Origin: Candidatus Sericytochromatia bacterium
GTDB taxonomy: Bacteria; Cyanobacteriota; Sericytochromatia; S15B-MN24; UBA4093
DNA: 64,000 nucleotides
Direction of reading: 5' to 3'
NCBI GenBank assembly: GCA_036676985.1
Contig: JAKFBU010000026.1
Coordinates: 257,265-321,264, forward strand
Positions 1 to 64,000 of this stretch are shown here, piece by piece. The notes under the pieces are model-generated. The model had not been told where the DNA came from, did not search any database, and was given only the letters and a program-made list of their open reading frames with translations. Each line of letters begins with the position of its first letter. Positions within the stretch are counted from its first letter, which is position 1. Both the position numbers and the translations under genes were made by a program.

Positions 1-346
1 CACCCCGGGCGGAGAGGAGGAGGTCCACCACCACCAGGCGCAGGCTCTCGACCACCAGAATCGCGAGCGACGGCAGGAGTAGCGCCCCCAGCCACCAGTC
101 CACCTGGGGCCCGAGGAGGCCCCGAAAGGCGTTGGCGCCGAGCACCAGGACCGTCAGCGCGTAGGGCGGCACCAGCCGCCGCAGCACGTCCCGGCTGCGC
201 TCGCTCGACCCGCCGAACAGCCACAACGAGAGCGGGCGCAGGAAGAGCCGGAAGAGCGCCAGACCGCCCAGCAGGATGGCCAGGGCGATCGCGGCGGCCG
301 TGAACCAGCCGAAACCCGTGGGCACGAGGGTCAATGGGTCGAGCAT
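1..346 (-). CDS. membrane protein, truncated by window edge (possibly MscS family)
   Basis: ATG at 346 with GGAGG RBS; three hydrophobic segments (MLDPLTLVPTGFGWFTAAAIALAILLGG...); open to the window end. Confidence 0.6.
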   Translation of the reverse strand, partial: MLDPLTLVPTGFGWFTAAAIALAILLGGLALFRLFLRPLSLWLFGGSSERSRDVLRRLVPPYALTVLVLGANAFRGLLGPQVDWWLGALLLPSLAILVVESLRLVVVDLLLSARG

Positions 347-388
347 GCCTCCTTGTTACCACCCTCAAGCCCGCGCGTCAAGCCGTTT

Positions 389-2764
389 TTAGCTCACTCG
401 CTCTCCTTTGGGAGCGGCCGTCCTGGGCTCGAGGGCATGGGCGAGGACCTCGTCCACCGAGTCGACCAGGAGGAGCTTCATCTCGCGCAGCAGCTCCGAG
501 GGGATGTCCACCAGGTCCACCTCGTTGTGACGGGGCAGGATCACGGTGCGCACGCCCGCGCGCCGGGCGGCGAGCACCTTCTCCTTGATGCCGCCCACCG
601 GCAGCACCCGCCCGCGCAGGGTGACCTCGCCCGTCATGGCGAGATCCGGCCGGATCATGCGGCCGGTGGCGAGGCTCGCGATGGCCGTCACCATGGCGAT
701 GCCTGCGCTCGGCCCGTCCTTGGGGATAGCGCCCGCGGGCACGTGCAGGTGGACGTCGTTGGTCCGGAACCACTCCTGGGGGATGCCGAGCTCGGAGGCC
801 TTGCTCCAGACAAAGGAGAAGGCGGCCTGGGCCGACTCGCGCATGACCTCGCCGAGCTTGCCCGTGAGCGCGAGCTCCCCCTTGCCCGGGTGCGCGCTCG
901 CCTCCAGAAAGAGGATGTCGCCGCCCGCCTCGGTCCAGGCGAGCCCCATGACGATGCCCGGCTGGTCGGGACGCTCGGCCTCCTCGGGGAAGAAGCGGCG
1001 CTTGCCCAGGTAGTCGCGGGCCTTCTGGGGCGTCACCGAGACGCCCCGCTTGGGCAGGCCGCCCGTCGTCAGCTCGACGGTGACCTTGCGGCAGATGGCC
1101 GCGATCTCGCGCTCCAACGAGCGCACGCCGGCCTCGCGGGTGTACTCCCGGATGACGGTCAAGAGGCCGTCGCGGGTGAAGCGCACCTCCTTGTCGCTCA
1201 GGGCGTGCTCCTTGAGCTGCTTGGGCACCAGGTACTCCTCGGCGATCGCCACCTTCTCCTCGGTGCTGTAGCCCGAGAGCTGGAGGATCTCCATGCGGTC
1301 CCGCAGGGCCGGCGGGATGGTGTCGAGCAGGTTGGCGGTGGCGACGAAGAGCACCCGCGACAGGTCGAAGGGCACGTCCAGGTAGTGGTCCCGAAAGTCG
1401 CGGTTCTGCTCGGGGTCGAGCACCTCCAGGAGGGCCGAGGCGGGGTCGCCCCGGAAGTCCGCGCCGAGCTTGTCGATCTCGTCGAGCATGAAGACGGGGT
1501 TGTTGGACTCGGCCCGGGCGATCGCCTGCACCAGCCGCCCCGGCAGAGCACCGATGTAGGTCCTGCGGTGGCCGCGGATCTCGGCCTCGTCCCGCATGCC
1601 CCCGAGGCTCATGCGCACGAACTTGCGGCCCAGGCAGCGCGCGATGGACTGGCCCAGAGACGTCTTGCCCACCCCCGGCGGGCCGACCAGGCACAGGATG
1701 GGCCCGCGCAGGCTCGTCTCGCCCAGCCGCTCGTGCTTGAGCTTGTAGACGGCCAGGTACTCGAGGATCCGGCGCTTGATGAGGTCCAGGTCGTAGTGGT
1801 CCTCGTCGAGGATCTCGCGGGCGCGCTCCACGTCCAGCTGGTCCGGGGTGGAGCGGGTCCATGGCAGGGCGATGAGCCAGTCCAGGTAGGTCCGGATGAC
1901 GGTGTGCTCGGCGGAGCCAGGCGGCAGCTTTTCCAGTCGGCCGAGCTCGCGATCGGCCTCCTTCTTGGCCTCGGGCGGCAGCCGGCAGGCGTCGAGCTTC
2001 TCGCGCAGCTCGGAGATCTCGCTCATGCGCTCGTCCGACTCGCCCAGCTCCTTTTGGATGGCCTTGAGCTGCTCGCGCAGGAAGTACTCGCGCTGGCTCT
2101 TTCCGAGCGTCGACTGGACCTCGCTTTGAATGGCCGCCCCCAGCCGGTGCAGCTCGATCTCGGCGGAGAGCGCCCGGGAGAGGCGCTCGAGCTTGGCGCG
2201 GGGCCCCACGGCCTCGAGGATCTCCTGGCGATCGGCCAGCTTGAAGTGGAGGTTGAAGGCGATCAGGTAGACGAGCTTGTTGGGGTCCTCGAGGTTGAGG
2301 GCGATCGTCACGAGCTCCTCGGGAAAGCCCTGGAGGACCTCGCCGTACTGCTGGAGCTGCTGGGTGACCGAGCGCATGAGGGCCTCGACGGCCTTGTCCT
2401 TGGCGCAGGGCTCCGGCTCGATGGTCAGATCCGCGACGAAGTAGGGCTCGGTCTGCGTGAAGTCGCCCAGCCGCACGCGCTCCATGCCCTGGACCATGAT
2501 CTTGACGGTGTTGTTGGGCAGCTGGAGGACGTGGTGGATCTTGCAGAGCGTGCCCACCTCGTAGAGATCCGCGGGCGCGACCTCGTCGAGCTCCATGTCG
2601 CGCTGGGTGACGACGGCGACCAGCTCGGCCTTCTCGGCGGCCTCCTGCACGAGCTTGAGGGACATCTCCCGCCCGACGGTGATCGGCACGACCACGCCCG
2701 GGAAGACGACCATGTCGCGCACGGCGAGCACCGGCGCCGAGGCAGGGTAGCTCACGTCGGGCAT
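389..2764 (-). CDS. lon: ATP-dependent Lon protease
   Basis: Lon N-domain, Walker [19 protein letters not shown], catalytic PKDGPSAG; start reassigned to ATG 2764 behind GGAGGAAGG. Confidence 0.97.
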
Positions 2765-2946
2765 GCCTTCCTCCTGCACGCAAACTAAGGACGAGTGCGC
2801 CGGGCGATGTCGGGCCTGCGGGGACGTCGGCTTCGGAGCGGTGGTTGCCGGCTGTAAGGGCGCGGGATCCATCCTAGAACGCGCGCGCGGGTCTTGGCAC
2901 CCGCAGGGCGGACGATCTTTTTTAGCCCCGGCGGCGTCCGGGTTCG

Positions 2947-4167
2947 TTACAGCTCGGGGTCCAGGGCGGCCATCCCGATGCGCAGGGTGGCCCGCGCCAA
3001 GGGGGCTCCGCCGGGCCCCAGGTCGTTCTCCGCGAGCACCTCCAGCAAGTTGATGTGGAAGTGCGACGTCACGACCTCGAGCCGGGCGCCCGGCATCAGC
3101 TCGGCCCTCAGCTCGTAACGGATGGCCTCGTCCTCGAGCTCGCTGAGCAGGCATTCGGGCAAGGGCTCGTCGCTGACGCCATGGGTGCGCAGCGCCGCCT
3201 CCAGCACGATGGCCTGGGCGAGATCCCGCTGGACGGTGTAGGCGAGCCGGACGGGAACGAGCAGGCTGGGAGTCTCCTCGGGCGGCAAGAGGGCCACGCC
3301 GCGGCGCAAGAGGGCGCCGTTCGGGACGAGACGCTCGCCGTGCCGCTCGGTCTCGAGCCGGGTGAAGAGCTTGCCGACGCGCGTGACGCGGCCCGCGCGG
3401 CCGCCCAGCCGGATGCGATCGCCCTCCTTGAAGACCGGGTTGAAGGCGAGCAGCGTGCCGCCCGCGGCGTTAGCGAGGGCGTCCGCCGAGGCGATGAGGC
3501 CGGTGGCCCCGAGGAGGGCGGCGGCCGTCATGACGATCCAGGACTGGAAGGGCAGGTACGACAGGGCGAGCAGGCTCGCGATCAGCCCCACCGCGAGGCT
3601 GAGGGCGGCCCCGACCAGGGTGACGGCGGCGCCGGTCACAGGCAGCCCGTAGCGGCGCGGGTTGTCCGCGATGCGGGTGGCGCCCCAGTTGATGAGCCAA
3701 GCAGCGGTCGCCCCGCCCGCCAAGAGGCCGAGCACGGTGAGGATCGGCAGGAAGAGGCCCTGGAGGAGGTCCCAGGCGGCCGCCTGCGTCCCCATGCTCG
3801 CCAGCCGGCTCTCCGCGGCCGCCGAGAGCCGCTTGCTCCAGGCAGCGGCGAGCTCGTCGGCGCTCGCTCCGTTCAGGCGGGCGTCCTCGTTGCTGACGAT
3901 GATGAGCGTGTCGTCCCCGATCTTCAGCGCCGGGCCCTTGCGGTGCGCCTCGACCCGCAGGGGCACGCGCGGATCGGCGAGCCACTTCTCGAGGCGCTGG
4001 TTGATGACCTCGGCGCGCTCCGCGCTCGACAGGCCGTTGGCGCCGGAGACGGCGAAGATGGGGCTGCCCGCGAGCTGGACCATGGCGGAGTCCGCGGCGT
4101 CGGCCGCGCTCGCCAGCCCGAGCGTCAGGGCGAACAAGGCAATGGTAATCGAACGATACAGGCGCAT
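2947..4167 (-). CDS. MscS-family mechanosensitive channel with N-terminal exported domain
   Basis: Signal peptide, TM helices, FKEGDRIRLGGRAGRV and VPNG MscS motifs; ATG 4167 behind GGAGG. Confidence 0.85.
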   Translation of the reverse strand: MRLYRSITIALFALTLGLASAADAADSAMVQLAGSPIFAVSGANGLSSAERAEVINQRLEKWLADPRVPLRVEAHRKGPALKIGDDTLIIVSNEDARLNGASADELAAAWSKRLSAAAESRLASMGTQAAAWDLLQGLFLPILTVLGLLAGGATAAWLINWGATRIADNPRRYGLPVTGAAVTLVGAALSLAVGLIASLLALSYLPFQSWIVMTAAALLGATGLIASADALANAAGGTLLAFNPVFKEGDRIRLGGRAGRVTRVGKLFTRLETERHGERLVPNGALLRRGVALLPPEETPSLLVPVRLAYTVQRDLAQAIVLEAALRTHGVSDEPLPECLLSELEDEAIRYELRAELMPGARLEVVTSHFHINLLEVLAENDLGPGGAPLARATLRIGMAALDPEL

Positions 4168-4376
4168 TCGGTTCCTCCCCAAGGGTAGCCGCAGGGTGCG
4201 GCAAGGCTAACGTAACACCGGTCGAGTGGCCGAGTCGGTGTCGGTTGCACGTTGCTGGCGGGGCGATCGCCCGCGTGGTAGCATGGCCCATCCCCGAGAA
4301 CGTCGATCGCCGCCCGCTCAGCGCGGAGCGCGGCCCCTGGTCCGCGGATCGACCCTCGGCTGCTGGAGGGAATGCC

Positions 4377-5399
4377 TTGAAACTCGTCACCTTCGAGGTC
4401 GCCACCCCCATCGGGCGCTTGCAGCGCCTGGGGGCCATGGTGGGCGATCGCATCCTGGACCTCAACGCCGCCTACCAGGTGGTCGCGGGCGGCACGCCCG
4501 AGGCCGCCCGGCGCCTCGCGGACGCCTACTTCCCCCATGACATGGCGGCCTTCCTCGAGACGGGCGAGCGCGGCATGGAGGCGGCCCGCGAGCTGGTCGA
4601 GCGCGCCACGGTGGGCACGCTGCCGGCCGCGGCCGACGGCATGACCGTGTGCTACGCGCCTTCCGCCGTGCGCCTGTTGAGCCCCCTGACCCGCGCCAAC
4701 ATGCTGCGCGACTTCCTCGCCTTCGAGGCCCACACCAAGCGCGGCTACGAGCGGCGCGGCCAGGAGATGCCCGCGCTCTGGTACGAGCTGCCCGTCTACT
4801 ACAAGGGCAACAGCCGCAGCCTCATCGGCCCCGAGGTGGACGTGGAGTGGCCCCGCTTCACCGAGAAGTTCGACTACGAGCTCGAGATCGCAGCAGTCAT
4901 CGGCAAGCCGGGCCGCAACATCCCGGTCGAGCGCGCCCACGAGTACATCGCGGGCTACTGCATCCTCAACGACTTCAGCGCCCGCGACGTCCAGATGCAG
5001 GAGGTCCAGCTGCGCCTCGGTCCGGCCAAGGGCAAGGACTTCGCCACGGGCCTCGGCCCCTGGCTCGTGACTCCGGACGAGGTGGGCGACGCCCGCAACC
5101 TGCGCATGGTGGCCCGGGTGAACGGCGAGACCTGGTCCGACGGCAACTCCGGCACGTCCCACTGGACCTTCGAGCAGATGATCGCCTACGTCTCCCGCGA
5201 GGAGACCCTCTACCCCGGCGACGTCTTCGGCTCGGGGACCGTCGGCGGCGGCTGCGGCTACGAGCTCGATCGCTGGGTCCAGCCGGGGGACGTCATCGAG
5301 CTGACCATCGACAAGCTCGGTACGCTTCGCAACCGGGTGGTTCGCCCCTCCCACGCCCAACCCATGGAGGATTACCGTGTTTCCGCTGTCCAAAGGTAA
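4377..5399 (+). CDS. fumarylacetoacetate hydrolase family protein
   Basis: LRDFLAFEAH, DYELE, NDFSARD, KGKDF motifs; TTG 4377 behind GGAGGG. Confidence 0.92.
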   Translation: MKLVTFEVATPIGRLQRLGAMVGDRILDLNAAYQVVAGGTPEAARRLADAYFPHDMAAFLETGERGMEAARELVERATVGTLPAAADGMTVCYAPSAVRLLSPLTRANMLRDFLAFEAHTKRGYERRGQEMPALWYELPVYYKGNSRSLIGPEVDVEWPRFTEKFDYELEIAAVIGKPGRNIPVERAHEYIAGYCILNDFSARDVQMQEVQLRLGPAKGKDFATGLGPWLVTPDEVGDARNLRMVARVNGETWSDGNSGTSHWTFEQMIAYVSREETLYPGDVFGSGTVGGGCGYELDRWVQPGDVIELTIDKLGTLRNRVVRPSHAQPMEDYRVSAVQR

Positions 5400-6504
5400 G
5401 GTGACCCCCCAGGCTCACGTCGGCATCCCGGAAGGGACGTACGAGGAGGAGCACGCACGCAAGGGCTTCTTCGGGCGGGTCTCGCACCTGTACCGCACGC
5501 ACCAGCCCACCAACTGGACCCGCATCGAGGGCCCCCTCAAGCCGCGCGCCATCGACTGCGCGAAGCTCATGCCCACCGACGCCGCGGATCCGACCAAGGG
5601 CCTGCCCACGACGTTCCTCTACAACGACGACGTGGCCCTCAAAGTCTCGCGCCTCTCGCAGCCCATGCCCTTCTACTTCCGCAACGCGGACGCGGACGAC
5701 GTCTACTTCGTCCACCGGGGCGCGGGCGTGCTCGAGACGGACTTCGGGCCCATCGACTTCGAGCCCGGCGACTACCTGGTCATCCCCCGCGGGACGACCT
5801 ACCGCGTGGTGCCCCACACGACGGACAACTTCTTCCTGGTCATCGAGTCCAAGGGAGAGATCACCATCCCGGATCGCGGCTCCCTGGGCCCGCAGGCCAT
5901 CTTCGACATGGGCGTGGTCCAGACCCCGGACCCGGTGGAGATGACGAACCACCCCACGGGCGCGGGCGAGTACGAGCTGCGCATCAAGCGCCTCGGCGCG
6001 TACACCTCGGTCTTCTACGACTTCAACCCGCTGGACGTGGTGGGCTGGAAGGGAGATCTGACGGTCTGGAAGCTCAACGTCCGGGACATCCGGCCGGTCA
6101 TGAGCCACCGCTACCACCTGCCGCCCAGCGTGCACACGACCTTCCTCGGCGGCAACTTCGTCATCTGCACCTTCGTGCCGCGCCCCTTCGAGAGCGACGA
6201 GGAGGCCATGCGGGTGCCCTTCTACCACCGCAACATCGACTACGACGAGGTCCTTTTCTACCACGCCGGCGACTTCTTCAGCCGGGAGAACATCGGGCCC
6301 GGCATGGTGACCTTCCACCCGCAGGGCATCCACCACGGGCCGCACCCCAAGGCCGCCGAGAAGGCCGCCAAGAAGTCCGAGACCGACGAGATCGCGGTCA
6401 TGGTCGACACCCGCTACCCGCTGCACATGACCGAGGCCGCCAGCGGCGTGGAGTGGCCCGAGTACCACCTGAGCTGGCGCGTCCCCTCGGAGGCGGCACG
6501 GTGA
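5377..6504 (+). CDS. hmgA: homogentisate 1,2-dioxygenase
   Basis: RNADAD, DVVGWKG, HLPPSVH, PFYHRNIDYDE, HGPHP motifs; overlaps the FAH gene. Confidence 0.93.
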   Translation: MFPLSKGKVTPQAHVGIPEGTYEEEHARKGFFGRVSHLYRTHQPTNWTRIEGPLKPRAIDCAKLMPTDAADPTKGLPTTFLYNDDVALKVSRLSQPMPFYFRNADADDVYFVHRGAGVLETDFGPIDFEPGDYLVIPRGTTYRVVPHTTDNFFLVIESKGEITIPDRGSLGPQAIFDMGVVQTPDPVEMTNHPTGAGEYELRIKRLGAYTSVFYDFNPLDVVGWKGDLTVWKLNVRDIRPVMSHRYHLPPSVHTTFLGGNFVICTFVPRPFESDEEAMRVPFYHRNIDYDEVLFYHAGDFFSRENIGPGMVTFHPQGIHHGPHPKAAEKAAKKSETDEIAVMVDTRYPLHMTEAASGVEWPEYHLSWRVPSEAAR

Positions 6505-7127
6505 TCATCGATCCGTCGACCCTGAACCACCAGGACGCCTACAAGCTCCTGAACGGCTCGGTGATCCCGCGCCCCATCGCCTTCGTCTCGACCATGTCGC
6601 AGGCGGGCGAGCGCAACCTCGCGCCGTTCAGCTTCTTCAACGTCGTGTGCTCGGATCCCATGACGCTCAGCATCTCGGTCATGCGGCGGGGCAACACGGC
6701 CGAGAAGAAGGACACGCTGCGCAACATCGAGGAGACGGGCGAGTTCGTCGTCAACGTCGTGACCGAGGAGATCGCCGAGCGCATGAACCGCACCTCGGCG
6801 GACTTCCCGCCCGGGGTGGACGAGTTCCTCGAGGGGCCGTTCACGCCGGTGCCGAGCGAGGTGGTCCGCCCGCCGCGGGTGGCCGAGAGCCCCATCAACA
6901 TGGAGTGCCGGCTCTTGCAGACGGTGGATCTGGGCGATCGCCCCGGCTCGGGCACGCTGGTGCTCGGCCAGGTGGTCCGCTTCCACGTCTGGGACGAGCT
7001 CTACGACCAGGGCCGGATCCGGCACGACCTGTTCCATGCGGTCGGGCGCCTGGCCGGGGCGAGCTACGCCCGGACCCGCGACACCTTCGACCTGGTCCGC
7101 CCGGTGCTCGCGCCGCAGCGTCCCTAG
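6501..7127 (+). CDS. flavin reductase family (DIM6/NTAB) protein
   Basis: PRPIAFVST, NLAPFSFF, KDTLRNI motifs; GTGA overlap with hmgA stop. Confidence 0.9.
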   Translation: MIIDPSTLNHQDAYKLLNGSVIPRPIAFVSTMSQAGERNLAPFSFFNVVCSDPMTLSISVMRRGNTAEKKDTLRNIEETGEFVVNVVTEEIAERMNRTSADFPPGVDEFLEGPFTPVPSEVVRPPRVAESPINMECRLLQTVDLGDRPGSGTLVLGQVVRFHVWDELYDQGRIRHDLFHAVGRLAGASYARTRDTFDLVRPVLAPQRP

Positions 7128-7171
7128 GGCCGCTAACGGGTTTTTAATCCCCCTTTGATGGTCGTTTGTCA

Positions 7172-7195
7172 CTAAAGGGGGACGGATCCGGGTAT
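7172..7195 (+). promoter_or_regulatory. sigmaB/SigF-like promoter CTAAA-N13-GGGTAT
   Basis: Same spacing and GGGWAT box recur at 11775-11798(+), 37802-37825(-) and 47750-47773(-). Confidence 0.5.
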
Positions 7196-7228
7196 AGAGA
7201 TCGTGTCGGATAGAGAGTGAGGACCCCC

Positions 7229-7426
7229 ATGGCCCGTCGCGCCCGCATCGCCCGCCGTTCCCAAGAGCCCGTCGCCATCGCCGTCGCCCGGTCGATGCCG
7301 CGCGGCAACAAGCTTGCCCTGGCCGGCCTGGCCTGTGCCACGGCGGCGGCCTGGTTCGTGAGCCCCGTCTTGGCCCTCGGCCTCGTGGGGCTGATGCTCT
7401 GGCAGGCGTTCGGCGCCGAGCGCTAA
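7229..7426 (+). CDS. small membrane protein, paralog 1
   Basis: GAGGA RBS; hydrophobic C-half ending GLVGLMLWQAFGAER, shared with the next ORF. Confidence 0.7.
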   Translation: MARRARIARRSQEPVAIAVARSMPRGNKLALAGLACATAAAWFVSPVLALGLVGLMLWQAFGAER

Positions 7427-7526
7427 TCTCGCTCCGGCTTCCCGTTTCGGCGCCCGCAGCCAGCTGCGGGCGCCGTCGCTTGGGCGTGTGATCGCTCGAT
7501 CGCTTTTGGGGTATACTGCCTCCACC

Positions 7527-7718
7527 ATGATCCGTCCCGGCCGTACCATCACCAACTTCAAGCAGGCGGGCGCCTTCGCCCGACCTTTGACGTGGGCCGG
7601 CCGGCTCGGCGCGGTCCTCCTCGCATGGACCGCCGCGGCCGTCTCCTTGATCCACCCGCTCCTGGGCCTGGGCGTCGTCGGCCTCATGCTCTGGCAGGCC
7701 TTCAGCCCCGATCGCTAG
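7527..7718 (+). CDS. small membrane protein, paralog 2
   Basis: Ends GVVGLMLWQAFSPDR; TATACT box just upstream. Confidence 0.7.
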   Translation: MIRPGRTITNFKQAGAFARPLTWAGRLGAVLLAWTAAAVSLIHPLLGLGVVGLMLWQAFSPDR

Positions 7719-8189
7719 CTAATTGGGCAGGCCGCCGCCGCGCCGTACCTTCTCGACGTCCGACAAGTCGCCCAATGCCGGTCCTATCAGGCTGCTGATG
7801 GTGGGGTTGAGCTCCTGGAGGCCCTCCGGAAAGCTGAGATAGGCGTTGAAGCGTACTTTCTGGCGGAAGTCCGGAGGCATCTCCGCGAGCCGGGTCGAGA
7901 ACGCGAAGACCACGATGGGCACCTCCTGGAGCTCGGGGCACCGCGCGAGGCGCTCGAGCATGGCCGTCCCGACGATCTGCTCCTGGTAGTCCGTCACGGG
8001 CTTGCCGATGGCCTCGGGCCTGCGGTAGAGGGGCACGAGGATGAGGTCGGGCGCAAAGTCGACGATGCTGTCCATGACGAACTGGCTGGTGCCGATCCGC
8101 TTGAGAAACTCGTGGTTTCCCTGGGTGAGGAAGTTGCCCAGCAGCACGACCACTTCGGGCGTATCGTTAAGGATGCCGATTTTGGCCAT
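7719..8189 (-). CDS. atypical receiver-fold (CheY-like) protein
   Basis: KIGILNDTPE, PDLILVPL (no phospho-acceptor Asp), VPIVVF; GGAGG RBS. Confidence 0.65.
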   Translation of the reverse strand: MAKIGILNDTPEVVVLLGNFLTQGNHEFLKRIGTSQFVMDSIVDFAPDLILVPLYRRPEAIGKPVTDYQEQIVGTAMLERLARCPELQEVPIVVFAFSTRLAEMPPDFRQKVRFNAYLSFPEGLQELNPTISSLIGPALGDLSDVEKVRRGGGLPN

Positions 8190-8234
8190 GTTGACCCTCC
8201 GGACGGACCAGGGCTCGGGCTATCATCTTGGGTC

Positions 8235-8651
8235 ATGAAGAGCTTGCATGTCTTGGTCGCGGAGGACGAGCCTTCCAATGCGGAAATCGTCCAGGTCATC
8301 CTTGAAAGCGAGGGCCACCATGTGACCATCTGCATGGACGGAGCCCGGGTGCTGGAGCTGTGCCACCAGCAGAATCGGCACTTCGACATCATCCTGATGG
8401 ACATCCTCATGCCCGTCATGGACGGCCTGGAGACCACGCGGCACCTGCGCATGGACCCGCGGACCCGCGAGGTCCCCATCGTCTGCGTGTCGGCCAAGGC
8501 GAGCGGCTCGGACCAGGAGAAAGGGCGTGAGGCGGGCTGCAACGCCTACGTGACCAAGCCCTACAAGCGCCGGACGTTGCTTGCCGAGATCCGCCAGGCG
8601 CTGGTGCAGACCGGGCGCCTCGCGGCCGAGGAGAGCATCGAGCGACACTAG
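8235..8651 (+). CDS. single-domain response regulator
   Basis: VAEDE, ILMDILMPVMDG, VSA, YVTKP. Confidence 0.93.
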   Translation: MKSLHVLVAEDEPSNAEIVQVILESEGHHVTICMDGARVLELCHQQNRHFDIILMDILMPVMDGLETTRHLRMDPRTREVPIVCVSAKASGSDQEKGREAGCNAYVTKPYKRRTLLAEIRQALVQTGRLAAEESIERH

Positions 8652-8753
8652 GGGGGATGCGCCCCTGAGCGGTAGCAGGCGACAAAAAGGGGTCGCTTGG
8701 GGTATAAGTGGGCGTAGGAACGATGGGGTTCCTAGAGCAGCGAGGACGATGAC

Positions 8754-9311
8754 ATGTCCATCTCCAAGACGACCTTTCGGATCACCCAGAAGACGGTGAC
8801 CGGACCGGAGGGCTTCAAGCTGGCTCTCCTGGCCTTACGGGAAGTGCTCCCCTACTGCCTGATCGATTGCGTCCAGCTCAATCGGATCAAGTTCCCGATC
8901 AACACTTCCCGCTATCCCCAGGGCATCTGGAACGAGCTCTTGCGGAAGCGGGAATGGCACGACAAGCTCATCTACCACCTGGCCAACAGTCTTGCCGAGA
9001 CGGACCATGCCAAGCGCATGGCCATGCAGGCCGACTTCGCCCGGCTCATCACCGATGCGGACACGCAGGTGACGCTGCACGGGACCATGCTCTACGAGAG
9101 CGAGGGGACCCCGGAGATGCTCGCGGCCGCGGGCATTCCGATGGTCAAGTCGTTCGGCTGCGAGCTGCAGGTGGACGCCTACACTGAGTACCTCAAGCGG
9201 GCGCAGCGCGACACCCAGTTCAAGGACAGCCACTCGCCCCAGCGCGAGCTGTACGGGCAGATCGTGCTCGCGGACTCGGTCGATCGGGCGGCCAGCCCGG
9301 CGGCTCCGTAA
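8754..9311 (+). CDS. hypothetical protein
   Basis: 185-aa ORF with host-like codon use and GAGGA RBS; no motif recognised. Confidence 0.7.
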   Translation: MSISKTTFRITQKTVTGPEGFKLALLALREVLPYCLIDCVQLNRIKFPINTSRYPQGIWNELLRKREWHDKLIYHLANSLAETDHAKRMAMQADFARLITDADTQVTLHGTMLYESEGTPEMLAAAGIPMVKSFGCELQVDAYTEYLKRAQRDTQFKDSHSPQRELYGQIVLADSVDRAASPAAP

Positions 9312-9314
9312 GCC

Positions 9315-9695
9315 TTAGCCCTCAAGTACCACGAAGGCCATGGCGCGATCGCTCTCGTGCGTGAGGCTCAGGTGCAGCTCACGCACCCCGAGCCGCTCGG
9401 CCACCTGGGCCGTGGCGCCGTGCAGGCGAAGGCTCGGCTTGCCGCCCGGCGCCCGCACCACCTCGATGTCGGTCCAGCGCATGCCAGGCTGCCAGCCGGC
9501 ACCGAGCGCCTTGATGACGGCCTCCTTGGCCGAGAAGCGGGCCGAGAGCGAGGGCGCCGGATCCCGGTGCCGCAGGCAGTAGGCGATCTCGTCCGGCGTG
9601 AAGACCCGCCGCAAGAAGGCCTCCCCCCGCCGCGCGACGATCTCGGTCATGCGGTGGACGTTCAGGATGTCGACGCCGATCCCCCGGATGCTCAT
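9315..9695 (-). CDS. acpS: holo-ACP synthase
   Basis: GIGVDI, RFSAKEAVIKA, GKP, LSLTH; ATGA overlap with the upstream gene. Confidence 0.95.
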   Translation of the reverse strand: MSIRGIGVDILNVHRMTEIVARRGEAFLRRVFTPDEIAYCLRHRDPAPSLSARFSAKEAVIKALGAGWQPGMRWTDIEVVRAPGGKPSLRLHGATAQVAERLGVRELHLSLTHESDRAMAFVVLEG

Positions 9696-10810
9696 GCCCA
9701 CCGCCCCGCGAGCGATCGCAGCCCCGTCTCGAAGCGCGCCAGGGCCTCGGTGAGGGCGACCGCGTCCCGGTGCCCGAACCCCACCCGGAGGGCTCCCGGA
9801 TAGCCGAGCGTGCTGCCCGGCAGCACGAAGAGCCCGAAGTCCTCGCGCAGGGCCCGCGCGACCTCCCGGTCGTCCGGATCGAAGGTCGGCCAGACGAGCG
9901 TCACCACCCCCGAGGGCGGCACCTGCCCCGTGATGAGGGACGACATCTCCGGCAGCCACAGCCCGAACAGCGTGCGGTTGATCTCCGTCACCCGGCGGTT
10001 TTCGGCGAAGAGGGCCTCGCGCCGCGGCCAGAGGGCCTCGATGACCTGCTCGCTCAGGCGGCTGACGCAGCAGGTGGCATGCTCGTGGTACGGCAGGCAG
10101 GCGGCAAGCTCCGGCGATCGCGAGGCGACCCAGCCGAGGCGCAGGCCGGGCAGGGCCCAGCGCTTGGAGACGGCGTCGGTGACGAGCACGCGATCGCTCA
10201 GCTCCAGGGAGCTCGGCGTAGCGAGCGGCCCCACGCCCCGGTAGATCTCGTCGATGAGCAGGTGGGCGCGCGGCCGGGCCTCGACCAGGGCCACGACAGA
10301 GCGCAGGGTCGCCTCCGAGAGCGTCCGGCCCGTGGGGTTGTGCGGGGTGTTGAGCACCACCAGGCGCGTGCGGTCGTCGATGAGGGGAGAAAGGGCCGCG
10401 AGATCCGGATCGGCGGTGGGATTGGCGGGCAGCGTCCAGCGGCGGACCTCGGCACCCCGGTCGCGGGCGATCGCCTCGAACTGGTAGTAGAGGGGGTCCT
10501 GCAGGACCACGTTGTCGCCCGGGTGGAGCATGCCCGTGAGGACCGCGAGGTTGGCCTCGGTGGCCCCCGCCGTCAGGAAGAGCTCGTCGGGAGTCAGGCC
10601 GTAGTCCGCGGCGATGAGGCGCCGGAGGGACACGGAGCCCGGCGTGGCCACGTAGCCGTATTCGAAGCGGGCGGGTCCCCAGTCATCGGGCAGGTAGGCC
10701 TGGAGGGCCTCTCCTTTCCAGGGCTGGACCATGGTGCCGCCCAGGGAGTAGGCGGCACCGGGTTCGTGCTGGTTGAACCAGGCTTCGAGCGGCGGGGTGG
10801 TGAGGGGCAT
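9692..10810 (-). CDS. PLP-dependent class I/II aminotransferase
   Basis: NTPHNPTG, DEIY, SKRWALPGLRLGW. Confidence 0.92.
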   Translation of the reverse strand: MPLTTPPLEAWFNQHEPGAAYSLGGTMVQPWKGEALQAYLPDDWGPARFEYGYVATPGSVSLRRLIAADYGLTPDELFLTAGATEANLAVLTGMLHPGDNVVLQDPLYYQFEAIARDRGAEVRRWTLPANPTADPDLAALSPLIDDRTRLVVLNTPHNPTGRTLSEATLRSVVALVEARPRAHLLIDEIYRGVGPLATPSSLELSDRVLVTDAVSKRWALPGLRLGWVASRSPELAACLPYHEHATCCVSRLSEQVIEALWPRREALFAENRRVTEINRTLFGLWLPEMSSLITGQVPPSGVVTLVWPTFDPDDREVARALREDFGLFVLPGSTLGYPGALRVGFGHRDAVALTEALARFETGLRSLAGRWA

Positions 10811-10981
10811 GGAGTCGGCTTTCAGGTGTGGGGGCGGGCCTTGGAGCACCTGACAAAACCGGGCATGCGTCGCCGATGGCCGCTTTGCGGCTCATGGGAC
10901 CAGGTAGGTCAGGCGCTCTTCTATGCTAGCAGGGGTCCAAATGGACGGCAACGCTGCGTCCGCAGGTCACTTAAGGGTTGC

Positions 10982-11010
10982 TTGACGGTAGCTTTTCAAA
11001 GCTTCATAAT
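10982..11010 (+). promoter_or_regulatory. sigma70 promoter of sod
   Basis: TTGACG-N17-CATAAT. Confidence 0.7.
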
Positions 11011-11055
11011 GCTTGCCTCTTGTCGCCTTCGTTCTAGAAAAGGGAGACCAAACGA

Positions 11056-11703
11056 ATGGCCACTGCCACCATGACCAAGTACGAAGCCATCACCTACAAC
11101 CTGACCGGTCTTGTCGGACTCTCCGACGAGCAGATCGCTCAGCACAAGACCCTGTACCAGGGCTACGTGAACAACACCAACAAGCTGACCGAGATGCTCG
11201 GCCAGATGGTCGCCGAGGGCAAGGCCGACGGCATGGATCCGCAGTTCGCGGAGCTCAAGCGCCGTCTCGGCTTCGAGTACAACGGCATGCGCCTGCATGA
11301 GTTCTACTTCAGCAACCTCAAGGCCAACGGCGGCGATGTGCCCGCCGGCGGCGCGCTCGCCAAGGCCCTCGAGGAGAACTTCGGGTCGGTCGAGAACTGG
11401 CGCAAGGACTTCACCGCCGTCAGCAAGATGCGCGGTGTGGGCTGGGCCATCCTCTGCCAGGATCCGCACACCGGCCGCCTGGAGAACAACTGGGTCACCC
11501 TGCACGAGGACGGCAACTTCGCCGGCTTCCGCCCGATCCTCGTGATCGACGTGTGGGAGCACGCCTTCACGGTCGACTACAAGCCGACCGAGCGCGCCAA
11601 GTACCTCGAGGCGGTGTTCCAGAACATCAACTGGGCCAAGGTCGAGTCCCGTCTTCTCAGCCAGGACGAGATCAGCAAGGCCAAGCAGACCGTTCAGGCC
11701 TAG
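11056..11703 (+). CDS. Fe/Mn superoxide dismutase family protein
   Basis: QHKTLYQGYVNN, NGMRLHEFYF, GVGWA, DVWEHAF. Confidence 0.92.
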   Translation: MATATMTKYEAITYNLTGLVGLSDEQIAQHKTLYQGYVNNTNKLTEMLGQMVAEGKADGMDPQFAELKRRLGFEYNGMRLHEFYFSNLKANGGDVPAGGALAKALEENFGSVENWRKDFTAVSKMRGVGWAILCQDPHTGRLENNWVTLHEDGNFAGFRPILVIDVWEHAFTVDYKPTERAKYLEAVFQNINWAKVESRLLSQDEISKAKQTVQA

Positions 11704-11714
11704 TGACCTGACGC

Positions 11715-11747
11715 AGCGCCGGGCTCCCTCGGGAGTCCGGCGCTCTT
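11715..11747 (+). terminator. intrinsic terminator after sod
   Basis: AGCGCCGGGCTCCC/GGGAGTCCGGCGCT stem followed by CTT. Confidence 0.65.
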
Positions 11748-11873
11748 GCGTCTGTTTGCTCGATCCCGGAGCGGCTTAGCAATCGCGTTCCCGGGTATGA
11801 ACTTAGATAACGGTTTGGGCAACCGAGGGAACAGCTGTGGACGCGCTTCCTCGGGGCGAAAGGAGCACACCGG

Positions 11874-14042
11874 ATGGGGATCACCAAGAGGCTGGAGCTG
11901 CTGCCGCGAGGCGGGGCGCTCGTCGAGACCTCCGCCGGCTGGATCCAGTTCGGGGCCGTGCCCGAGACCATCAAGGACACCATGCGCCACGAGAGCGGCG
12001 TGCCGCGGATCTTCGTGATCCCCCCGCGCATGTTCTCCATCGAGCGCGGCATCAGCTTCGCGGACCTCGAGTTCCCCATCTATTTCAACTTCTTCGCCCT
12101 GCGCCGCAAGATCGTCGTCCTGTGCGACGCCAACCAGCGCCGCATCCTCTCGGGCATCCTGCGCGAGGCCATCTTCGGGCCCCAGAAGATCGATCTGTCG
12201 CTCGATCTGCCGGCCACCCGCGAGCCCGTCAGCGTTCCCAACCTCCAGGAGGAGCTCGCCTTCTTCCGGCAGCACCCCTGGCGCCCGGGAACCGAGATGT
12301 CGCTCGAGGACATGGTCACCTTCGTGGCCTTCGACCGCGAGGGCTGCGCCGAGGTGGACGCCGTGCGGGTGTGTCGCAGCGATCGCGACGTCTACACGGT
12401 CTTTGACGGCGATCAGCAGGTGGCGACAGTGGGCAGCGAGCTCAAGCTCCCCGCGCGCCCGCAGCTCTCTCTGGACGAGTGCGAGCCCTTCGTGCCGCCC
12501 TACTTCGGCCTCACGTTCATCGGCACGGGCCATGGCTTCGATCCGAGCACCAAGACCTCGGGCTGCATCCTCTGGATCAACGGGCGCGGCCTCATGGTGG
12601 ATCCGCCCGTCGACTCGACCGAGTGGCTGCGGGAGCACGGGGTCAACCCCAAGCTCATCGACGCCGTCATCCTCACCCACTGCCACGCGGACCACGACAG
12701 CGGCACGCTGCAGAAGATCCTCGAGGAAGGGCGCATCCGGCTCTACACGACCCGGACCATCATGGGCTCCTTCGAGCGCAAATACCGCGGCCTGACGGGC
12801 CTCGACAAGAAGCGCTTCGAGGATCTGTTCGACTTCGTGCCCCTGACGGTGAACGAGCCCATCCGCATCGACGGCGGCGAGTTCTGGTTCCACTACACCC
12901 TGCACTCGGTGCCGGCCATCGGGTTCGAGCTGTACTTCGGCGGCAAGAGCCTGGTCTATACCTCGGACACCCTGCACGATCCTCCAACCATCGAGGAGAT
13001 GTACGCCAAGGGCATCATGAGCGACGCGCGGCGCGAGGAGCTCCTGAACTTCCCGTTGCACCACGACCTCATCATCCACGAGGCGGGCATCCCGCCCATC
13101 CACACCAGGGCCTCTTACCTCCAGGAGCTGCCCGAGGACGTGAAGCGGCGGATGCTGCTGGTGCACACCCAGAAGAAGGACCTGCCGCCGGATTCGGGCC
13201 TGCAAGTGGCCCCGAGCGGCCTGCACGAGACCATCTCCCTCGGGGCGGAGCCCTTGCCCGCCAACGAGGCGCTCAAGCAGCTGGACGTGCTCGCCCGGGT
13301 GGACCTGTTCAAGGAGTTCCCGGTGGCCAAGGCCGGGGAGTTCCTCGGCATGGTCAAGCGGATGACGTTCAAGTCGGGCGAGCGGATCATCACGAAGGGG
13401 ACGCGGGGCGATCGCTTCTACATGATCCAGTCGGGCAAGGCCGCGGTGCGCGACGGGCGCACGGAGTCCAAGGTCTACGGGCCCTACGACTACTTCGGCG
13501 AGACGGCCATCATCCTGGACGCGCCGCGCACGGCGGACGTCTACGCGGTGACGGACCTGGTGGCGCTCGCCATGGAGCGGCAGGACTTCCTGTACTTCCT
13601 GCGGGGCAGCGAGATCGCGAACACCCTGCGGCACCTGGCCCGGATGCGGATGCTGGACTCGTGGGAGCTCCTGGACGGCAGCCCGGCCTTCGGGCCCATG
13701 ACTTCGACGCAGCTGACGCAGCTGCAGATGATCATGCGCGACGAGGCCTGCGACGCGTTGCAGACGCTCTCGGCCGAGGGCCAGTCGCAGCGGGACTGCT
13801 TTGTGCTCGCGGCAGGCGTGGTGGACGTGCTGCGCGACGGCGAGATCGTGGCGAGCGTCGGCAAGGGGGCGTTCCTCGGCGAGGTGGCGCTCCTGTACAG
13901 CGGTGGCAAGCAGAGCTTCAGCTACCGAACGCGCACGCCCGGCGTGGTCTTCCGGCTCGGGCGGAAGGACTTCGTGGATTACCTCAAGAAAAATCCGGGG
14001 CTGTACGTGCGGTTGTCGGGGTACGACTTCACGTCCGACTAG
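11874..14042 (+). CDS. MBL-fold metallohydrolase with two cyclic-nucleotide-binding domains (putative cNMP phosphodiesterase)
   Basis: THCHADHD, HSVP, TSDT, HT; cNMP motifs FGE..PRTADV and FLGEVALL. Confidence 0.85.
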   Translation: MGITKRLELLPRGGALVETSAGWIQFGAVPETIKDTMRHESGVPRIFVIPPRMFSIERGISFADLEFPIYFNFFALRRKIVVLCDANQRRILSGILREAIFGPQKIDLSLDLPATREPVSVPNLQEELAFFRQHPWRPGTEMSLEDMVTFVAFDREGCAEVDAVRVCRSDRDVYTVFDGDQQVATVGSELKLPARPQLSLDECEPFVPPYFGLTFIGTGHGFDPSTKTSGCILWINGRGLMVDPPVDSTEWLREHGVNPKLIDAVILTHCHADHDSGTLQKILEEGRIRLYTTRTIMGSFERKYRGLTGLDKKRFEDLFDFVPLTVNEPIRIDGGEFWFHYTLHSVPAIGFELYFGGKSLVYTSDTLHDPPTIEEMYAKGIMSDARREELLNFPLHHDLIIHEAGIPPIHTRASYLQELPEDVKRRMLLVHTQKKDLPPDSGLQVAPSGLHETISLGAEPLPANEALKQLDVLARVDLFKEFPVAKAGEFLGMVKRMTFKSGERIITKGTRGDRFYMIQSGKAAVRDGRTESKVYGPYDYFGETAIILDAPRTADVYAVTDLVALAMERQDFLYFLRGSEIANTLRHLARMRMLDSWELLDGSPAFGPMTSTQLTQLQMIMRDEACDALQTLSAEGQSQRDCFVLAAGVVDVLRDGEIVASVGKGAFLGEVALLYSGGKQSFSYRTRTPGVVFRLGRKDFVDYLKKNPGLYVRLSGYDFTSD

Positions 14043-14074
14043 GGGATTGGCCTGCTCGCGATTGGCTTACCGAT

Positions 14075-14115
14075 CTACCCCCCCTCCCCCCCTAGCAGGG
14101 GGGGAGGGGGGGTAG
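14075..14115. repeat. perfect 19-bp C7/G7 hairpin between convergent genes
   Basis: CTA-C7-T-C7-T, loop AGC, A-G7-A-G7-TAG. Confidence 0.85.
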
Positions 14116-14132
14116 GACGAGTCGGCTACGCG

Positions 14133-14309
14133 TCAGTCGCCAAACCCCTCGAAGCTCGACTCCAACCCCTGCCGCGGCCCCAGGGGAATGGCGCACTGGT
14201 TGCACACCCAGAAGTGCACCAGCCGCATGCCGTTTTCACCCAACGCGTCGTAGAACGACCCCATGAGCTCAGGCCCTTCCGGGCGCTTGCACATCGCGCA
14301 ACGGTTCAT
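14133..14309 (-). CDS. 58-aa CxxC/CxxC zinc-finger microprotein (absent from ORF track)
   Basis: Manual translation MNRCAMCKRPEG...HFWVCNQCAIPLG...FGD*; ATG 3 nt after the upstream stop. Confidence 0.6.
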   Translation of the reverse strand: MNRCAMCKRPEGPELMGSFYDALGENGMRLVHFWVCNQCAIPLGPRQGLESSFEGFGD

Positions 14310-14312
14310 GGC

Positions 14313-15515
14313 TTAGCCCACCGCGATCTGATAGCCGCCGTTCGGGTTCGAACGGATGAACTTGGCCAGCGCCTCCGGCGAGACCCGGTGCACATTCTTG
14401 TCCGCCGGGTCATGGACCAGGAAGTCACGCCCGTCCATGCCCACCACCGCCACGTAGTGGCCCGAGCTGCGGCTCGGGTTCTCGTGCGGGGCCATGGCAT
14501 AGTAGTCCCCGTTCGCCACCACGAGCTTGCCCGCCCTCATCTGCTCGGCGATCCACTCCACGTTCGCCCCGGGGCCGCGCGTCTGGGCCGACTTGCCGAT
14601 GCCCTGGGCCATGGCCGCGATGCCGTTGACGTTGGTGCCGTTGCCACCGGTGCCGCCCATGCGGCCCAGGTGGTTGATGAGCTGGGCGTCGCTCATGCCC
14701 TGACCGTAGCCGAAGGCCCGCGCGATCATGGCCATGGAGGTCGGACCGCAGTTGGCCGGGCCGTTGGTGTAGCCGCTACCGGCTCCCGCGGGGCTGTACT
14801 GGTTGATGTAGGGCGCCTTGACCGGCTTGCCACTCGGGGCGGGTGAGGGGGCGATCGCCGCACCGCCCGGCAGGCGCAGCGTCATGCCGGCCTGGATGAC
14901 GTTGGGGTTCGGACCGATGACGTCCCGGTTGAGCTCGTAGAGCTCGCGCCAGCGGTTGGCGTCGCCGAGCGCGCGCTGGGCAATGCCCGACAGCGTATCG
15001 CCCGAGCCCACGGTATAGGTGCCGCCGTTCGCGGGCGGAGCCGGGGGAGCCGGACGGGGCTTGGGGGCAGGGGTGGGCGCGGGCTCGCCGCTCAGGCGCA
15101 GCGTCATGCCCGGCTTGATGAGGTTCGGGTTGGCCCCGATGACGTCCCGATTCAGGTTGTAGAGCTCGCGCCAGCGGTTGCCGTCGCCGAGGACCTCCGC
15201 GGCGATCTGGTAGAGCGAATCACCGCCCTTGACCGTGTAGGTCCCCTTTGCGGGCTGGGGAGCGGGAGCCGGCGCGGGTGCCGGAGCCGGCTGGCGGCCC
15301 TTGCGGAAGCGATCCACCAGGCGCCGGAAGGCCTCACCGATGCCCTTGATCATTCGGTCGACGAAGACGCCCAGGCGCCCCTGCGCCTCCTGGACCGAGC
15401 CGAGCGCGACGGTGGTCGCAGCGATCGCCGCCGGAGCGGCCTCGCCGCCGCCCGCCCGGACCTGGGCCGCGCGACGGGGCTGCTGGATGGGGGAGTAGGA
15501 AGTAGGTCGGATCAC
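14313..15515 (-). CDS. 2x LysM plus C39-like cysteine peptidase
   Basis: YTVKGGDSL and YTVGSGDTL LysM repeats, Pro-Ala linkers, INQ..NCGPTS..GHYV..DP. Confidence 0.88.
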   Translation of the reverse strand: MIRPTSYSPIQQPRRAAQVRAGGGEAAPAAIAATTVALGSVQEAQGRLGVFVDRMIKGIGEAFRRLVDRFRKGRQPAPAPAPAPAPQPAKGTYTVKGGDSLYQIAAEVLGDGNRWRELYNLNRDVIGANPNLIKPGMTLRLSGEPAPTPAPKPRPAPPAPPANGGTYTVGSGDTLSGIAQRALGDANRWRELYELNRDVIGPNPNVIQAGMTLRLPGGAAIAPSPAPSGKPVKAPYINQYSPAGAGSGYTNGPANCGPTSMAMIARAFGYGQGMSDAQLINHLGRMGGTGGNGTNVNGIAAMAQGIGKSAQTRGPGANVEWIAEQMRAGKLVVANGDYYAMAPHENPSRSSGHYVAVVGMDGRDFLVHDPADKNVHRVSPEALAKFIRSNPNGGYQIAVG

Positions 15516-15617
15516 GCTGGCACCCTCCTCGACGGCTCGTACCAGGCTCGTCGGGGGTTCGAAGGGTGTTAATTCTTATGACTCGACCATCGAAAGGTAA
15601 AGGTTTGGAAAAACTCG

Positions 15618-15645
15618 AGGGCCGCCCCCGAAGGAGCGGCCCCCT
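15618..15645 (-). terminator. terminator after fbaB
   Basis: GGGCCGC/GCGGCCC stem followed by a T-run on the minus strand. Confidence 0.55.
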
Positions 15646-15658
15646 GAAAGTCCGACGC

Positions 15659-16747
<1,089 letters not shown>

Positions 16748-16959
16748 ACCTCTTTCTCATCAAGCCATGCGCGTCCTGCGTCCGTGGTGCTTGCCTCGCA
16801 TGGCGGAGGCGGTCGTTGCCATGATAGCGGATCTCCCTGCCTGCCGCACCCTCCTCCGGCCAAGCGGCGGAAATTGGCGTCCTGGCGAGGATTTTGAAGG
16901 CCCCGGGGACCTTGCTATACTCGCGGCAACGCGACGCGGGATGATCGGGAGGGGCCGAC

Positions 16960-18360
16960 ATGGCGCAGGCGACTCGGACCGAACGCGATTCCCTGGGCGA
17001 CCTTCAGGTGCCCCAGGAGGCCCTCTGGGGGGCGCAGACCCAGCGGGCCATCGAGAACTACCCCATCAGCGGCCAGCGCATGGATCCCGCCATGGTGGCG
17101 GCGGTGGCCGCCATCAAGGCGGCCGCGGCCCGTACCCACGCCGCGCTCGGCATGCTCTCGCCCGAGAAGGCCACGGCCATCGAGCAAGCGAGCATGGAGC
17201 TGTTGCAGGGCCAGTGGCGCGATCACGTCGTGGTGGACGTCTACCAGGCGGGGGCCGGCACGTCCTTCCACATGAACGTGAACGAGGTGATCGCCAACCG
17301 CGCCAACCAGCTCCTGGGCGAGGAGGTCGGCCTCTACTCCCAGGTGCACCCCAACGATCACGTCAACAAGGGCCAATCCACCAACGACGTCATCCCGACC
17401 GCCATGCGCCTGGCGGCCCTCGAGCTCGCGCGGCCCCTGGAGGCGGCCCTCTCCGACCTCGCCGCGGCCCTCGACGCCAAGGGCGAGGAGTTCGACGACG
17501 TCGTCAAGAGCGGTCGCACCCATCTCCAGGACGCGGTGCCCGTGCGGCTCGGCCAGGAGTTCAAGGCGTATGCCGCCGCCGTGCGCCGCGGCCACCGGGC
17601 CCTGCACGAGACGGTGGCGGCCCTCAACGAGCTCGGGCTGGGTGGCTCGGCGGTCGGCACGGGCCTGAACACGCCCGAGGCCTACCGGGAGCGGGTCGTC
17701 GACGAGCTGCGCCCGATTCTGGGCTTGCCGGACCTGCGCCCGGCCGAGGACTACTTCGAGGCCATGCAGAGCATGGCGGTCTTCGCCAACGTCTCGGGGG
17801 CCCTGCGGACGCTCGCCATCGAGCTCGGCCGGATCGCCAACGACCTGCGCCTCTTGAGCTCGGGCCCGCGCACGGGCCTGCACGAGATCGTGCTGCCGGC
17901 CGTACAGCCCGGATCGTCCATCATGCCGGGCAAGGTCAACCCGTCCATCGCCGAGATGCTCAACCAGGTCTGCTTCCAGGTGATCGGCTGCGACGCCACC
18001 GTCGCCTCGGCCGCCGGCGCCGGCCAGCTCGAGCTCAACGTCATGATGCCCGTCATCGCCCATAACCTCTTGTTCGCCATGCGCCTCCTCGCCAACGCGG
18101 TGGAGGTCTTCACCGCCCGGTGCGTCTCCGGGATCGAGGCCGACGTCGAGCGCTGCCGGGAGTATGCCGCGAGCTCCGTGGGCCTCGCCACCGTCCTCAA
18201 CCCCCTCATCGGCTACGCGGCGGCGGCAGAGGTCGCCAAGACCTCGACCCGCACGGGCATGCCGATCCCCGCGGTCGTGCGCGCCATGGGCCTGCTGTCC
18301 GAGGACCAGATCCGGACCACCTTCGCGCCCCAGGCCCTGACCGAGCCGTACACGCTCTAG
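16960..18360 (+). CDS. aspartate ammonia-lyase / class II fumarase family
   Basis: HPNDHVN, KSGRTHLQDA, GSSIMPGKVNP; AspA and FumC not separable by eye. Confidence 0.93.
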   Translation: MAQATRTERDSLGDLQVPQEALWGAQTQRAIENYPISGQRMDPAMVAAVAAIKAAAARTHAALGMLSPEKATAIEQASMELLQGQWRDHVVVDVYQAGAGTSFHMNVNEVIANRANQLLGEEVGLYSQVHPNDHVNKGQSTNDVIPTAMRLAALELARPLEAALSDLAAALDAKGEEFDDVVKSGRTHLQDAVPVRLGQEFKAYAAAVRRGHRALHETVAALNELGLGGSAVGTGLNTPEAYRERVVDELRPILGLPDLRPAEDYFEAMQSMAVFANVSGALRTLAIELGRIANDLRLLSSGPRTGLHEIVLPAVQPGSSIMPGKVNPSIAEMLNQVCFQVIGCDATVASAAGAGQLELNVMMPVIAHNLLFAMRLLANAVEVFTARCVSGIEADVERCREYAASSVGLATVLNPLIGYAAAAEVAKTSTRTGMPIPAVVRAMGLLSEDQIRTTFAPQALTEPYTL

Positions 18361-18369
18361 GAGGGGGCC

Positions 18370-19236
18370 GTGCTCGAAGACCAGGCCGGAGACATCGTGC
18401 GCAAGGCCCGCCTGGGCCAGGGTATGGACCGCTCGGCCGTCGCGGGAGCGGCCGGCCTCTCGGAGGCCGAGCTCGAGGCCTACGAGCGCCGGGTCGAGCC
18501 GCTCTCGCCCGAGGCGGCGGTGGCCCTGGCCGAGGTGCTGGGGCTCGATGCCCGAAAGCTTGCCCGGATCGCGGCGGGCGCCTACGTGCCCCGGCTCCAG
18601 CCCGAGACTACCCCGGACGCCCTGGTGCGCCGCCTGGTCGTCGCCCAGGAGGACGGCCGGACCGCGAACTGCTACCTGTTCGGCTTCCAGGACACCGAAG
18701 AGGCCGTGGTCGTGGACCCGGGGGCCGAGCCCAAGCGGATCCTCGCCGAGCTCGACGCCCTCAAGTGGCGGCCGCGCTACGTGGCCCTCACCAACGGCCA
18801 CCCCGAGCATGCGGGGGCGATCGAGGCCATCATGGACGAGTGGGCGGTGTGCGTCCTCGCCGGGGCGCAGGACGTCCCCCTCATCGGTCTCGAGCCCGAG
18901 CGGGTGCACATGGTCCGGGAAGCGGAGCTACTGCCGCTCGGGCGCCATGCCTTCCGGGCCATCTTCACGCCCGGCCATACCCTCGGCGGCGTGAGCTACC
19001 TGGCGGATCACGCCTGTTTCGTGGGGGACGCCCTCGTCGCCGGCTCCCTTGGCAATCCCGACGTGCCGGAGGTCGGCTACCGCCTCTTGCGCGACTCCGT
19101 GGGCTCCAAGCTCCTCGCCCTTCCCCCCGAGACCCGCCTCTACCCGGGCCATGGGCCGTCCACGACCGTCGCCGAGGAGCGGGCGGCGAACCCGTTCTTT
19201 TCAACGGCATTTATCCAATCCTTAAACGTTCCTTAA
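18370..19236 (+). CDS. XRE-HTH plus glyoxalase II-like MBL-fold protein
   Basis: N-terminal HTH (VRKARLGQGM..VAGAAGLS); TNGHPEH, TPGHT, GD, PGHG. Confidence 0.85.
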   Translation: MLEDQAGDIVRKARLGQGMDRSAVAGAAGLSEAELEAYERRVEPLSPEAAVALAEVLGLDARKLARIAAGAYVPRLQPETTPDALVRRLVVAQEDGRTANCYLFGFQDTEEAVVVDPGAEPKRILAELDALKWRPRYVALTNGHPEHAGAIEAIMDEWAVCVLAGAQDVPLIGLEPERVHMVREAELLPLGRHAFRAIFTPGHTLGGVSYLADHACFVGDALVAGSLGNPDVPEVGYRLLRDSVGSKLLALPPETRLYPGHGPSTTVAEERAANPFFSTAFIQSLNVP

Positions 19237-19258
19237 GACACTTCTAACGCGTTCTTAG
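19211..19258 (+). promoter_or_regulatory. five phased TTAA-like half-sites at 11-bp period
   Basis: TTAT 19211, TTAA 19222, TTAA 19233, CTAA 19244, TTAG 19255. Confidence 0.55.
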
Positions 19259-19316
19259 CGATAACTCCTTCATCAAACGGAACACTTTGACGTTTACATA
19301 GAGGAGGCTATCGCGA

Positions 19317-20567
19317 ATGCGTTCGCTCAAGTTGGGGGCCGTTGCCCTCTTGGCGCTCTCCCTGGTCGGTTGCGGCATGGCGCCCGGCGCCATGGTCTCG
19401 GGTGACAAGGCCGTCTCGGCCCTCGGCAAGGCCGGCGATCCCTTCGCCCTGATGACCTTCTTCGCCCTGGACAACGACCTGGACAACGGCACGGGCATCG
19501 TGTCGCGCCTCAACTCGGCGGCGGCCGCCTCCTCCAAGACCCCGGCCGTGACGCTGTACGACGGCTCGCGCGACAACGACTCCGTCTACTACGTCCAGAC
19601 TCCCGGTCGCTCGGTCGAGAAGGCGAGCGTCGGTGAGGTCGATTCGGGCACGGCCAAGGGCCTCGCGGACTTCATGGCCTTCGGCGCTCCCAAGGTCACC
19701 GGCAAGCGTCGGGTCCTCTCCATGGCCGACCACGGCGGCGGCATTGTCCGCGGCATCTGCTCCGACTGGAATGGCCCGGGCGGCAAGAAGATCATCCACA
19801 TGCCCGAAGTGGCGGGCGTTCTCCAGAGCACGCCGGTGGACATGATGCTCTTCGACGCCTGCTTCATGGGCATGGCCGAGGTGGCCTACGAGCTGCGCGG
19901 CAAGGCCGACGTGGTCATCGGCGCCCAGACGACCACCCGCGGCGACTTCCCCTACGCCGAGATCGTCGAGACGCTCGATCGGAACGTGGACGCCACCAAC
20001 CAGGAGGCGGCCAAGGCCGTCCTGAAGGACGTGGCCGCCAACGCCAACTACACCGTCGCCTTCGGCGCGGTCGACGTCACCAAGATGGACGCCGTGGCCC
20101 AGCAGATGAAGCAGCTGGTCGCGGTCATGGCCCCCAAGGTCCCCACCATGAAGAAGCAGATGCAGCAGGCCATCGGTGCCGCGCAGGCCTATGCCTGGGA
20201 GACGGATCCCGGCATGGCCATGTACAACAGCTACAAGGACTTCGGCGACGTGATGGCGCAGTTCGAGAAGCTGGGCGACCCGGCGATCGCCAAGGCCGCA
20301 GCCGACGTGAAGGCGGCCGTCAAGGAGGCCGTCCTCGCCGAGTCCCACCGCTCTGGAGGCATGTTCAGCCGCGAGAAGCTCGATCGGGTGTCGGGCGTGG
20401 CCCTCTACGCCGTCGCGGGCGGCTCGGTGGAGTCCAAGTACCTGACCCGCGCCTGGAGCCGCGACACGGGCTGGGGCGACCTGCTCGTGAAGATCAACGG
20501 CGGCGGCGCCTGGGGCCCCGCGGTGGCCCCGGACAAGTACCCCCACGCCTTCCCCAGCAAGCGCTAA
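19317..20567 (+). CDS. clostripain-family (C11) peptidase lipoprotein
   Basis: Lipobox LVGC, DNDL, DHGGG, FDACFMG..EVAYEL. Confidence 0.88.
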   Translation: MRSLKLGAVALLALSLVGCGMAPGAMVSGDKAVSALGKAGDPFALMTFFALDNDLDNGTGIVSRLNSAAAASSKTPAVTLYDGSRDNDSVYYVQTPGRSVEKASVGEVDSGTAKGLADFMAFGAPKVTGKRRVLSMADHGGGIVRGICSDWNGPGGKKIIHMPEVAGVLQSTPVDMMLFDACFMGMAEVAYELRGKADVVIGAQTTTRGDFPYAEIVETLDRNVDATNQEAAKAVLKDVAANANYTVAFGAVDVTKMDAVAQQMKQLVAVMAPKVPTMKKQMQQAIGAAQAYAWETDPGMAMYNSYKDFGDVMAQFEKLGDPAIAKAAADVKAAVKEAVLAESHRSGGMFSREKLDRVSGVALYAVAGGSVESKYLTRAWSRDTGWGDLLVKINGGGAWGPAVAPDKYPHAFPSKR

Positions 20568-20579
20568 CGCGCATTTCCG

Positions 20580-20611
20580 AGGGCCCGGTCGCATCGCGAC
20601 CGGGCCCTTTC
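20580..20611 (+). terminator. intrinsic terminator
   Basis: AGGGCCCGGTCGC/GCGACCGGGCCCT plus TT. Confidence 0.75.
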
Positions 20612-20801
20612 GGTTGGCCGCCGCCTCCGGGCGTAGACCGAGGCCTGCGTGAAGCCCGCGGCGCCAGAGTGAGGAACGTGAAGGAATGTAAAGCGTACGT
20701 AGTCATTACGGATGCCCTGATAATGACGCGGGTGTTATCGTGCTCATCAAGGGCAAATTTATACCTCAGTACAGGTATCCCGTCTCTTGAGGAGGTACGT
20801 C

Positions 20802-21467
20802 GTGTCCCTGGCTGCTGATGACCGAAGGAAGGGGTCTCCGTCGTTTTCGGAGATGCTCGGAGTTTACGAGGTCTCGATCCACATCCGCCGGCTCACTCGA
20901 GCGTTGCTCGACGTCTCGGACGACATGGCGCTGCTTGCGACCAACGCCGAGATCACAGCGGACCGTTCGCGGGCCGAGCGAGGCGCGCTCACGGTCATTG
21001 CCAACGAGGCCAAGCGCATCGCCCACGAGACCGAGCGTCTGGTCAACGAGATCCGCAAGACCTCCGGCCGGCTGGAGCGCGAGTCCATGGCGGGCGTGCT
21101 GAAGGCCCGGGCCATGGCCCAGTACGCGCTCGCCCTCCGGCTGACGAAGCGCGAGGCGGTGCAAGTCGTCCTCGACCAGAGCGTGGATGCCGCCGGAGAG
21201 CAGTTGCTTGCCTCCATCCGAGAGATCGATCACTCCCTCGAGCGCATGAGGGTCCACCGCCAGGCCATCGACAAGCTCAACGACCGCGCGGCCATCGTGG
21301 CCACCTACTTCCGCATCGAAGCGAGCCGGGACGAGGATGGCACCTACTTCCACTCGATCGCGAGCATGCTGGACACCCTGGGCGTCCAGGTGACGGGCGT
21401 GGTCGGTGAGCTGTATCAGGTTCTCAGCATTTCCAAGCAAGTGAACACGTGGATGGAGACCGCATGA
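20802..21467 (+). CDS. soluble chemoreceptor-like (MCP signalling hairpin) protein
   Basis: LLATNAEITADR...LTVIANEAKRIA, a divergent MCP tip; no TM; GAGGAGG RBS. Confidence 0.75.
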   Translation: MSLAADDRRKGSPSFSEMLGVYEVSIHIRRLTRALLDVSDDMALLATNAEITADRSRAERGALTVIANEAKRIAHETERLVNEIRKTSGRLERESMAGVLKARAMAQYALALRLTKREAVQVVLDQSVDAAGEQLLASIREIDHSLERMRVHRQAIDKLNDRAAIVATYFRIEASRDEDGTYFHSIASMLDTLGVQVTGVVGELYQVLSISKQVNTWMETA

Positions 21468-22225
21468 TCGGACGCACCCTCTTCGATGACGGCAATCACC
21501 GCTGGATAGCCATCGGGCGCGATTCGAACAAGCCCGGCGAGGTCATCGACACCAACGAGTACCTCATCGTCAGCAACGGCGAGGCCCTGTTGCTGGATCC
21601 CGGCGGCACGGAGATCTTCCCGGCGGTGCTCGCCGCGGTCTCCGACCACATCGACCTCGCGCAGATCAAGACCCTGTTCGCGAGCCACCAGGATCCGGAC
21701 GTCTTCTCCTCCCTGCCGCTGTGGATGGGGCTCTGCCCCGAGGCACACGTCTACATGCCCTGGCTGTGGTCGAGCTTTATCGCGCACTTCGGCTACGAGT
21801 ACGTGGCCGCGTTCCATGCCGTCCCGGACGAGGGCGGCACCCTACCGGTCGGCCGCGCGGGCCGCACGCTGCAGATGGTGCCGGCGCACTACTGCCACTC
21901 GTCGGGCAACTTCAGCGTGTACGATCCCCATGCCAAGATCCTCTTCTCGGGCGACATGGGGGCCGCCCTGTTGCCCGAAGGAGAGGACAGCCTCTTTGTG
22001 ACCGACTTCGAGCGCCACACCGGCTACATGGTCGGCTTCCATCGCCGCTGGCTCCCCTCCAACGCCGCCAAAAACGCGTGGATCGCCCGGGTCCGCGCGC
22101 TCGAGGTCGACATGCTCTGCCCCCAGCACGGCTCCATCTTCCGGGGCGAGCAGGTGGGGCAGTTCCTCGACTGGCTCGAGGAGCTGAACGTCGGCGTCGC
22201 CGTTTCGGTCCCGGCCCAGGCATGA
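21464..22225 (+). CDS. oxygen-binding di-iron protein (ODP)-like MBL-fold protein
   Basis: LLDPGG, SHQDPD, PAHYCHS, FSGD, PQHG; no flavodoxin domain; ATGA-coupled to the MCP-like gene. Confidence 0.8.
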   Translation: MIGRTLFDDGNHRWIAIGRDSNKPGEVIDTNEYLIVSNGEALLLDPGGTEIFPAVLAAVSDHIDLAQIKTLFASHQDPDVFSSLPLWMGLCPEAHVYMPWLWSSFIAHFGYEYVAAFHAVPDEGGTLPVGRAGRTLQMVPAHYCHSSGNFSVYDPHAKILFSGDMGAALLPEGEDSLFVTDFERHTGYMVGFHRRWLPSNAAKNAWIARVRALEVDMLCPQHGSIFRGEQVGQFLDWLEELNVGVAVSVPAQA

Positions 22226-22259
22226 CCCCGGCCCGGGGACGGGCCGAGCCGCAAAGGAC

Positions 22260-22287
22260 AAAGGGCCGGCGATCGCCGGCCCTTTTT
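22260..22287. terminator. bidirectional terminator
   Basis: AAAGGGCCGGC-GATC-GCCGGCCCTTTTT between convergent genes. Confidence 0.8.
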
Positions 22288-22312
22288 GGCTCCCGAAACG
22301 GAGTGGAACAGC

Positions 22313-23017
22313 CTACATGAGGCTTTGGTTGCGCATGATGCTGATGAGCTTGGCGGCGTAGCTCGGATCGGTGGCGTAGGTCCCCTGCAGGGCCCGCGCG
22401 TAGCGGACCGGGTCCTCCTTGTTGGCGAGGGCGCGCTTGTAGTAGCCGTTGTGGATGGTCTTGGCGTAGGCCTCGAAGGCCTCGTCGAAGCTGCCGTAGT
22501 GGGCGAAGCGGGCCTGAACGCGGTGCCAGCGGCCGCCGGTGTGCTCGCGGGTCGAGACCTTGATGGAGCCCTGCGAGCCTTCTCCCTTGATGCCGAAGAC
22601 GTTGTAGGTGCCGATGGCCGACTTGCCCCAGTTGGACTCGAGCGCGGCCTGGGCGACGATGACCTCGGCGGGCAGGCCGTACTTGGCCTCGATCCGCTCG
22701 GCGGCGGGCATCATGGAGCGCAGGAAGGGGCTGCGGGGCTGGCGCTGCGAGTCGTGGATGACGGACGCGAGCTCGCGGACGTCCGCACGCCGGGCGCGGT
22801 GGGGCTGGTCGGTCGAGCGGATGTGCCGGTCCTGGCGGGCCGCCGCGCTCAGCTCCAGGGTGTCGGCGGGCAGCTTGAGCGTGGCGCCGGCGAGGATCTC
22901 GTGCGGGTTCTCGATGCGGTTGAGGCGCATGAGGGTGCGGATCGACGTGTTGTTGCGTCGGGCGATCGCATCGAGCGTGTCGCCCTTCTGGATCGTGTAC
23001 GTCGGTTTGATCTCCAT
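22313..23017 (-). CDS. LysM plus GH73 (FlgJ-like) glucosaminidase
   Basis: YTIQKGDTL, AQAALESNWG, NVFGIKG, YATDPSY; ATG 23017 behind GGAGG. Confidence 0.9.
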   Translation of the reverse strand: MEIKPTYTIQKGDTLDAIARRNNTSIRTLMRLNRIENPHEILAGATLKLPADTLELSAAARQDRHIRSTDQPHRARRADVRELASVIHDSQRQPRSPFLRSMMPAAERIEAKYGLPAEVIVAQAALESNWGKSAIGTYNVFGIKGEGSQGSIKVSTREHTGGRWHRVQARFAHYGSFDEAFEAYAKTIHNGYYKRALANKEDPVRYARALQGTYATDPSYAAKLISIMRNQSLM

Positions 23018-23107
23018 GGCAGCCTCCAAACTGTTGATGTGCCTTAGGAGTGTTATCCGTACACGAGCTGTTAAGTTTCTGATGTTCCGGTTAAGGTTCA
23101 GGAAATC

Positions 23108-24154
23108 TTAGACCAAAACCTCGATCCCCTTGCCGGGCACGAGCTCTCCGATCTCCTTGACCAGGAGATCGGCCTCCTCGAGGGCCTCGATGAGCGTCTC
23201 GCGGCCTTCGGGGGGCACGGCGATGAGCATGCCGCCCGAGGTCTGGGCGTCGGCCAACAGGAGCTGCTCGGGGAGGTTGAGGCCCGGAGCGAAGGTGACC
23301 TGGGGCCGCAGGAACTCGAGGTTCTGCTCGGTGCCGCCGGGCACGATGTCCTGCTTGGCGAACTCCCAGGCCTCGGGGAAGATGGGCACCTCGGAGAAGC
23401 TGATGCATGCGCCCAGCCCGGACCCGTTGGCCATCTCGGCCAGGTGGCCCAGGAGGCCGAAGCCCGTGATGTCGGTGGCCGCGTGCGCGCCGGCCCGGAT
23501 CATGGCCGCGGCGGCCGCCTTGTTGAGGGCCGCCATCGAGGCGCTCGCGCGCTCGATGAGGTCGTCCGAGGCCAGGCCCTTCTTGATGGCCGTGGTGATG
23601 ATGCCCACGCCGATGGGTTTGGTCAGGAAGAGGCGATCGCCCGCCTTGCCGCCCGCGTTGGTGATGGCCTTGCCGGGATGCACCAGGCCCGTGACGGCCA
23701 TGCCGAACTTGGGCTCGGCGTCGTCGACGGTGTGGCCGCCCACGATGGTGATGCCCGCCTCGGCCGCCTTGTCGGCCCCGCCGCGCAGGATCTCGACCAG
23801 CACCTCGTTGGGGACCTTGCCCATGGGGAAGCCCACGATGTTGAGGCCGGTGAGCGGCTTGCCGCCCATGGCGTAGATGTCGCTCACGGCGTTGGCGACG
23901 GCGATCTGGCCGAAGCGGTACGGGTCGTCGACCATGGGCGTGAAGAAGTCGACGGTCTGGACCAGGGCCAGATCGTCCGACAGGCGGAACACGCCCGCGT
24001 CGTCGGACGTCTCGATGCCGACGAGCAGGTCGGGGTGGGTGGCTTTCGGGAGGTGGCTCAGGACCTGAGCCAGGTCTTGGGGATTGACCTTGCTCGCTCA
24101 GCCGGATTTGCGGACCAGGCTCGTCAGCCGGAAGATCTCGTCGCGGGTATGCAT
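23108..24154 (-). CDS. selD: selenide,water dikinase, selenocysteine-containing (UGA at codon 19)
   Basis: MHTRDEIFRLTSLVRKSG-U-ASKV..DDAGVFRL..QTVDFFTP; in-frame TGA at 24098-24100 at the catalytic Cys/Sec position. Confidence 0.93.
24067..24095 (-). promoter_or_regulatory. candidate SECIS hairpin 3' of the selD UGA
   Basis: GAGC-A-AGGUC-AAUCCCCAA-GACCU-G-GCUC starting 2 nt after UGA. Confidence 0.55.
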
Positions 24155-24196
24155 GGCAGCCTCAACTGAAGGTGATCGACCCGCCCATTATACCGC

Positions 24197-24264
24197 GCTC
24201 CGGTGCTAACGGCGTGGGGCCCGGCGGACAATTCCGCCGGGCCCCACGCCGTTAGCACCGGAGC
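24197..24264. repeat. perfect 32-bp inverted repeat with 4-nt loop
   Basis: 24197-24228 is the exact reverse complement of 24233-24264. Confidence 0.92.
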
Positions 24265-25148
24265 TAGATGCCGTTGAGCCACATGTCGTTGACCAGGCCG
24301 GTCTGGCCGTTGCGGACGAAGGAGCCCTCGGTGGTGATGAGGTTGCCCGCCGAGTCCTCCTTGTTGACGGCCTTGCCGCCGATGCTCATCTGGGTGATGC
24401 CGAGCTCGGAGGGCTTCATGGACTGGTTGGTGCCGTCGCCGTTGCTGACCATCATGGTGAGGCCGTTGTCCTCGAGCTTCTTGAGGTCGGCGGAGTCGAG
24501 GTAGCCCTTGCTGGTGTCGATGCCCAGGTACTCGGCCTCGGCCTTGAGGGTCTCGTAGGCATCCTTGTGCTTGACGCCCTTGCTGTCGACGGTGTCGAGG
24601 GGGCCGCCCTTGAAGGCGAGCACGCCGTCGCCCTTCTCGGCCCACTTGGTCGACGTGGCGCCGTCGACCTCGATGCCGTGCTGGTCGACCGTGGCGTTGG
24701 TGTCGCCGTCGCCGTTCAGGTCGAAGACGAGGGGATCGTTGCGGACGCGCTCGGCGGCCTGCTCGACGGTCTGGCCACTGTTGAGGGCCTCCTGGAAGAC
24801 CTCGATGTTGTGCTGGGTCGGGTTCTGGATGCCCTGTGCCTGCAGCGCCGCCGTGGGGTTCGCCTTGGCCTGCTGGACCGAGTTCACCGGGGCGCCGATG
24901 AACGAGAAGTCCATCTCGCCGCGCATGGCGGCATCCAGCTTCTTGCGGAGGTCCTCGGCGATCGCCACGCTGCCGATCTCGAGCTGGGTGGGGTCCCCGC
25001 TGGGCACGACCGTGCTCTTGTCGGGCTCTTGGGGCGAGGGGGCGACGATCTCGATGTCGGTCGACGTGAACTCCTGGACGGGCTGCGCCTTGGGCGGCAG
25101 CTTGATCGCGGTGTACATGTCCACCGATCCGGACTGGAACATTTCCAT
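24264..25148 (-). CDS. hypothetical acidic protein with DPLVFDLNGDG (Ca-binding-type) motif
   Basis: GGGGGAGG RBS, host codon use; motif seen in secreted Ca-binding proteins. Confidence 0.75.
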   Translation of the reverse strand: MEMFQSGSVDMYTAIKLPPKAQPVQEFTSTDIEIVAPSPQEPDKSTVVPSGDPTQLEIGSVAIAEDLRKKLDAAMRGEMDFSFIGAPVNSVQQAKANPTAALQAQGIQNPTQHNIEVFQEALNSGQTVEQAAERVRNDPLVFDLNGDGDTNATVDQHGIEVDGATSTKWAEKGDGVLAFKGGPLDTVDSKGVKHKDAYETLKAEAEYLGIDTSKGYLDSADLKKLEDNGLTMMVSNGDGTNQSMKPSELGITQMSIGGKAVNKEDSAGNLITTEGSFVRNGQTGLVNDMWLNGI

Positions 25149-25460
25149 GGCGAACCCTCCCCCTGTTTCATTGGCGTTTTCTTACTAGTATTGTCACCGG
25201 ATCGGCCTGAAACATACGTCAAATCTCTGTTGGCAGGAATAGAACTGCGTTAAATCTTGATTGAAAGCGTGATCGGACGCCGGTCTTGCCACCCGGATCC
25301 GGTCGGACGGGCCGCCGATCCCGCCCCCGGGCACCGAGGCGGGGGGGGCGGGTTCGGTCATCCGAAGCAACCTGGCTGCAACATGCGCTTCAATGGTTTG
25401 TGCTTGAATCATTCGAGTGGGGGCCGTGTCGGGTGGTGCGACCGGGGGAGTGAGAGGCGT

Positions 25461-26735
25461 ATGAGCGTCGGGTCTGGATTCCAACGGGCACGGAGGCACG
25501 CGGGCCTGGGCTTGCTGGCAGCCGTGATCCTGCTGGCGGCGCCGACCCCTGCCGGGGCGCATGCCGCGCCCACCCTGATCGCGGCGATCGCCTCGATCCT
25601 GGCCGCGCCTCCGGTGCCCTACGCGGCGCTCGGCATGGTGGTCGCCGACGCCGCGACCGGCGAGCCGCGTCTCACGATCCGGCCGGACGCCCCCATGATC
25701 CCGGCGAGCGCCATGAAGGTCCTGACGAGCGCCGTCGCGTGGCGCAAGCTCGGCCCGGAGGACCGCTTCCACACGCGCCTCGCCGCGGTCGCGCCGATCC
25801 AGGGCGGCCGCCTCCTGGGGGACCTCGTGCTCGCGGGCGAGGGCGATCCCGCGCTGAGCCGGTCGGATCTCGTCGGGCTCGCTCGGGACCTCCGGGCGCG
25901 CGGGATCACATGGGTCGAGGGGGACCTCGTGGTCGACGCCTCGCGCGTGGCGGGGCCCGGATGGTCCCCCGGCTGGTCCGTCGACGATCTGACCAAGTCC
26001 TACGCGGCACCCGTCAGCGCGCTCAACCTGGAGGCCAACCTGCGCCCCGAGGCGGCCACCCCCAGCCCGCGCCTGGTGCCGGTGGCGGATCCCGTCGCGG
26101 CGACCGCGGAGGTCATGCGCACGGCGCTCGCCGATGCGGGCGTGACGCTGCGCGGGCAGGTGCGAGCGGGCCTGACGCCCCGGGCGGCCGCGATCCTCGC
26201 GGAGCGTCGCTCGGCTCCGCTCGCCGAGCTGCTCACGCCGATGAACAAGGACAGCCACAACCTGTATGCCGAGGCCCTCTTCCGGCGCCTCGGCGCTGAT
26301 GCCGGAGGCACCTGGGAGGCCGGGGCGCGGGCCGTCACGCAGGGCTTGTACGAGCTCGGCGTGGCGACCGAGGACGTGCGGGTCGCGGACGGATCCGGGC
26401 TGTCCCGCTACGACCTGGTCACGCCGCGGGCCATGGCGCGCGTCCTCGCCTCCATGTATGAGTCGGAGGCGTTCGTGCGGAGCCTGCCGGTGGCAGGCAT
26501 GGACGGGACCCTCGCGCGCCGCTTCGGCGACAGTCCGCTGCGGGGCCGGCTGCGGGCCAAGACGGGCACCATGAGCGGCGTGAGCACCCTCGCGGGCTAC
26601 CTGGAGGGGACCCACGGCCGCACCTGGTCCGTGACGATCATGGTGAACGGCTTCACCGGGTCCGTGCGTCCCGTTCAGGCCATGCAGGACGCCCTCCTCG
26701 AGCAGGTCTGGAGGGCGCTCGAAGCGGAATTGTAA
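25461..26735 (+). CDS. dacB: D-Ala-D-Ala carboxypeptidase/endopeptidase (peptidase S13, PBP4)
   Basis: PASAMK, SHN, DGSGLSR, KTGT; signal peptide. Confidence 0.93.
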   Translation: MSVGSGFQRARRHAGLGLLAAVILLAAPTPAGAHAAPTLIAAIASILAAPPVPYAALGMVVADAATGEPRLTIRPDAPMIPASAMKVLTSAVAWRKLGPEDRFHTRLAAVAPIQGGRLLGDLVLAGEGDPALSRSDLVGLARDLRARGITWVEGDLVVDASRVAGPGWSPGWSVDDLTKSYAAPVSALNLEANLRPEAATPSPRLVPVADPVAATAEVMRTALADAGVTLRGQVRAGLTPRAAAILAERRSAPLAELLTPMNKDSHNLYAEALFRRLGADAGGTWEAGARAVTQGLYELGVATEDVRVADGSGLSRYDLVTPRAMARVLASMYESEAFVRSLPVAGMDGTLARRFGDSPLRGRLRAKTGTMSGVSTLAGYLEGTHGRTWSVTIMVNGFTGSVRPVQAMQDALLEQVWRALEAEL

Positions 26736-26740
26736 CGACT

Positions 26741-26759
26741 TTCGAAAAATTTTTTCGAA
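26741..26759. promoter_or_regulatory. AT-rich palindrome, candidate operator
   Basis: TTCGAAAAA-T-TTTTTCGAA. Confidence 0.5.
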
Positions 26760-26897
26760 CCTGGAAAGCCAAGTACTAACTGGATTTGAACTTGATCGCT
26801 TGCGATCTGAAGCAGGCAAGTTTACAATAGTTTATGTTTAAATGTGAAGCGCCGCGGGTAGAAAGAATCCAGGAAGGAATCCAGGAGGTTAAAGCCA

Positions 26898-27110
26898 ATG
26901 TTCAAGACGAATTTCCATTGCCCGTTTTGCCATAACACGCTGCGGTCCGACACGACCAGCGGCGAGGAGTTCTCCTGCCTCGCGTGCGAGGCGATGGTCG
27001 ATGTGATCGACGACGATCTCACCATGGTCTCTCGCGCCCCCCACCATCTCGACGTCTTCTACATCTCCACCAGCGAGCTGCGCCTGACGACGGCCGTCCG
27101 CGCCTTCTAG
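26898..27110 (+). CDS. 70-aa zinc-ribbon microprotein
   Basis: CPFC...CLAC; strong AGGAGG RBS. Confidence 0.75.
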   Translation: MFKTNFHCPFCHNTLRSDTTSGEEFSCLACEAMVDVIDDDLTMVSRAPHHLDVFYISTSELRLTTAVRAF

Positions 27111-27164
27111 TCCGCCCTGGATCAAGCGGGAGCGCCGACCCGAGGTCGGCGCTCCGCGGCGTTC

Positions 27165-28223
27165 TTACGGTCCGGGCGAAAGCCAGCGTTCGAGGAACGC
27201 TTCGGGCTTGGGATCCTTGGCGACCTCGTCCCGGAAGAACCGGACGAACTTCGGCAGGTCCCGCCCCAGTCGATCGTAGACCCGCTCGAACAGCTCCGTA
27301 TTGGACTGATAGGTCAGTTGGGTCATGAGGTACGCATTGTTGAGCGGAGTCTTGCCGAAGCCCGCGAAGTGGTCGGTCTCGAACGGCACCAGGGCGAAGC
27401 GCGCCTGCGCCTGGGCGAACAGCCGCTCGCGGCGCGCGAGCTTTTCCTCGGTCGTGAGCGGAGAGCGGTACAAGGCGCGCAGATCCTCGGACGTCTCCGC
27501 CAGGAAGCTCGTGAACAGCCGCTCATCCCGCAGCGCACCCTCGGCGTAGCGGACCTCGGCCGACTTGGCACCGAAGCGATCGCGCAAAAAGCCGAGCGAT
27601 CCCTGGTTGCCCACGAAGGTCGCGAACCCCTCGTTGAAGCTCGACTCCCCTTGCAGGTAGACGGTCGCGTGCGTCAGCTCGTGGATGATGATGTTGGCGA
27701 GCACGGACGGCTGGTACTTCAGGAGCGACGAGTAGAGCGGGTCGGGCAGCCAGCCGAGCAGGCTGAAGGCGGCCACGCCCCGCAGGTGTGCGTCATAGCC
27801 CTGGCGCTCCAGCAAGTGCTTCTCGGCCTCGGCGTCGGCCTTGTCGAAGAAGCCCTTGTAGGGGACGGCCCCCACGATCGGGAAGTGCCACAGGTACGGC
27901 GTCAGGGCGTCCTTGGGCGCTCCGGAGACGACGTAGGTCACGGCCGAGCGGTCCAGCACGACCACGTCCTCGTAGCTGCCCGTCCGTTTGAGGCCGATGG
28001 CGTCCAGGGCGTAGGCCTTGGCGGCCGTCACGAGCGCGAGGCGATCGCGCTGCTCCGGCGTGAGGCGCGCGTCGCGCCGGGCGGCCTCCAGCGACTCGCG
28101 CTGCATGAGCAACGACGCCTGGCCATACCCCTGCTTGAGGAGGTAGCCTGCGCTGCAGCCCGTCATGGCAAAGGTGAGTCCGCCAATCAGCGCCCAGCGG
28201 GCGGCGTTCGGCAAGATCCGCAT
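27165..28223 (-). CDS. putative zinc aminopeptidase lipoprotein
   Basis: Lipobox MTGC, FPIVGAVPYKGFF, HELTH...FNEGFA. Confidence 0.85.
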   Translation of the reverse strand: MRILPNAARWALIGGLTFAMTGCSAGYLLKQGYGQASLLMQRESLEAARRDARLTPEQRDRLALVTAAKAYALDAIGLKRTGSYEDVVVLDRSAVTYVVSGAPKDALTPYLWHFPIVGAVPYKGFFDKADAEAEKHLLERQGYDAHLRGVAAFSLLGWLPDPLYSSLLKYQPSVLANIIIHELTHATVYLQGESSFNEGFATFVGNQGSLGFLRDRFGAKSAEVRYAEGALRDERLFTSFLAETSEDLRALYRSPLTTEEKLARRERLFAQAQARFALVPFETDHFAGFGKTPLNNAYLMTQLTYQSNTELFERVYDRLGRDLPKFVRFFRDEVAKDPKPEAFLERWLSPGP

Positions 28224-28378
28224 GTTCACGCCCTTTCTAGCGATTCGAGCTTTCATTCTACGGGCCCGAGCGGGCCGCCGCAACGCGTCCCCGTTACGAT
28301 TGTCCGCTCTGCCTCCGGGGTATACACTTGCTAGCGATGCGGGCCGCTCGGGCCCGCCACGGTCGAAAGGGGAAGCTA

Positions 28379-28792
28379 TTGGCGTCGCAGAAGGAAGCTT
28401 TCTTCGAGGAGATTCAGGCCGGGTTCTTCGGTGATTTCCTCATTTCCAAGTCCCTGATCACGTCGGACCAGCTCAAGGAGTCCCTCGCCCTCCAGGAGAC
28501 CAAGAAGCGGCACCTCCGCATCGGCGAGATCCTCTGCGAGCAGGGCTACCTCTCTCCGGACGACCTCGTCGCCTGCCTGCGCGAGTACAAGATCCAGATC
28601 CGCCTGGGCGAGCTCTTGGTCTCGAACGGCGACCTGCGCTTCATGCAGCTCCTCGAGGCCCTCGACGAGCAGCGTCTCACGGGCGGCCACCTGGGCGAGA
28701 TCCTCGTCCGGCTCAACTTCTGCACCCTCGAGCAGGTCTCGGAGGCCCTCGAGCTGCAGCGGTCGCTGACCAACGACGAACTCTTCGCGTGA
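28379..28792 (+). CDS. stand-alone MshEN-repeat (c-di-GMP-binding) protein
   Basis: Four RLGxxLxxxG..LxxxLxxQ-type motifs: FFGDFL, RIGEIL, RLGELL, HLGEIL. Confidence 0.8.
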   Translation: MASQKEAFFEEIQAGFFGDFLISKSLITSDQLKESLALQETKKRHLRIGEILCEQGYLSPDDLVACLREYKIQIRLGELLVSNGDLRFMQLLEALDEQRLTGGHLGEILVRLNFCTLEQVSEALELQRSLTNDELFA

Positions 28793-30354
28793 TCCTGCCT
28801 CCCTTTCGCGACCTGCCGCTCGAGACCCGCATCGCCCAGCTCTTCTGCCTGGCGATCCCCTCGGCGGACCCCGAGGCGCTCGCGGGCGCCGCGGAGGACC
28901 TGCGGCGCCATGCGTGGGGCGGCTACATCTTCGATGCCCGGCGGGACGATCGAGCCCGCCTCGCCGAGCTGATCGCGGCGGCTCCCATCCCCCTGCTGGT
29001 CTCCTGCGACCTGGAGATGGGGGCCGGCCACCACCTGGCGGAGGCGACGCGCTTTCCCCATGCCATGGCCTTCGGGGCCACGGCCCGGCCCGAGTACGCC
29101 TACGAGCTCGGGCGCATGACGGCCCTCGAGGCGCGGGCGGCGGGCGTCAACTGGGTGCTCGCGCCCATTGCCGACGTGAACAGCAACCCCGACAACCCGA
29201 TCATCAACGTGCGCAGCTTCGGCTCGGACCCGGAGCGGGTGGCCGAGTTCGTCGCGGCCTTCATCCGCGGCTGCGAGGCGCACGGGGCGATCGCATGCGC
29301 CAAGCACTTCCCGGGCCACGGGGACACGGCCGACGACTCGCACAGCCGTCTGGCGACCTCGCACGCGAGCCACGAGCGCCTCACGCGCATGGAGTGGGTG
29401 CCGTTCCGAGCGGCGATCGAAGCCGGGGTGGGCTCGGTGATGTCCGCTCACGTGGCCGTCCCGGCCCTGGACCCCACGGGTCTGCCCGCCACCCTGTCAC
29501 CCCGGATCCTGGGGACGCTGCGCGCGGAGCTTGCCTACGACGGCCTCATCGTGTCGGACGCGCTCATCATGGGCGGGGTGACCGAGACCTTCAACGACGA
29601 GACGGCGGCCGTCGAGGCCCTCGCGGCCGGCTGCGACGTCCTCCTGATGCCGCCCCATCCCGAGCGGGCGCTCGCCGCGGTGCTCGCGGCCGTGCAGAAC
29701 GGCGAGCTGGACGAGGAGCGCCTCAACCAGTCGGTGGCCCGGGTCTGGGCCCTCAAGGAGCGCGTGCTGGCCGCCCGGGTCGAGGCTCCGGCGGACCTGG
29801 GCGCTCAGGCCCATGCCCTCGCCGAGGCGGTGGCGCAAGATGCGCTCACGCTCGCCAAGGGTAGTCCCGAGGCGCTGCCCCTGGACCTCTCGAAGGCCTT
29901 CCAGCTCGTGCTGGACGACGATGACGACGCGGAGGCCTACGCGCCGTGGGCCGAGGCCCTCCAGGCACGCGGCCTGGGGCTCATGACCGTGGTCAAGCGC
30001 CAGGCGACGGAAGCCGAGTGGCACTCCGTCCAGCCGCCCGTGGCCGGGCAGCCGGTGGTGTGTGCGGTCTTCAGCACGGTCAAGGCCTGGAAGGATCGCA
30101 TCGACCTCTCGTCGGAGCACGCAGCGCTCTTGAACCGCCTGCGGGACGAGGGGCATCCGCTCTACCTGGTCTCGTTCTCGAATCCCTACATCGGGCGTCA
30201 GGTGCCGCGCACCGACGCCTTCCTCTGCGCGTACTCGGACCATCCGGCCTCGCAGCGTGCCGCGCTTTCCGCCCTTGCGGGCGAGGTCCCGGTGCGGGGG
30301 ACGCTGCCCGTGACCCTCGACTCCAGGCCGGGGCAGCGCATGCTGGAGGCGTAG
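28789..30354 (+). CDS. nagZ: GH3 beta-N-acetylglucosaminidase
   Basis: APIADVN, RSFG, KHFPGHG..DSH, SDAL. Confidence 0.9.
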   Translation: MILPPFRDLPLETRIAQLFCLAIPSADPEALAGAAEDLRRHAWGGYIFDARRDDRARLAELIAAAPIPLLVSCDLEMGAGHHLAEATRFPHAMAFGATARPEYAYELGRMTALEARAAGVNWVLAPIADVNSNPDNPIINVRSFGSDPERVAEFVAAFIRGCEAHGAIACAKHFPGHGDTADDSHSRLATSHASHERLTRMEWVPFRAAIEAGVGSVMSAHVAVPALDPTGLPATLSPRILGTLRAELAYDGLIVSDALIMGGVTETFNDETAAVEALAAGCDVLLMPPHPERALAAVLAAVQNGELDEERLNQSVARVWALKERVLAARVEAPADLGAQAHALAEAVAQDALTLAKGSPEALPLDLSKAFQLVLDDDDDAEAYAPWAEALQARGLGLMTVVKRQATEAEWHSVQPPVAGQPVVCAVFSTVKAWKDRIDLSSEHAALLNRLRDEGHPLYLVSFSNPYIGRQVPRTDAFLCAYSDHPASQRAALSALAGEVPVRGTLPVTLDSRPGQRMLEA

Positions 30355-31662
30355 ATGCTTCCTGGGCGCATCTCCTGGTCTCACCCCGCCCTTCCGGGGC
30401 ATCGAGCGCCTTTGGCGCTCGGCGTGTTGCTAACGCTCGTGACCGTGGCCGTGGCAGGGTGTTCCGGCCCGGAGCGGAAGGGGATCCGGTTCGCCACCTG
30501 GGGCAGCGTGGATGAGATCGCCCTCCTGAAGCCGCTGCTCGCCGAGTTCGAGGCCGCGCACCCGGAGACGCCGGTCGAGCTCGTGCACGTGCCGGACGGA
30601 TACTTTCAAAAGCTGCCGGTCATGGTCGCGAGCGGCCAGATGCCGGACGTGCTCTTCCTCAACAACTGGAGCCTGCCCGCCTATGCGAGTGCCGGCGCCC
30701 TGCGGGACCTGGGACCCCACCTGAAGGCGAGCCGAGCCCTCAAGGAGGGCGACTTCTTCGCTCAGTCGCTAGGGGCCATGCGCTACCAGGAGAAGCTCTA
30801 CGCCGTGCCGCGGGACCTCTCGAACCTCGTCGTCTACGTCAACCGCGATCGCTTCCAGGCAGCGGGTGTGCCCGTGCCCACCGCGGGTTGGACCATGCGG
30901 GAGCTGGTCGAGGTCTCGAAGTCCCTGACCCGGGACACCGACGGCAACGGCGAGCCCGACGTGTTCGGCGTCTCCTTCGACAAGCGGCCCCTCTTCTGGA
31001 TGCCCTACGTCTGGAGCTTCGGCGGGGACATGTTCAGCGCGGACCTCTCCCGCTGCACCCTGGACGCCCCCGAGGCCCAAGAGGCGCTCCAGTTCTACGC
31101 GGACCTCCAGCAGCAGCACCAGGTCGCCCCCGGCGAGAAGCACACGGGTAATGCCCCCATGGCCCAGCTCTTCGCGCAGGGCAAGATCGCCATGTTCGTC
31201 AGCGGCCGCTGGAGCGTGCCCGGCTTCCGCAAGAACCTGGAGTTCGACTGGGACGTCCTGCCCTTCCCGCGGGGCGCCTCCGGCTCGGTGGTGGACGTGG
31301 ACGCCTCGGGCTGGGCCGTGTCGGCCGCGAGCAAGAAGCCCGACCAGGCCTGGGCCCTCATCGAGTTCCTGGCTTCCCGACGTGCGAGCGAGGTGTTCTC
31401 GGCGGGCGGCCTCATCGTTCCGGCCCGCAGGGACGTGGCCGAGAGTCCGGCCTACCTCGCCACGAACGAGCGGCCGAAGGGTGCCCGGGCCTTCGTGGGC
31501 GCGATCGCCACCGGCCGCCCCATGCGCACCCCGCCCAACTGGAACGAGGTCTCGGTCGAGCTGGACCTCCAGCTCGAACCCCTCTGGCTCGGCCGCGAGA
31601 AGGCCGCCACCGTCCTGCCCCGCGCGAGCAAGCGCCTGAACGAACTGTTGAGCCAGCGATGA
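30355..31662 (+). CDS. sugar ABC transporter substrate-binding lipoprotein
   Basis: Lipobox VAGC, PDV, YAVP, family-1 SBP layout. Confidence 0.92.
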   Translation: MLPGRISWSHPALPGHRAPLALGVLLTLVTVAVAGCSGPERKGIRFATWGSVDEIALLKPLLAEFEAAHPETPVELVHVPDGYFQKLPVMVASGQMPDVLFLNNWSLPAYASAGALRDLGPHLKASRALKEGDFFAQSLGAMRYQEKLYAVPRDLSNLVVYVNRDRFQAAGVPVPTAGWTMRELVEVSKSLTRDTDGNGEPDVFGVSFDKRPLFWMPYVWSFGGDMFSADLSRCTLDAPEAQEALQFYADLQQQHQVAPGEKHTGNAPMAQLFAQGKIAMFVSGRWSVPGFRKNLEFDWDVLPFPRGASGSVVDVDASGWAVSAASKKPDQAWALIEFLASRRASEVFSAGGLIVPARRDVAESPAYLATNERPKGARAFVGAIATGRPMRTPPNWNEVSVELDLQLEPLWLGREKAATVLPRASKRLNELLSQR

Positions 31663-32549
31663 ACAAGACCTTGAAGCGCTGGCTGGGACCCGACGGGGCG
31701 TGGGCGTGGCTGTTCCTCTTGCCGAGCGCGCTCGGCATCCTCGTGTTCAACCTGTTGCCCATCGCGGGCTCCTTCTATCTGAGCCTGACGAAGTGGAACC
31801 TGCTCGGCAACCCGCGCTTCGTGGGCCTGCAGAACTACCAGGACCTGTTCGCCGACAGTCGCTTCTACCAGGTGATGGGGCAGACCTTTGCCTTCGTGGG
31901 CGCAGTCGTCGCCCTCGACGTGGTGCTCGGCCTCCTGCTTGCCGTGGCCCTGCACCAGAAGCTCAAGGGCGTGGCGTGGCTGCGGGCGGCTTACTTCATC
32001 CCGTACGTGAGCTCCATGGTCGCGATCGCCATCGTCTGGGGCTGGCTCTTCGACCCGCGCTACGGGGCCCTCAACGCGGCGCTCAAGGGCCTCGGCCTCG
32101 AGCCCGTCTTCTGGCTCTCGGACCCCCATTGGGCCTTGCCCTCGCTGGTGGCCGTCACCGTCTGGAAGGGCCTGGGCTACACCATGCTGCTCTTCCTGGC
32201 GGGCTTGCAGGCGATCCCCTCGCACTACGAGGAGGCTGCGGCCCTGGACGGCGCGGGTGCCTGGCGGACCTTCACGCGCGTGACCCTGCCGTTGCTCTCG
32301 CCCACGGTCTTTCTGGTCACGACCATCTCGCTCATCAACGCCTTTCAGGTCTTCGACGTGGTCTACATGCTCACGGGCGGCGGCCCTGCGAACCAGACCT
32401 CGGTCCTGGTCTACTGGCTGTATCAGAACGCCTTCGGCTACTTCAACATGGGCAAGGCGTCGGCGATCGCCTACGTCCTCTTCGCCCTGATCCTCGCCGT
32501 CACGCTCGTCCAGTGGCGCCTGCGCAAGCGCTGGGTGGTGTACGAATGA
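31659..32549 (+). CDS. sugar ABC transporter permease
   Basis: FVGLQNY, EEAAALDGA EAA loop. Confidence 0.95.
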   Translation: MNKTLKRWLGPDGAWAWLFLLPSALGILVFNLLPIAGSFYLSLTKWNLLGNPRFVGLQNYQDLFADSRFYQVMGQTFAFVGAVVALDVVLGLLLAVALHQKLKGVAWLRAAYFIPYVSSMVAIAIVWGWLFDPRYGALNAALKGLGLEPVFWLSDPHWALPSLVAVTVWKGLGYTMLLFLAGLQAIPSHYEEAAALDGAGAWRTFTRVTLPLLSPTVFLVTTISLINAFQVFDVVYMLTGGGPANQTSVLVYWLYQNAFGYFNMGKASAIAYVLFALILAVTLVQWRLRKRWVVYE

Positions 32550-33361
32550 AGCGATTCTTCGCCTATGCCGTCTTGATCCTTGGGGCGCTCTCCATGGCCC
32601 TGCCCTTCGGGGTGATGGTGGCGACGTCCCTCATGACGAGCGCCCAGGCGCTCGCCTATCCGCCCCGGCTCCTGCCGGACCCGGTGGCCTGGGGGAACTA
32701 CGCCCAGGCCTTCACGGCGACGCCGCTCTGGCGATACTTCCTCAACAGCTTCCTCGTCTCGGGGGCGACGGTGTTGGGCCAGGTGCTGACGGGCTCCATG
32801 GCGGCCTACGCGTTTGCGCGGCTGCGCTTCCGGGGCCGCGAGGCGCTCTTCCTGGTGTTCCTCGCGACCATGATGGTGCCGCCGCAGGTGAACGTGGTGC
32901 CGCTCTTCGGGATGATCTGCCGCTTCGGGTGGGTGGACAGCTACTGGGCGCTCATCGTGCCGGGGCTCTTCGGGGCCTTCGGCGTCTTCCTGATGCGCCA
33001 GTGGTTCCTCACCTTCCCGGCGGAGCTGGAGGAGGCGGCGACGCTGGACGGCTGCTCGCCGTGGGGCACGTTCTGGCGCATCGCCTTCCCGACGGCGTTG
33101 CCGGCGATCGCGACGCTCGCCATCTTCGCGTTCATCACGAGCTGGAACTCGTTCTTCTGGCCGCTGGTGGTGACGAACTCCGAGGCGCTAAGGACCTTGC
33201 CCGTGGGCCTTGCGAGCTACCGTGCGTCCTTCCGGGAGATCACGGACTGGGGGACGCTCATGGCGGCGACCACGCTCGCCATCCTGCCCGCCATCGGCGT
33301 GTTCCTCCTGGGGCAGAAGTACTTCATCCAGGGCATGCTCGCGGGCAGCGTCAAGGAATAG
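32546..33361 (+). CDS. sugar ABC transporter permease
   Basis: EEAATLDG, WNSFFWPL, GSVKE; ATGA overlap. Confidence 0.95.
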   Translation: MKRFFAYAVLILGALSMALPFGVMVATSLMTSAQALAYPPRLLPDPVAWGNYAQAFTATPLWRYFLNSFLVSGATVLGQVLTGSMAAYAFARLRFRGREALFLVFLATMMVPPQVNVVPLFGMICRFGWVDSYWALIVPGLFGAFGVFLMRQWFLTFPAELEEAATLDGCSPWGTFWRIAFPTALPAIATLAIFAFITSWNSFFWPLVVTNSEALRTLPVGLASYRASFREITDWGTLMAATTLAILPAIGVFLLGQKYFIQGMLAGSVKE

Positions 33362-33395
33362 CTGCGAAGCCTTTACGACCCCGGCCTGGGGTCGG

Positions 33396-33474
33396 CGTCA
33401 CCCCGGCGAAAGCCAGGGTCCAGGGCATGCGCCCGAAGAGCCGACCCTGGATCCCGGCTTTCGCCGGGATGACG
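33396..33474. repeat. REP/RPE-like palindromic element
   Basis: CGTCACCCCGGCGAAAGCCAGGGTCCAGGG...CCCTGGATCCCGGCTTTCGCCGGGATGACG; short copy at 61163. Confidence 0.75.
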
Positions 33475-33504
33475 GCCATATCCTCGCTCAAGCGGTCAAA
33501 GAGA

Positions 33505-33536
33505 AAGCCCCCCGAGCTCTCGAGCTCGGGGGGCTG
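33505..33536 (-). terminator. terminator hairpin
   Basis: AGCCCCCCGAGCTC/GAGCTCGGGGGGCT with a T-rich tail on the minus strand. Confidence 0.75.
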
Positions 33537-33548
33537 AACGTCTTGGAA

Positions 33549-34166
33549 CTAGCGGCGGCTCGCCGGGGTCACGGGATCGGCCGGCGGGGTCACCGGATCC
33601 GCGGGAGCGGGGGCCGCGCCGCCCGGCACCGGCGGGTTGTTCGCGCCGAAGTCCTTGCCCGACTGGAACGCCTTGCCCACGGCCTCCTCGAGCTCCGAGA
33701 AGATCAGCTTGCCGTTCTTGTTCAGGTCGGCCTCTTCGAAGGTCAGGAAGAGGGGCTCGGCCAGCTCGGAGGCCACGAGCTCCAGGTCGCCGTCGGCGTC
33801 GGCCTTGATGAAGCCCTGGATGAGCGCATCGTGCACCAGCTTGGTCGCCGGCTTGAGGGGCTTGCTCACGAACTCCGTGAACGAGATCTTCCCGTCCAGG
33901 TTCGCGTCCACCTGGTCGAAGCCCGTGTCGCTCAGCGCGGCCGCGCGGCTCTCATCCTTGGTCATGTAGCCGTTGGCGTTCAGGTCCATCTTCGTGAAGA
34001 CGCCCTTGTAAAAAGCGCGCACGCCCGTCTCGAGCTTCGCGAGGCTCGTCTTCGACTGAGCCTCCAGCGTGGCCTTCGCGCTCTGGCGGGGGGACACCAT
34101 GCTACCGGGAACGCCGCAACCGGACAGCAGGACCAACACCGAAGCCGCAGCCACGAACAGACGCAC
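33549..34166 (-). CDS. EF-hand lipoprotein
   Basis: Lipobox LSGC; four loops DLNANG, DANLDG, DADGDL, DLNKNG. Confidence 0.85.
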   Translation of the reverse strand: MRLFVAAASVLVLLSGCGVPGSMVSPRQSAKATLEAQSKTSLAKLETGVRAFYKGVFTKMDLNANGYMTKDESRAAALSDTGFDQVDANLDGKISFTEFVSKPLKPATKLVHDALIQGFIKADADGDLELVASELAEPLFLTFEEADLNKNGKLIFSELEEAVGKAFQSGKDFGANNPPVPGGAAPAPADPVTPPADPVTPASRR

Positions 34167-34356
34167 GTTTGACCTTCCTTTCGCAAACGACCCATTAACC
34201 AATGGTTATTATTTAGAAAGTTGCGGTTAAAACTTGCTTAATTCGATCGATTTTTACAGCTTATTAACGCCGCGATAACCGACTCTTTTGTACTGGGGCC
34301 GATAATCCCTTCAACGACATCAAGGGGATCGTCGCTTGGGGGAAGGAGCAGTCCAG

Positions 34357-35364
34357 ATGGCCATCAATCAAATCGCTCAGAAGCCCGCCGTGCAGCTGCC
34401 GAGCCGTCCCGCTCAGGCGCAACCGGCGGCTACCGCTCAATCGGCCGCGCTGAAGGCCCAGGACCAGCTGGCCCTCTCCAACGATCCGCTCCGAGCTAAG
34501 GTGCTCGCCGCCTTGAGCAAGGGCGAGAAGCCTTCCTTCAAGTCGATCGAAGCCTACAAGGCCTTCAGCAGTTCGTCCGTCGGCGTCCTCAAGGCTGCCG
34601 AGACGCGCCTCGCCTCCGCCCAGTCCGTGCTGAACGGCGCCACCGCCGCCCGGACGGCCAAGGAGCAGGAGCTCGGCCTCGCAGGCCTCAAGCAGGCCGT
34701 GGACCAGGCCAACGAGGCTCAGCTCGATGCCGTCCAGCCCGGCCGCCATCAGGCCGCAGCGACCCTCAAGGAGGCCGAGGCCATGACCGGCAAGCTCGTC
34801 CAGATCGAGCAGCGCATGGCCGAGATCGAGAATGCCATCGCCCGCGACGAGGCCCTCAACCGCCGGACCGAGCGCAACCTTCGCCACACGGATCTCTCAG
34901 ACGACCGCGCGACCGCCGGCCTGCAAGTCGTGCTCGGCGCGACGGCCGTGGCGGGCCTGGCCGCGAGCAAGGCGGGCATTGCCAAGCGCCGCCAGGAGAT
35001 CGTCGAGCTGACGGGTCAGCGCGTGCAGGTCGAGGTCCAGATCCAGAGCAAGCAGGCGCTCGCACAGCAGTATGCCGCACGGCCGGGCGTTCCCAGCCAG
35101 ATCGAGGCGACCTCTCAGCGCCTCGAGGCCGCCCAGCGGGCTTTTGCGGCGGCGGACGGCCAGGTCAAGCCGCTGCGCGATCGCGTGCAGCTCGCCACCC
35201 ACGACGTGGCCGCGGCCAAGGCACAGGCCGACAAGGCCTCGGCCCTCGTGAGCCACCTCAAGGACTACGACGCCTCCTTCCCCACGACCCTGCGCGCCAA
35301 GTGGCGCTTCTCGGACTCGGACTGGAAGCAGGACCTCGATCGCCACTGGCAGTCCCTGCGCTAG
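34357..35364 (+). CDS. coiled-coil hypothetical protein with one hydrophobic segment
   Basis: Ala/Gln-rich heptads, AGLQVVLGATAVAGLAA; AAGGAG RBS; GCCGATAA at 34298. Confidence 0.75.
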   Translation: MAINQIAQKPAVQLPSRPAQAQPAATAQSAALKAQDQLALSNDPLRAKVLAALSKGEKPSFKSIEAYKAFSSSSVGVLKAAETRLASAQSVLNGATAARTAKEQELGLAGLKQAVDQANEAQLDAVQPGRHQAAATLKEAEAMTGKLVQIEQRMAEIENAIARDEALNRRTERNLRHTDLSDDRATAGLQVVLGATAVAGLAASKAGIAKRRQEIVELTGQRVQVEVQIQSKQALAQQYAARPGVPSQIEATSQRLEAAQRAFAAADGQVKPLRDRVQLATHDVAAAKAQADKASALVSHLKDYDASFPTTLRAKWRFSDSDWKQDLDRHWQSLR

Positions 35365-35373
35365 GAGGCCAGC

Positions 35374-36519
35374 ATGCAGCCGATCTCGTCGCCGAACTCC
35401 GCGCCCCGCCCCCAGCCCGCGCAGGCCAACCGCGCCAAGCTCTGGGTCGGCGATGCCGATACGTTCCAGCAGGCCCTGCGCCTCGTCGACGGCGCCCAGA
35501 CCTCCGTGCGGTTCGAGACGTTCAACTTCAACGCCGAGCAGGGGCGGGGCCTCGCCGAGGCCTTCGTGCGGGCCCGCGCCCGGGGCGTCAACGTCCAGGT
35601 CGTGCTCGATTCCAAGTCCATGCGCCTGGAGAACCAGCGCGAGCTGGCCGACATGTTGCTGAAGGCCGGTGTGGATGTCCGAGTCTTCGATCCCAAGAGC
35701 TTTTCCAAGCCCATCATCAGCATCGACCATGCCAAGATCCTGAGCGTGGACGGCACGGTCGCCCTGGTCGGCGGCACCAACTTCGACCGGCACGTGGACT
35801 TCGATCTCAACTTCGAGCTCGAGGGGCCTTCGGTGCCCATCCTCGAGGACAAGTTCGTCCAGAGCTGGGGCAACAGCAAGCCGGCAGGTCCTGTCGAGGC
35901 ACGCCCCGACCTGCCGCCCGTCAAGCCCATCAAGCCGGCCGAGGGCAAGCCCGTGATGGGTGCCGACACCTTCGTGCGCGTCACCGAGACCGCCCCCAAG
36001 GTGGGTCCCCGGGTGGCTCCCCAGACCGCCGACGAGATCCAGTCCGCCATCCGCAAGGCCGAGAAGTCCATCGACCTCCTCATGTACGTGCTCGACGACG
36101 CCGACACCCTTTCGGCGCTCAAGGACGCCAAGCGGCGCGGCGTCGACATCCGGGTCCTTCTCAACCCGCCCGACGCCCACAAGGCCTCCTTCAGCATGCT
36201 CAACTACGTCGGCCTCGACGAGCTCCAGAAGGCCGACATCCCGGTCCGCCTCTTCAGGGTCTCGCCCGAGTACTACGACCTGCACGCCAAGGTCGCCATC
36301 TTCGACGGCCAGGAGGTCCTGGGCGGCTCGACCAACTGGATGAAGGGGGCCATGCACGACTTCAACGAGGTCGGCGTCTGGCTCAAGGGGCCCGTCACGG
36401 ACGAGGTCCAGCACGTCTTCGAGCGCGCATGGCAGGAGCAATCCTTGGCCGTGCCCCCCAAGACCTTCAAGGACCGGGCCAAGACCACCCTGATGAAGGC
36501 CCTCGCCAAAATCCTCTAG
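35374..36519 (+). CDS. phospholipase D superfamily protein (two HKD motifs)
   Basis: HAKILSVD..GGTN and HAKVAIFD..GSTN. Confidence 0.9.
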   Translation: MQPISSPNSAPRPQPAQANRAKLWVGDADTFQQALRLVDGAQTSVRFETFNFNAEQGRGLAEAFVRARARGVNVQVVLDSKSMRLENQRELADMLLKAGVDVRVFDPKSFSKPIISIDHAKILSVDGTVALVGGTNFDRHVDFDLNFELEGPSVPILEDKFVQSWGNSKPAGPVEARPDLPPVKPIKPAEGKPVMGADTFVRVTETAPKVGPRVAPQTADEIQSAIRKAEKSIDLLMYVLDDADTLSALKDAKRRGVDIRVLLNPPDAHKASFSMLNYVGLDELQKADIPVRLFRVSPEYYDLHAKVAIFDGQEVLGGSTNWMKGAMHDFNEVGVWLKGPVTDEVQHVFERAWQEQSLAVPPKTFKDRAKTTLMKALAKIL

Positions 36520-36526
36520 CCAAGAC

Positions 36527-36558
36527 GAGAGGGGCCCGCCGACCGGCGGGCCCCTCTT
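36527..36558. terminator. bidirectional terminator
   Basis: GAGGGGCCCGCCG/CGGCGGGCCCCTC between convergent genes. Confidence 0.75.
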
Positions 36559-36570
36559 GTCGCGTGCGGG

Positions 36571-37764
36571 TTAGAGCGAGACGCTGTTGGCCACGTTCAT
36601 CAGGTCGGCCACCGTCGACAGGTTGATGGCCTGCGTGGTGCCGTCCGTGAAGGTCACCGTGCCCTCCGGGTTCGACGCGCTCATGGCGATGTCGCCCAGC
36701 TTGGTGGTGCCGTCGGCCGCGAAGATGGCGCCTCCGGACTTGTCGCCTCCTGCGGTCGACTGATCCATGGTGAGCTTCAGGACCAGCTTGCCCTTGAAGT
36801 CCAGCTTGAGCTCGCCCTTGGAGCTGTAGCTGGCCATGGCGTTGACCATGTCCAGGGAGCAGTTGACCACGATGGTCTCGCCCTTGGCAGTGACGATGGT
36901 GCCCTGCTGCGAGAAGGTGGTCGTCGTGCTCCCCTCGCTCATGGCGAAGGCCACGACGCTCGTCAGGTCGATCGTGCCGCCGCCCGGGGCGTCACCCTTG
37001 ACCGTGAGGGTGATCTTGCCCTCGTCGAAGGTGCTCTTGAACGTGATGTGCTGGGTAGTGGTCGCGTCCTTTGGCGTGAAGGCCTGGCTGGCCTCGACGG
37101 CAGCCTTGTCGCCGACCATGGTCATGCTGCCCGCGGTCACGTAGCGGCCCAGCTTGCGGAACTCGGAGGCCGTCACGACCTCGTCGCGGGTGTACGATCC
37201 GCCGGCTAGGGAGCCCCAGCCCCCGACGATGTCGCCGAAATCCAGCTCCTGATCCGCGCCGGGGTCGGGGGTGTAGCCCGCCTTGGGGATGCGGGTGGTC
37301 AGGGTGGTCTCGTAGTGCTCGACCGCTACGCCGTCGATCCGCCCCTCCTCGGTGATCCGCTGGGAGAGGACGTATTCGGTCTCCGTCTCCTCGATCGTGG
37401 GCTCGCCCACCACCTCGTGGAACCACTCGAGCTCGGTGTAGGAGTCGTCCGGCAGCTCATCGTCAGCGACCGACTGCGCCGCGAGGAGGCGGTAGCCCGC
37501 GGCTGCCTGCTGCAGGTCGGCGACGGTCCCCCGCGGGGCGGCCGCGGAGGAGCTCTTGAGGTCGCGCAGAGAGGCAAGGGCCGCGTTCAGGCTCGCGAGC
37601 CCCTCCTTGGTCCTGAGGGCGGCTTCCTGGGCAGTGAGCGGGGCCACGGTCGTGAGGTTGGAGTTGTCGCTCACCTGGCCGCCGGGAGCCCCGGGTAGGC
37701 CAAACTGGGTACAGCCGGGAGCGACGAGCAGGACGGCGAGGAAGGCGGGCAGTAGTCGTTGCAT
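36571..37764 (-). CDS. hypothetical beta-rich lipoprotein
   Basis: Lipobox-like APGC, Thr/Gly-rich; GGAGG RBS. Confidence 0.8.
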   Translation of the reverse strand: MQRLLPAFLAVLLVAPGCTQFGLPGAPGGQVSDNSNLTTVAPLTAQEAALRTKEGLASLNAALASLRDLKSSSAAAPRGTVADLQQAAAGYRLLAAQSVADDELPDDSYTELEWFHEVVGEPTIEETETEYVLSQRITEEGRIDGVAVEHYETTLTTRIPKAGYTPDPGADQELDFGDIVGGWGSLAGGSYTRDEVVTASEFRKLGRYVTAGSMTMVGDKAAVEASQAFTPKDATTTQHITFKSTFDEGKITLTVKGDAPGGGTIDLTSVVAFAMSEGSTTTTFSQQGTIVTAKGETIVVNCSLDMVNAMASYSSKGELKLDFKGKLVLKLTMDQSTAGGDKSGGAIFAADGTTKLGDIAMSASNPEGTVTFTDGTTQAINLSTVADLMNVANSVSL

Positions 37765-37842
37765 GAGGATCCTCCGGGAAAAGCTACGTTTCGGTAACTC
37801 TATTCCCGGCTTGCTTTTCGTTTAGTATTGCAAATTGTGTCA

Positions 37843-39687
37843 CTAAGCCAGGGCCCCGTTGGAATGGCTGGAGGGGCCGGGCTCACCCGTCTCGCCCGTC
37901 ACGGGCAGCGAGAACCAGAAGGTGCTGCCCTGCCCCGGCTGGCTGCGCACGCCGATGGTGCCGCCGTGCGCCTCGACGATGGCCTTGCAGATCGAAAGGC
38001 CGAGCCCGCTGCCGCCGGCCTTGCGCGTGGAGCCCATGTCCAGCTGCTTGAAGGGCGAGAAGAGCTTGGGGATGTCCGCCGCGGTGATGCCGGGGCCCGA
38101 GTCCGTGACCTCGGTGACCAGGCGATCGCCCTTCACGTGCGCCGCAAGCTGGATGTGGCCGCCTTCGGGCGTGAACTTGATGGCGTTGTCGAGCAGGTTG
38201 GTGAGGACCTGCGTGATGCGGGCGCCGTCCAGGGTGACGAGCGTCTCCACCTGCACCTGCACCTCCACTTCCAGCTGCTTGTCGGCTGCCAGGGGGCGCA
38301 GGCTCGAGACGACCTCGCGCACCAGGGGCAGGTAGTCGGTCTCGTACGGATCGAGGTGGAACTTTCCGGCCTGCATGCGTCCCACGTCCAGGAGGTTGTT
38401 GACCAGGGCGAGCATTCGGTCCGCGCCCTGCAGGATCTTCTCGAGGTACTCGACCTGCAGCTCGTTGAGGGGGCCGGCGACCTCGTCCTCCAGGATGCTC
38501 GCGAAGCCCGTGATGAAGTTGAGGGGCGTGCGCAACTCGTGGCTGATGACCGAGAGGAACTCGTCCTTGTAGCGATCGACCTGGCGCAGCTCCTCGATGG
38601 CGAGCTCCAGGGCCTGATTCTTCTCGGCGAGCTCCCGGGTGCGCTGGTCGACGAGCCCTTCGAGCTCCTGGGTGCGCTGGCGTTCCGTGAGGTCCCGGGT
38701 GATCTTCGAGTAGCCGAGGAGCGTGTGCTGGTCGTCGTAGACGGGCGTGAGGACCATGTCCGCCCAGAAGCGGGTGCCGTCCTTGCGGACCCGCCACCCC
38801 TCGTCGCGGGCATGGCCCTCGGCGAGGGCCCGGGCGAGCAGGCGATCGGGCTTTCCCTCGGCGACGGCCTCGGGCGGGTAGAAGCGCGAGAAGTGTTGGC
38901 CCAGGATCTCGGCCTCCCGGTAGCCCTTGAACTGCTCGGCCCCCTTGTTCCAGCTGATGATGCGGCCTTCCGGGTCGAGCATGTAGATGGCGTAGTCCGC
39001 GACGTTCCGGACCAGGAACTCGAACTGGCGGACGTCCTTGGTACGGCGGGCGACCTCGGCCTCGACCTGCTCGTAGTGGCGACGCAGGTCATCATAGAGC
39101 TGCTCCAGCTCTTCCTGCTGGGCCTGCAGCTCTTCCTGCTGCGCCTGGAGCTCCTCGGTCTGCATCTGGAGCTCTTCGTTGAGGGTTTGCAGCTCCTCGG
39201 CGTGGTTCTGGGCGGCCTGCTTGTCCGCGTCGAGCCGTGCGAACTCGCCGAGCATGTCGGCATAGACCTTGAACGCCGCCTCCTGGAGCCGGGTGTAGAG
39301 GTCCTCGAGCTCCAGGGTGATGACGACGACCGTCTCGGCGTCGGAGGTGTAGGTCGGTAGGAACTTCAGGAGCGCCTGCTTTTGCGCCGTATAGACCAGC
39401 ACCAGATCACCCGGCTGGACGTCGCGCTTCGAGAGGCCCGGCAACTCGTCGGCCTGCCACTTCTGGAGGCTATCCACCGCGCGGGCCCAGGTGTCCCCCG
39501 TCTCCAGGTCCGCCAGGGACTGCGCCATGGCCCCCAGCGACTGCGCCATGAGCTCCGCTTCGGACTTGTGGCGGACCAGCTTCAGCAGCGGCGTATCGTA
39601 CTCCCGGAGGAGGCGCAGATTCTCGGCCGTGAGCGCCTCCAGGTGGTGGCGCTTCAGATGGGTTGCATAGTCCCTTAGCAGCATCAA
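37843..39687 (-). CDS. cytoplasmic PAS sensor histidine kinase
   Basis: EELQ heptads, PAS (WNKGAE..RKDGTRFW), SHELRTPL, NAIKFT, DSGPG, GSGLGL. Confidence 0.95.
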   Translation of the reverse strand: MMLLRDYATHLKRHHLEALTAENLRLLREYDTPLLKLVRHKSEAELMAQSLGAMAQSLADLETGDTWARAVDSLQKWQADELPGLSKRDVQPGDLVLVYTAQKQALLKFLPTYTSDAETVVVITLELEDLYTRLQEAAFKVYADMLGEFARLDADKQAAQNHAEELQTLNEELQMQTEELQAQQEELQAQQEELEQLYDDLRRHYEQVEAEVARRTKDVRQFEFLVRNVADYAIYMLDPEGRIISWNKGAEQFKGYREAEILGQHFSRFYPPEAVAEGKPDRLLARALAEGHARDEGWRVRKDGTRFWADMVLTPVYDDQHTLLGYSKITRDLTERQRTQELEGLVDQRTRELAEKNQALELAIEELRQVDRYKDEFLSVISHELRTPLNFITGFASILEDEVAGPLNELQVEYLEKILQGADRMLALVNNLLDVGRMQAGKFHLDPYETDYLPLVREVVSSLRPLAADKQLEVEVQVQVETLVTLDGARITQVLTNLLDNAIKFTPEGGHIQLAAHVKGDRLVTEVTDSGPGITAADIPKLFSPFKQLDMGSTRKAGGSGLGLSICKAIVEAHGGTIGVRSQPGQGSTFWFSLPVTGETGEPGPSSHSNGALA

Positions 39688-39808
39688 ACGTCGGCGCTTT
39701 CTGAAGTTGAGGCAGTGCGGGTAGGCAGGAGGTCCTTAATGAAGTATTATAAGCACGATTGGAAGGTGCGCCAACCCGATTTCTGAACGATTTGCCGCAC
39801 TTCATGAC

Positions 39809-40696
39809 ATGAGGGCCGCCTGCTCGAAGCCCATGAGAGACCAGCCCCCCGCGCGAACGTCCGACTCACCCGATCGCCCCTCCCTGTTCTCCGCGGAGGA
39901 CCTGGGGGAGTTCAAGCGGCGCGTGGCCCCCCTGGTCGGCTTCAACCTCGCGGGCTTCAAGCCGAGGCAGCTGGAGCGGCGCCTGAACGCGCTCATGATC
40001 CAGGCGGGGGTCTCGGGCCTGGCCGAGTACTTCGCCTACCTGGTGGCCGAGCCCGGCCGCATGCAGCGCCTGGTCAACGGCCTCACCATCAACGTCTCCG
40101 AGTTCTTCCGGGATCCGGAGCGCTTCGAGGCCCTCGAGACCATCGTCCTGCCCGAGCTGCTGTCTCGGTTCGACCGCCTGCGGATCTGGAGCGCGGGCTG
40201 CAGCATGGGGGCCGAGCTCTACTCGGTCGGCATGCTCCTGGACGAGCTGGGGGCCCTCGACCGTTGCGAGCTCGTGGGCACGGACCTGGACAGCCAGATC
40301 CTGCAACGGGCCCGCGAGGGACTTTACCAGCCCAGCGAGGTCCGGGAGCTGTCGATCGCGCGGTTCGAGCGGTACTTCGAGCCGGAGGACGGTCAGTTTC
40401 GCTTCAAAGGGGAGCACATCCGGGCCCGCTGCCAGTTCGGAGTGCAGAACCTCTTCACGGACTCCTTCGAGTCGGGCTGGCACCTCATCCTGTGCCGCAA
40501 CGTCGTCATCTACTTCAACGACGGACAGAAGCAGCAGCTCTTCCGGTCCTTCCACCAGGCGCTGGAGCCGGGCGGCGTCTACTTCGTGGGGCGTAGCGAG
40601 CGCATCCTCGAGTACCAGAAGTTCGGCTATCGGATGCTGGCTCCCTATTGCTACCAGCGAGCTACGGAGCGATCTGCCACCAGATCTCGCAATTGA
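39809..40696 (+). CDS. cheR: protein-glutamate methyltransferase CheR
   Basis: TINVSEFFRD, IWSAGCS.G.E.YS, CRNVVIYF; start may be the downstream ATG. Confidence 0.93.
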   Translation: MRAACSKPMRDQPPARTSDSPDRPSLFSAEDLGEFKRRVAPLVGFNLAGFKPRQLERRLNALMIQAGVSGLAEYFAYLVAEPGRMQRLVNGLTINVSEFFRDPERFEALETIVLPELLSRFDRLRIWSAGCSMGAELYSVGMLLDELGALDRCELVGTDLDSQILQRAREGLYQPSEVRELSIARFERYFEPEDGQFRFKGEHIRARCQFGVQNLFTDSFESGWHLILCRNVVIYFNDGQKQQLFRSFHQALEPGGVYFVGRSERILEYQKFGYRMLAPYCYQRATERSATRSRN

Positions 40697-40850
40697 CGCA
40701 CAGCCACCACCCCTCTTTGAGGTTCACGCCTCGCTTCAGGGGCTCGTAGTAGCAGGTCGGGCAGCAGCCGGTCTCTTCGAAGTGCGGCTTCTGCGCGGGT
40801 TCCATGTTCCGGTGCAGCATGGGGCCCTCATGGCAGATATACACCGTCAT
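40662..40850 (-). CDS. about 62-aa zinc-ribbon microprotein
   Basis: GCCPTC...WWLCVNCEIWW at the end of a shadow ORF; lies just downstream of anmK-murQ. Confidence 0.5.
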   Translation of the reverse strand: MTVYICHEGPMLHRNMEPAQKPHFEETGCCPTCYYEPLKRGVNLKEGWWLCVNCEIWWQIAP

Positions 40851-40873
40851 TGAACGGTTTTGTCGGCCGTATG

Positions 40874-42940
40874 TCAAGCCGTCGGGTCCCCGACGACCCG
40901 GCGCAGGAAGCCGCGGGCCGCGGTAAGGCGGGCCTCCGCCTCTTGAGCATCGATGCGGCAGCGGGCCATCACGACGGCCACCTTCACCCGGCCACCGGCC
41001 GCCTCCAGGAGTCCCTCGGCGGTCGCGGCATCCACCCGTCCCAGCTCCCGGACCATTCCGAGGGCCCGCTGTTTCAGCTTGGCGTTGGAGACGGTCACAT
41101 CGACCATGCGGTTGCCGTAGACCTTGCCGAGCCGCACCATGGCCACCGTCGAGATCATGTTGAGGGCGAGCTTGGTGACCGTGCCCGCCTTGAGGCGGGT
41201 CGAGCCCGTGAGCACCTCGGGCCCCACCACCAGCTCGACGAGCGTGTCGACGTAGGGCGGGCGATCGCCCAGCGGGTTGCACGTCAAAAGCGCCGTCCGC
41301 GCCCCGTGGGAGTGGGCATGGGCGAGGGCCCCGTGCACGTACGGCGTCCGGCCGCTCGCGGCGATGCCGACCACCACGTCCCGTTCCGAGATCCCGCGCG
41401 CGTCGAGGTCCGTTGCCCCGGCGAGCCGGTCGTCCTCCGCCCCCTCGACGGCCTTCAAGAGGGCCCGGTCGCCACCCGCGATGAGGCCCTGGACCCATTC
41501 CGGGGGCGTGGAGAACGTGGGCGGGCACTCGGCCGCATCCAGGACGCCCAGCCGGCCGCTCGTGCCCGCTCCGACGTAGAACAGCCGCCCACCGTTGCCG
41601 AGGGCCTCGGCCACGTCCGAGACGACGGCCGCAAGCTCCGGCCGGGCCCGCCGGACGGCCGCGAGCACCCGCTCGTCCTCCTCGTTCATGACGTCGAGGA
41701 TGGCGAGGGTGTCCATGGCGTCCAGGTCCAGGGTCTGCGGGTTCGGGCGCTCGGTGACGCTGCCTACGGGCAGCGGGCGTTCCAGGCGCAGCCCCGCGAA
41801 GTTGCGTCCCGGGGCGATCTTGCCGAGCACCAGGGTTTCGCGGGCGCCCGTGGCCGCGGGGGCATGGTTCGTGAGCCCGCGGGCGGCCTGGTAGGCGAAG
41901 AGGGCGAAGGCGAGCGCCTCCTTTGCATCCGACGAGACGCCCCGGGCCTCGAGGTCCGTGACCTCGGCGGGCAGGAGGGCGTCTCGCAGCATGCCCATGA
42001 GGACGGGGTTCCGGGCTCCGCCTCCGCTCACGACCACCCGTGCGGGCCGCAGGCGGGGCGGCGTCCAGGCGCGCAGGGCCTGAGCCACCGCGTGCGCCGT
42101 GAAGGCCGTGGCGGTAGCCACCAGGTCCTCGGGGGGGATGCCCCGGGCGATCGCCGCGTCATAGCGCTCGTCGGCGTAGGCATGCCCGAACTCCTCGCGC
42201 CCGGTGGACTTGGGCGGCGCCTGGAGCAGGAAGGGATGGGCGAGCCACTCGTCCAGAAGCTCTGGCCGCACGTGGCCCCGAGCGGCGATCCGGCCGTCCT
42301 CGTCGTAGCGCCGGGCGCCCCGGGTCATGCGCTCGACGAAGCGATCGACGACCATGTTGCCGGGCCCCGTGTCGAAGGCCATGAGCTCCGAGGCGACCGG
42401 CGAGAGGAGCGAGACATTGGCGATGCCGCCCAGGTTCAGGAGGGCGACGGGGCGCTCGGGATCGGAGAACAGCGTCCGGTCGGCGTAGGGCACGAGCGGC
42501 GCCCCCTGGCCGCCCGCCGCCATGTCGGCCGGCCGGAAGTCGTGGATGGTCGTGATGCCCGTCCGCACGGCGATGACCGAGCCGTCGCCGAGCTGCATGG
42601 TGGCAGGGTGCGGCCCTTTGGGCAGGTGGAAGATCGTCTGGCCGTGCGAGCCGATGAGGTCCACGTCCTCGGGCGAACGTCCGCTCTCTTCGATCAGGCG
42701 CAGGGCTCCTGCGGCGAACCACTCGCCGAGCCAGGCGTCGAGCGCGCAGAGCTGGTCGACGCGGCTCGTCTCGGGGGCCATCTGCTGGAGGACCGCCGCC
42801 TTGAGGTCGTCGGGGAACGGGTAGGTGGCAAAGGCCTCGATCTCGAAGCGCACGTGCCCGCCCTCGTCCCAGAACCGGGCGAGGCAGGCGTCGAGGCCGT
42901 CGAGGGAGGTCCCGGACATCAGACCGAGCACGCGTCGCAC
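40874..42940 (-). CDS. anmK-murQ: fused anhydro-MurNAc kinase / MurNAc-6-P etherase
   Basis: GLMSGTSLDG, SHGQT, GGQGAPLVP, NLGGIAN, then TERPNP, GAGTSGRLG, GPEVLTGSTRLKAGT in one ORF. Confidence 0.92.
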   Translation of the reverse strand: MRRVLGLMSGTSLDGLDACLARFWDEGGHVRFEIEAFATYPFPDDLKAAVLQQMAPETSRVDQLCALDAWLGEWFAAGALRLIEESGRSPEDVDLIGSHGQTIFHLPKGPHPATMQLGDGSVIAVRTGITTIHDFRPADMAAGGQGAPLVPYADRTLFSDPERPVALLNLGGIANVSLLSPVASELMAFDTGPGNMVVDRFVERMTRGARRYDEDGRIAARGHVRPELLDEWLAHPFLLQAPPKSTGREEFGHAYADERYDAAIARGIPPEDLVATATAFTAHAVAQALRAWTPPRLRPARVVVSGGGARNPVLMGMLRDALLPAEVTDLEARGVSSDAKEALAFALFAYQAARGLTNHAPAATGARETLVLGKIAPGRNFAGLRLERPLPVGSVTERPNPQTLDLDAMDTLAILDVMNEEDERVLAAVRRARPELAAVVSDVAEALGNGGRLFYVGAGTSGRLGVLDAAECPPTFSTPPEWVQGLIAGGDRALLKAVEGAEDDRLAGATDLDARGISERDVVVGIAASGRTPYVHGALAHAHSHGARTALLTCNPLGDRPPYVDTLVELVVGPEVLTGSTRLKAGTVTKLALNMISTVAMVRLGKVYGNRMVDVTVSNAKLKQRALGMVRELGRVDAATAEGLLEAAGGRVKVAVVMARCRIDAQEAEARLTAARGFLRRVVGDPTA

Positions 42941-43031
42941 GCGGATCTCCTGGGGATGATCCCCGCGCCGCGGGAGGCGGGGGGTGGTGGGGAGGCAAAA
43001 ATTTCGTCCCGAACAGTCTAGCAGGATCGAA

Positions 43032-43060
43032 GGTTAAGGATGCTATACTAAACCTTAACC
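43032..43060 (+). promoter_or_regulatory. extended -10 promoter inside an 8-bp inverted repeat, upstream of tnpB
   Basis: GGTTAAGG-a-TGcTATACT-aaa-CCTTAACC. Confidence 0.6.
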
Positions 43061-43174
43061 AGAGCATCTGACGAAACCAGGCATGTAAAATCTGTGGCCG
43101 CCAGCCGGCGGCTTGAAGGAACAGTTCCGTCAGACGCTCTGCCCCTCCTCGTCGAGGGGTCATGGGAGAGACAC

Positions 43175-44986
43175 GTGGCACGGACGATCACCGTCGAACT
43201 GCACGCTCCGACGCTTGCCAAGCGGCAGGCCTTCCGGGACATGCAGGTCGAGTTCAACCGGATCGCCAACGAGCTCGCGACGAGCGTCGTCCGCAACTCG
43301 CTCGACGCCGTCTCTGCCGTCTCTCCGAGCAAGGAGCTCACGCGCTCCACCTTCGACGCCATGAGCGCGCTCTTCCCGTCGGGGCTCAACCACCCGGTCC
43401 TGCGCATGATCCAGGGCCAGATCAAGGCCGCGCGCTCGCGCGCCGATCGCTCGCCCCTGCCGCGCTTCAAGCCTTACGCGCCGGTGGTCTTCGGCGAGCA
43501 CGACTGGAAGCTCACCTGCATCGAGGGCCGCTGGAAGCTCACCATCCCCGTCATGGGCCGCTCGATCTCGGTGCCCGTGCTCGTCCCGACCGCCCAGGTC
43601 GAGGCCCTCCATCGCCTCATCTCCGCGGGCATCCCCCTGGAGGGGCGCCTGTACCAGCGCGGCGGCCGCTGGTTCTTCGCGGCGAGCTTCCTCAACGAGG
43701 TGCCCGTCCCCAAGCTCCATCAAGAGGCCATCGGCGTGGACCTCGGCCGCAAGCTGCGCGCGGTCGCCGTCGAGCCCCGGTCCAACCGGCGCCTGGTGCT
43801 CTCGGGCAAGGCCCACGAGCACCGACTGCGGCGCTACGACGACCTGGTCGCCAAGCTCGAGCGGGCGGGCGCCAGGCGCGCCATGCGGCGGGTCGCCCTC
43901 AAGCGCGATCGCTACGCCGAGCACGCCGACCGCACGGTCGCCAACGCCATCGTGGCCTTCGCCCGAGCGGAAAGGCACCCGCTCCTCAAGTTCGAACAGC
44001 TCTCCTCCCAAACGGCCCCGGGTTCCGCCCGCGAGGTCGAGTCCTACCGCCGCATCCAGCGGCTGGTGTCCCGTAAAGCCGAGCGATACGGGATCCCGGT
44101 CATGGCGGTCAACGGGTTCGAGTCCTCGCAGCGGTGCTACGCCTGCGGGTCCGTTCAGCCGGGCAACCGGCGCGATCGCGCATACCGGTGCGCGTGCGGC
44201 TACCATGCCCACGCGGACCTCAACGCGGCGCGCAACATTGCCCAAACGGCCATCTGGTCGGAAACGATCCAGCTGGCCTCCGGCGAGTACAACCTCGCCG
44301 GAGAGGCCGTCGGCACGGCTGCATCTCAGGTGGCCGGTCTGCTCAAGGGTCAGACCGAGCGCATGAGAAGCGCGATCGTCTCGGTTTCCGAGGCCGTCAC
44401 GCATGCCTCGCTTCCCACTCCTCCAACCCTTACATCCACACTTACTGCATACCGATTGGAGGGTACAGAAATGGCTAGCTTGGTTAAGGATCTCACGGAG
44501 ACCAGCACGAAGTTCATCACCGGTTCGCTCGACAACCTCAAGACCTACGTCGATCGCACCTCGGAAGAGGTGTCGCGCGTGGACGTCGTTGGCGTGACCC
44601 GCCGCGTCGTCGACACGACGATCGACAACACGAAGAAGGTCGTGAAGCTCACGGCTGAGCCCAACGGGCTCGACTTCTTCGGCAAGGCCAAGGCGGTTGC
44701 GGACGGCACCCTCGATGCCGCCAAGGAAGTCGTCACGACGGTTTCCGAGGAGGGCAAGAAGGCCGATGTCTTCGGCGTGGGCACCCGTCTGGCGATGGAG
44801 GGCATCGCGTCCCTTCGCAACCAGGTGGACCTGACCCTGGAGACCACCAAGAGCGTGACCAACCGCCTCATGCCCATTGCGACGAGCAAGAAGCCCGTGG
44901 CGACCCGCGCTCCCCAGGTCACTCGCGTCGAGATCGAGCAGGAGAAGCCGGCGGCGTCCACGTCGTCCAGCAAGTCCTCCAAGTAG
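43175..44986 (+). CDS. tnpB: TnpB/Cas12f-like RuvC nuclease, open in frame into a phasin-like domain
   Basis: GTG 43175 behind GGGAGAG; IGVDLG, LKFEQL, SQRCYACG..CACG, HADLNAARNI; no stop until 44986. Confidence 0.85.
   Translation: MARTITVELHAPTLAKRQAFRDMQVEFNRIANELATSVVRNSLDAVSAVSPSKELTRSTFDAMSALFPSGLNHPVLRMIQGQIKAARSRADRSPLPRFKPYAPVVFGEHDWKLTCIEGRWKLTIPVMGRSISVPVLVPTAQVEALHRLISAGIPLEGRLYQRGGRWFFAASFLNEVPVPKLHQEAIGVDLGRKLRAVAVEPRSNRRLVLSGKAHEHRLRRYDDLVAKLERAGARRAMRRVALKRDRYAEHADRTVANAIVAFARAERHPLLKFEQLSSQTAPGSAREVESYRRIQRLVSRKAERYGIPVMAVNGFESSQRCYACGSVQPGNRRDRAYRCACGYHAHADLNAARNIAQTAIWSETIQLASGEYNLAGEAVGTAASQVAGLLKGQTERMRSAIVSVSEAVTHASLPTPPTLTSTLTAYRLEGTEMASLVKDLTETSTKFITGSLDNLKTYVDRTSEEVSRVDVVGVTRRVVDTTIDNTKKVVKLTAEPNGLDFFGKAKAVADGTLDAAKEVVTTVSEEGKKADVFGVGTRLAMEGIASLRNQVDLTLETTKSVTNRLMPIATSKKPVATRAPQVTRVEIEQEKPAASTSSSKSSK
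44240..44420 (+). ncRNA. candidate omegaRNA scaffold plus guide
   Basis: Hairpins GGCCTCCGGCGAG/CTCGCCGGAGAGGCC, CGGTCTG/CAGACCG and CTCGG/CCGAG ending at GTCAC (44400), directly after RuvC-III. Confidence 0.45.
44471..44986 (+). CDS. phasin/apolipoprotein-like amphipathic repeat protein (internal start)
   Basis: GGAGGG RBS then ATG 44471; about 30-aa helical repeats; VTRVEIE plus S/K tail. Confidence 0.7.
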   Translation: MASLVKDLTETSTKFITGSLDNLKTYVDRTSEEVSRVDVVGVTRRVVDTTIDNTKKVVKLTAEPNGLDFFGKAKAVADGTLDAAKEVVTTVSEEGKKADVFGVGTRLAMEGIASLRNQVDLTLETTKSVTNRLMPIATSKKPVATRAPQVTRVEIEQEKPAASTSSSKSSK

Positions 44987-45001
44987 TCCTTTCCGGGACT
45001 T

Positions 45002-45030
45002 GGGGCGGCCCTTCGGGGCCGCCCCTTTTT
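45002..45030 (+). terminator. intrinsic terminator
   Basis: GGGGCGGCCC-TTCG-GGGCCGCCCC-TTTTT. Confidence 0.9.
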
Positions 45031-45080
45031 GTTGTCCTGGGTGCTGATGGTCCCGTTAAGGCGCCATACGTGTCAAATGA

Positions 45081-45255
45081 GACCTTGGGCGTGTTCAGCT
45101 TGCAGCGCTTCGGCCCCGCCATGCAGTGAGATGCAGCGTAGGCTTTTAACCTCATTACTGGTTAGGTATTGAAACAGCCTCGTTGGCGGTGGTAGAGGGC
45201 TTTCGGCTGGATCAGGAAGGCGTTACGGTGCAGCCGATCGCCAAGCCCAGGGTTA
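45081..45255 (+). ncRNA. ssrS: probable 6S RNA
   Basis: About 175-nt rod: ACCTTGGGC/GCCCAGGGT closing stem, 5' GTGTTC, inner CCGCCA/TGGCGG and AGGCT/AGCCT stems with asymmetric bubbles. Confidence 0.6.
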
Positions 45256-45287
45256 ACAGTCTTCCTATTCGGGGCTCCGTTTAGGTA

Positions 45288-45560
45288 TCAGCTTTTCTGC
45301 TTCTCGAAGACGTTTTGCAGCAGGATCGTGGCGATCACTCCAATAGCTAGCCCGCTAGTTGCCAGTGCGATCGGCTTCCCAACGAGGTTGGTGAGCGAGT
45401 TCGCGAGGGTCGCGGCAAATGCCGCAGCCAGAATGGCCATGGACCGCCTACGTGAGAGCAGTGGCCGGCTTTGGAATTGAACGGCCACAAAGAGGAAAAC
45501 TCCCATGAGGAGGAGAAATGGCCATAACAGGTAGTTGATTTGCATTGGCGATCCATTCAA
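45288..45560 (-). CDS. small three-TM membrane protein
   Basis: Hydrophobic ORF in a lower-GC patch. Confidence 0.55.
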   Translation of the reverse strand: MNGSPMQINYLLWPFLLLMGVFLFVAVQFQSRPLLSRRRSMAILAAAFAATLANSLTNLVGKPIALATSGLAIGVIATILLQNVFEKQKS

Positions 45561-45787
45561 GGGCTCTTTGGTTCGGGTGGATCCCCGCCAGAGAATCGTC
45601 CCATAACGCTAGGCGTTAGCAGTTCACGTACGTGCCAAAGTTGAGGGTGATATTATTATACATCATGGATTCAATGAAATTGGTGTAGCTTGTCGTGCTG
45701 CAGCACCTTCAAGTAAGTGCTCCATGTAGGACTTTCAGGAACTTGGGTCGGGGCCACTGGCCCGCCCCCATTCATTCCCGGCCGGGC

Positions 45788-46210
45788 TCATTGGCCGGAT
45801 GGCTCGAGCACTGGACGCTGGGCGATGGTCGCCCCGAACTCCTTGCCCTCCACATAGCCCACAAACGCGACGGCCACCATCTGGCCCGGTACCACGTCGA
45901 CGTAGCGGTTCGGATCCCTACGGTCGACCATCCGAGGCTGCAAGACGAAGCTGAAGGTCCCCGGATCCGTCGTCGCCTCTCCCAAGTCGAGCATGGCCTC
46001 CGGCCGTGCATCCACGTCGCCGAACAGGATCCGGTGCTGCCGGTTGCTTCCGAGGTAGCGATAGGAGACGTGGACGGTGTCGCCCAGGTGCAAAGAGGTG
46101 GGCTCGATGTTGACCTCGAAGGGCCGCGCCGTCGGATCGCTCGACGCCGCCCCAAAGTGGCACGCGCTGACGAGCGCCGTGACGCCGATGAGGATGCCCC
46201 AGGGCCTCAC
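45788..46210 (-). CDS. hypothetical lipoprotein
   Basis: Lipobox VSAC; GTGA overlap with the upstream ORF. Confidence 0.6.
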   Translation of the reverse strand: MRPWGILIGVTALVSACHFGAASSDPTARPFEVNIEPTSLHLGDTVHVSYRYLGSNRQHRILFGDVDARPEAMLDLGEATTDPGTFSFVLQPRMVDRRDPNRYVDVVPGQMVAVAFVGYVEGKEFGATIAQRPVLEPSGQ

Positions 46211-46509
46211 GCGTGGTCACCTTGCGTCCAGTTGAGCAGCACGATCCATCCGGCCAAGAGGCTGACGACCAGACTGGTCCCAACGGGCGAAAAGGCCAGC
46301 CGGGCCAAGCTCGCCTCGATGAGTTGGAACGGGAACAGCAAGCCGACGCCAAGTTGAAGCACGAGAAACGCCACGAGCCCGTACTTGGCGGCCAACGGGA
46401 CGCGTGGCTGGAAGTCGCCATTCATGAGGCCCTTCCATCCTCTCAGGTGAACGGTGCGTGCCAGGGCCACCAAAGCAACCACGAGGGGCAGTGCCAGGAT
46501 CGCTTCCAT
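46207..46509 (-). CDS. small three-TM membrane protein
   Basis: AGGAG RBS before ATG 46509; three hydrophobic segments. Confidence 0.6.
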   Translation of the reverse strand: MEAILALPLVVALVALARTVHLRGWKGLMNGDFQPRVPLAAKYGLVAFLVLQLGVGLLFPFQLIEASLARLAFSPVGTSLVVSLLAGWIVLLNWTQGDHA

Positions 46510-46563
46510 CTCCTGACTCCTCGCGCTCGCTCTAACCCCCACTACTAGATCCGGCCCAGCAGA

Positions 46564-47715
46564 CTACAGCATGTGCTCCAGCATGCCCGTCAGGTCCAGC
46601 GACTTGCTCGCCTGGCCCGTGAGCTGGTAGGTGCCGAGCCACTTGCCCGTCTTCTGGTTGATGGTGCCCGCGAACGTCCCGATCTTGGCTCCCGTGGCGT
46701 CCTTGAGGTCGCCCGAGGTCGCGGCTTGACGGCTGGCGACGTTGCAGTCGAAGCGCGTGATCTCGATGGCGGCCTCCACTTGATCCGTGGCGGACTTCTT
46801 GGTGATCGTGACCGAACCCGAGGCGGCCAGCGGGAACTCCTGGTTGAGCCCGAAGGTCATGGCGATCCCCGTCTTGAGCGCGAGCTTGCCCTTGCTCGGC
46901 CCGAGGCTGACCGAGCCATCGAAGTAACGTTGCTGGAGAGCGGCGTTGCCGGCACGACCGCGCGTGAGGTCGATGTCCTCGCCGGTGGGCAACTCGCCCT
47001 TGATGCTGACGACCTCGGCGGTCTTGGCGCCCCGGTGGTCGATCTTCTGCTGCAGCGTGAGGCCGGTGCCCGGCTCGAAGGTGTCGTACGCGATGATGTT
47101 GACCGAGCGGCTAGCCCCCGTCGTCGGCTCGTGATAGACCACCACCACCTTCAGATCCTCGGTGGCCGACTTGGTCTGGAGGCCGACCGTCGCGTACTTG
47201 CCGACCGGGCGACGGGTCGAGGTGCCCACCTGCCGGAAGTCGACGAGGCTGACGCTGTACTTGTCCGTCTCCTGTTGGACGTTCAACTGCCGCGCCGATA
47301 CGCCCCGCTCCACTTCCTCGCCCTCGACGCTCGAGGTCTTGTAGTTGGCGACCTTGCTGATGCTCCACTTCCCGTTGGCGAAGCTCATGTCCTCGGCGGT
47401 GATGGTGAAGGACGTGAGGTACGGGCCGTCCGCCTCGGTCTCGATGGCGCCCACCTGCTGGATCCGGTAGGGGGCCACGGTGGTCAGGGGGGCCACGGTC
47501 GTCAGGCCAGAGCTACGCGCGTCGCTCGTCATGCCCGCCGCCTGCTGCAGGGAGGCCGAGCCCTTGGCGAGGTCCGCGAAGGGATCGACCACGCCGGCCG
47601 TGATGGTGCCGGGCGAAGGGTTCGTCGGAGCGCCGGCGTCGGTGCACCCGGCAAGGGCCACGGTCGCGCCCAACAAGGTTCCTAGGGCGAGCGAGCGGAG
47701 CGACGGATGGTGCAT
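46564..47715 (-). CDS. hypothetical beta-rich lipoprotein
   Basis: GAGGAG RBS, lipobox LAGC; shares LTTVAPL with 36571-37764. Confidence 0.8.
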   Translation of the reverse strand: MHHPSLRSLALGTLLGATVALAGCTDAGAPTNPSPGTITAGVVDPFADLAKGSASLQQAAGMTSDARSSGLTTVAPLTTVAPYRIQQVGAIETEADGPYLTSFTITAEDMSFANGKWSISKVANYKTSSVEGEEVERGVSARQLNVQQETDKYSVSLVDFRQVGTSTRRPVGKYATVGLQTKSATEDLKVVVVYHEPTTGASRSVNIIAYDTFEPGTGLTLQQKIDHRGAKTAEVVSIKGELPTGEDIDLTRGRAGNAALQQRYFDGSVSLGPSKGKLALKTGIAMTFGLNQEFPLAASGSVTITKKSATDQVEAAIEITRFDCNVASRQAATSGDLKDATGAKIGTFAGTINQKTGKWLGTYQLTGQASKSLDLTGMLEHML

Positions 47716-47783
47716 GAAGGTCTCCTCTGCGACGGTGGACTTCATACTTATTCCCTTGGGACGGTCGCCTAATCGCTTGCCGC

Positions 47784-50693
47784 TTAGTCCTCGTAGAGGT
47801 CCGAGGGGTAGATGAGCACCCGGCGGTTCGGCTCCTCGCCCATGCTCTGGGTGGAGAGCTGGTACTGGCTCGCCAGCTCGTGCTGCAGGCGCCTGAGGTG
47901 CGAGTTGCGGGGCCGGAGCTCCACGCTCGTGCCGCTCGCCAGCGCATGGTCGATGGCCTGGCGCGCCTCGCGCAGGGCCTCGTCCTCCTCGTTGTGAACG
48001 TACTGGACGTCCAGGTGCATGACCTCGCGCAAGCTCTTCTGGATCTGGGCGATCGTGTTGGCCTTGACGATGTAGGTCGGCACCTGCCGGTCCTCGGCGT
48101 CCTGGAGGATGCGCGTGGCGCTCTTCACGTAGGCCTTGAGGATGAGCATGGCATCCGCGTCCGACAGGTTGCGCGTGATCTCGACGGGCATGCGCATGCT
48201 GCGGATCACCCGCTCGAGCTGGCTGCGGCTGACGGCGTACGGGAAGATCCGGATGGTCGCGCCGACCTCGCCCGTGAGGGCCGTGCCCCGGGTCGAGAGG
48301 TCCTCCTGCGGGGCCTGGATCACCTGCACCTCGCCGCGGTCCGTGAGCTGGCGGATCTCGGGGCTCGGCATGTAGCCGCGCAGCATCTGGTCGATCACGT
48401 CGGCCACGTCCTGGTGGACGGCCATGCGATCCCGGTCCTGCAGCTCGATGGCGATATCGAAGGTGGGCGGGGCCTTGCGCTCCAGGATGCTCTTCTGGGT
48501 GCCGCGGCGCCTGGCTTCCTCGTCGGAGAGCGTGACGGTCTGGATGCCGCCGACCAGATCCGAGAGCGTGGGGTTCATCAACAGGTTTTCGAGCGAGTTG
48601 CCGTGCGCCGTCCCGATGAGCTGCACGCCCCGCTCGGCGATGGTGCGGGCGGCGAGCGCCTCCTGCTCGGTGCCGATCTCGTCGATGACGATCACCTCGG
48701 GCATGTGGTTCTCCACGGCCTCGATCATCACGGCGTGCTGGCGCTCGGGGCTGGGCACCTGCATGCGCCGGGCGCGGCCGATGGCCGGGTGCGGGATGTC
48801 GCCGTCGCCCGCGATCTCGTTGGAGGTGTCGATGACGACCACGCGCTTCTTGAGGTCCGTCGAGAGCACCCGCGCCAGCTCGCGCAGCTTGGTGGTGTTG
48901 TGGTTGACTAGTCCGTTGCCGCAAAATGTGTGGGAGCCTGGAACCGTAAAATCGTAAACCGGAGCCTCACCCGTTCCGATCGACACGACCGGATCGAAAT
49001 AGAACCTCGCTTCAGAGATGGCCCTGAGTTGAAGATGGATGGGGGATTCCCGAAGTTCGGCCGTTTCCTGGATGATGCGGTCGAGTGTGGCGTAGCTCGG
49101 ATCCTGAGCGGTACGGGTGTATTTGCTCAGCATGGGATGGGCGCGTCCCCGAACCGCGGTCAAGATCGGCATCGGTCGCTTGCCCGAAATCAGCGTTCGC
49201 TCTTGTCCCTGGCTCAAGGCCAGTTGCGCTCGCAGGGCGCGCAAGGCCTCTCCTAGGTGAGGGACGACGTCGTAATTGGGATTGCGCTCGATAGACGCAA
49301 TTTCGGCGAGCAGGTTGCGCTTGCGCTGTGAGACAAAGCCGATCTCGCGCGCGAAGATCGCGACATTATCCCCCTTGATGCTCAGGTAGTAGTAGTCCCG
49401 ATCATAGCGTGCGTTACGCCGCACGCGGAGCTTGGACACGATGCCGAAGTTGAGGAGCAAGACATGAAGCTGTCGCAGCAGCACCCCCGAGGCCGAGGCG
49501 ACCTCGATGCCATACCCACGACCGATGCTGCCTTCCCCCTCGTAGTAGCCCCGGATGAACTCCGCGACGATGGCCTTGGGCGCGGACAGGATACAGTCCG
49601 GGATCCGCTTTTGCGCGGCACGAACGTAATCGATCCCGAGGACCTCAAGGAAGGCACGATGCTTGCGGCCCTCGATGCTGTAATCCCGGCCATTCCAGTG
49701 CGATCGCCGGACCTTCGGCATTAGCTTCAAGCCGAACAACTGCTCGACGAGCATGGCCATGTCCGCCACGACGTCGCTATCTTCCTGGCAGAAGCCGGTG
49801 GTGTATCGATACGTCGTGGTGCCCTCGGCCACGATATAGCCGAGGTAGCGCGCTAACTCACCGGTGAGCTCGGAAGGTACAGGGGTGTCCTTGGCGTTGG
49901 TGCGCTGCCGGAACTCGAAGCCGGGCAGGCTAGTGGTGGAGCCGAACAGGCCCTGCCCTCGCTGGATGGCCAGGAAGTCGCCGGGCGCGATGTCGGCCAG
50001 CCGCTTGAAGACCGGCACGCCTTCCGGTCCCATTATAAGAACTGGGTGATTGCCTGTCCCTTCCAACTCATACCCCATGCGGGAGGAGACCTTGAAAGTC
50101 GGCCGCACGCCGTCGTAGTAAAACTGTGCGGTCCGTTCCACGCCGTTGACGGTGGCCAGCCCCATGTCGAGAGGATAGAAAGTCTCAGGCTCGGGACTGG
50201 CGGGGGCAAAGTCGGAGATCGGACGCATGCCCAGCTCCGTGAAGATCCAGGTGTCCCCGACCACGCACTTCCCCACGCCGGGGCGACCCATGAGGAGGAT
50301 GGAGCGGCCGCTCTCGGCCAGGTCGCGCATGATGTCGATGGTGCCCACCACCGCGCGGCCCACCCGGCAGGTCAGGCCGATGACGGCGCCCTGGCGGTTG
50401 CGGATGCAGGAGATGCGGTGCAGCGTACGCTCGATGCCCGCGCGGTTGTCGCCGGAGAACGCGCCGATGCGCGACACCACGTGGTCCAGGTCCTCCCGGG
50501 TGATCGGCGCGTCGCCAAGATCGAGCCCGCCTTCAGGCAGGCGGGCTTCAGGGATGCGGCCCAGGTCGAGGACCACCTCGATCAGCGTTTCCAGCTCGGG
50601 CAGCGCCCGCAGGTGGTCGGCGATCCGGGGGGGCAGGATCTCGATCAGCTGCCCCAGGTTGTCGGTGATGTTCTCTTCGCGGTGGACCGCCAT
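47784..50693 (-). CDS. ycf45: Ycf45/SpoIIIAA-like AAA ATPase with R3H domain, intein-containing
   Basis: LDLGR, ERTLHRIS, GRPGVGK//TT, DTSNEIAGDGD, DEIG, GTAHG, RRLQH. Confidence 0.92.
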   Translation of the reverse strand: MAVHREENITDNLGQLIEILPPRIADHLRALPELETLIEVVLDLGRIPEARLPEGGLDLGDAPITREDLDHVVSRIGAFSGDNRAGIERTLHRISCIRNRQGAVIGLTCRVGRAVVGTIDIMRDLAESGRSILLMGRPGVGKCVVGDTWIFTELGMRPISDFAPASPEPETFYPLDMGLATVNGVERTAQFYYDGVRPTFKVSSRMGYELEGTGNHPVLIMGPEGVPVFKRLADIAPGDFLAIQRGQGLFGSTTSLPGFEFRQRTNAKDTPVPSELTGELARYLGYIVAEGTTTYRYTTGFCQEDSDVVADMAMLVEQLFGLKLMPKVRRSHWNGRDYSIEGRKHRAFLEVLGIDYVRAAQKRIPDCILSAPKAIVAEFIRGYYEGEGSIGRGYGIEVASASGVLLRQLHVLLLNFGIVSKLRVRRNARYDRDYYYLSIKGDNVAIFAREIGFVSQRKRNLLAEIASIERNPNYDVVPHLGEALRALRAQLALSQGQERTLISGKRPMPILTAVRGRAHPMLSKYTRTAQDPSYATLDRIIQETAELRESPIHLQLRAISEARFYFDPVVSIGTGEAPVYDFTVPGSHTFCGNGLVNHNTTKLRELARVLSTDLKKRVVVIDTSNEIAGDGDIPHPAIGRARRMQVPSPERQHAVMIEAVENHMPEVIVIDEIGTEQEALAARTIAERGVQLIGTAHGNSLENLLMNPTLSDLVGGIQTVTLSDEEARRRGTQKSILERKAPPTFDIAIELQDRDRMAVHQDVADVIDQMLRGYMPSPEIRQLTDRGEVQVIQAPQEDLSTRGTALTGEVGATIRIFPYAVSRSQLERVIRSMRMPVEITRNLSDADAMLILKAYVKSATRILQDAEDRQVPTYIVKANTIAQIQKSLREVMHLDVQYVHNEEDEALREARQAIDHALASGTSVELRPRNSHLRRLQHELASQYQLSTQSMGEEPNRRVLIYPSDLYED
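48897..50267 (-). mobile_element. 457-aa intein with LAGLIDADG homing endonuclease
   Basis: Starts CVVGDT, TGNHP block B, YLGYIVAEG and FIRGYYEGEG, ends VYDFTV..HN/T; lower GC than exteins. Confidence 0.93.
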
Positions 50694-51715
50694 TCAACAC
50701 CCTCCTCACCGGCATGCACCGATCGCACCAGGGCTTTCGCCCGCTCCACGTCCTCCACCAGCACCGCATCCAGGGGCGCGCCGGGATCCCTGGCTTGCAA
50801 GGTCCGCTGCGCCTCGGATTTGCCCTGGATTATACACCGCGCGAAGCTGCCGATGCCAACTCCTGCGATGGGAACGCCCCGCTCCGAGGCCACCACGCCG
50901 GTGTGGTCGTTGGCGCCGCCCGCCGGCTGCACCGCCGCCGTCACCCCCGCCTCCATGAGGGCCTGGGAGAAGGCGATCGCCGGCAGCGTCGACTCGCGCC
51001 CCGACGTCCCGCTGATGGGCTTTCCGTCCGCTTGCACGACGATCCGCACGCCCGGGAACCACCCCGCGACCTCCTGGGCGAGCTCGCTGGCTGCCGCCAC
51101 CGTCATCTGCACCGCGTTGAGGCTCACGGAGAACAGGCCGCCCCGCGCGACCCAGTCCTGGCAGCTCGCCTTCCAGGCCACCAGCTCCGCCATGTCGCCC
51201 GAGCCCGTGTGCAGCTCCAGGGCGCGCGCCCCGGCCTCCCAGAGCTGCGCCAGGGACGGGTTGAAGGGCACGTGCTCCATCCGGATCGCCTCGTAGGGAC
51301 AGGCGGGCACGCAGAGGTCGCAGCCCACGCACTGGTCGGCGAGGATGTGGAAGCCCGCGTCGATGGCCCCGTGCGGGCAGGCGTCCCGGCAGTGCGGGCA
51401 GACCCAGCTGCAGCGCTCCTCGATTTTGACGGCCAGGCGGCAGTGCGGGTCGTCGCCGGCCGTCACCGAGACCATGACGAGGGGCTCGGCCAGGTCGGGA
51501 AAGTGCCCCGCGCGGGCGCGGGCGTCCTGGATGCCCGCCAGGGCCGCCGCGACGGCCTCGGGGGTCGCGGCCACGTCGATCATGTCCCCGCCCGCGAGCG
51601 TGTACACCCCCGCCAGATACCGGAGCTGGGCGTAGTCCGTGAAGTTGGCGCCGCAGATCAGCTTGAAGTAGCGGCCGCCGGCAAGCAGGGGGTGGACGGT
51701 CTGGGGTGCGAGCAT
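50645..51715 (-). CDS. ldpA: LdpA-like 4Fe-4S protein
   Basis: FKLICGA, DPHCRLA, CxxCxxCxxxCP clusters, ELHT, QADGKPISG, AGG.N; adjacent to ycf45. Confidence 0.85.
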   Translation of the reverse strand: MLAPQTVHPLLAGGRYFKLICGANFTDYAQLRYLAGVYTLAGGDMIDVAATPEAVAAALAGIQDARARAGHFPDLAEPLVMVSVTAGDDPHCRLAVKIEERCSWVCPHCRDACPHGAIDAGFHILADQCVGCDLCVPACPYEAIRMEHVPFNPSLAQLWEAGARALELHTGSGDMAELVAWKASCQDWVARGGLFSVSLNAVQMTVAAASELAQEVAGWFPGVRIVVQADGKPISGTSGRESTLPAIAFSQALMEAGVTAAVQPAGGANDHTGVVASERGVPIAGVGIGSFARCIIQGKSEAQRTLQARDPGAPLDAVLVEDVERAKALVRSVHAGEEGVEWRSTAKRTSPTTWGS

Positions 51716-53118
51716 ACCTGGATCGTTTCGAGCGTGGGGTCCTCCGGGCCGACGAACGAGGCGCCGAGCGCCCGGAGCGCATTCAGGTATTCTAGCACCT
51801 CTACGGTGATACGCTCACCGGGCACGAGCGCCGGGATGCCCGGCGGATAGGGGCATATCAGCTCGCTCGCCACCTCGCCGACAGCGGCCTCCAGGCGGAC
51901 GGTGCGGCTCCGACCCAGAAACGCCTCCCGCGGCAGGAGCGCGAGCTCGGGCGGTGCGGGCGGCCGCGGCAGCGCGTCCTGCGGTCGGCCGGGGCGCGCG
52001 ACGGCCGCCACGAGCCCGGCGACGAGCCGGTCCAGGTCGCGCTCGGTGTTGCCCGGCGAGACCAGCGCGCCCACGTAGCGCGGGGTCGCGATCTCGACCT
52101 GGATGAGGTCCTGGTGCAGGGCCTCGGCCACCTCGTAGCCGTCGTGGCCCGTGCCCGCGAGGTCCACCACGAGTTTCGCCGGATCCCACGCGGCCCGGGG
52201 GCCATGGTCGGGGCCCAGGCAGACGAGCCCATGGTCGGTGAGCTGGCGCCTTGCGGCTGCGACCAGGTCCAGGACCTCCGCCCAGAGCCTGGCGCCGTTC
52301 GCCTCGTGGTGGGCGCGGGCGGCGTCCAGGGAGGCCAGTAGCACGAAGGACGGGCTCGTCGTCTGCAGGAGGCGCAGGAGCTTGCGGAGCTGGCGCGCGT
52401 CGAGGCGATCGCCCCGCAAGTGCAGCATGGAGGCCTGGGTCATGGCCGAGAGCAGCTTGTGGGTGGATTGCACGACGGCATCCGCCCCGAGGGAGAGGGC
52501 GCTTGCGGGCAGGCGCGGGTCCATGCCCAGGTGGGCGCCGTGGGCCTCGTCGACCAGAAGCAGGCGATCGTGCTCCCGGCAGACGGCGGCGAGGGCCGCA
52601 AGGTCCGTGGCCCGCCCGAAGTAGTCGGGCCGCGTCACGAGCGCGGCCTTGACGGAGGGATCCCGGAAGGCCGCCCGCAGGCCCTCGGGCGTCGGGTCCT
52701 GGGGCAGCTGCCAGGCGGCGTCGTCGCCCGACCCGAGGAAGACCGGCCGCGCGCCCGAAAGCAGGATGCCGCCCAGGGCCGAGAGGTGGCAGGAGCGCGA
52801 GAGGGCGATCGCCTCGCCCGGCGCGCATGCGGCCATCACCATGGCATGCAGGCCCACGGTGGAGCCGTTCACGAGGAAGAAGGTCTCATCGGCCCCGAAG
52901 GCCCTTGCCGCGAGCGCCTGGGCCTCGGCGACGGCGCCTTCGGGCGCATGCAGGTTGTCCGTCTCGTCGAGCTCCGTCAGATCGAGGGCGAGGCCCCGCC
53001 CCATGAGCGCGGCGAACGCCGGCAGCGCCCCGCGCCCGTGCTTGTGGCCCGGCATGTGGAAGGGGGCCCAGTCGCGATCGTGGTAGCGGGCGAGGGCATG
53101 GAGCAGTGGGGTGTTCAG
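51658..53118 (-). CDS. Orn/Lys/Arg decarboxylase (PLP), probable CTG start
   Basis: NTPLLHAL..FHMPGHK, NGST, DEAHG, STHK, TTSPS, YPPGIP. Confidence 0.88.
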   Translation of the reverse strand: MNTPLLHALARYHDRDWAPFHMPGHKHGRGALPAFAALMGRGLALDLTELDETDNLHAPEGAVAEAQALAARAFGADETFFLVNGSTVGLHAMVMAACAPGEAIALSRSCHLSALGGILLSGARPVFLGSGDDAAWQLPQDPTPEGLRAAFRDPSVKAALVTRPDYFGRATDLAALAAVCREHDRLLLVDEAHGAHLGMDPRLPASALSLGADAVVQSTHKLLSAMTQASMLHLRGDRLDARQLRKLLRLLQTTSPSFVLLASLDAARAHHEANGARLWAEVLDLVAAARRQLTDHGLVCLGPDHGPRAAWDPAKLVVDLAGTGHDGYEVAEALHQDLIQVEIATPRYVGALVSPGNTERDLDRLVAGLVAAVARPGRPQDALPRPPAPPELALLPREAFLGRSRTVRLEAAVGEVASELICPYPPGIPALVPGERITVEVLEYLNALRALGASFVGPEDPTLETIQVCSHPRPSTPCLPAAATSS

Positions 53119-54470
53119 CCTTGGATTTCCCCGTCGACGAAGGTGTAGGTCTTGGCGTACTGCTTGGTCGTGAGGCGCTGACTGCGCGTGCCGTCCATGG
53201 TCGAGAAGTGGATGACCACTCCCGGGAACGCCTCGCCCTTGATGAGCACCCTGGGGGGGACGAGGGCGTCCTGACGCTCGGTGAGCTCCTTGAGCTGGGT
53301 CTTGAGCTGGGCGAGCCGGATGTTCATGTTGACCTTGACGGGCATGAGCTTCTGGAGGCTCACGTTGCCCTCTTCGGCCCGCTGCTTGCTCATGAGCTGG
53401 TTGATCAGGGTGGCGATGCCCTCGAGGTCGCCCTCCAGGCTGGAGATGTCGTCCTTGAGCTTCTCGATCTCGTCCTTGGAGCCGTCCTGGACCAGCTCGA
53501 TGCGGGTCGGGGCCTCGGCCTGGGAGCCCGCGTCCAGGAGCTGGACGAGCTCCGCGGCCCGTGCGGTGCCGCCGATCAGGTGCTGGTCCACCTGGATCTT
53601 GTGGCGCGAGGTCAGGGTGCAGTTGAGGGCATCCCCCTTGACCCACAGCTCGTTGCCGGCCGACAGCGTGCTGTTGGAGTCGCAGAAGCGCACGACGATG
53701 TCCTTGAGGGCGTGGATCTGGGCTCCCGAGCGCGCGCCGCCCCGGATGCGGATGGTGCCCCCCGACTCGATGACGGCGTTTTCGACGTTGCCCTCCACCG
53801 AGACGTCCTCGGTGGCCTTGACCGAGAAGCCGGGGTTGACGTTGCCGCGGATGAGCACGGAGCCCTGGAAGTTGATGTTGCCGACCGAGAAGTCCACGTC
53901 GTTGACCTGGAACACCGGCAGGACCGCGACCCGGTTGCGGACGAGCTTGGGGATGCCCATCACCGTCGCCATGGCCTCGAGCTTGTTGGCGGAGAGCTCG
54001 ACGTTCCTGCCGGCCAAAAGGTGGACGTCCTTGCCGGGCACGGGCGGGATGGGCTCGCCGTTGACGGCCCGGCCGGGAAGGCCCGCCGTCGCGGGCGTCT
54101 TCTTGGCCAGGAGCTGGCCGGGCGTCACGTTCTGGATGACGCTGACCTCGCGGTAGTCCGCGCGTCCCTCCTCGTCGACGAGCGGCTTGGCGCCCGGCAC
54201 GTCCGCGAGGAAGAAGTAGTCGATCCGCGCCGGCTCGCCGTTGATGGGCGGCTGCCCTCGGGCGATGAGGACCTCCTCGTCCGGCGGGAACTCCGCCAGG
54301 GTCGCGAGGACCTCCTCGTCGATGCCCTCCTTTACCCCGTGGTGCGCGAGCGCCAGGCGGATCTCCTCGGGGGCGACGGGCATCGGCGGCACCACCCGCG
54401 CCCACGCCTCGAGGCCACGCTGCGCCAGCGTGACCTTGATGGTGGTGTGGGACAGGCTGGTCGTTTCCAT
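53115..54470 (-). CDS. DUF342/FapA flagellar assembly protein
   Basis: HGVKEGID, ARGQPPINGE, DYRE, DVDFSVGNINF, C-terminal coiled coil. Confidence 0.88.
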   Translation of the reverse strand: METTSLSHTTIKVTLAQRGLEAWARVVPPMPVAPEEIRLALAHHGVKEGIDEEVLATLAEFPPDEEVLIARGQPPINGEPARIDYFFLADVPGAKPLVDEEGRADYREVSVIQNVTPGQLLAKKTPATAGLPGRAVNGEPIPPVPGKDVHLLAGRNVELSANKLEAMATVMGIPKLVRNRVAVLPVFQVNDVDFSVGNINFQGSVLIRGNVNPGFSVKATEDVSVEGNVENAVIESGGTIRIRGGARSGAQIHALKDIVVRFCDSNSTLSAGNELWVKGDALNCTLTSRHKIQVDQHLIGGTARAAELVQLLDAGSQAEAPTRIELVQDGSKDEIEKLKDDISSLEGDLEGIATLINQLMSKQRAEEGNVSLQKLMPVKVNMNIRLAQLKTQLKELTERQDALVPPRVLIKGEAFPGVVIHFSTMDGTRSQRLTTKQYAKTYTFVDGEIQG

Positions 54471-54613
54471 GCGGTCGAGACCTACGGCTTACGTGTAAAC
54501 GATCGAATCGCTGACCGATTAAGCGGCCTTCATCATTATAACTAAAGTTATGATTCCCGGAGGGGCGACTCCCAATTCTTCACGTTCGCTTCGACCATGG
54601 AAACGGCCCAAAC

Positions 54614-56296
54614 CTACATGCGCTCGGGCGCTCCCACTCCGAGGATGCCTTCGAGGGCGTTGGCGAGCGTGATCCGGCTGGCGATCGCCAGAGCGAGGCG
54701 CGCCCGGGTGAGCTCGGGCTCCGAGGCGTTGAGGACCCGGCAGTTGGTGTAGAACTGGTGGAAGTCCGCCGCCAGGTCCTGGGCGTAGCGCGCGATCCGG
54801 TGCGGCTCGCGGGCGGTGGCCGCCTTGGCGATCTCGTCCGGGTAGCTCGCCAGGCGCAGCATCAAGGAGCGCTCGTCGGGATGCTCGAGCAGCTTGAGGT
54901 CCGCAGCCGCGAGGTCGTCGAGCTTGAAGCCCGCCTCCTCGGCGTTGCGGAGGATCGACGCGATGCGCGCGTGGGCGTACTGGACGTAGAAGACCGGGTT
55001 GTCCGAGGTCTCCTGCTTGGCGAGCTCCAGGTCGAAGTCCACCGGCGTGTCCGCGCTGCGCATGACCAGGAAGTAGCGGGTGGCGTCCGGGCCCACCTCG
55101 TCGATGACCTCGTCGAGCGTGACCATCTCGCCGGTGCGCTTGGACATGCGCACGGGCTCGCCGCCCCGGTACAGGGACACGAGCTGGCCGATGATGACCT
55201 CCAGGGTGTCGGCGTCGTAGCCGAGCGACTGGACGACGGCCTTGAGCCGCATGACGTAGCCGTGGTGGTCGGCGCCCAGGATGTTCAGGAGCTTGTCGTG
55301 GCCCCGGCGCAGCTTGTCCCAGTGGTAGGCGATGTCGGCCGCCAGGTAGGTCGGCATGCCGTTCTCGCGGATGACCACGCGGTCCTTGTCGTCGCCGAAG
55401 TCGGTGGACTTGAGCCACAGGGCTCCGTCCTGCTCGTAGAGGTGGCCCTTCTCGCGCAGCACGTCGACGGCCTTCTGGATGGCGCCTTCGGCGTGCAGGG
55501 TGCTCTCCGGGAACCAGCGGTCGAAGCGCACGCGGATCCGCTCGAGCGTCTCTCTCTGGGCCGCGAGGAAGTACTGCTTGGCGAACTCCGTGAGCCGCGC
55601 GATCTTGGCCGTCTCGTCGAGGCCTTCCAGCTCGCCTGCGATCTCGGCCTTGGCGCGCTCGGCCACGTCCAGGATGGTGCTGCCGCCGTAGAACTCCTTG
55701 CCGGCCTCACCCTCGGGGATGGGGCGGCCCTCCATGCGGTAGAGCACCGAGCGGCCCAGGTTCTGCATCTGGTTGCCGGCGTCGTTGATGTAGAATTCCT
55801 GGTGCATGACGTAGCCCGCGGCCGTCATGAGGTTCGAGAGCGTGCTGCCGAGGGCCGCCCAGCGGCCGTGGCCCACGTGCAGGGGGCCCGTCGGGTTCGC
55901 CGAGACGTACTCCAGGAGCACCTTCTCGCCCTGGCCCACCGAGACCTGGCCATAGGTCTTGCCGGCCGCGAGGATGTGGCGCACGTTGCCCTGCAGCCAG
56001 CCGGCGTCCAGCGTCACGTTGATGAAGCCCGGGTTCGCGATCTCGACCTTGGCCAGGAGGCCGTCGATGGGCAGGCGGTCGACGATGGCCGAGGCGATCG
56101 CCGCCGGCGCCTTCTTGGCGGGCTTGGCGAGCGTCATGGCGACGTTGGTCGCGAAGTCGCCGAACTTGGGGTCGCGCGTCTTCTCGATGAACGGGGTCGC
56201 GACGGCCTCGGGGGGCAGGGCGCCTTCGGAGACGGCCTGCTCGAGGGCGGACTGGACGGCGCTCGCGATGAGCTGTCGGGCCGTGGGATTAGCCAT
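54614..56296 (-). CDS. argS: arginine-tRNA ligase
   Basis: SANPTGPLHVGH, GADHHGY, MSKR, YVQYAHAR. Confidence 0.98.
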   Translation of the reverse strand: MANPTARQLIASAVQSALEQAVSEGALPPEAVATPFIEKTRDPKFGDFATNVAMTLAKPAKKAPAAIASAIVDRLPIDGLLAKVEIANPGFINVTLDAGWLQGNVRHILAAGKTYGQVSVGQGEKVLLEYVSANPTGPLHVGHGRWAALGSTLSNLMTAAGYVMHQEFYINDAGNQMQNLGRSVLYRMEGRPIPEGEAGKEFYGGSTILDVAERAKAEIAGELEGLDETAKIARLTEFAKQYFLAAQRETLERIRVRFDRWFPESTLHAEGAIQKAVDVLREKGHLYEQDGALWLKSTDFGDDKDRVVIRENGMPTYLAADIAYHWDKLRRGHDKLLNILGADHHGYVMRLKAVVQSLGYDADTLEVIIGQLVSLYRGGEPVRMSKRTGEMVTLDEVIDEVGPDATRYFLVMRSADTPVDFDLELAKQETSDNPVFYVQYAHARIASILRNAEEAGFKLDDLAAADLKLLEHPDERSLMLRLASYPDEIAKAATAREPHRIARYAQDLAADFHQFYTNCRVLNASEPELTRARLALAIASRITLANALEGILGVGAPERM

Positions 56297-56714
56297 GGGC
56301 GGTGTCCTCTTGGATCGTCAGGTGGATGATGAGCGTGAAGTTGCCGATGAGCTCGGGCCCGGAGAACAGGGAGTACTCCATCTGGAGCTCCTGGCCGTCG
56401 TCGGTCTGGCTGGAGGTCAGGCGCTTGGTGTAGGTCATCAGGGGCAGGTAGCTGCCCTGGAGGGTGATGTCCGACTCCAGGCTCTCACCCAGCCGGAAGA
56501 CCTGCCACCCCTGGAGGTCGGTGCCGCGCCTGAACAGGCGCCACTCGCGCGGATCCCACTTGAGGGTGGTCTGCACGCCGTCCTCCTGGTAGACCAGGTA
56601 GTCCGACGGGCCCTGCCGGTACCAGGTCCCGTCGTATTGGTTCTCGGTTCGTTGTTCCTGGCCCTCGGCATCGAGCTGGCAGCTCTGCAGGCGGACCTTG
56701 ACGTGGTGTTTCAT
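56289..56714 (-). CDS. DUF1934 (YwiB-like) beta-barrel protein
   Basis: GTWY..YLVYQE..TTLK pattern; typical position upstream of argS. Confidence 0.7.
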   Translation of the reverse strand: MKHHVKVRLQSCQLDAEGQEQRTENQYDGTWYRQGPSDYLVYQEDGVQTTLKWDPREWRLFRRGTDLQGWQVFRLGESLESDITLQGSYLPLMTYTKRLTSSQTDDGQELQMEYSLFSGPELIGNFTLIIHLTIQEDTAHG

Positions 56715-56720
56715 GGCATC

Positions 56721-57188
56721 CTATGCCTTGTGGTAGGGCTCGCCCCGGCGCAGGGTCTCGCACCGGTAGAGCTGCTCGACGAGCACCAGGCGCGCGAGCT
56801 GATAGGGAAAGGTCAACGGAGACAAGGAGAGCTCCCAGGCCGCGCCCCTGACGAACTCGGGATCGAGCCCCTGGGGGCCGCCGAGCACGAAGCTCAGGTG
56901 GCTCGCGCCCTGGCCCTCGAACTGCGCGAGCTTGGCCGCAAGCTCCGCGGTCGTCACGCGCGCGCCGCGCTCGGTCAGGGCGATCCGCAGGCCCGGCGGG
57001 CAGGCGCTTTCGATCCGCTCGGCCTCCCGGCGCATCACCTGGGCCTCGCGGCCGGGCACCAGCTTCTCCTCGGGCACCTCGTGGAGCGCGATCGCCCGGT
57101 AGTGCTTGAGGCGGCCCAGGTAGTCGGCGATCGCGTCGCGGTAATAGGCTTCCTTGACTTTTCCGACCGCAACGATCGACCACTTCAC
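56721..57188 (-). CDS. rlmH: 23S rRNA pseudouridine1915 methyltransferase
   Basis: AVGK, GGPQG, LSPLTFP, EQLYR, PYHK. Confidence 0.95.
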   Translation of the reverse strand: MKWSIVAVGKVKEAYYRDAIADYLGRLKHYRAIALHEVPEEKLVPGREAQVMRREAERIESACPPGLRIALTERGARVTTAELAAKLAQFEGQGASHLSFVLGGPQGLDPEFVRGAAWELSLSPLTFPYQLARLVLVEQLYRCETLRRGEPYHKA

Positions 57189-57363
57189 CCTGGAAACACC
57201 CGTCCTTACTCACCGTGAGCCAGACCCACCAATTTAACGCGATTGTTAAGGGACGTCAAGAAAGCGGAAGAGCGGGCCTTCGGGCGTGGCCGAGCCCGCG
57301 GGCGGATGGTACAATGACCGTCGCTTGCCCCGTCGGGCCGTCCCGTTTTTCCGGAGAGTTCCC

Positions 57364-57855
57364 ATGTCCAAAGAAGCTTCGTTCGATATCGTCTCGAAGG
57401 TCGATATGGCCGCCCTGACCGACGCCGTGCACCAGGCCAACAAGGAGATCGAGAGCCGCTTCGATCTCAAGGGCACCGGCTGCGAGCTCGCGCTCGACAA
57501 GGAGAACATCTCCGCCAAGGCCCCCGACGAGATGAAGCTCCGCAACATCCTCGACCTGCTCGAGGGCCGCATGATCAAGCGCGGGATCTCGATCAAGGCC
57601 CTGGAGCGGGGCAAGGTCGAGAGCGCGCTCGCGGGCACGGTCAAGCAGGAGATCAAGGTCCTGCAGGGCATCGACAAGGAGCGCGCCAAGAAGATCACGG
57701 GCCTCATCAAGGACACCAAGCTCAAGGTCCAGGCCCAGATCCAGGAGGACCAGATCCGCGTCACCGGCAAGAGCAAGGACGACCTGCAGGCCGTCATGAA
57801 CACGCTGCGAAACGCGGACCTGGACATCGACCTCCAGTTCACCAACTACCGCTAG
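57364..57855 (+). CDS. yajQ: YajQ family nucleotide-binding protein
   Basis: SFDIVSKVD, RFDLKG, RVTGKSKDDLQ, FTNYR. Confidence 0.96.
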   Translation: MSKEASFDIVSKVDMAALTDAVHQANKEIESRFDLKGTGCELALDKENISAKAPDEMKLRNILDLLEGRMIKRGISIKALERGKVESALAGTVKQEIKVLQGIDKERAKKITGLIKDTKLKVQAQIQEDQIRVTGKSKDDLQAVMNTLRNADLDIDLQFTNYR

Positions 57856-57864
57856 GAGATTCCC

Positions 57865-58314
57865 ATGCGCGTCATTCTCAGCAAGGACATCAAGGACGTC
57901 GGCAAGGCCCACCAGATCGTGACGGTCTCGGAAGGGTACGCCCGCAACTACCTGTTCCCGCGCAATCTCGCGGTCGAGGCGACGGAGTCGGCCCTCAAGT
58001 CCCTCGAGGACAAGGCCAAGCGCGACAAGGCCAAGGCCGACAAGGTCAAGGCCGAGGCCGAGCAGTTCGCCGAGAAGCTCGGCGCCAAGACCGTCACCAT
58101 CCCGGCCAAGGCCGGCGAGGGCGGCCGTCTCTACGGGGCCATCACCGCCAAGGAGATCGCCCAGGAGACCAAGAAGCAGACCGGCTTCGAGATCGACAAG
58201 CGCAAGATCGAGATGGAGGACTCCATCCGGTCGCTCGGCTACTACGATCTGGTCGTCAAGGTGCACCCCGAGGTGGCCGCCAAGCTGCGCGTCCACGTCA
58301 CCGAGACCAAGTAG
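57865..58314 (+). CDS. rplI: 50S ribosomal protein L9
   Basis: GYARNYLFP, GRLYGAIT. Confidence 0.97.
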   Translation: MRVILSKDIKDVGKAHQIVTVSEGYARNYLFPRNLAVEATESALKSLEDKAKRDKAKADKVKAEAEQFAEKLGAKTVTIPAKAGEGGRLYGAITAKEIAQETKKQTGFEIDKRKIEMEDSIRSLGYYDLVVKVHPEVAAKLRVHVTETK

Positions 58315-58442
58315 TTCGCTCGAAAACCGCGGGGCCGGGTGATCCTGGCCACCGCGGCGGAGCGTTGTCTGCCCGTAGTCTGGCATGTGTCTGGTGGCCC
58401 TCCCTCTGTGCGTGATGATAGGCTGATTTGCCTGGAGCTCTG

Positions 58443-59819
58443 ATGCTAGACGCGGCGCGCGACCCCCTTCTCGAACGGATCCCCCCTCAGAGCGTCGAGG
58501 CCGAGCAGTCGGTGCTGGGGGCCTTGCTCATCTCGTCCGACGCCCTGACGCGCGTGGTCGAGATCCTCAAGCCGGACATGTTCTACCGGCACGCCCACGC
58601 GACCATCTACCAGTCGATCCTCTCGCTGTCCGAGAAGGGCGAGCCCGCGGACCTGGTCACCGTCAGCTCGCAGCTGCGCACCGACGGCCACCTGGACGAG
58701 GTGGGCGGCTACTCCTACCTCATGGACCTCGCGGCGTCGATCCCGACGGCCGCCAACGCCGAGTACTACGCCCGCATCGTCGAGGAGAAGGCGGCCCTGC
58801 GCGCCCTCATCACGGGCGGCACCAAGATCGTCGAGATCGCCCATGCCCAGGACCGCAAGCTGGACGAGATCATCGACGAGGCCGAGCGCATCGTCTTCGA
58901 CGTGGCGCAGGGCCGGCGCCAGTCCAAGGACCTCAGCCACATCAAGGACATCCTCCAGACCACCTTCGAGACCATCGAGCACCGGTACGAGAACCAGGAC
59001 AACGTCATGGGCTTCCAGACCGGCTACTACGACATGGACTACATGATGAGCGGCCTGCACGCCTCGGACATGATCGTGCTCGCGGCCCGTCCGGCCATGG
59101 GTAAGACCTCGTTCGCGCTGAACCTCGCCCAGAACGTCGCGAAGCTCAACGACGCGCCGGTCATCGTCTTCTCGCTCGAAATGTCGAAGGAGCAGCTGGC
59201 GCAGCGCCTCATCTGCGCCGAGGCCAAGATCAACGCCCACCGCATCAAGACGGGCTTCCTCTCGGAGACCGACTGGCCCAAGCTCACCGAGGCCATCGGC
59301 AACCTGGCCTCGGCCCCCATCTACATCGACGACACGCCCGCCATCACGGTCATGGAGGTGCGCGGCAAGGCCCGCCGCCTCAAGGCGCTGGAGAAAAAGG
59401 AGCTGGGGCTCATCGTCATCGATTATCTCCAGTTGATGAGCGGCGGCGGGGGCGGCGACGGCAACCGCGTGCAGGAGATCTCGGCCATCTCGCGAAACCT
59501 CAAGGCGCTCGCGCGCGAGCTGAACGTGCCCATCGTCGCTCTCTCGCAGCTCAGCCGTGCGGTGGAAAGCCGTACCGACAAGCGTCCGATGCTCTCGGAC
59601 CTGCGCGAATCGGGCGCCATCGAGCAGGACGCCGACATCGTCATGTTCATCTACCGCGACGAGTACTACAACCAGGACTCGGTCGAGAAGAACATCGCCG
59701 AGGTCATCATCGCCAAGCACCGTAACGGTCCCGTGGGCACCGTCAAGCTCTTCTTCGAGAAGGAGCACACCCGGTTCGAGAACCTCTCGCAGAGCCCCAC
59801 GGTCAGCCTGGAAGCATAG
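58443..59819 (+). CDS. dnaB: replicative DNA helicase
   Basis: PPQSVEAEQ, ARPAMGKT, DYLQL, SDLRESGAIEQDAD, KHRNG. Confidence 0.98.
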   Translation: MLDAARDPLLERIPPQSVEAEQSVLGALLISSDALTRVVEILKPDMFYRHAHATIYQSILSLSEKGEPADLVTVSSQLRTDGHLDEVGGYSYLMDLAASIPTAANAEYYARIVEEKAALRALITGGTKIVEIAHAQDRKLDEIIDEAERIVFDVAQGRRQSKDLSHIKDILQTTFETIEHRYENQDNVMGFQTGYYDMDYMMSGLHASDMIVLAARPAMGKTSFALNLAQNVAKLNDAPVIVFSLEMSKEQLAQRLICAEAKINAHRIKTGFLSETDWPKLTEAIGNLASAPIYIDDTPAITVMEVRGKARRLKALEKKELGLIVIDYLQLMSGGGGGDGNRVQEISAISRNLKALARELNVPIVALSQLSRAVESRTDKRPMLSDLRESGAIEQDADIVMFIYRDEYYNQDSVEKNIAEVIIAKHRNGPVGTVKLFFEKEHTRFENLSQSPTVSLEA

Positions 59820-59829
59820 GAAGGACATC

Positions 59830-61128
59830 ATGGCCAACGTCGCAGTCGTCGGAGCCCAGTGGGGGGACGAAGGGAAGGGCAAGATCACGGATCTCTTGGC
59901 CGAGCGGGCCGACGTGGTGGTGCGCTACGGCGGCGGCAACAACGCCGGCCACACCGTCATCGTGGGCGACAAGGTCCTCAAGCTGCACCTGATCCCCTCG
60001 GGCATCCTCTATCCCCGGACCCGCTGCTTCATCGGCAACGGCACCGTGCTCGATCCGGGCAGCCTGCTCGACGAGATGGCGGGCCTCGAGCGCCAGGGCA
60101 TCAGTCTCGCCAACCTCCAGATCAGCGAGCTGGCGACGGTCATCATGCCCTACCACAAGATCCTCGATAAGGCCGAAGAGGAGCACCGCCGGCACAAGAT
60201 CGGGACCACCGGCCGCGGCATCGGCCCGGCTTACGGCGACAAGTACCTGCGCTACGGCATCCGGGTGATGGACCTGATGGACGAGGAGGTGTTCCGCGAT
60301 CGCCTCACGGACTCCCTGGGCCGCGCCAACGACCTCATGACCAAGCTATACGGCCTGGAGGCCCTCGACTTCGAGGCGCTCGCCACCGAGATGCTCGGCT
60401 ACGCCGAGCGCCTGCGCCCGTACGTCGCCGACACCTCCCTGCTGTTGCACCAGGCCGTGCAGCGCGGCGAGAAGGTGCTCTTCGAGGGCGCCCAGGGCAT
60501 CCTGCTCGACGTGGACATGGGGACCTATCCGTTCGTGACCAGCAGCTACCCGGTCTCGGGCGGGGCGGCGGTCGGCAGCGGCGTGGGGCCCAGCGCCATC
60601 GATCGCAGCCTTGGGATCGCCAAGGCCTACTGCACGCGCGTCGGCGGCGGGCCCTTCCCGAGCGAGCTGACGGATGCGACGGGCGACAAGCTGCGCGAGA
60701 TCGGGCGCGAGTTCGGCACGACCACGGGGCGCCCGCGCCGCTGCGGCTGGTTCGACGCGGTGGCCGTGCGCCTGGCGGCACGCGCCAGCAGCCTGGACGG
60801 CCTCGCCATCACCAAGCTGGACGTGCTGGACGGCTTCGCCGAGATCAAGGTCGTGACGGCCTATCGCTACGAGGGTCGGACGATCACCGAGTTCCCGCAC
60901 ACCGAGAAGGTGCTCGCCAAGTGCGAGCCCGTCTTCGAGACGTTGCCCGGCTGGCAGACGCCGACCACCGAGGCGCGCACGTTCGACGAGCTGCCGGCCA
61001 ACGCCAAGGCTTACCTCGAGCGGATCGCGGAGCTCACGGGCGTGCCCGTGGCGATCGTGGCGGTGGGGCCGGATCGGGACGCCACCATCGTCGTCGAGGA
61101 CCTGCTCGCCGCCCCGCGCCGGGGGTAG
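59830..61128 (+). CDS. purA: adenylosuccinate synthetase
   Basis: QWGDEGKG, NAGHT, GTTTGRPRRCGW. Confidence 0.98.
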   Translation: MANVAVVGAQWGDEGKGKITDLLAERADVVVRYGGGNNAGHTVIVGDKVLKLHLIPSGILYPRTRCFIGNGTVLDPGSLLDEMAGLERQGISLANLQISELATVIMPYHKILDKAEEEHRRHKIGTTGRGIGPAYGDKYLRYGIRVMDLMDEEVFRDRLTDSLGRANDLMTKLYGLEALDFEALATEMLGYAERLRPYVADTSLLLHQAVQRGEKVLFEGAQGILLDVDMGTYPFVTSSYPVSGGAAVGSGVGPSAIDRSLGIAKAYCTRVGGGPFPSELTDATGDKLREIGREFGTTTGRPRRCGWFDAVAVRLAARASSLDGLAITKLDVLDGFAEIKVVTAYRYEGRTITEFPHTEKVLAKCEPVFETLPGWQTPTTEARTFDELPANAKAYLERIAELTGVPVAIVAVGPDRDATIVVEDLLAAPRRG

Positions 61129-61162
61129 CGCCCCTCGAGAGTGCCGATGAGCTAGGCAAGGC

Positions 61163-61192
61163 CCGTCATCCCGGCGAAAGCCGGGGTGACGG
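61163..61192. repeat. short REP-like hairpin (same family as 33396)
   Basis: CCGTCATCCCGGC-GAAA-GCCGGGGTGACGG. Confidence 0.7.
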
Positions 61193-61227
61193 CTACTCCC
61201 CCTTGCCTGGTGGTGAGCTTGGAGGGC

Positions 61228-61662
61228 TCACAGCAGCGGCATCCACCCGCCCGGCAGCTCCTTGGTCTCGGCGCGCTCCAGCCCCCGCGCGAGCTGGTGG
61301 CCGAGCGTGCCCGAGTCGAAGTACGCGCAGGAGCGGGTGATCCGGTCGTCCTTGAACTCCAGGATCATCACGCCCCGGTACCGGAGCGGCAAGCCGTGCG
61401 GGCTGGTCCCCACGCTCATCCACTCCAGCGCCGCGCCCCCCTCGCTCTCGATCACCCGCTCGAACGTCGTGCGGATCTCGCCGAACGTGCGCCGGTACAG
61501 GGTCCAGAAGCTGCGCGCCCCCTGGGGGCCCCGCAGGGTGTCCGGCTCGAGCATGTTGCCGACCCGCGCGTCGGGGGCGTAGAGCGCCACCAGGTCCGAT
61601 ACCCGGTGGTCCCGCTCCAGGCGCTCGAGGGCGGCTTGGAAGCGCTTCACGACCGACTCCAT
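61228..61662 (-). CDS. SnoaL/NTF2-like protein
   Basis: LYAPDA, ALEW, YRGVMILEF..RITRS.AYFD. Confidence 0.85.
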   Translation of the reverse strand: MESVVKRFQAALERLERDHRVSDLVALYAPDARVGNMLEPDTLRGPQGARSFWTLYRRTFGEIRTTFERVIESEGGAALEWMSVGTSPHGLPLRYRGVMILEFKDDRITRSCAYFDSGTLGHQLARGLERAETKELPGGWMPLL

Positions 61663-61767
61663 CGCTCCCCCTTTCGCGGCGCATGGGCCCATCCCGATGG
61701 TAGCGCGCCCGGCCGGAATCGCAACCGGGGAGCGGGCCTCGGAGCCCTAACACGCTCGGAGCCTTGC

Positions 61768-61796
61768 TTGCCGGAACCTGAGGGGCTTGGTAAAAT
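61768..61796 (+). promoter_or_regulatory. sigma70 promoter of sucCD
   Basis: TTGCCG-N17-TAAAAT with extended TG. Confidence 0.65.
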
Positions 61797-61837
61797 GTAG
61801 CCGCCTACAATCCAGCCGGCGACGAGGCTTCGAGCGG

Positions 61838-61910
61838 CGAGCAAAACTGTTCCATTCAGCTGCCGCAAGGCAGCCACAGGCGACACATGCCTGGTTTTGA
61901 TAGTTGCTCG
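61838..61910 (+). ncRNA. structured 5' leader of sucC (candidate cis-regulatory RNA)
   Basis: CGAGCAA/TTGCTCG encloses GCTGCC-GCAA-GGCAGC and CAGGC/GCCTG hairpins. Confidence 0.45.
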
Positions 61911-61972
61911 ACGAGTGTTGCTCCCAAGCGCGACGAGGGGCTGGACGTTCCATTCAGGGAGAGTCCCACCAC

Positions 61973-63106
61973 ATGAAGATCCACGAGTATCAGGCCAAGC
62001 AGGTCCTCGCGAAGTACGGCGTCCCCACGCCGCAGGGCGAGGTCGCCTTCACCCCTGACGAGGTCAAGGGCATCGCCGAGAAGTTCGGCAAGCTCGTCGT
62101 CGTCAAGGCGCAGGTCCACGTCGGCGGCCGCGGCAAGGCCGGCGGCGTCAAGCTCGGCAAGACCCCCCAAGAAGCCTACGAGGTCGGTTCGCAGATCCTC
62201 GGCATGGACCTCAAGGGCCTCACGGTCAAGAAGGTCCTGGTCGAGGAAGGCATCGCCATCGACAAGGAATACTACCTGGGCATGATCTTCGATCGTGACG
62301 CCCGCAAGGTCGTCGTGATGGTCAGCGCCGAGGGCGGCATGGACATCGAAGAGGTCGCCGAGACCAACCCCGAGGCGATCGCCAAGGTCTGGATCGACCC
62401 GGCCCTCGGCCTCACGGACTACCAGATCCGCCAGCTGATCTTCGGCGCCAAGCTCGATCGCGCCTACGTCAAGGAGATCTCCAAGTTCCTGCGCGGCCTC
62501 TACAACGCCTTCATCGGCTCGGACGCGACGCTCGCCGAGATCAACCCCTTGGTCATCACCAAGGACGGCACCGTCATCGCCGCCGACTGCAAGATGGACA
62601 TCGATGACAACGCCCTGTTCCGCCAGCCCGAGCTCGCCCTCTTGCAGGAGTCCGAAGAGGACAACGCCATCGAGAACGAGGCCCGCGAGCGCGGCCTGAC
62701 CTACGTCCACCTGGACGGCGACATCGGCATCATCGGCAACGGCGCGGGCCTGGTCATGACGACCCTCGACGCGGTGGGCCGCGAGGGCGGCAAGGCCGCC
62801 GACTTCCTCGACATCGGCGGCGGCGCCAAGGCGGCCGTTGTCAAGAACGCCCTCGAGGTGGTCATGATGGAGAAGCCGAAGGGCGTCCTCATCAACATCT
62901 TCGGCGGCATCACCCGCTGCGACGAGGTCGCCAAGGGCGTCCTCGAGGCCACCAGCGGCATGGAGATCAACGTGCCCATCGTCGTCCGCCTCTCGGGCAC
63001 GGCCGAGGAAGAAGGCCGCAAACTGCTCGAGGGCTCGAGCCTGATCCCGGCCGCCTCCATGCAGGAAGCCGCCAAGAAGGTCGTCGACCTGGCCTACGGT
63101 CGCTAG
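61973..63106 (+). CDS. sucC: succinyl-CoA synthetase beta subunit
   Basis: [33 protein letters not shown]. Confidence 0.97.
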
Positions 63107-63122
63107 GGGGAAAGAAGGAATC

Positions 63123-64000
63123 ATGAGCATTTTCATCAACCAGAACACCCGCGTCCTCGTGCACGGCATCACCGGCCGTGAGGGCGGGTTCCACACCCAG
63201 CAGATGATGGCCTACGCCCCCGGCACCATCGTGGCCGGCATGACCCCCGGCAAGGGCGGTCAGGAGGCTTTCGGCGTGCCCGTGTACGACACGGTCAAGG
63301 CGGCCCTCAAGGCCCAGCCCGAGATCAACGCGTCGGTCATCTTCGTGCCCCCCGCGGGCGCGGCCGACTCGATCCTCGAGGCCCTCGACGCCGAGATCCC
63401 CCTCATCGTCTGCATCACCGAGGGCGTGCCCCTGCACGACATGATCCGGGTCAACCAGGTCCTCGCCCGCTCCAAGTCGCGCCTCATCGGGCCCAACTGC
63501 CCCGGCCTCACGACCCCGGCCGAGTGCAAGATCGGCATCATGCCGGGCCACATCTTCAAGCCCGGCACGGTGGGCGTCGTCTCGCGCTCCGGCACCCTGA
63601 CCTACGAGATCGCGGCCGACCTGACCCACCGCGGTTACGGCCAGTCGACCATCGTCGGCATCGGTGGCGACCCCATCATCGGCACCCGCTTCATCGACGT
63701 GCTGCGCGAGTTCGAGGCCGACCCCGGCACGGAGCTCGTGGTCATGGCCGGTGAGATCGGCGGCGAGGACGAGGAGATCGCGGCGGCCTACATCAAGGAG
63801 CACATGACCAAGCCGGTCGTGGGCTTCATCGGTGGCCGCACGGCCCCCAAGGGCAAGCGCATGGGCCACGCTGGCGCCATCGTCAGCGGCAACAAGGGCA
63901 CCGCCGAGTCCAAGGTGGCGGCGCTCGAGGCGGCCGGCGTGCCGGTCGCGAACACCACCGCCGAGATCGGCGACCTGGTGGTCGAGCGCATGAAGAAGCT
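63123..64000 (+). CDS. sucD: succinyl-CoA synthetase alpha subunit (runs off window)
   Basis: GITG, GPNCPG, SRSGTL, GIGGD, MGHAGA. Confidence 0.97.

Follow-up and report, generated by a model that had tools for sequence, protein, structure and literature searches.

To our knowledge, the host uses of TnpB are all DNA-directed and comprise Cas12 immunity, TldR repression and Cas12f-like activators. The closest described systems start with the TnpB proteins of IS200/IS605 elements (e.g. ISDra2 and AmaTnpB), which are accompanied by an omegaRNA (also called reRNA). According to PMC10278001, TnpB processes the mRNA that encodes it by a RuvC-dependent cut at the 5′ boundary of the omegaRNA, while the 3′ side is left untrimmed. 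The omegaRNA scaffolds described there are hairpin-rich and range from 79 to 466 nt. The TldR proteins are TnpB-like nuclease-dead repressors that are associated with fliC and oppF, according to the accessible parts of Wiegand et al. (PMC10705468) and of the Xiao et al. 2026 preprint. Cas12f and the other miniature type V effectors complete the comparison.

The locus described here lies in a window of 64,000 nucleotides (the whole stretch of DNA that was analysed) from a member of the Sericytochromatia. Positions 43175-44986 of the plus strand form a single frame of 603 codons, in which a protein of the TnpB/Cas12f fold is followed by a linker of about 80 codons and a helical protein of 171 aa. 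This arrangement is real and is also held in relatives. The following features can be distinguished:

40874-42940, minus strand: AnmK-MurQ-like (SIS) fusion gene, the divergent neighbour that serves as synteny anchor
43032-43060, plus strand: promoter-like region of the tnpB-like gene, proposed from the sequence
43175-44986, plus strand: whole open frame of the putative long product (TnpB, linker and C-domain), defined by the ORF and the start found in orthologs
43175-44257, plus strand: TnpB/Cas12f-like core with WED, REC, RuvC I-III and TNB zinc finger, assigned from profiles, Foldseek and residues
44251-44431, plus strand: conserved structured RNA (omegaRNA-like scaffold) within the in-frame linker, assigned from covariation
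44432-44470, plus strand: variable, A/T-richer stretch with the RBS GGAGGG (44458-44463), in frame and stop-free
44471-44986, plus strand: ORF of 171 aa, the putative short product, identical to the C-domain of the long product, with four predicted long helices
45002-45035, plus strand: intrinsic terminator common to both products (hairpin at 45002-45025, then a T-run)

The frame is free of stops from a GTG at 43094 to the stop codon at 44984-44986 (630 codons). The GTG at 43175, which the original prediction had taken as the start, is the one common to the orthologs and yields 603 aa. Public gene callers report one protein of 587-619 aa for the whole frame. As had been claimed, no stop follows RuvC-III: the frame runs for 85 codons from the RuvC-III Asp to the ATG at 44471, where the short ORF begins behind its own RBS and shares the terminator with the long frame. 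Upstream, a -10-like TATACT (43044-43049) is situated within the inverted repeat GGTTAAGG/CCTTAACC, and related -10 boxes (GCTATAAT, GTTATAAT) occur at the equivalent position in the orthologs of family f1. A consensus promoter scan over 42800-45300 gave no match. The codon use had been described as host-like, which agrees with GC3 values of 0.925 for tnpB and 0.895 for the short gene, compared to 0.919 for anmK. The distal linker, where atypical codons had been noted, indeed falls to a GC3 of 0.514 and displays no codon bias.

In the TnpB-like core, the RuvC triad and the zinc finger reported earlier are fully present, namely D189 in IGVDLG, E274 in KFEQL, D348 in HADLNAA and the four zinc-finger Cys. 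The Cas12f1-like TNB profile of Pfam (PF07282) matches with 67.9 bits (cut-off 26.3), and the NCBIfam model guided_TnpB (NF040570) is a near miss with 97 bits, below its cut-off of 100 and covering only residues 181-384. A Foldseek search with the AlphaFold model returned Cas12f and TnpB structures at E-values of 1e-20 to 1e-13. The top structural match is AsCas12f (E 1e-20), and Cas12f also provides the top PADLOC profile matches. With the TnpB of IS200/IS605 the core shares the fold, the RuvC D-E-D and the layout of the zinc finger. Sixteen of the 18 orthologs retain the D-E-D and the zinc finger, and none of the seven catalytic or zinc-binding residues varies among them at identities down to 35%. 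The TnpB of genome G014 is catalytically dead (D189A, E274A, zinc finger lost) and that of G010 is a truncated remnant. In four of the 16 intact orthologs, belonging to four lineages, REC is mostly deleted, and these REC-less proteins are still under purifying selection (dN/dS 0.17). As judged from close pairs (dN/dS 0.15-0.25 over ~350 codons), TnpB as such is under purifying selection.

The locus was then compared between genomes, all of which are metagenome-assembled. Both parts (TnpB and the C-domain) are single-copy in their own genome. In agreement with the earlier claim that tnpA and a CRISPR array are missing, no Y1 TnpA was found in this genome (100% complete) and no CRISPR-like array within 36-52 kb, where Tandem Repeats Finder gave only two short coding repeats. 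Adaptation genes were not found near the TnpB-like gene either. This differs from Cas12f systems. The guide-like RNA is here a single scaffold inside the ORF. A locus search with a single protein as query returned one close relative only. Across the order, 17 of 27 genomes have the same arrangement next to anmK-murQ, with anmK as divergent neighbour in 17/17 fusion loci. The stop-free fused frame occurs in all genomes of f1 (10/10) and in most of f4 (7/8). The single genome of f2 (1/1) contains a truncated, in-frame remnant, which is the 18th locus, and the sister family f3 possesses the C-domain alone (8/8 genomes). The trees of TnpB and of the C-domain agree on the f1/f4 split and on the genus clades, the TnpB tree being congruent with that of the host gene, and TnpB evolves ~3x faster than the C-domain. 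Single copy, synteny at anmK, a host-congruent tree and purifying selection together support the proposed domestication of TnpB. In contrast to the IS200/IS605 elements, this TnpB is immobile and single-copy, occupies a fixed syntenic locus without tnpA and is inherited vertically. The outcomes that the original prediction had named against itself did not occur: the orthologs showed neither a stop in the linker nor a site devoid of tnpB, and many mobile copies were not encountered.

The in-frame read-through proved to be conserved across orthologs. The linker is stop-free in 18/18 loci, although its length varies between 75 and 87 codons, and all six lengths (75, 78, 79, 83, 85 and 87 codons) preserve the frame. 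In the 16 linkers whose frames were compared, frame 0 is without a stop in every case (16/16), while at least one stop occurs in 24 of the 32 alternative sense frames. The other two loci are likewise open. Two checks that had been suggested were carried out. Synteny and open frame both held in the related genomes (anmK in 17/17, stop-free in 18/18), and the dN/dS of the linker was found to be near 1 (0.2-2.4), with a depressed dS of 0.04-0.12 vs 0.2-0.8 in the flanks. The linker peptide is predicted to be disordered by AlphaFold (pLDDT ~30). At the level of sequence, the linker is thus shown to be a folded RNA of ~180 nt that is constrained at the nucleotide level, and not a conserved peptide. 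In every lineage the reading frame nevertheless crosses this RNA without a stop and enters the downstream gene in register, as read from the aligned sequences. In the nearest ordinary relatives (P0015, P0017 and P0018) a stop follows 8-20 codons past RuvC-III. Here, in contrast, the frame continues for ~245 codons across the whole scaffold and the host gene.

The presence of an RNA scaffold in the linker, as originally claimed, is borne out by strong covariation. Its helices are the following:

44251-44259 with 44266-44275, plus strand: helix 1
44280-44287 with 44294-44301, plus strand: hairpin 2
44305-44309 with 44316-44320, plus strand: invariant hairpin 3
44325-44328 with 44364-44367, plus strand: helix 4
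44339-44341 with 44351-44353, plus strand: helix 5
44370-44372 with 44400-44402, plus strand: helix 7
44345-44350 with 44426-44431, plus strand: long-range AAGGG(N)/(N)CCCTT pairing

These seven helices comprise 36 pairs, 26 of which are compensatory, compared to 10-16 when the partners are slid. Over the 36 pairs, 92.7% of the cells are paired, vs 34-49% with slid partners. On four of five measures, none of 500 shuffles reached the observed value. The linker also contains nucleotide-invariant islands. One island of 19 nt is conserved at all codon positions in 18/18 loci, with at most one or two differences. When at most one mismatch is allowed, this motif is found only at the orthologous locus, and matches with two mismatches occur at the level of the reversed control. 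The segment 3′ of the conserved scaffold, after CCCTTG, is variable. Searches against Rfam, both with the gathering cut-off and with E-values up to 10, returned no match in the linker and only terminator look-alikes at 44938-45039. The covariance model of the RNA yielded one strong match per genome, only at the 18 loci used to build the model. Two weak extra matches (24.1 and 18.8 bits) are situated in other coding regions, lack the invariant loop and were taken as false. Beside five mobile cyanobacterial TnpB relatives, the model gave no match. Since no homology to a known omegaRNA was detected, an omegaRNA origin is argued from position, size and architecture; the hairpin-rich RNA begins where such a scaffold would be expected from IS200/IS605, in the 3′ end of the ORF. 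RNA and open frame have both been retained in genomes whose TnpB is dead (G014) or a remnant (G010), so the RNA has some value without an active TnpB.

RNA contigs were obtained from 4/4 metatranscriptome runs (four studies). They start at 44262, 44274, 44285 and 44311, at the 5′ edge of the scaffold. Contig starts are no proof of where an RNA begins; a promoter within the linker would look alike, and the runs may contain DNA. The contigs extend into the short gene (ends at 44553-44990), and scaffold and downstream gene are thereby found on one RNA in the assemblies. Strain variants within the linker add no stop and shift no frame. The tnpB body is hardly represented, which as missing cover is not a measure of expression. 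This pattern would fit a self-processing at the 5′ side that leaves the 3′ side untrimmed, as described for TnpB in PMC10278001. A long fusion together with a short protein, as the locus had been suggested to make, is plausible, given that frame, RBS and ATG are all conserved and that the RNA contigs begin in the linker.

The orthologous sequences retain a separate RBS and ATG for the downstream gene, and with a dN/dS of 0.07-0.2 the short protein is, by the same kind of comparison, under purifying selection. AlphaFold models the C-domain with low confidence (pLDDT 46), too weak a basis for a fold search, and members of its family were found nearly exclusively in this lineage, at 7 proteins among 5.8 billion. 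The earlier designation as phasin-like is unproven. It is based on the helical, amphipathic character and on a weak Atlas match, in which a Phasin_2 cluster stands at rank 18 with a score of 0.88. The likeness to phasins and other amphipathic helical coat proteins lies in the length of ~170 aa, the four long predicted helices, this Atlas match and the presence of PhaC_N-type genes in the same genome. However, neither any Pfam family nor the phasin profiles of NCBIfam gave a match to the C-domain at E up to 1 (Phasin and Phasin_2 included), and the family is nearly limited to the lineage.

With TldR, as known from the accessible text, the locus shares the host exaptation of a TnpB, the bond to one neighbour gene and the retained, here putative, guide-RNA scaffold. 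However, the catalytic residues are kept in 16/18 genomes (only G014 is dead and G010 truncated), no guide-complementary target was found in the own genome and the ORF is fused to the neighbour gene. In the accessible text of PMC10705468 no natural fusion appears, the word denoting an engineered dCas9 fusion. A literature search gave no description of such a locus, nothing that links TnpB with Sericytochromatia or, among the matches listed, with phasin, and nothing fitting on the exaptation or single-copy state of TnpB. The supplement lists of PMC10705468, PMC10278001 and Altae-Tran et al. may include the clade. The arrangement is a new variant of TnpB exaptation, of which no description was found in print.

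We give about an even chance to a reading in which a domesticated TnpB and an omegaRNA-derived leader, with a long fusion and a short protein, act on RNA in cis. An IS605-type tnpB with its 3′ guide-RNA scaffold would have inserted just upstream of the gene of a lineage-specific helical protein. This insertion would have occurred in the ancestor of f1, f4 and probably f2, within one order of Sericytochromatia, after which the element would have become immobile and been inherited vertically as a single copy. From the tnpB promoter, a long mRNA would be formed that yields the TnpB-linker-C fusion (~66 kDa). TnpB may bind the scaffold in cis, and its RuvC site may, as shown for other TnpBs, sever the mRNA of TnpB itself at the 5′ boundary of the scaffold without trimming the 3′ side. 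This would leave a stable RNA with scaffold, leader and short ORF as the template for the 18-kDa protein. What was once the omegaRNA would then serve as 5′ leader of the host gene, and TnpB would be an RNA-binding and processing partner of this gene rather than a DNA-targeting nuclease. The long isoform has the C-domain of the short protein and may join its assemblies. A more tentative extension, which we hold to be rather doubtful, is that the OMEGA RNP has been exapted post-transcriptionally: TnpB would, by means of its RuvC site, cut the host mRNA out of the TnpB transcript and stay bound to it, and the fusion would tie this mRNA to the assemblies of the protein that it encodes. The open frame through the scaffold would serve to give some TnpB molecules the host protein as C-terminal domain. 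The RNP and its mRNA, tied to these assemblies, could allow a localised or self-limiting synthesis.

If true, this would be the first TnpB relative with an mRNA in cis as natural substrate, and the first with an ORF that extends across its guide RNA into a host gene. Action on RNA in cis would also widen the evolutionary range of RNA-guided nucleases and supply an RNA-binding protein and its RNA tag as a small, naturally occurring pair. In the most sober reading, one stretch of DNA has to satisfy three constraints at the same time: it folds as RNA, remains open as a reading frame and contains a start of translation. The long-kept TnpB at a fixed site in these non-photosynthetic cyanobacterial relatives, with its frame running into a host gene, suggests a new use of such nucleases. 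It is an old, vertically kept TnpB whose active site is mostly retained and whose guide-target-duplex domain has been lost in several lineages, and the putative guide-RNA scaffold now lies within a host mRNA and within the extended frame of TnpB itself. The 18 orthologs with their natural domain deletions provide material for structure-function work.

Other readings have to be weighed against this RNA-directed role. The locus could encode an RNA-guided DNA-binding or DNA-cutting system like TldR or Cas12f, in which the scaffold and the stretch after CCCTTG act as guide, the C-domain as granule or membrane tether, and the target is chromosomal or foreign. The intact D-E-D and zinc finger of 16/18 orthologs, the purifying selection on TnpB, its Cas12f/TnpB fold and the variable segment behind the scaffold are in line with such a system. 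However, when 16-mers (up to 2 mismatches) and 20-mers (up to 4) of 44396-44470 were searched in the own genome, no target rose above the control (87 matches vs 121 for the reversed controls). REC, the holder of the guide-target duplex, is mostly deleted in 4/16 intact orthologs, the scaffold is still joined to the downstream mRNA in the RNA assemblies and a CRISPR array is missing within 36-52 kb. We consider a guided action on DNA unlikely, and the tethered DNA binder that had been put forward is weakened by the lack of a guide-like target in the own genome and by the REC deletions.

TnpB could also be a passenger without function. What the host needs would then be the downstream gene alone, its promoter and leader now being located within the former element, and the frame would stay open only because a nonsense codon would cause polarity (Rho) or disturb the leader. 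In favour of a passenger, the genome contains Rho, RNA and open frame outlast the loss of D189, E274 and the zinc finger in G014 and the truncation in G010, REC deletions are tolerated, the distal linker is without codon bias and the rate of evolution of TnpB is some threefold that of the C-domain. However, a functionless ORF is not expected to show a dN/dS of 0.15-0.25 over ~350 codons with seven key residues invariant in 16/18 genomes, and polarity fails to explain why every indel preserves the frame of the downstream gene; a mere passenger seems improbable to us. Chance read-through in GC-rich DNA had been called plausible at the outset, and long spurious open frames are common in this genome of 67% GC; an assembly or sequencing artefact was considered as well. 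The frame is nevertheless open in 18/18 independent assemblies with six linker lengths and in the RNA contigs of four studies, and the alternative frames carry stops (24/32). These observations leave chance or artefact with next to no probability, and this explanation was ruled out.

A minor observation concerns the SD sequence of the short gene. Its sequestration by the CCCUU/CCUCC elements is predicted for the majority of sequences, but in composition-matched shuffles the SD is paired at nearly the same frequency. In only seven of the 18 sequences was the observed value reached by no more than 5% of the shuffles.

On the + strand of the window, an open frame runs from 43094 to the stop at 44984-44986. 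The GTG at 43175, preceded by GGGAGA, is the start common to all orthologs and yields a product of 603 aa, whose C-terminal part (the C-domain) also has a start of its own.

Features of the locus (window coordinates)
from 43175, + strand: TnpB/Cas12f-type part, residues 1-361 of the 603-aa product (Pfam, NCBIfam, PADLOC, AlphaFold/Foldseek)
from RuvC-III to ATG 44471, + strand: linker of 85 codons, frame uninterrupted
44458-44463, + strand: RBS GGAGGG, 5' of ATG 44471
44471-44986, + strand: 171-aa protein from ATG 44471, four long helices predicted
45002-45025: single intrinsic terminator, 3' of the frame

The locus very probably combines a domesticated TnpB and a conserved structured RNA, the latter lying in an open frame held by selection, with two translation starts. 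The original prediction, a TnpB read in frame through its RNA scaffold into a downstream protein, described the locus correctly in every detail checked. The host-like codon use it reported is seen in the GC3 of tnpB (0.925), which resembles that of the neighboring anmK gene (0.919), and the atypical codons of the distal linker in a GC3 of 0.514. Likewise, neither tnpA nor a Y1 transposase was found in the whole genome, and no CRISPR array was found within 36-52 kb.

The TnpB part matches the Pfam Cas12f1-like TNB family (67.9 bits, cut-off 26.3), NCBIfam guided_TnpB (97 bits, slightly below the cut-off of 100) and the PADLOC Cas12f profiles (down to 1.6e-24). An AlphaFold model, with 14 orthologs as input, is confident across residues 1-357, and its Foldseek matches are AsCas12f (1e-20), ISFba1 TnpB and ISDra2 TnpB. 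The RuvC residues D189, E274 and D348 and the four zinc-finger cysteines are all present, and 16 of the 18 orthologs retain them. In 4 of those 16, the REC domain, which holds the guide-target duplex, is mostly gone: genus g3 (three genomes, L013-L015) and G026 (L010). These in-frame deletions of about 65-70 residues remove the REC helices and leave the RuvC and zinc-finger residues intact; they are apparently two independent events. The REC-less orthologs are still under purifying selection (dN/dS 0.17). A metagenome protein, P0016 (396 aa), begins directly at RuvC-I.

By their sequences, the remaining two orthologs are natural cases in which the TnpB part has lost its function. G014 (L019) carries D189A, E274A, D348V and Cys to Ser/Arg changes, with loss of the zinc finger, in a full-length, open frame of 590 codons. 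G010 (L020) keeps about 140 TnpB residues, followed by the RNA and the C-domain. The RNA is still recognisable by covariance model in both (118.9 and 90.9 bits, respectively). A search of the window's own genome with every 16-mer and 20-mer of 44396-44470 found no guide-like match elsewhere; the 20-mer search at up to 4 mismatches gave 87 matches, against 121 for reversed controls.

The reading frame of the linker (frame 0) lacks stops at 16/16 counted loci and at both other loci, whereas 24 of the 32 other sense frames across these stretches contain at least one stop. The internal Met follows the RuvC-III Asp at a distance of 75, 78, 79, 83, 85 or 87 codons, six values across eight genera and always whole codons, and 18/18 loci keep the internal RBS and ATG. 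The distal linker shows no codon bias and cannot be aligned from one family to another. About 1.3 stops per lineage would be expected in it, an estimate from base composition for lineages that are not independent. Without selection, its remaining open across roughly eight or nine genera would be very unlikely. Chance read-through, initially considered plausible, is very improbable in view of 18/18 stop-free linkers.

In a codon alignment of the linker region from 18 loci, a 19-nt island (CAGGCCGTCGGCACGGCTG; the window's copy starts GAG) is conserved at all three codon positions, with one to three variable positions among genomes that are 35-50% identical in protein. It is followed by the conserved islands AAGGG, GAAGC, CATGCC and CCCTTG. 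At up to one mismatch, the 19-nt motif occurs once per genome and at this locus only. RNAalifold, with one long-range pairing added by hand, gives seven helices at 44251-44431. Of 648 cells, 92.7% are paired, against 34-49% after sliding the 3' partners; compensatory double changes occur at 26/36 pairs (10-16 after sliding), including 8/8 pairs of hairpin 2 (44280-44301). On four of five measures, the observed value exceeded all 500 shuffles. A folded RNA with strong covariation does lie in the linker, in line with the scaffold claimed there.

Nei-Gojobori estimates for close pairs, the linker check proposed originally, give a dN/dS of 0.2-2.4 (mostly 0.6-1) for the linker, with a dS of 0.04-0.12. 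The values are 0.15-0.25 for TnpB and 0.07-0.2 for the C-domain, with a dS of 0.2-0.8 in these flanks. The linker peptide (residues 361-429) is predicted by AlphaFold to be disordered (pLDDT about 30). These sequence comparisons indicate that the linker is conserved as RNA rather than as peptide. Like omegaRNA scaffolds, the RNA begins right after the RuvC-III codons, is about 180 nt long and is rich in hairpins; PMC10278001 gives 79-466 nt for such scaffolds and 5' stem-loops for the 'Derived' clade. Because no sequence homology to any described RNA was found, an omegaRNA origin is argued from place and form.

The locus was surveyed in an order of 27 species genomes. The same fused frame is present in 10/10 genomes of family f1 and 7/8 of f4 (the eighth is 86% complete), and persists down to 35% identity. 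The single f2 genome has a 342-codon open frame in which a truncated TnpB remnant is in frame with the C-domain. In f3 (8/8 genomes), the helical protein stands alone as a separate gene of about 180-270 codons. The f3 homologues L021-L023, compared with 44226-44431, have neither the 19-nt motif nor an RNA-model match, which argues that the folded leader arrived with TnpB and is not ancestral to the helical-protein gene. Contig ends cut 3/17 fusion loci. By coordinates, the 'internal' stop of G002 is the natural terminal stop and that of G020 lies 5' of the conserved start, so the linker is spared in both.

The comparison of related genomes suggested originally also revealed conserved synteny: at 17/17 fusion loci the upstream neighbor is the divergently transcribed AnmK-MurQ-like gene. 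In the window (40874-42940, - strand) it encodes a 688-aa fusion of AnmK (367 bits) and a MurQ/GKRP-like SIS domain, which would place two consecutive murein-recycling steps in one protein. The assembly (4.68 Mb, 100% complete) has one copy of each half of the locus. In maximum-likelihood trees, the TnpB part and the C-domain agree on the f1/f4 split and on all genus clades, with TnpB evolving roughly three times faster. Together, these results support a domesticated, non-mobile TnpB. Synteny stops at the terminator (downstream of 45040), and three small ORFs at 45288-46542 (- strand) have no counterpart in any orthologous locus flank, including that of same-genus G001.

Public pipelines annotate the nearest relatives, out of 1.84 billion representative proteins, as single proteins of 532-613 aa. 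NCBI names members of the fused clusters 'transposase' or 'zinc ribbon domain-containing protein'. They come from MAGs of Candidatus Sericytochromatia or Tanganyikabacteria, with some MAGs labeled Pantanalinema, Stenomitos or Chroococcales. No PsaA/PsaB was found in the own genome, in keeping with a member of the cyanobacterial phylum that does not photosynthesise. The closest TnpB of the ordinary kind, a 369-aa protein at 37% identity, stops about 20 residues past RuvC-III.

The designation 'phasin-like' for the short protein is still a guess. The C-domain has no Pfam or NCBIfam match, just 7 relatives among 5.8 billion proteins and structure models of low confidence; the Atlas points weakly to a Phasin_2 cluster. 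In the own genome (C44:49551-57018), two PhaC_N-type ORFs of 360-389 codons that lie 7 kb apart permit the phasin idea without supporting it. The protein contains an internal duplication (EEVSRVDVVGVTRRV... and EEGKKADVFGVGTRL...) and a strongly conserved C-terminal PQVTRVEIE.EKP motif, followed by a Ser/Lys-rich tail.

Four metatranscriptome runs, each from a different study, were compared with window 43000-45100. Each holds an RNA contig (95-98% identity to the window) that starts at the 5' edge of or inside the folded RNA (44262, 44274, 44285, 44311) and runs unbroken into the short gene (ends 44553-44990); a single contig of 621 nt spans 44274-44894. The tnpB body is represented by short, low-depth, only partly fitting pieces. 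This hints that the abundant RNA is scaffold plus short gene, bearing in mind that contig starts are not proof of 5' ends and libraries may hold DNA. Strain variants in the linker (e.g. 44443-44449) change amino acids and add no stop or frame shift.

A TnpB may have been immobilised ahead of a host gene, its guide-RNA scaffold becoming the 5' leader of that gene. According to PMC10278001, TnpB uses its RuvC site to cut its own mRNA at the omegaRNA 5' end, with no trimming on the 3' side. By analogy, RuvC-dependent self-cutting would here release scaffold plus short-gene RNA, exactly the RNA in the assemblies. Such cutting in cis would likewise account for an active site that persists where REC may be lost, and for the lack of an evident DNA target. 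The mechanism is tentative, somewhat short of an even chance; joined with the descriptive core into one statement, it stands evenly balanced.

The upkeep of the open frame is beyond what cis RNA processing alone explains. Rho-dependent polarity, which would keep the frame open, is a partial alternative: Rho is present in the own genome (641 bits, C23:303416-304645), but polarity leaves the strict match in frame with the downstream gene unexplained. Most simply, the 66-kDa fusion would have a use of its own, for example by entering assemblies of the short protein via the common C-domain.

In the articles searched, a TnpB fused through its own RNA to a host gene is undescribed, although supplementary lists of 'non-mobile' TnpBs may include the clade; no description of TnpB in Sericytochromatia was found. 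TnpB exaptation is already known as a kind, and there is a fair chance that the mode of action here is new.

Behind 44959, in the part encoding the tail of the short protein, one of the RNA contigs has 3 extra nt. Upstream of the frame, at 43032-43060, a perfect 8-bp inverted repeat (GGTTAAGG/CCTTAACC) flanks a -10-like TATACT, and genera g1 and g2 read GGTTAAGAC.GCTATAAT at the homologous place. This repeat may act as an operator or be what is left of the transposon's left-end hairpin.
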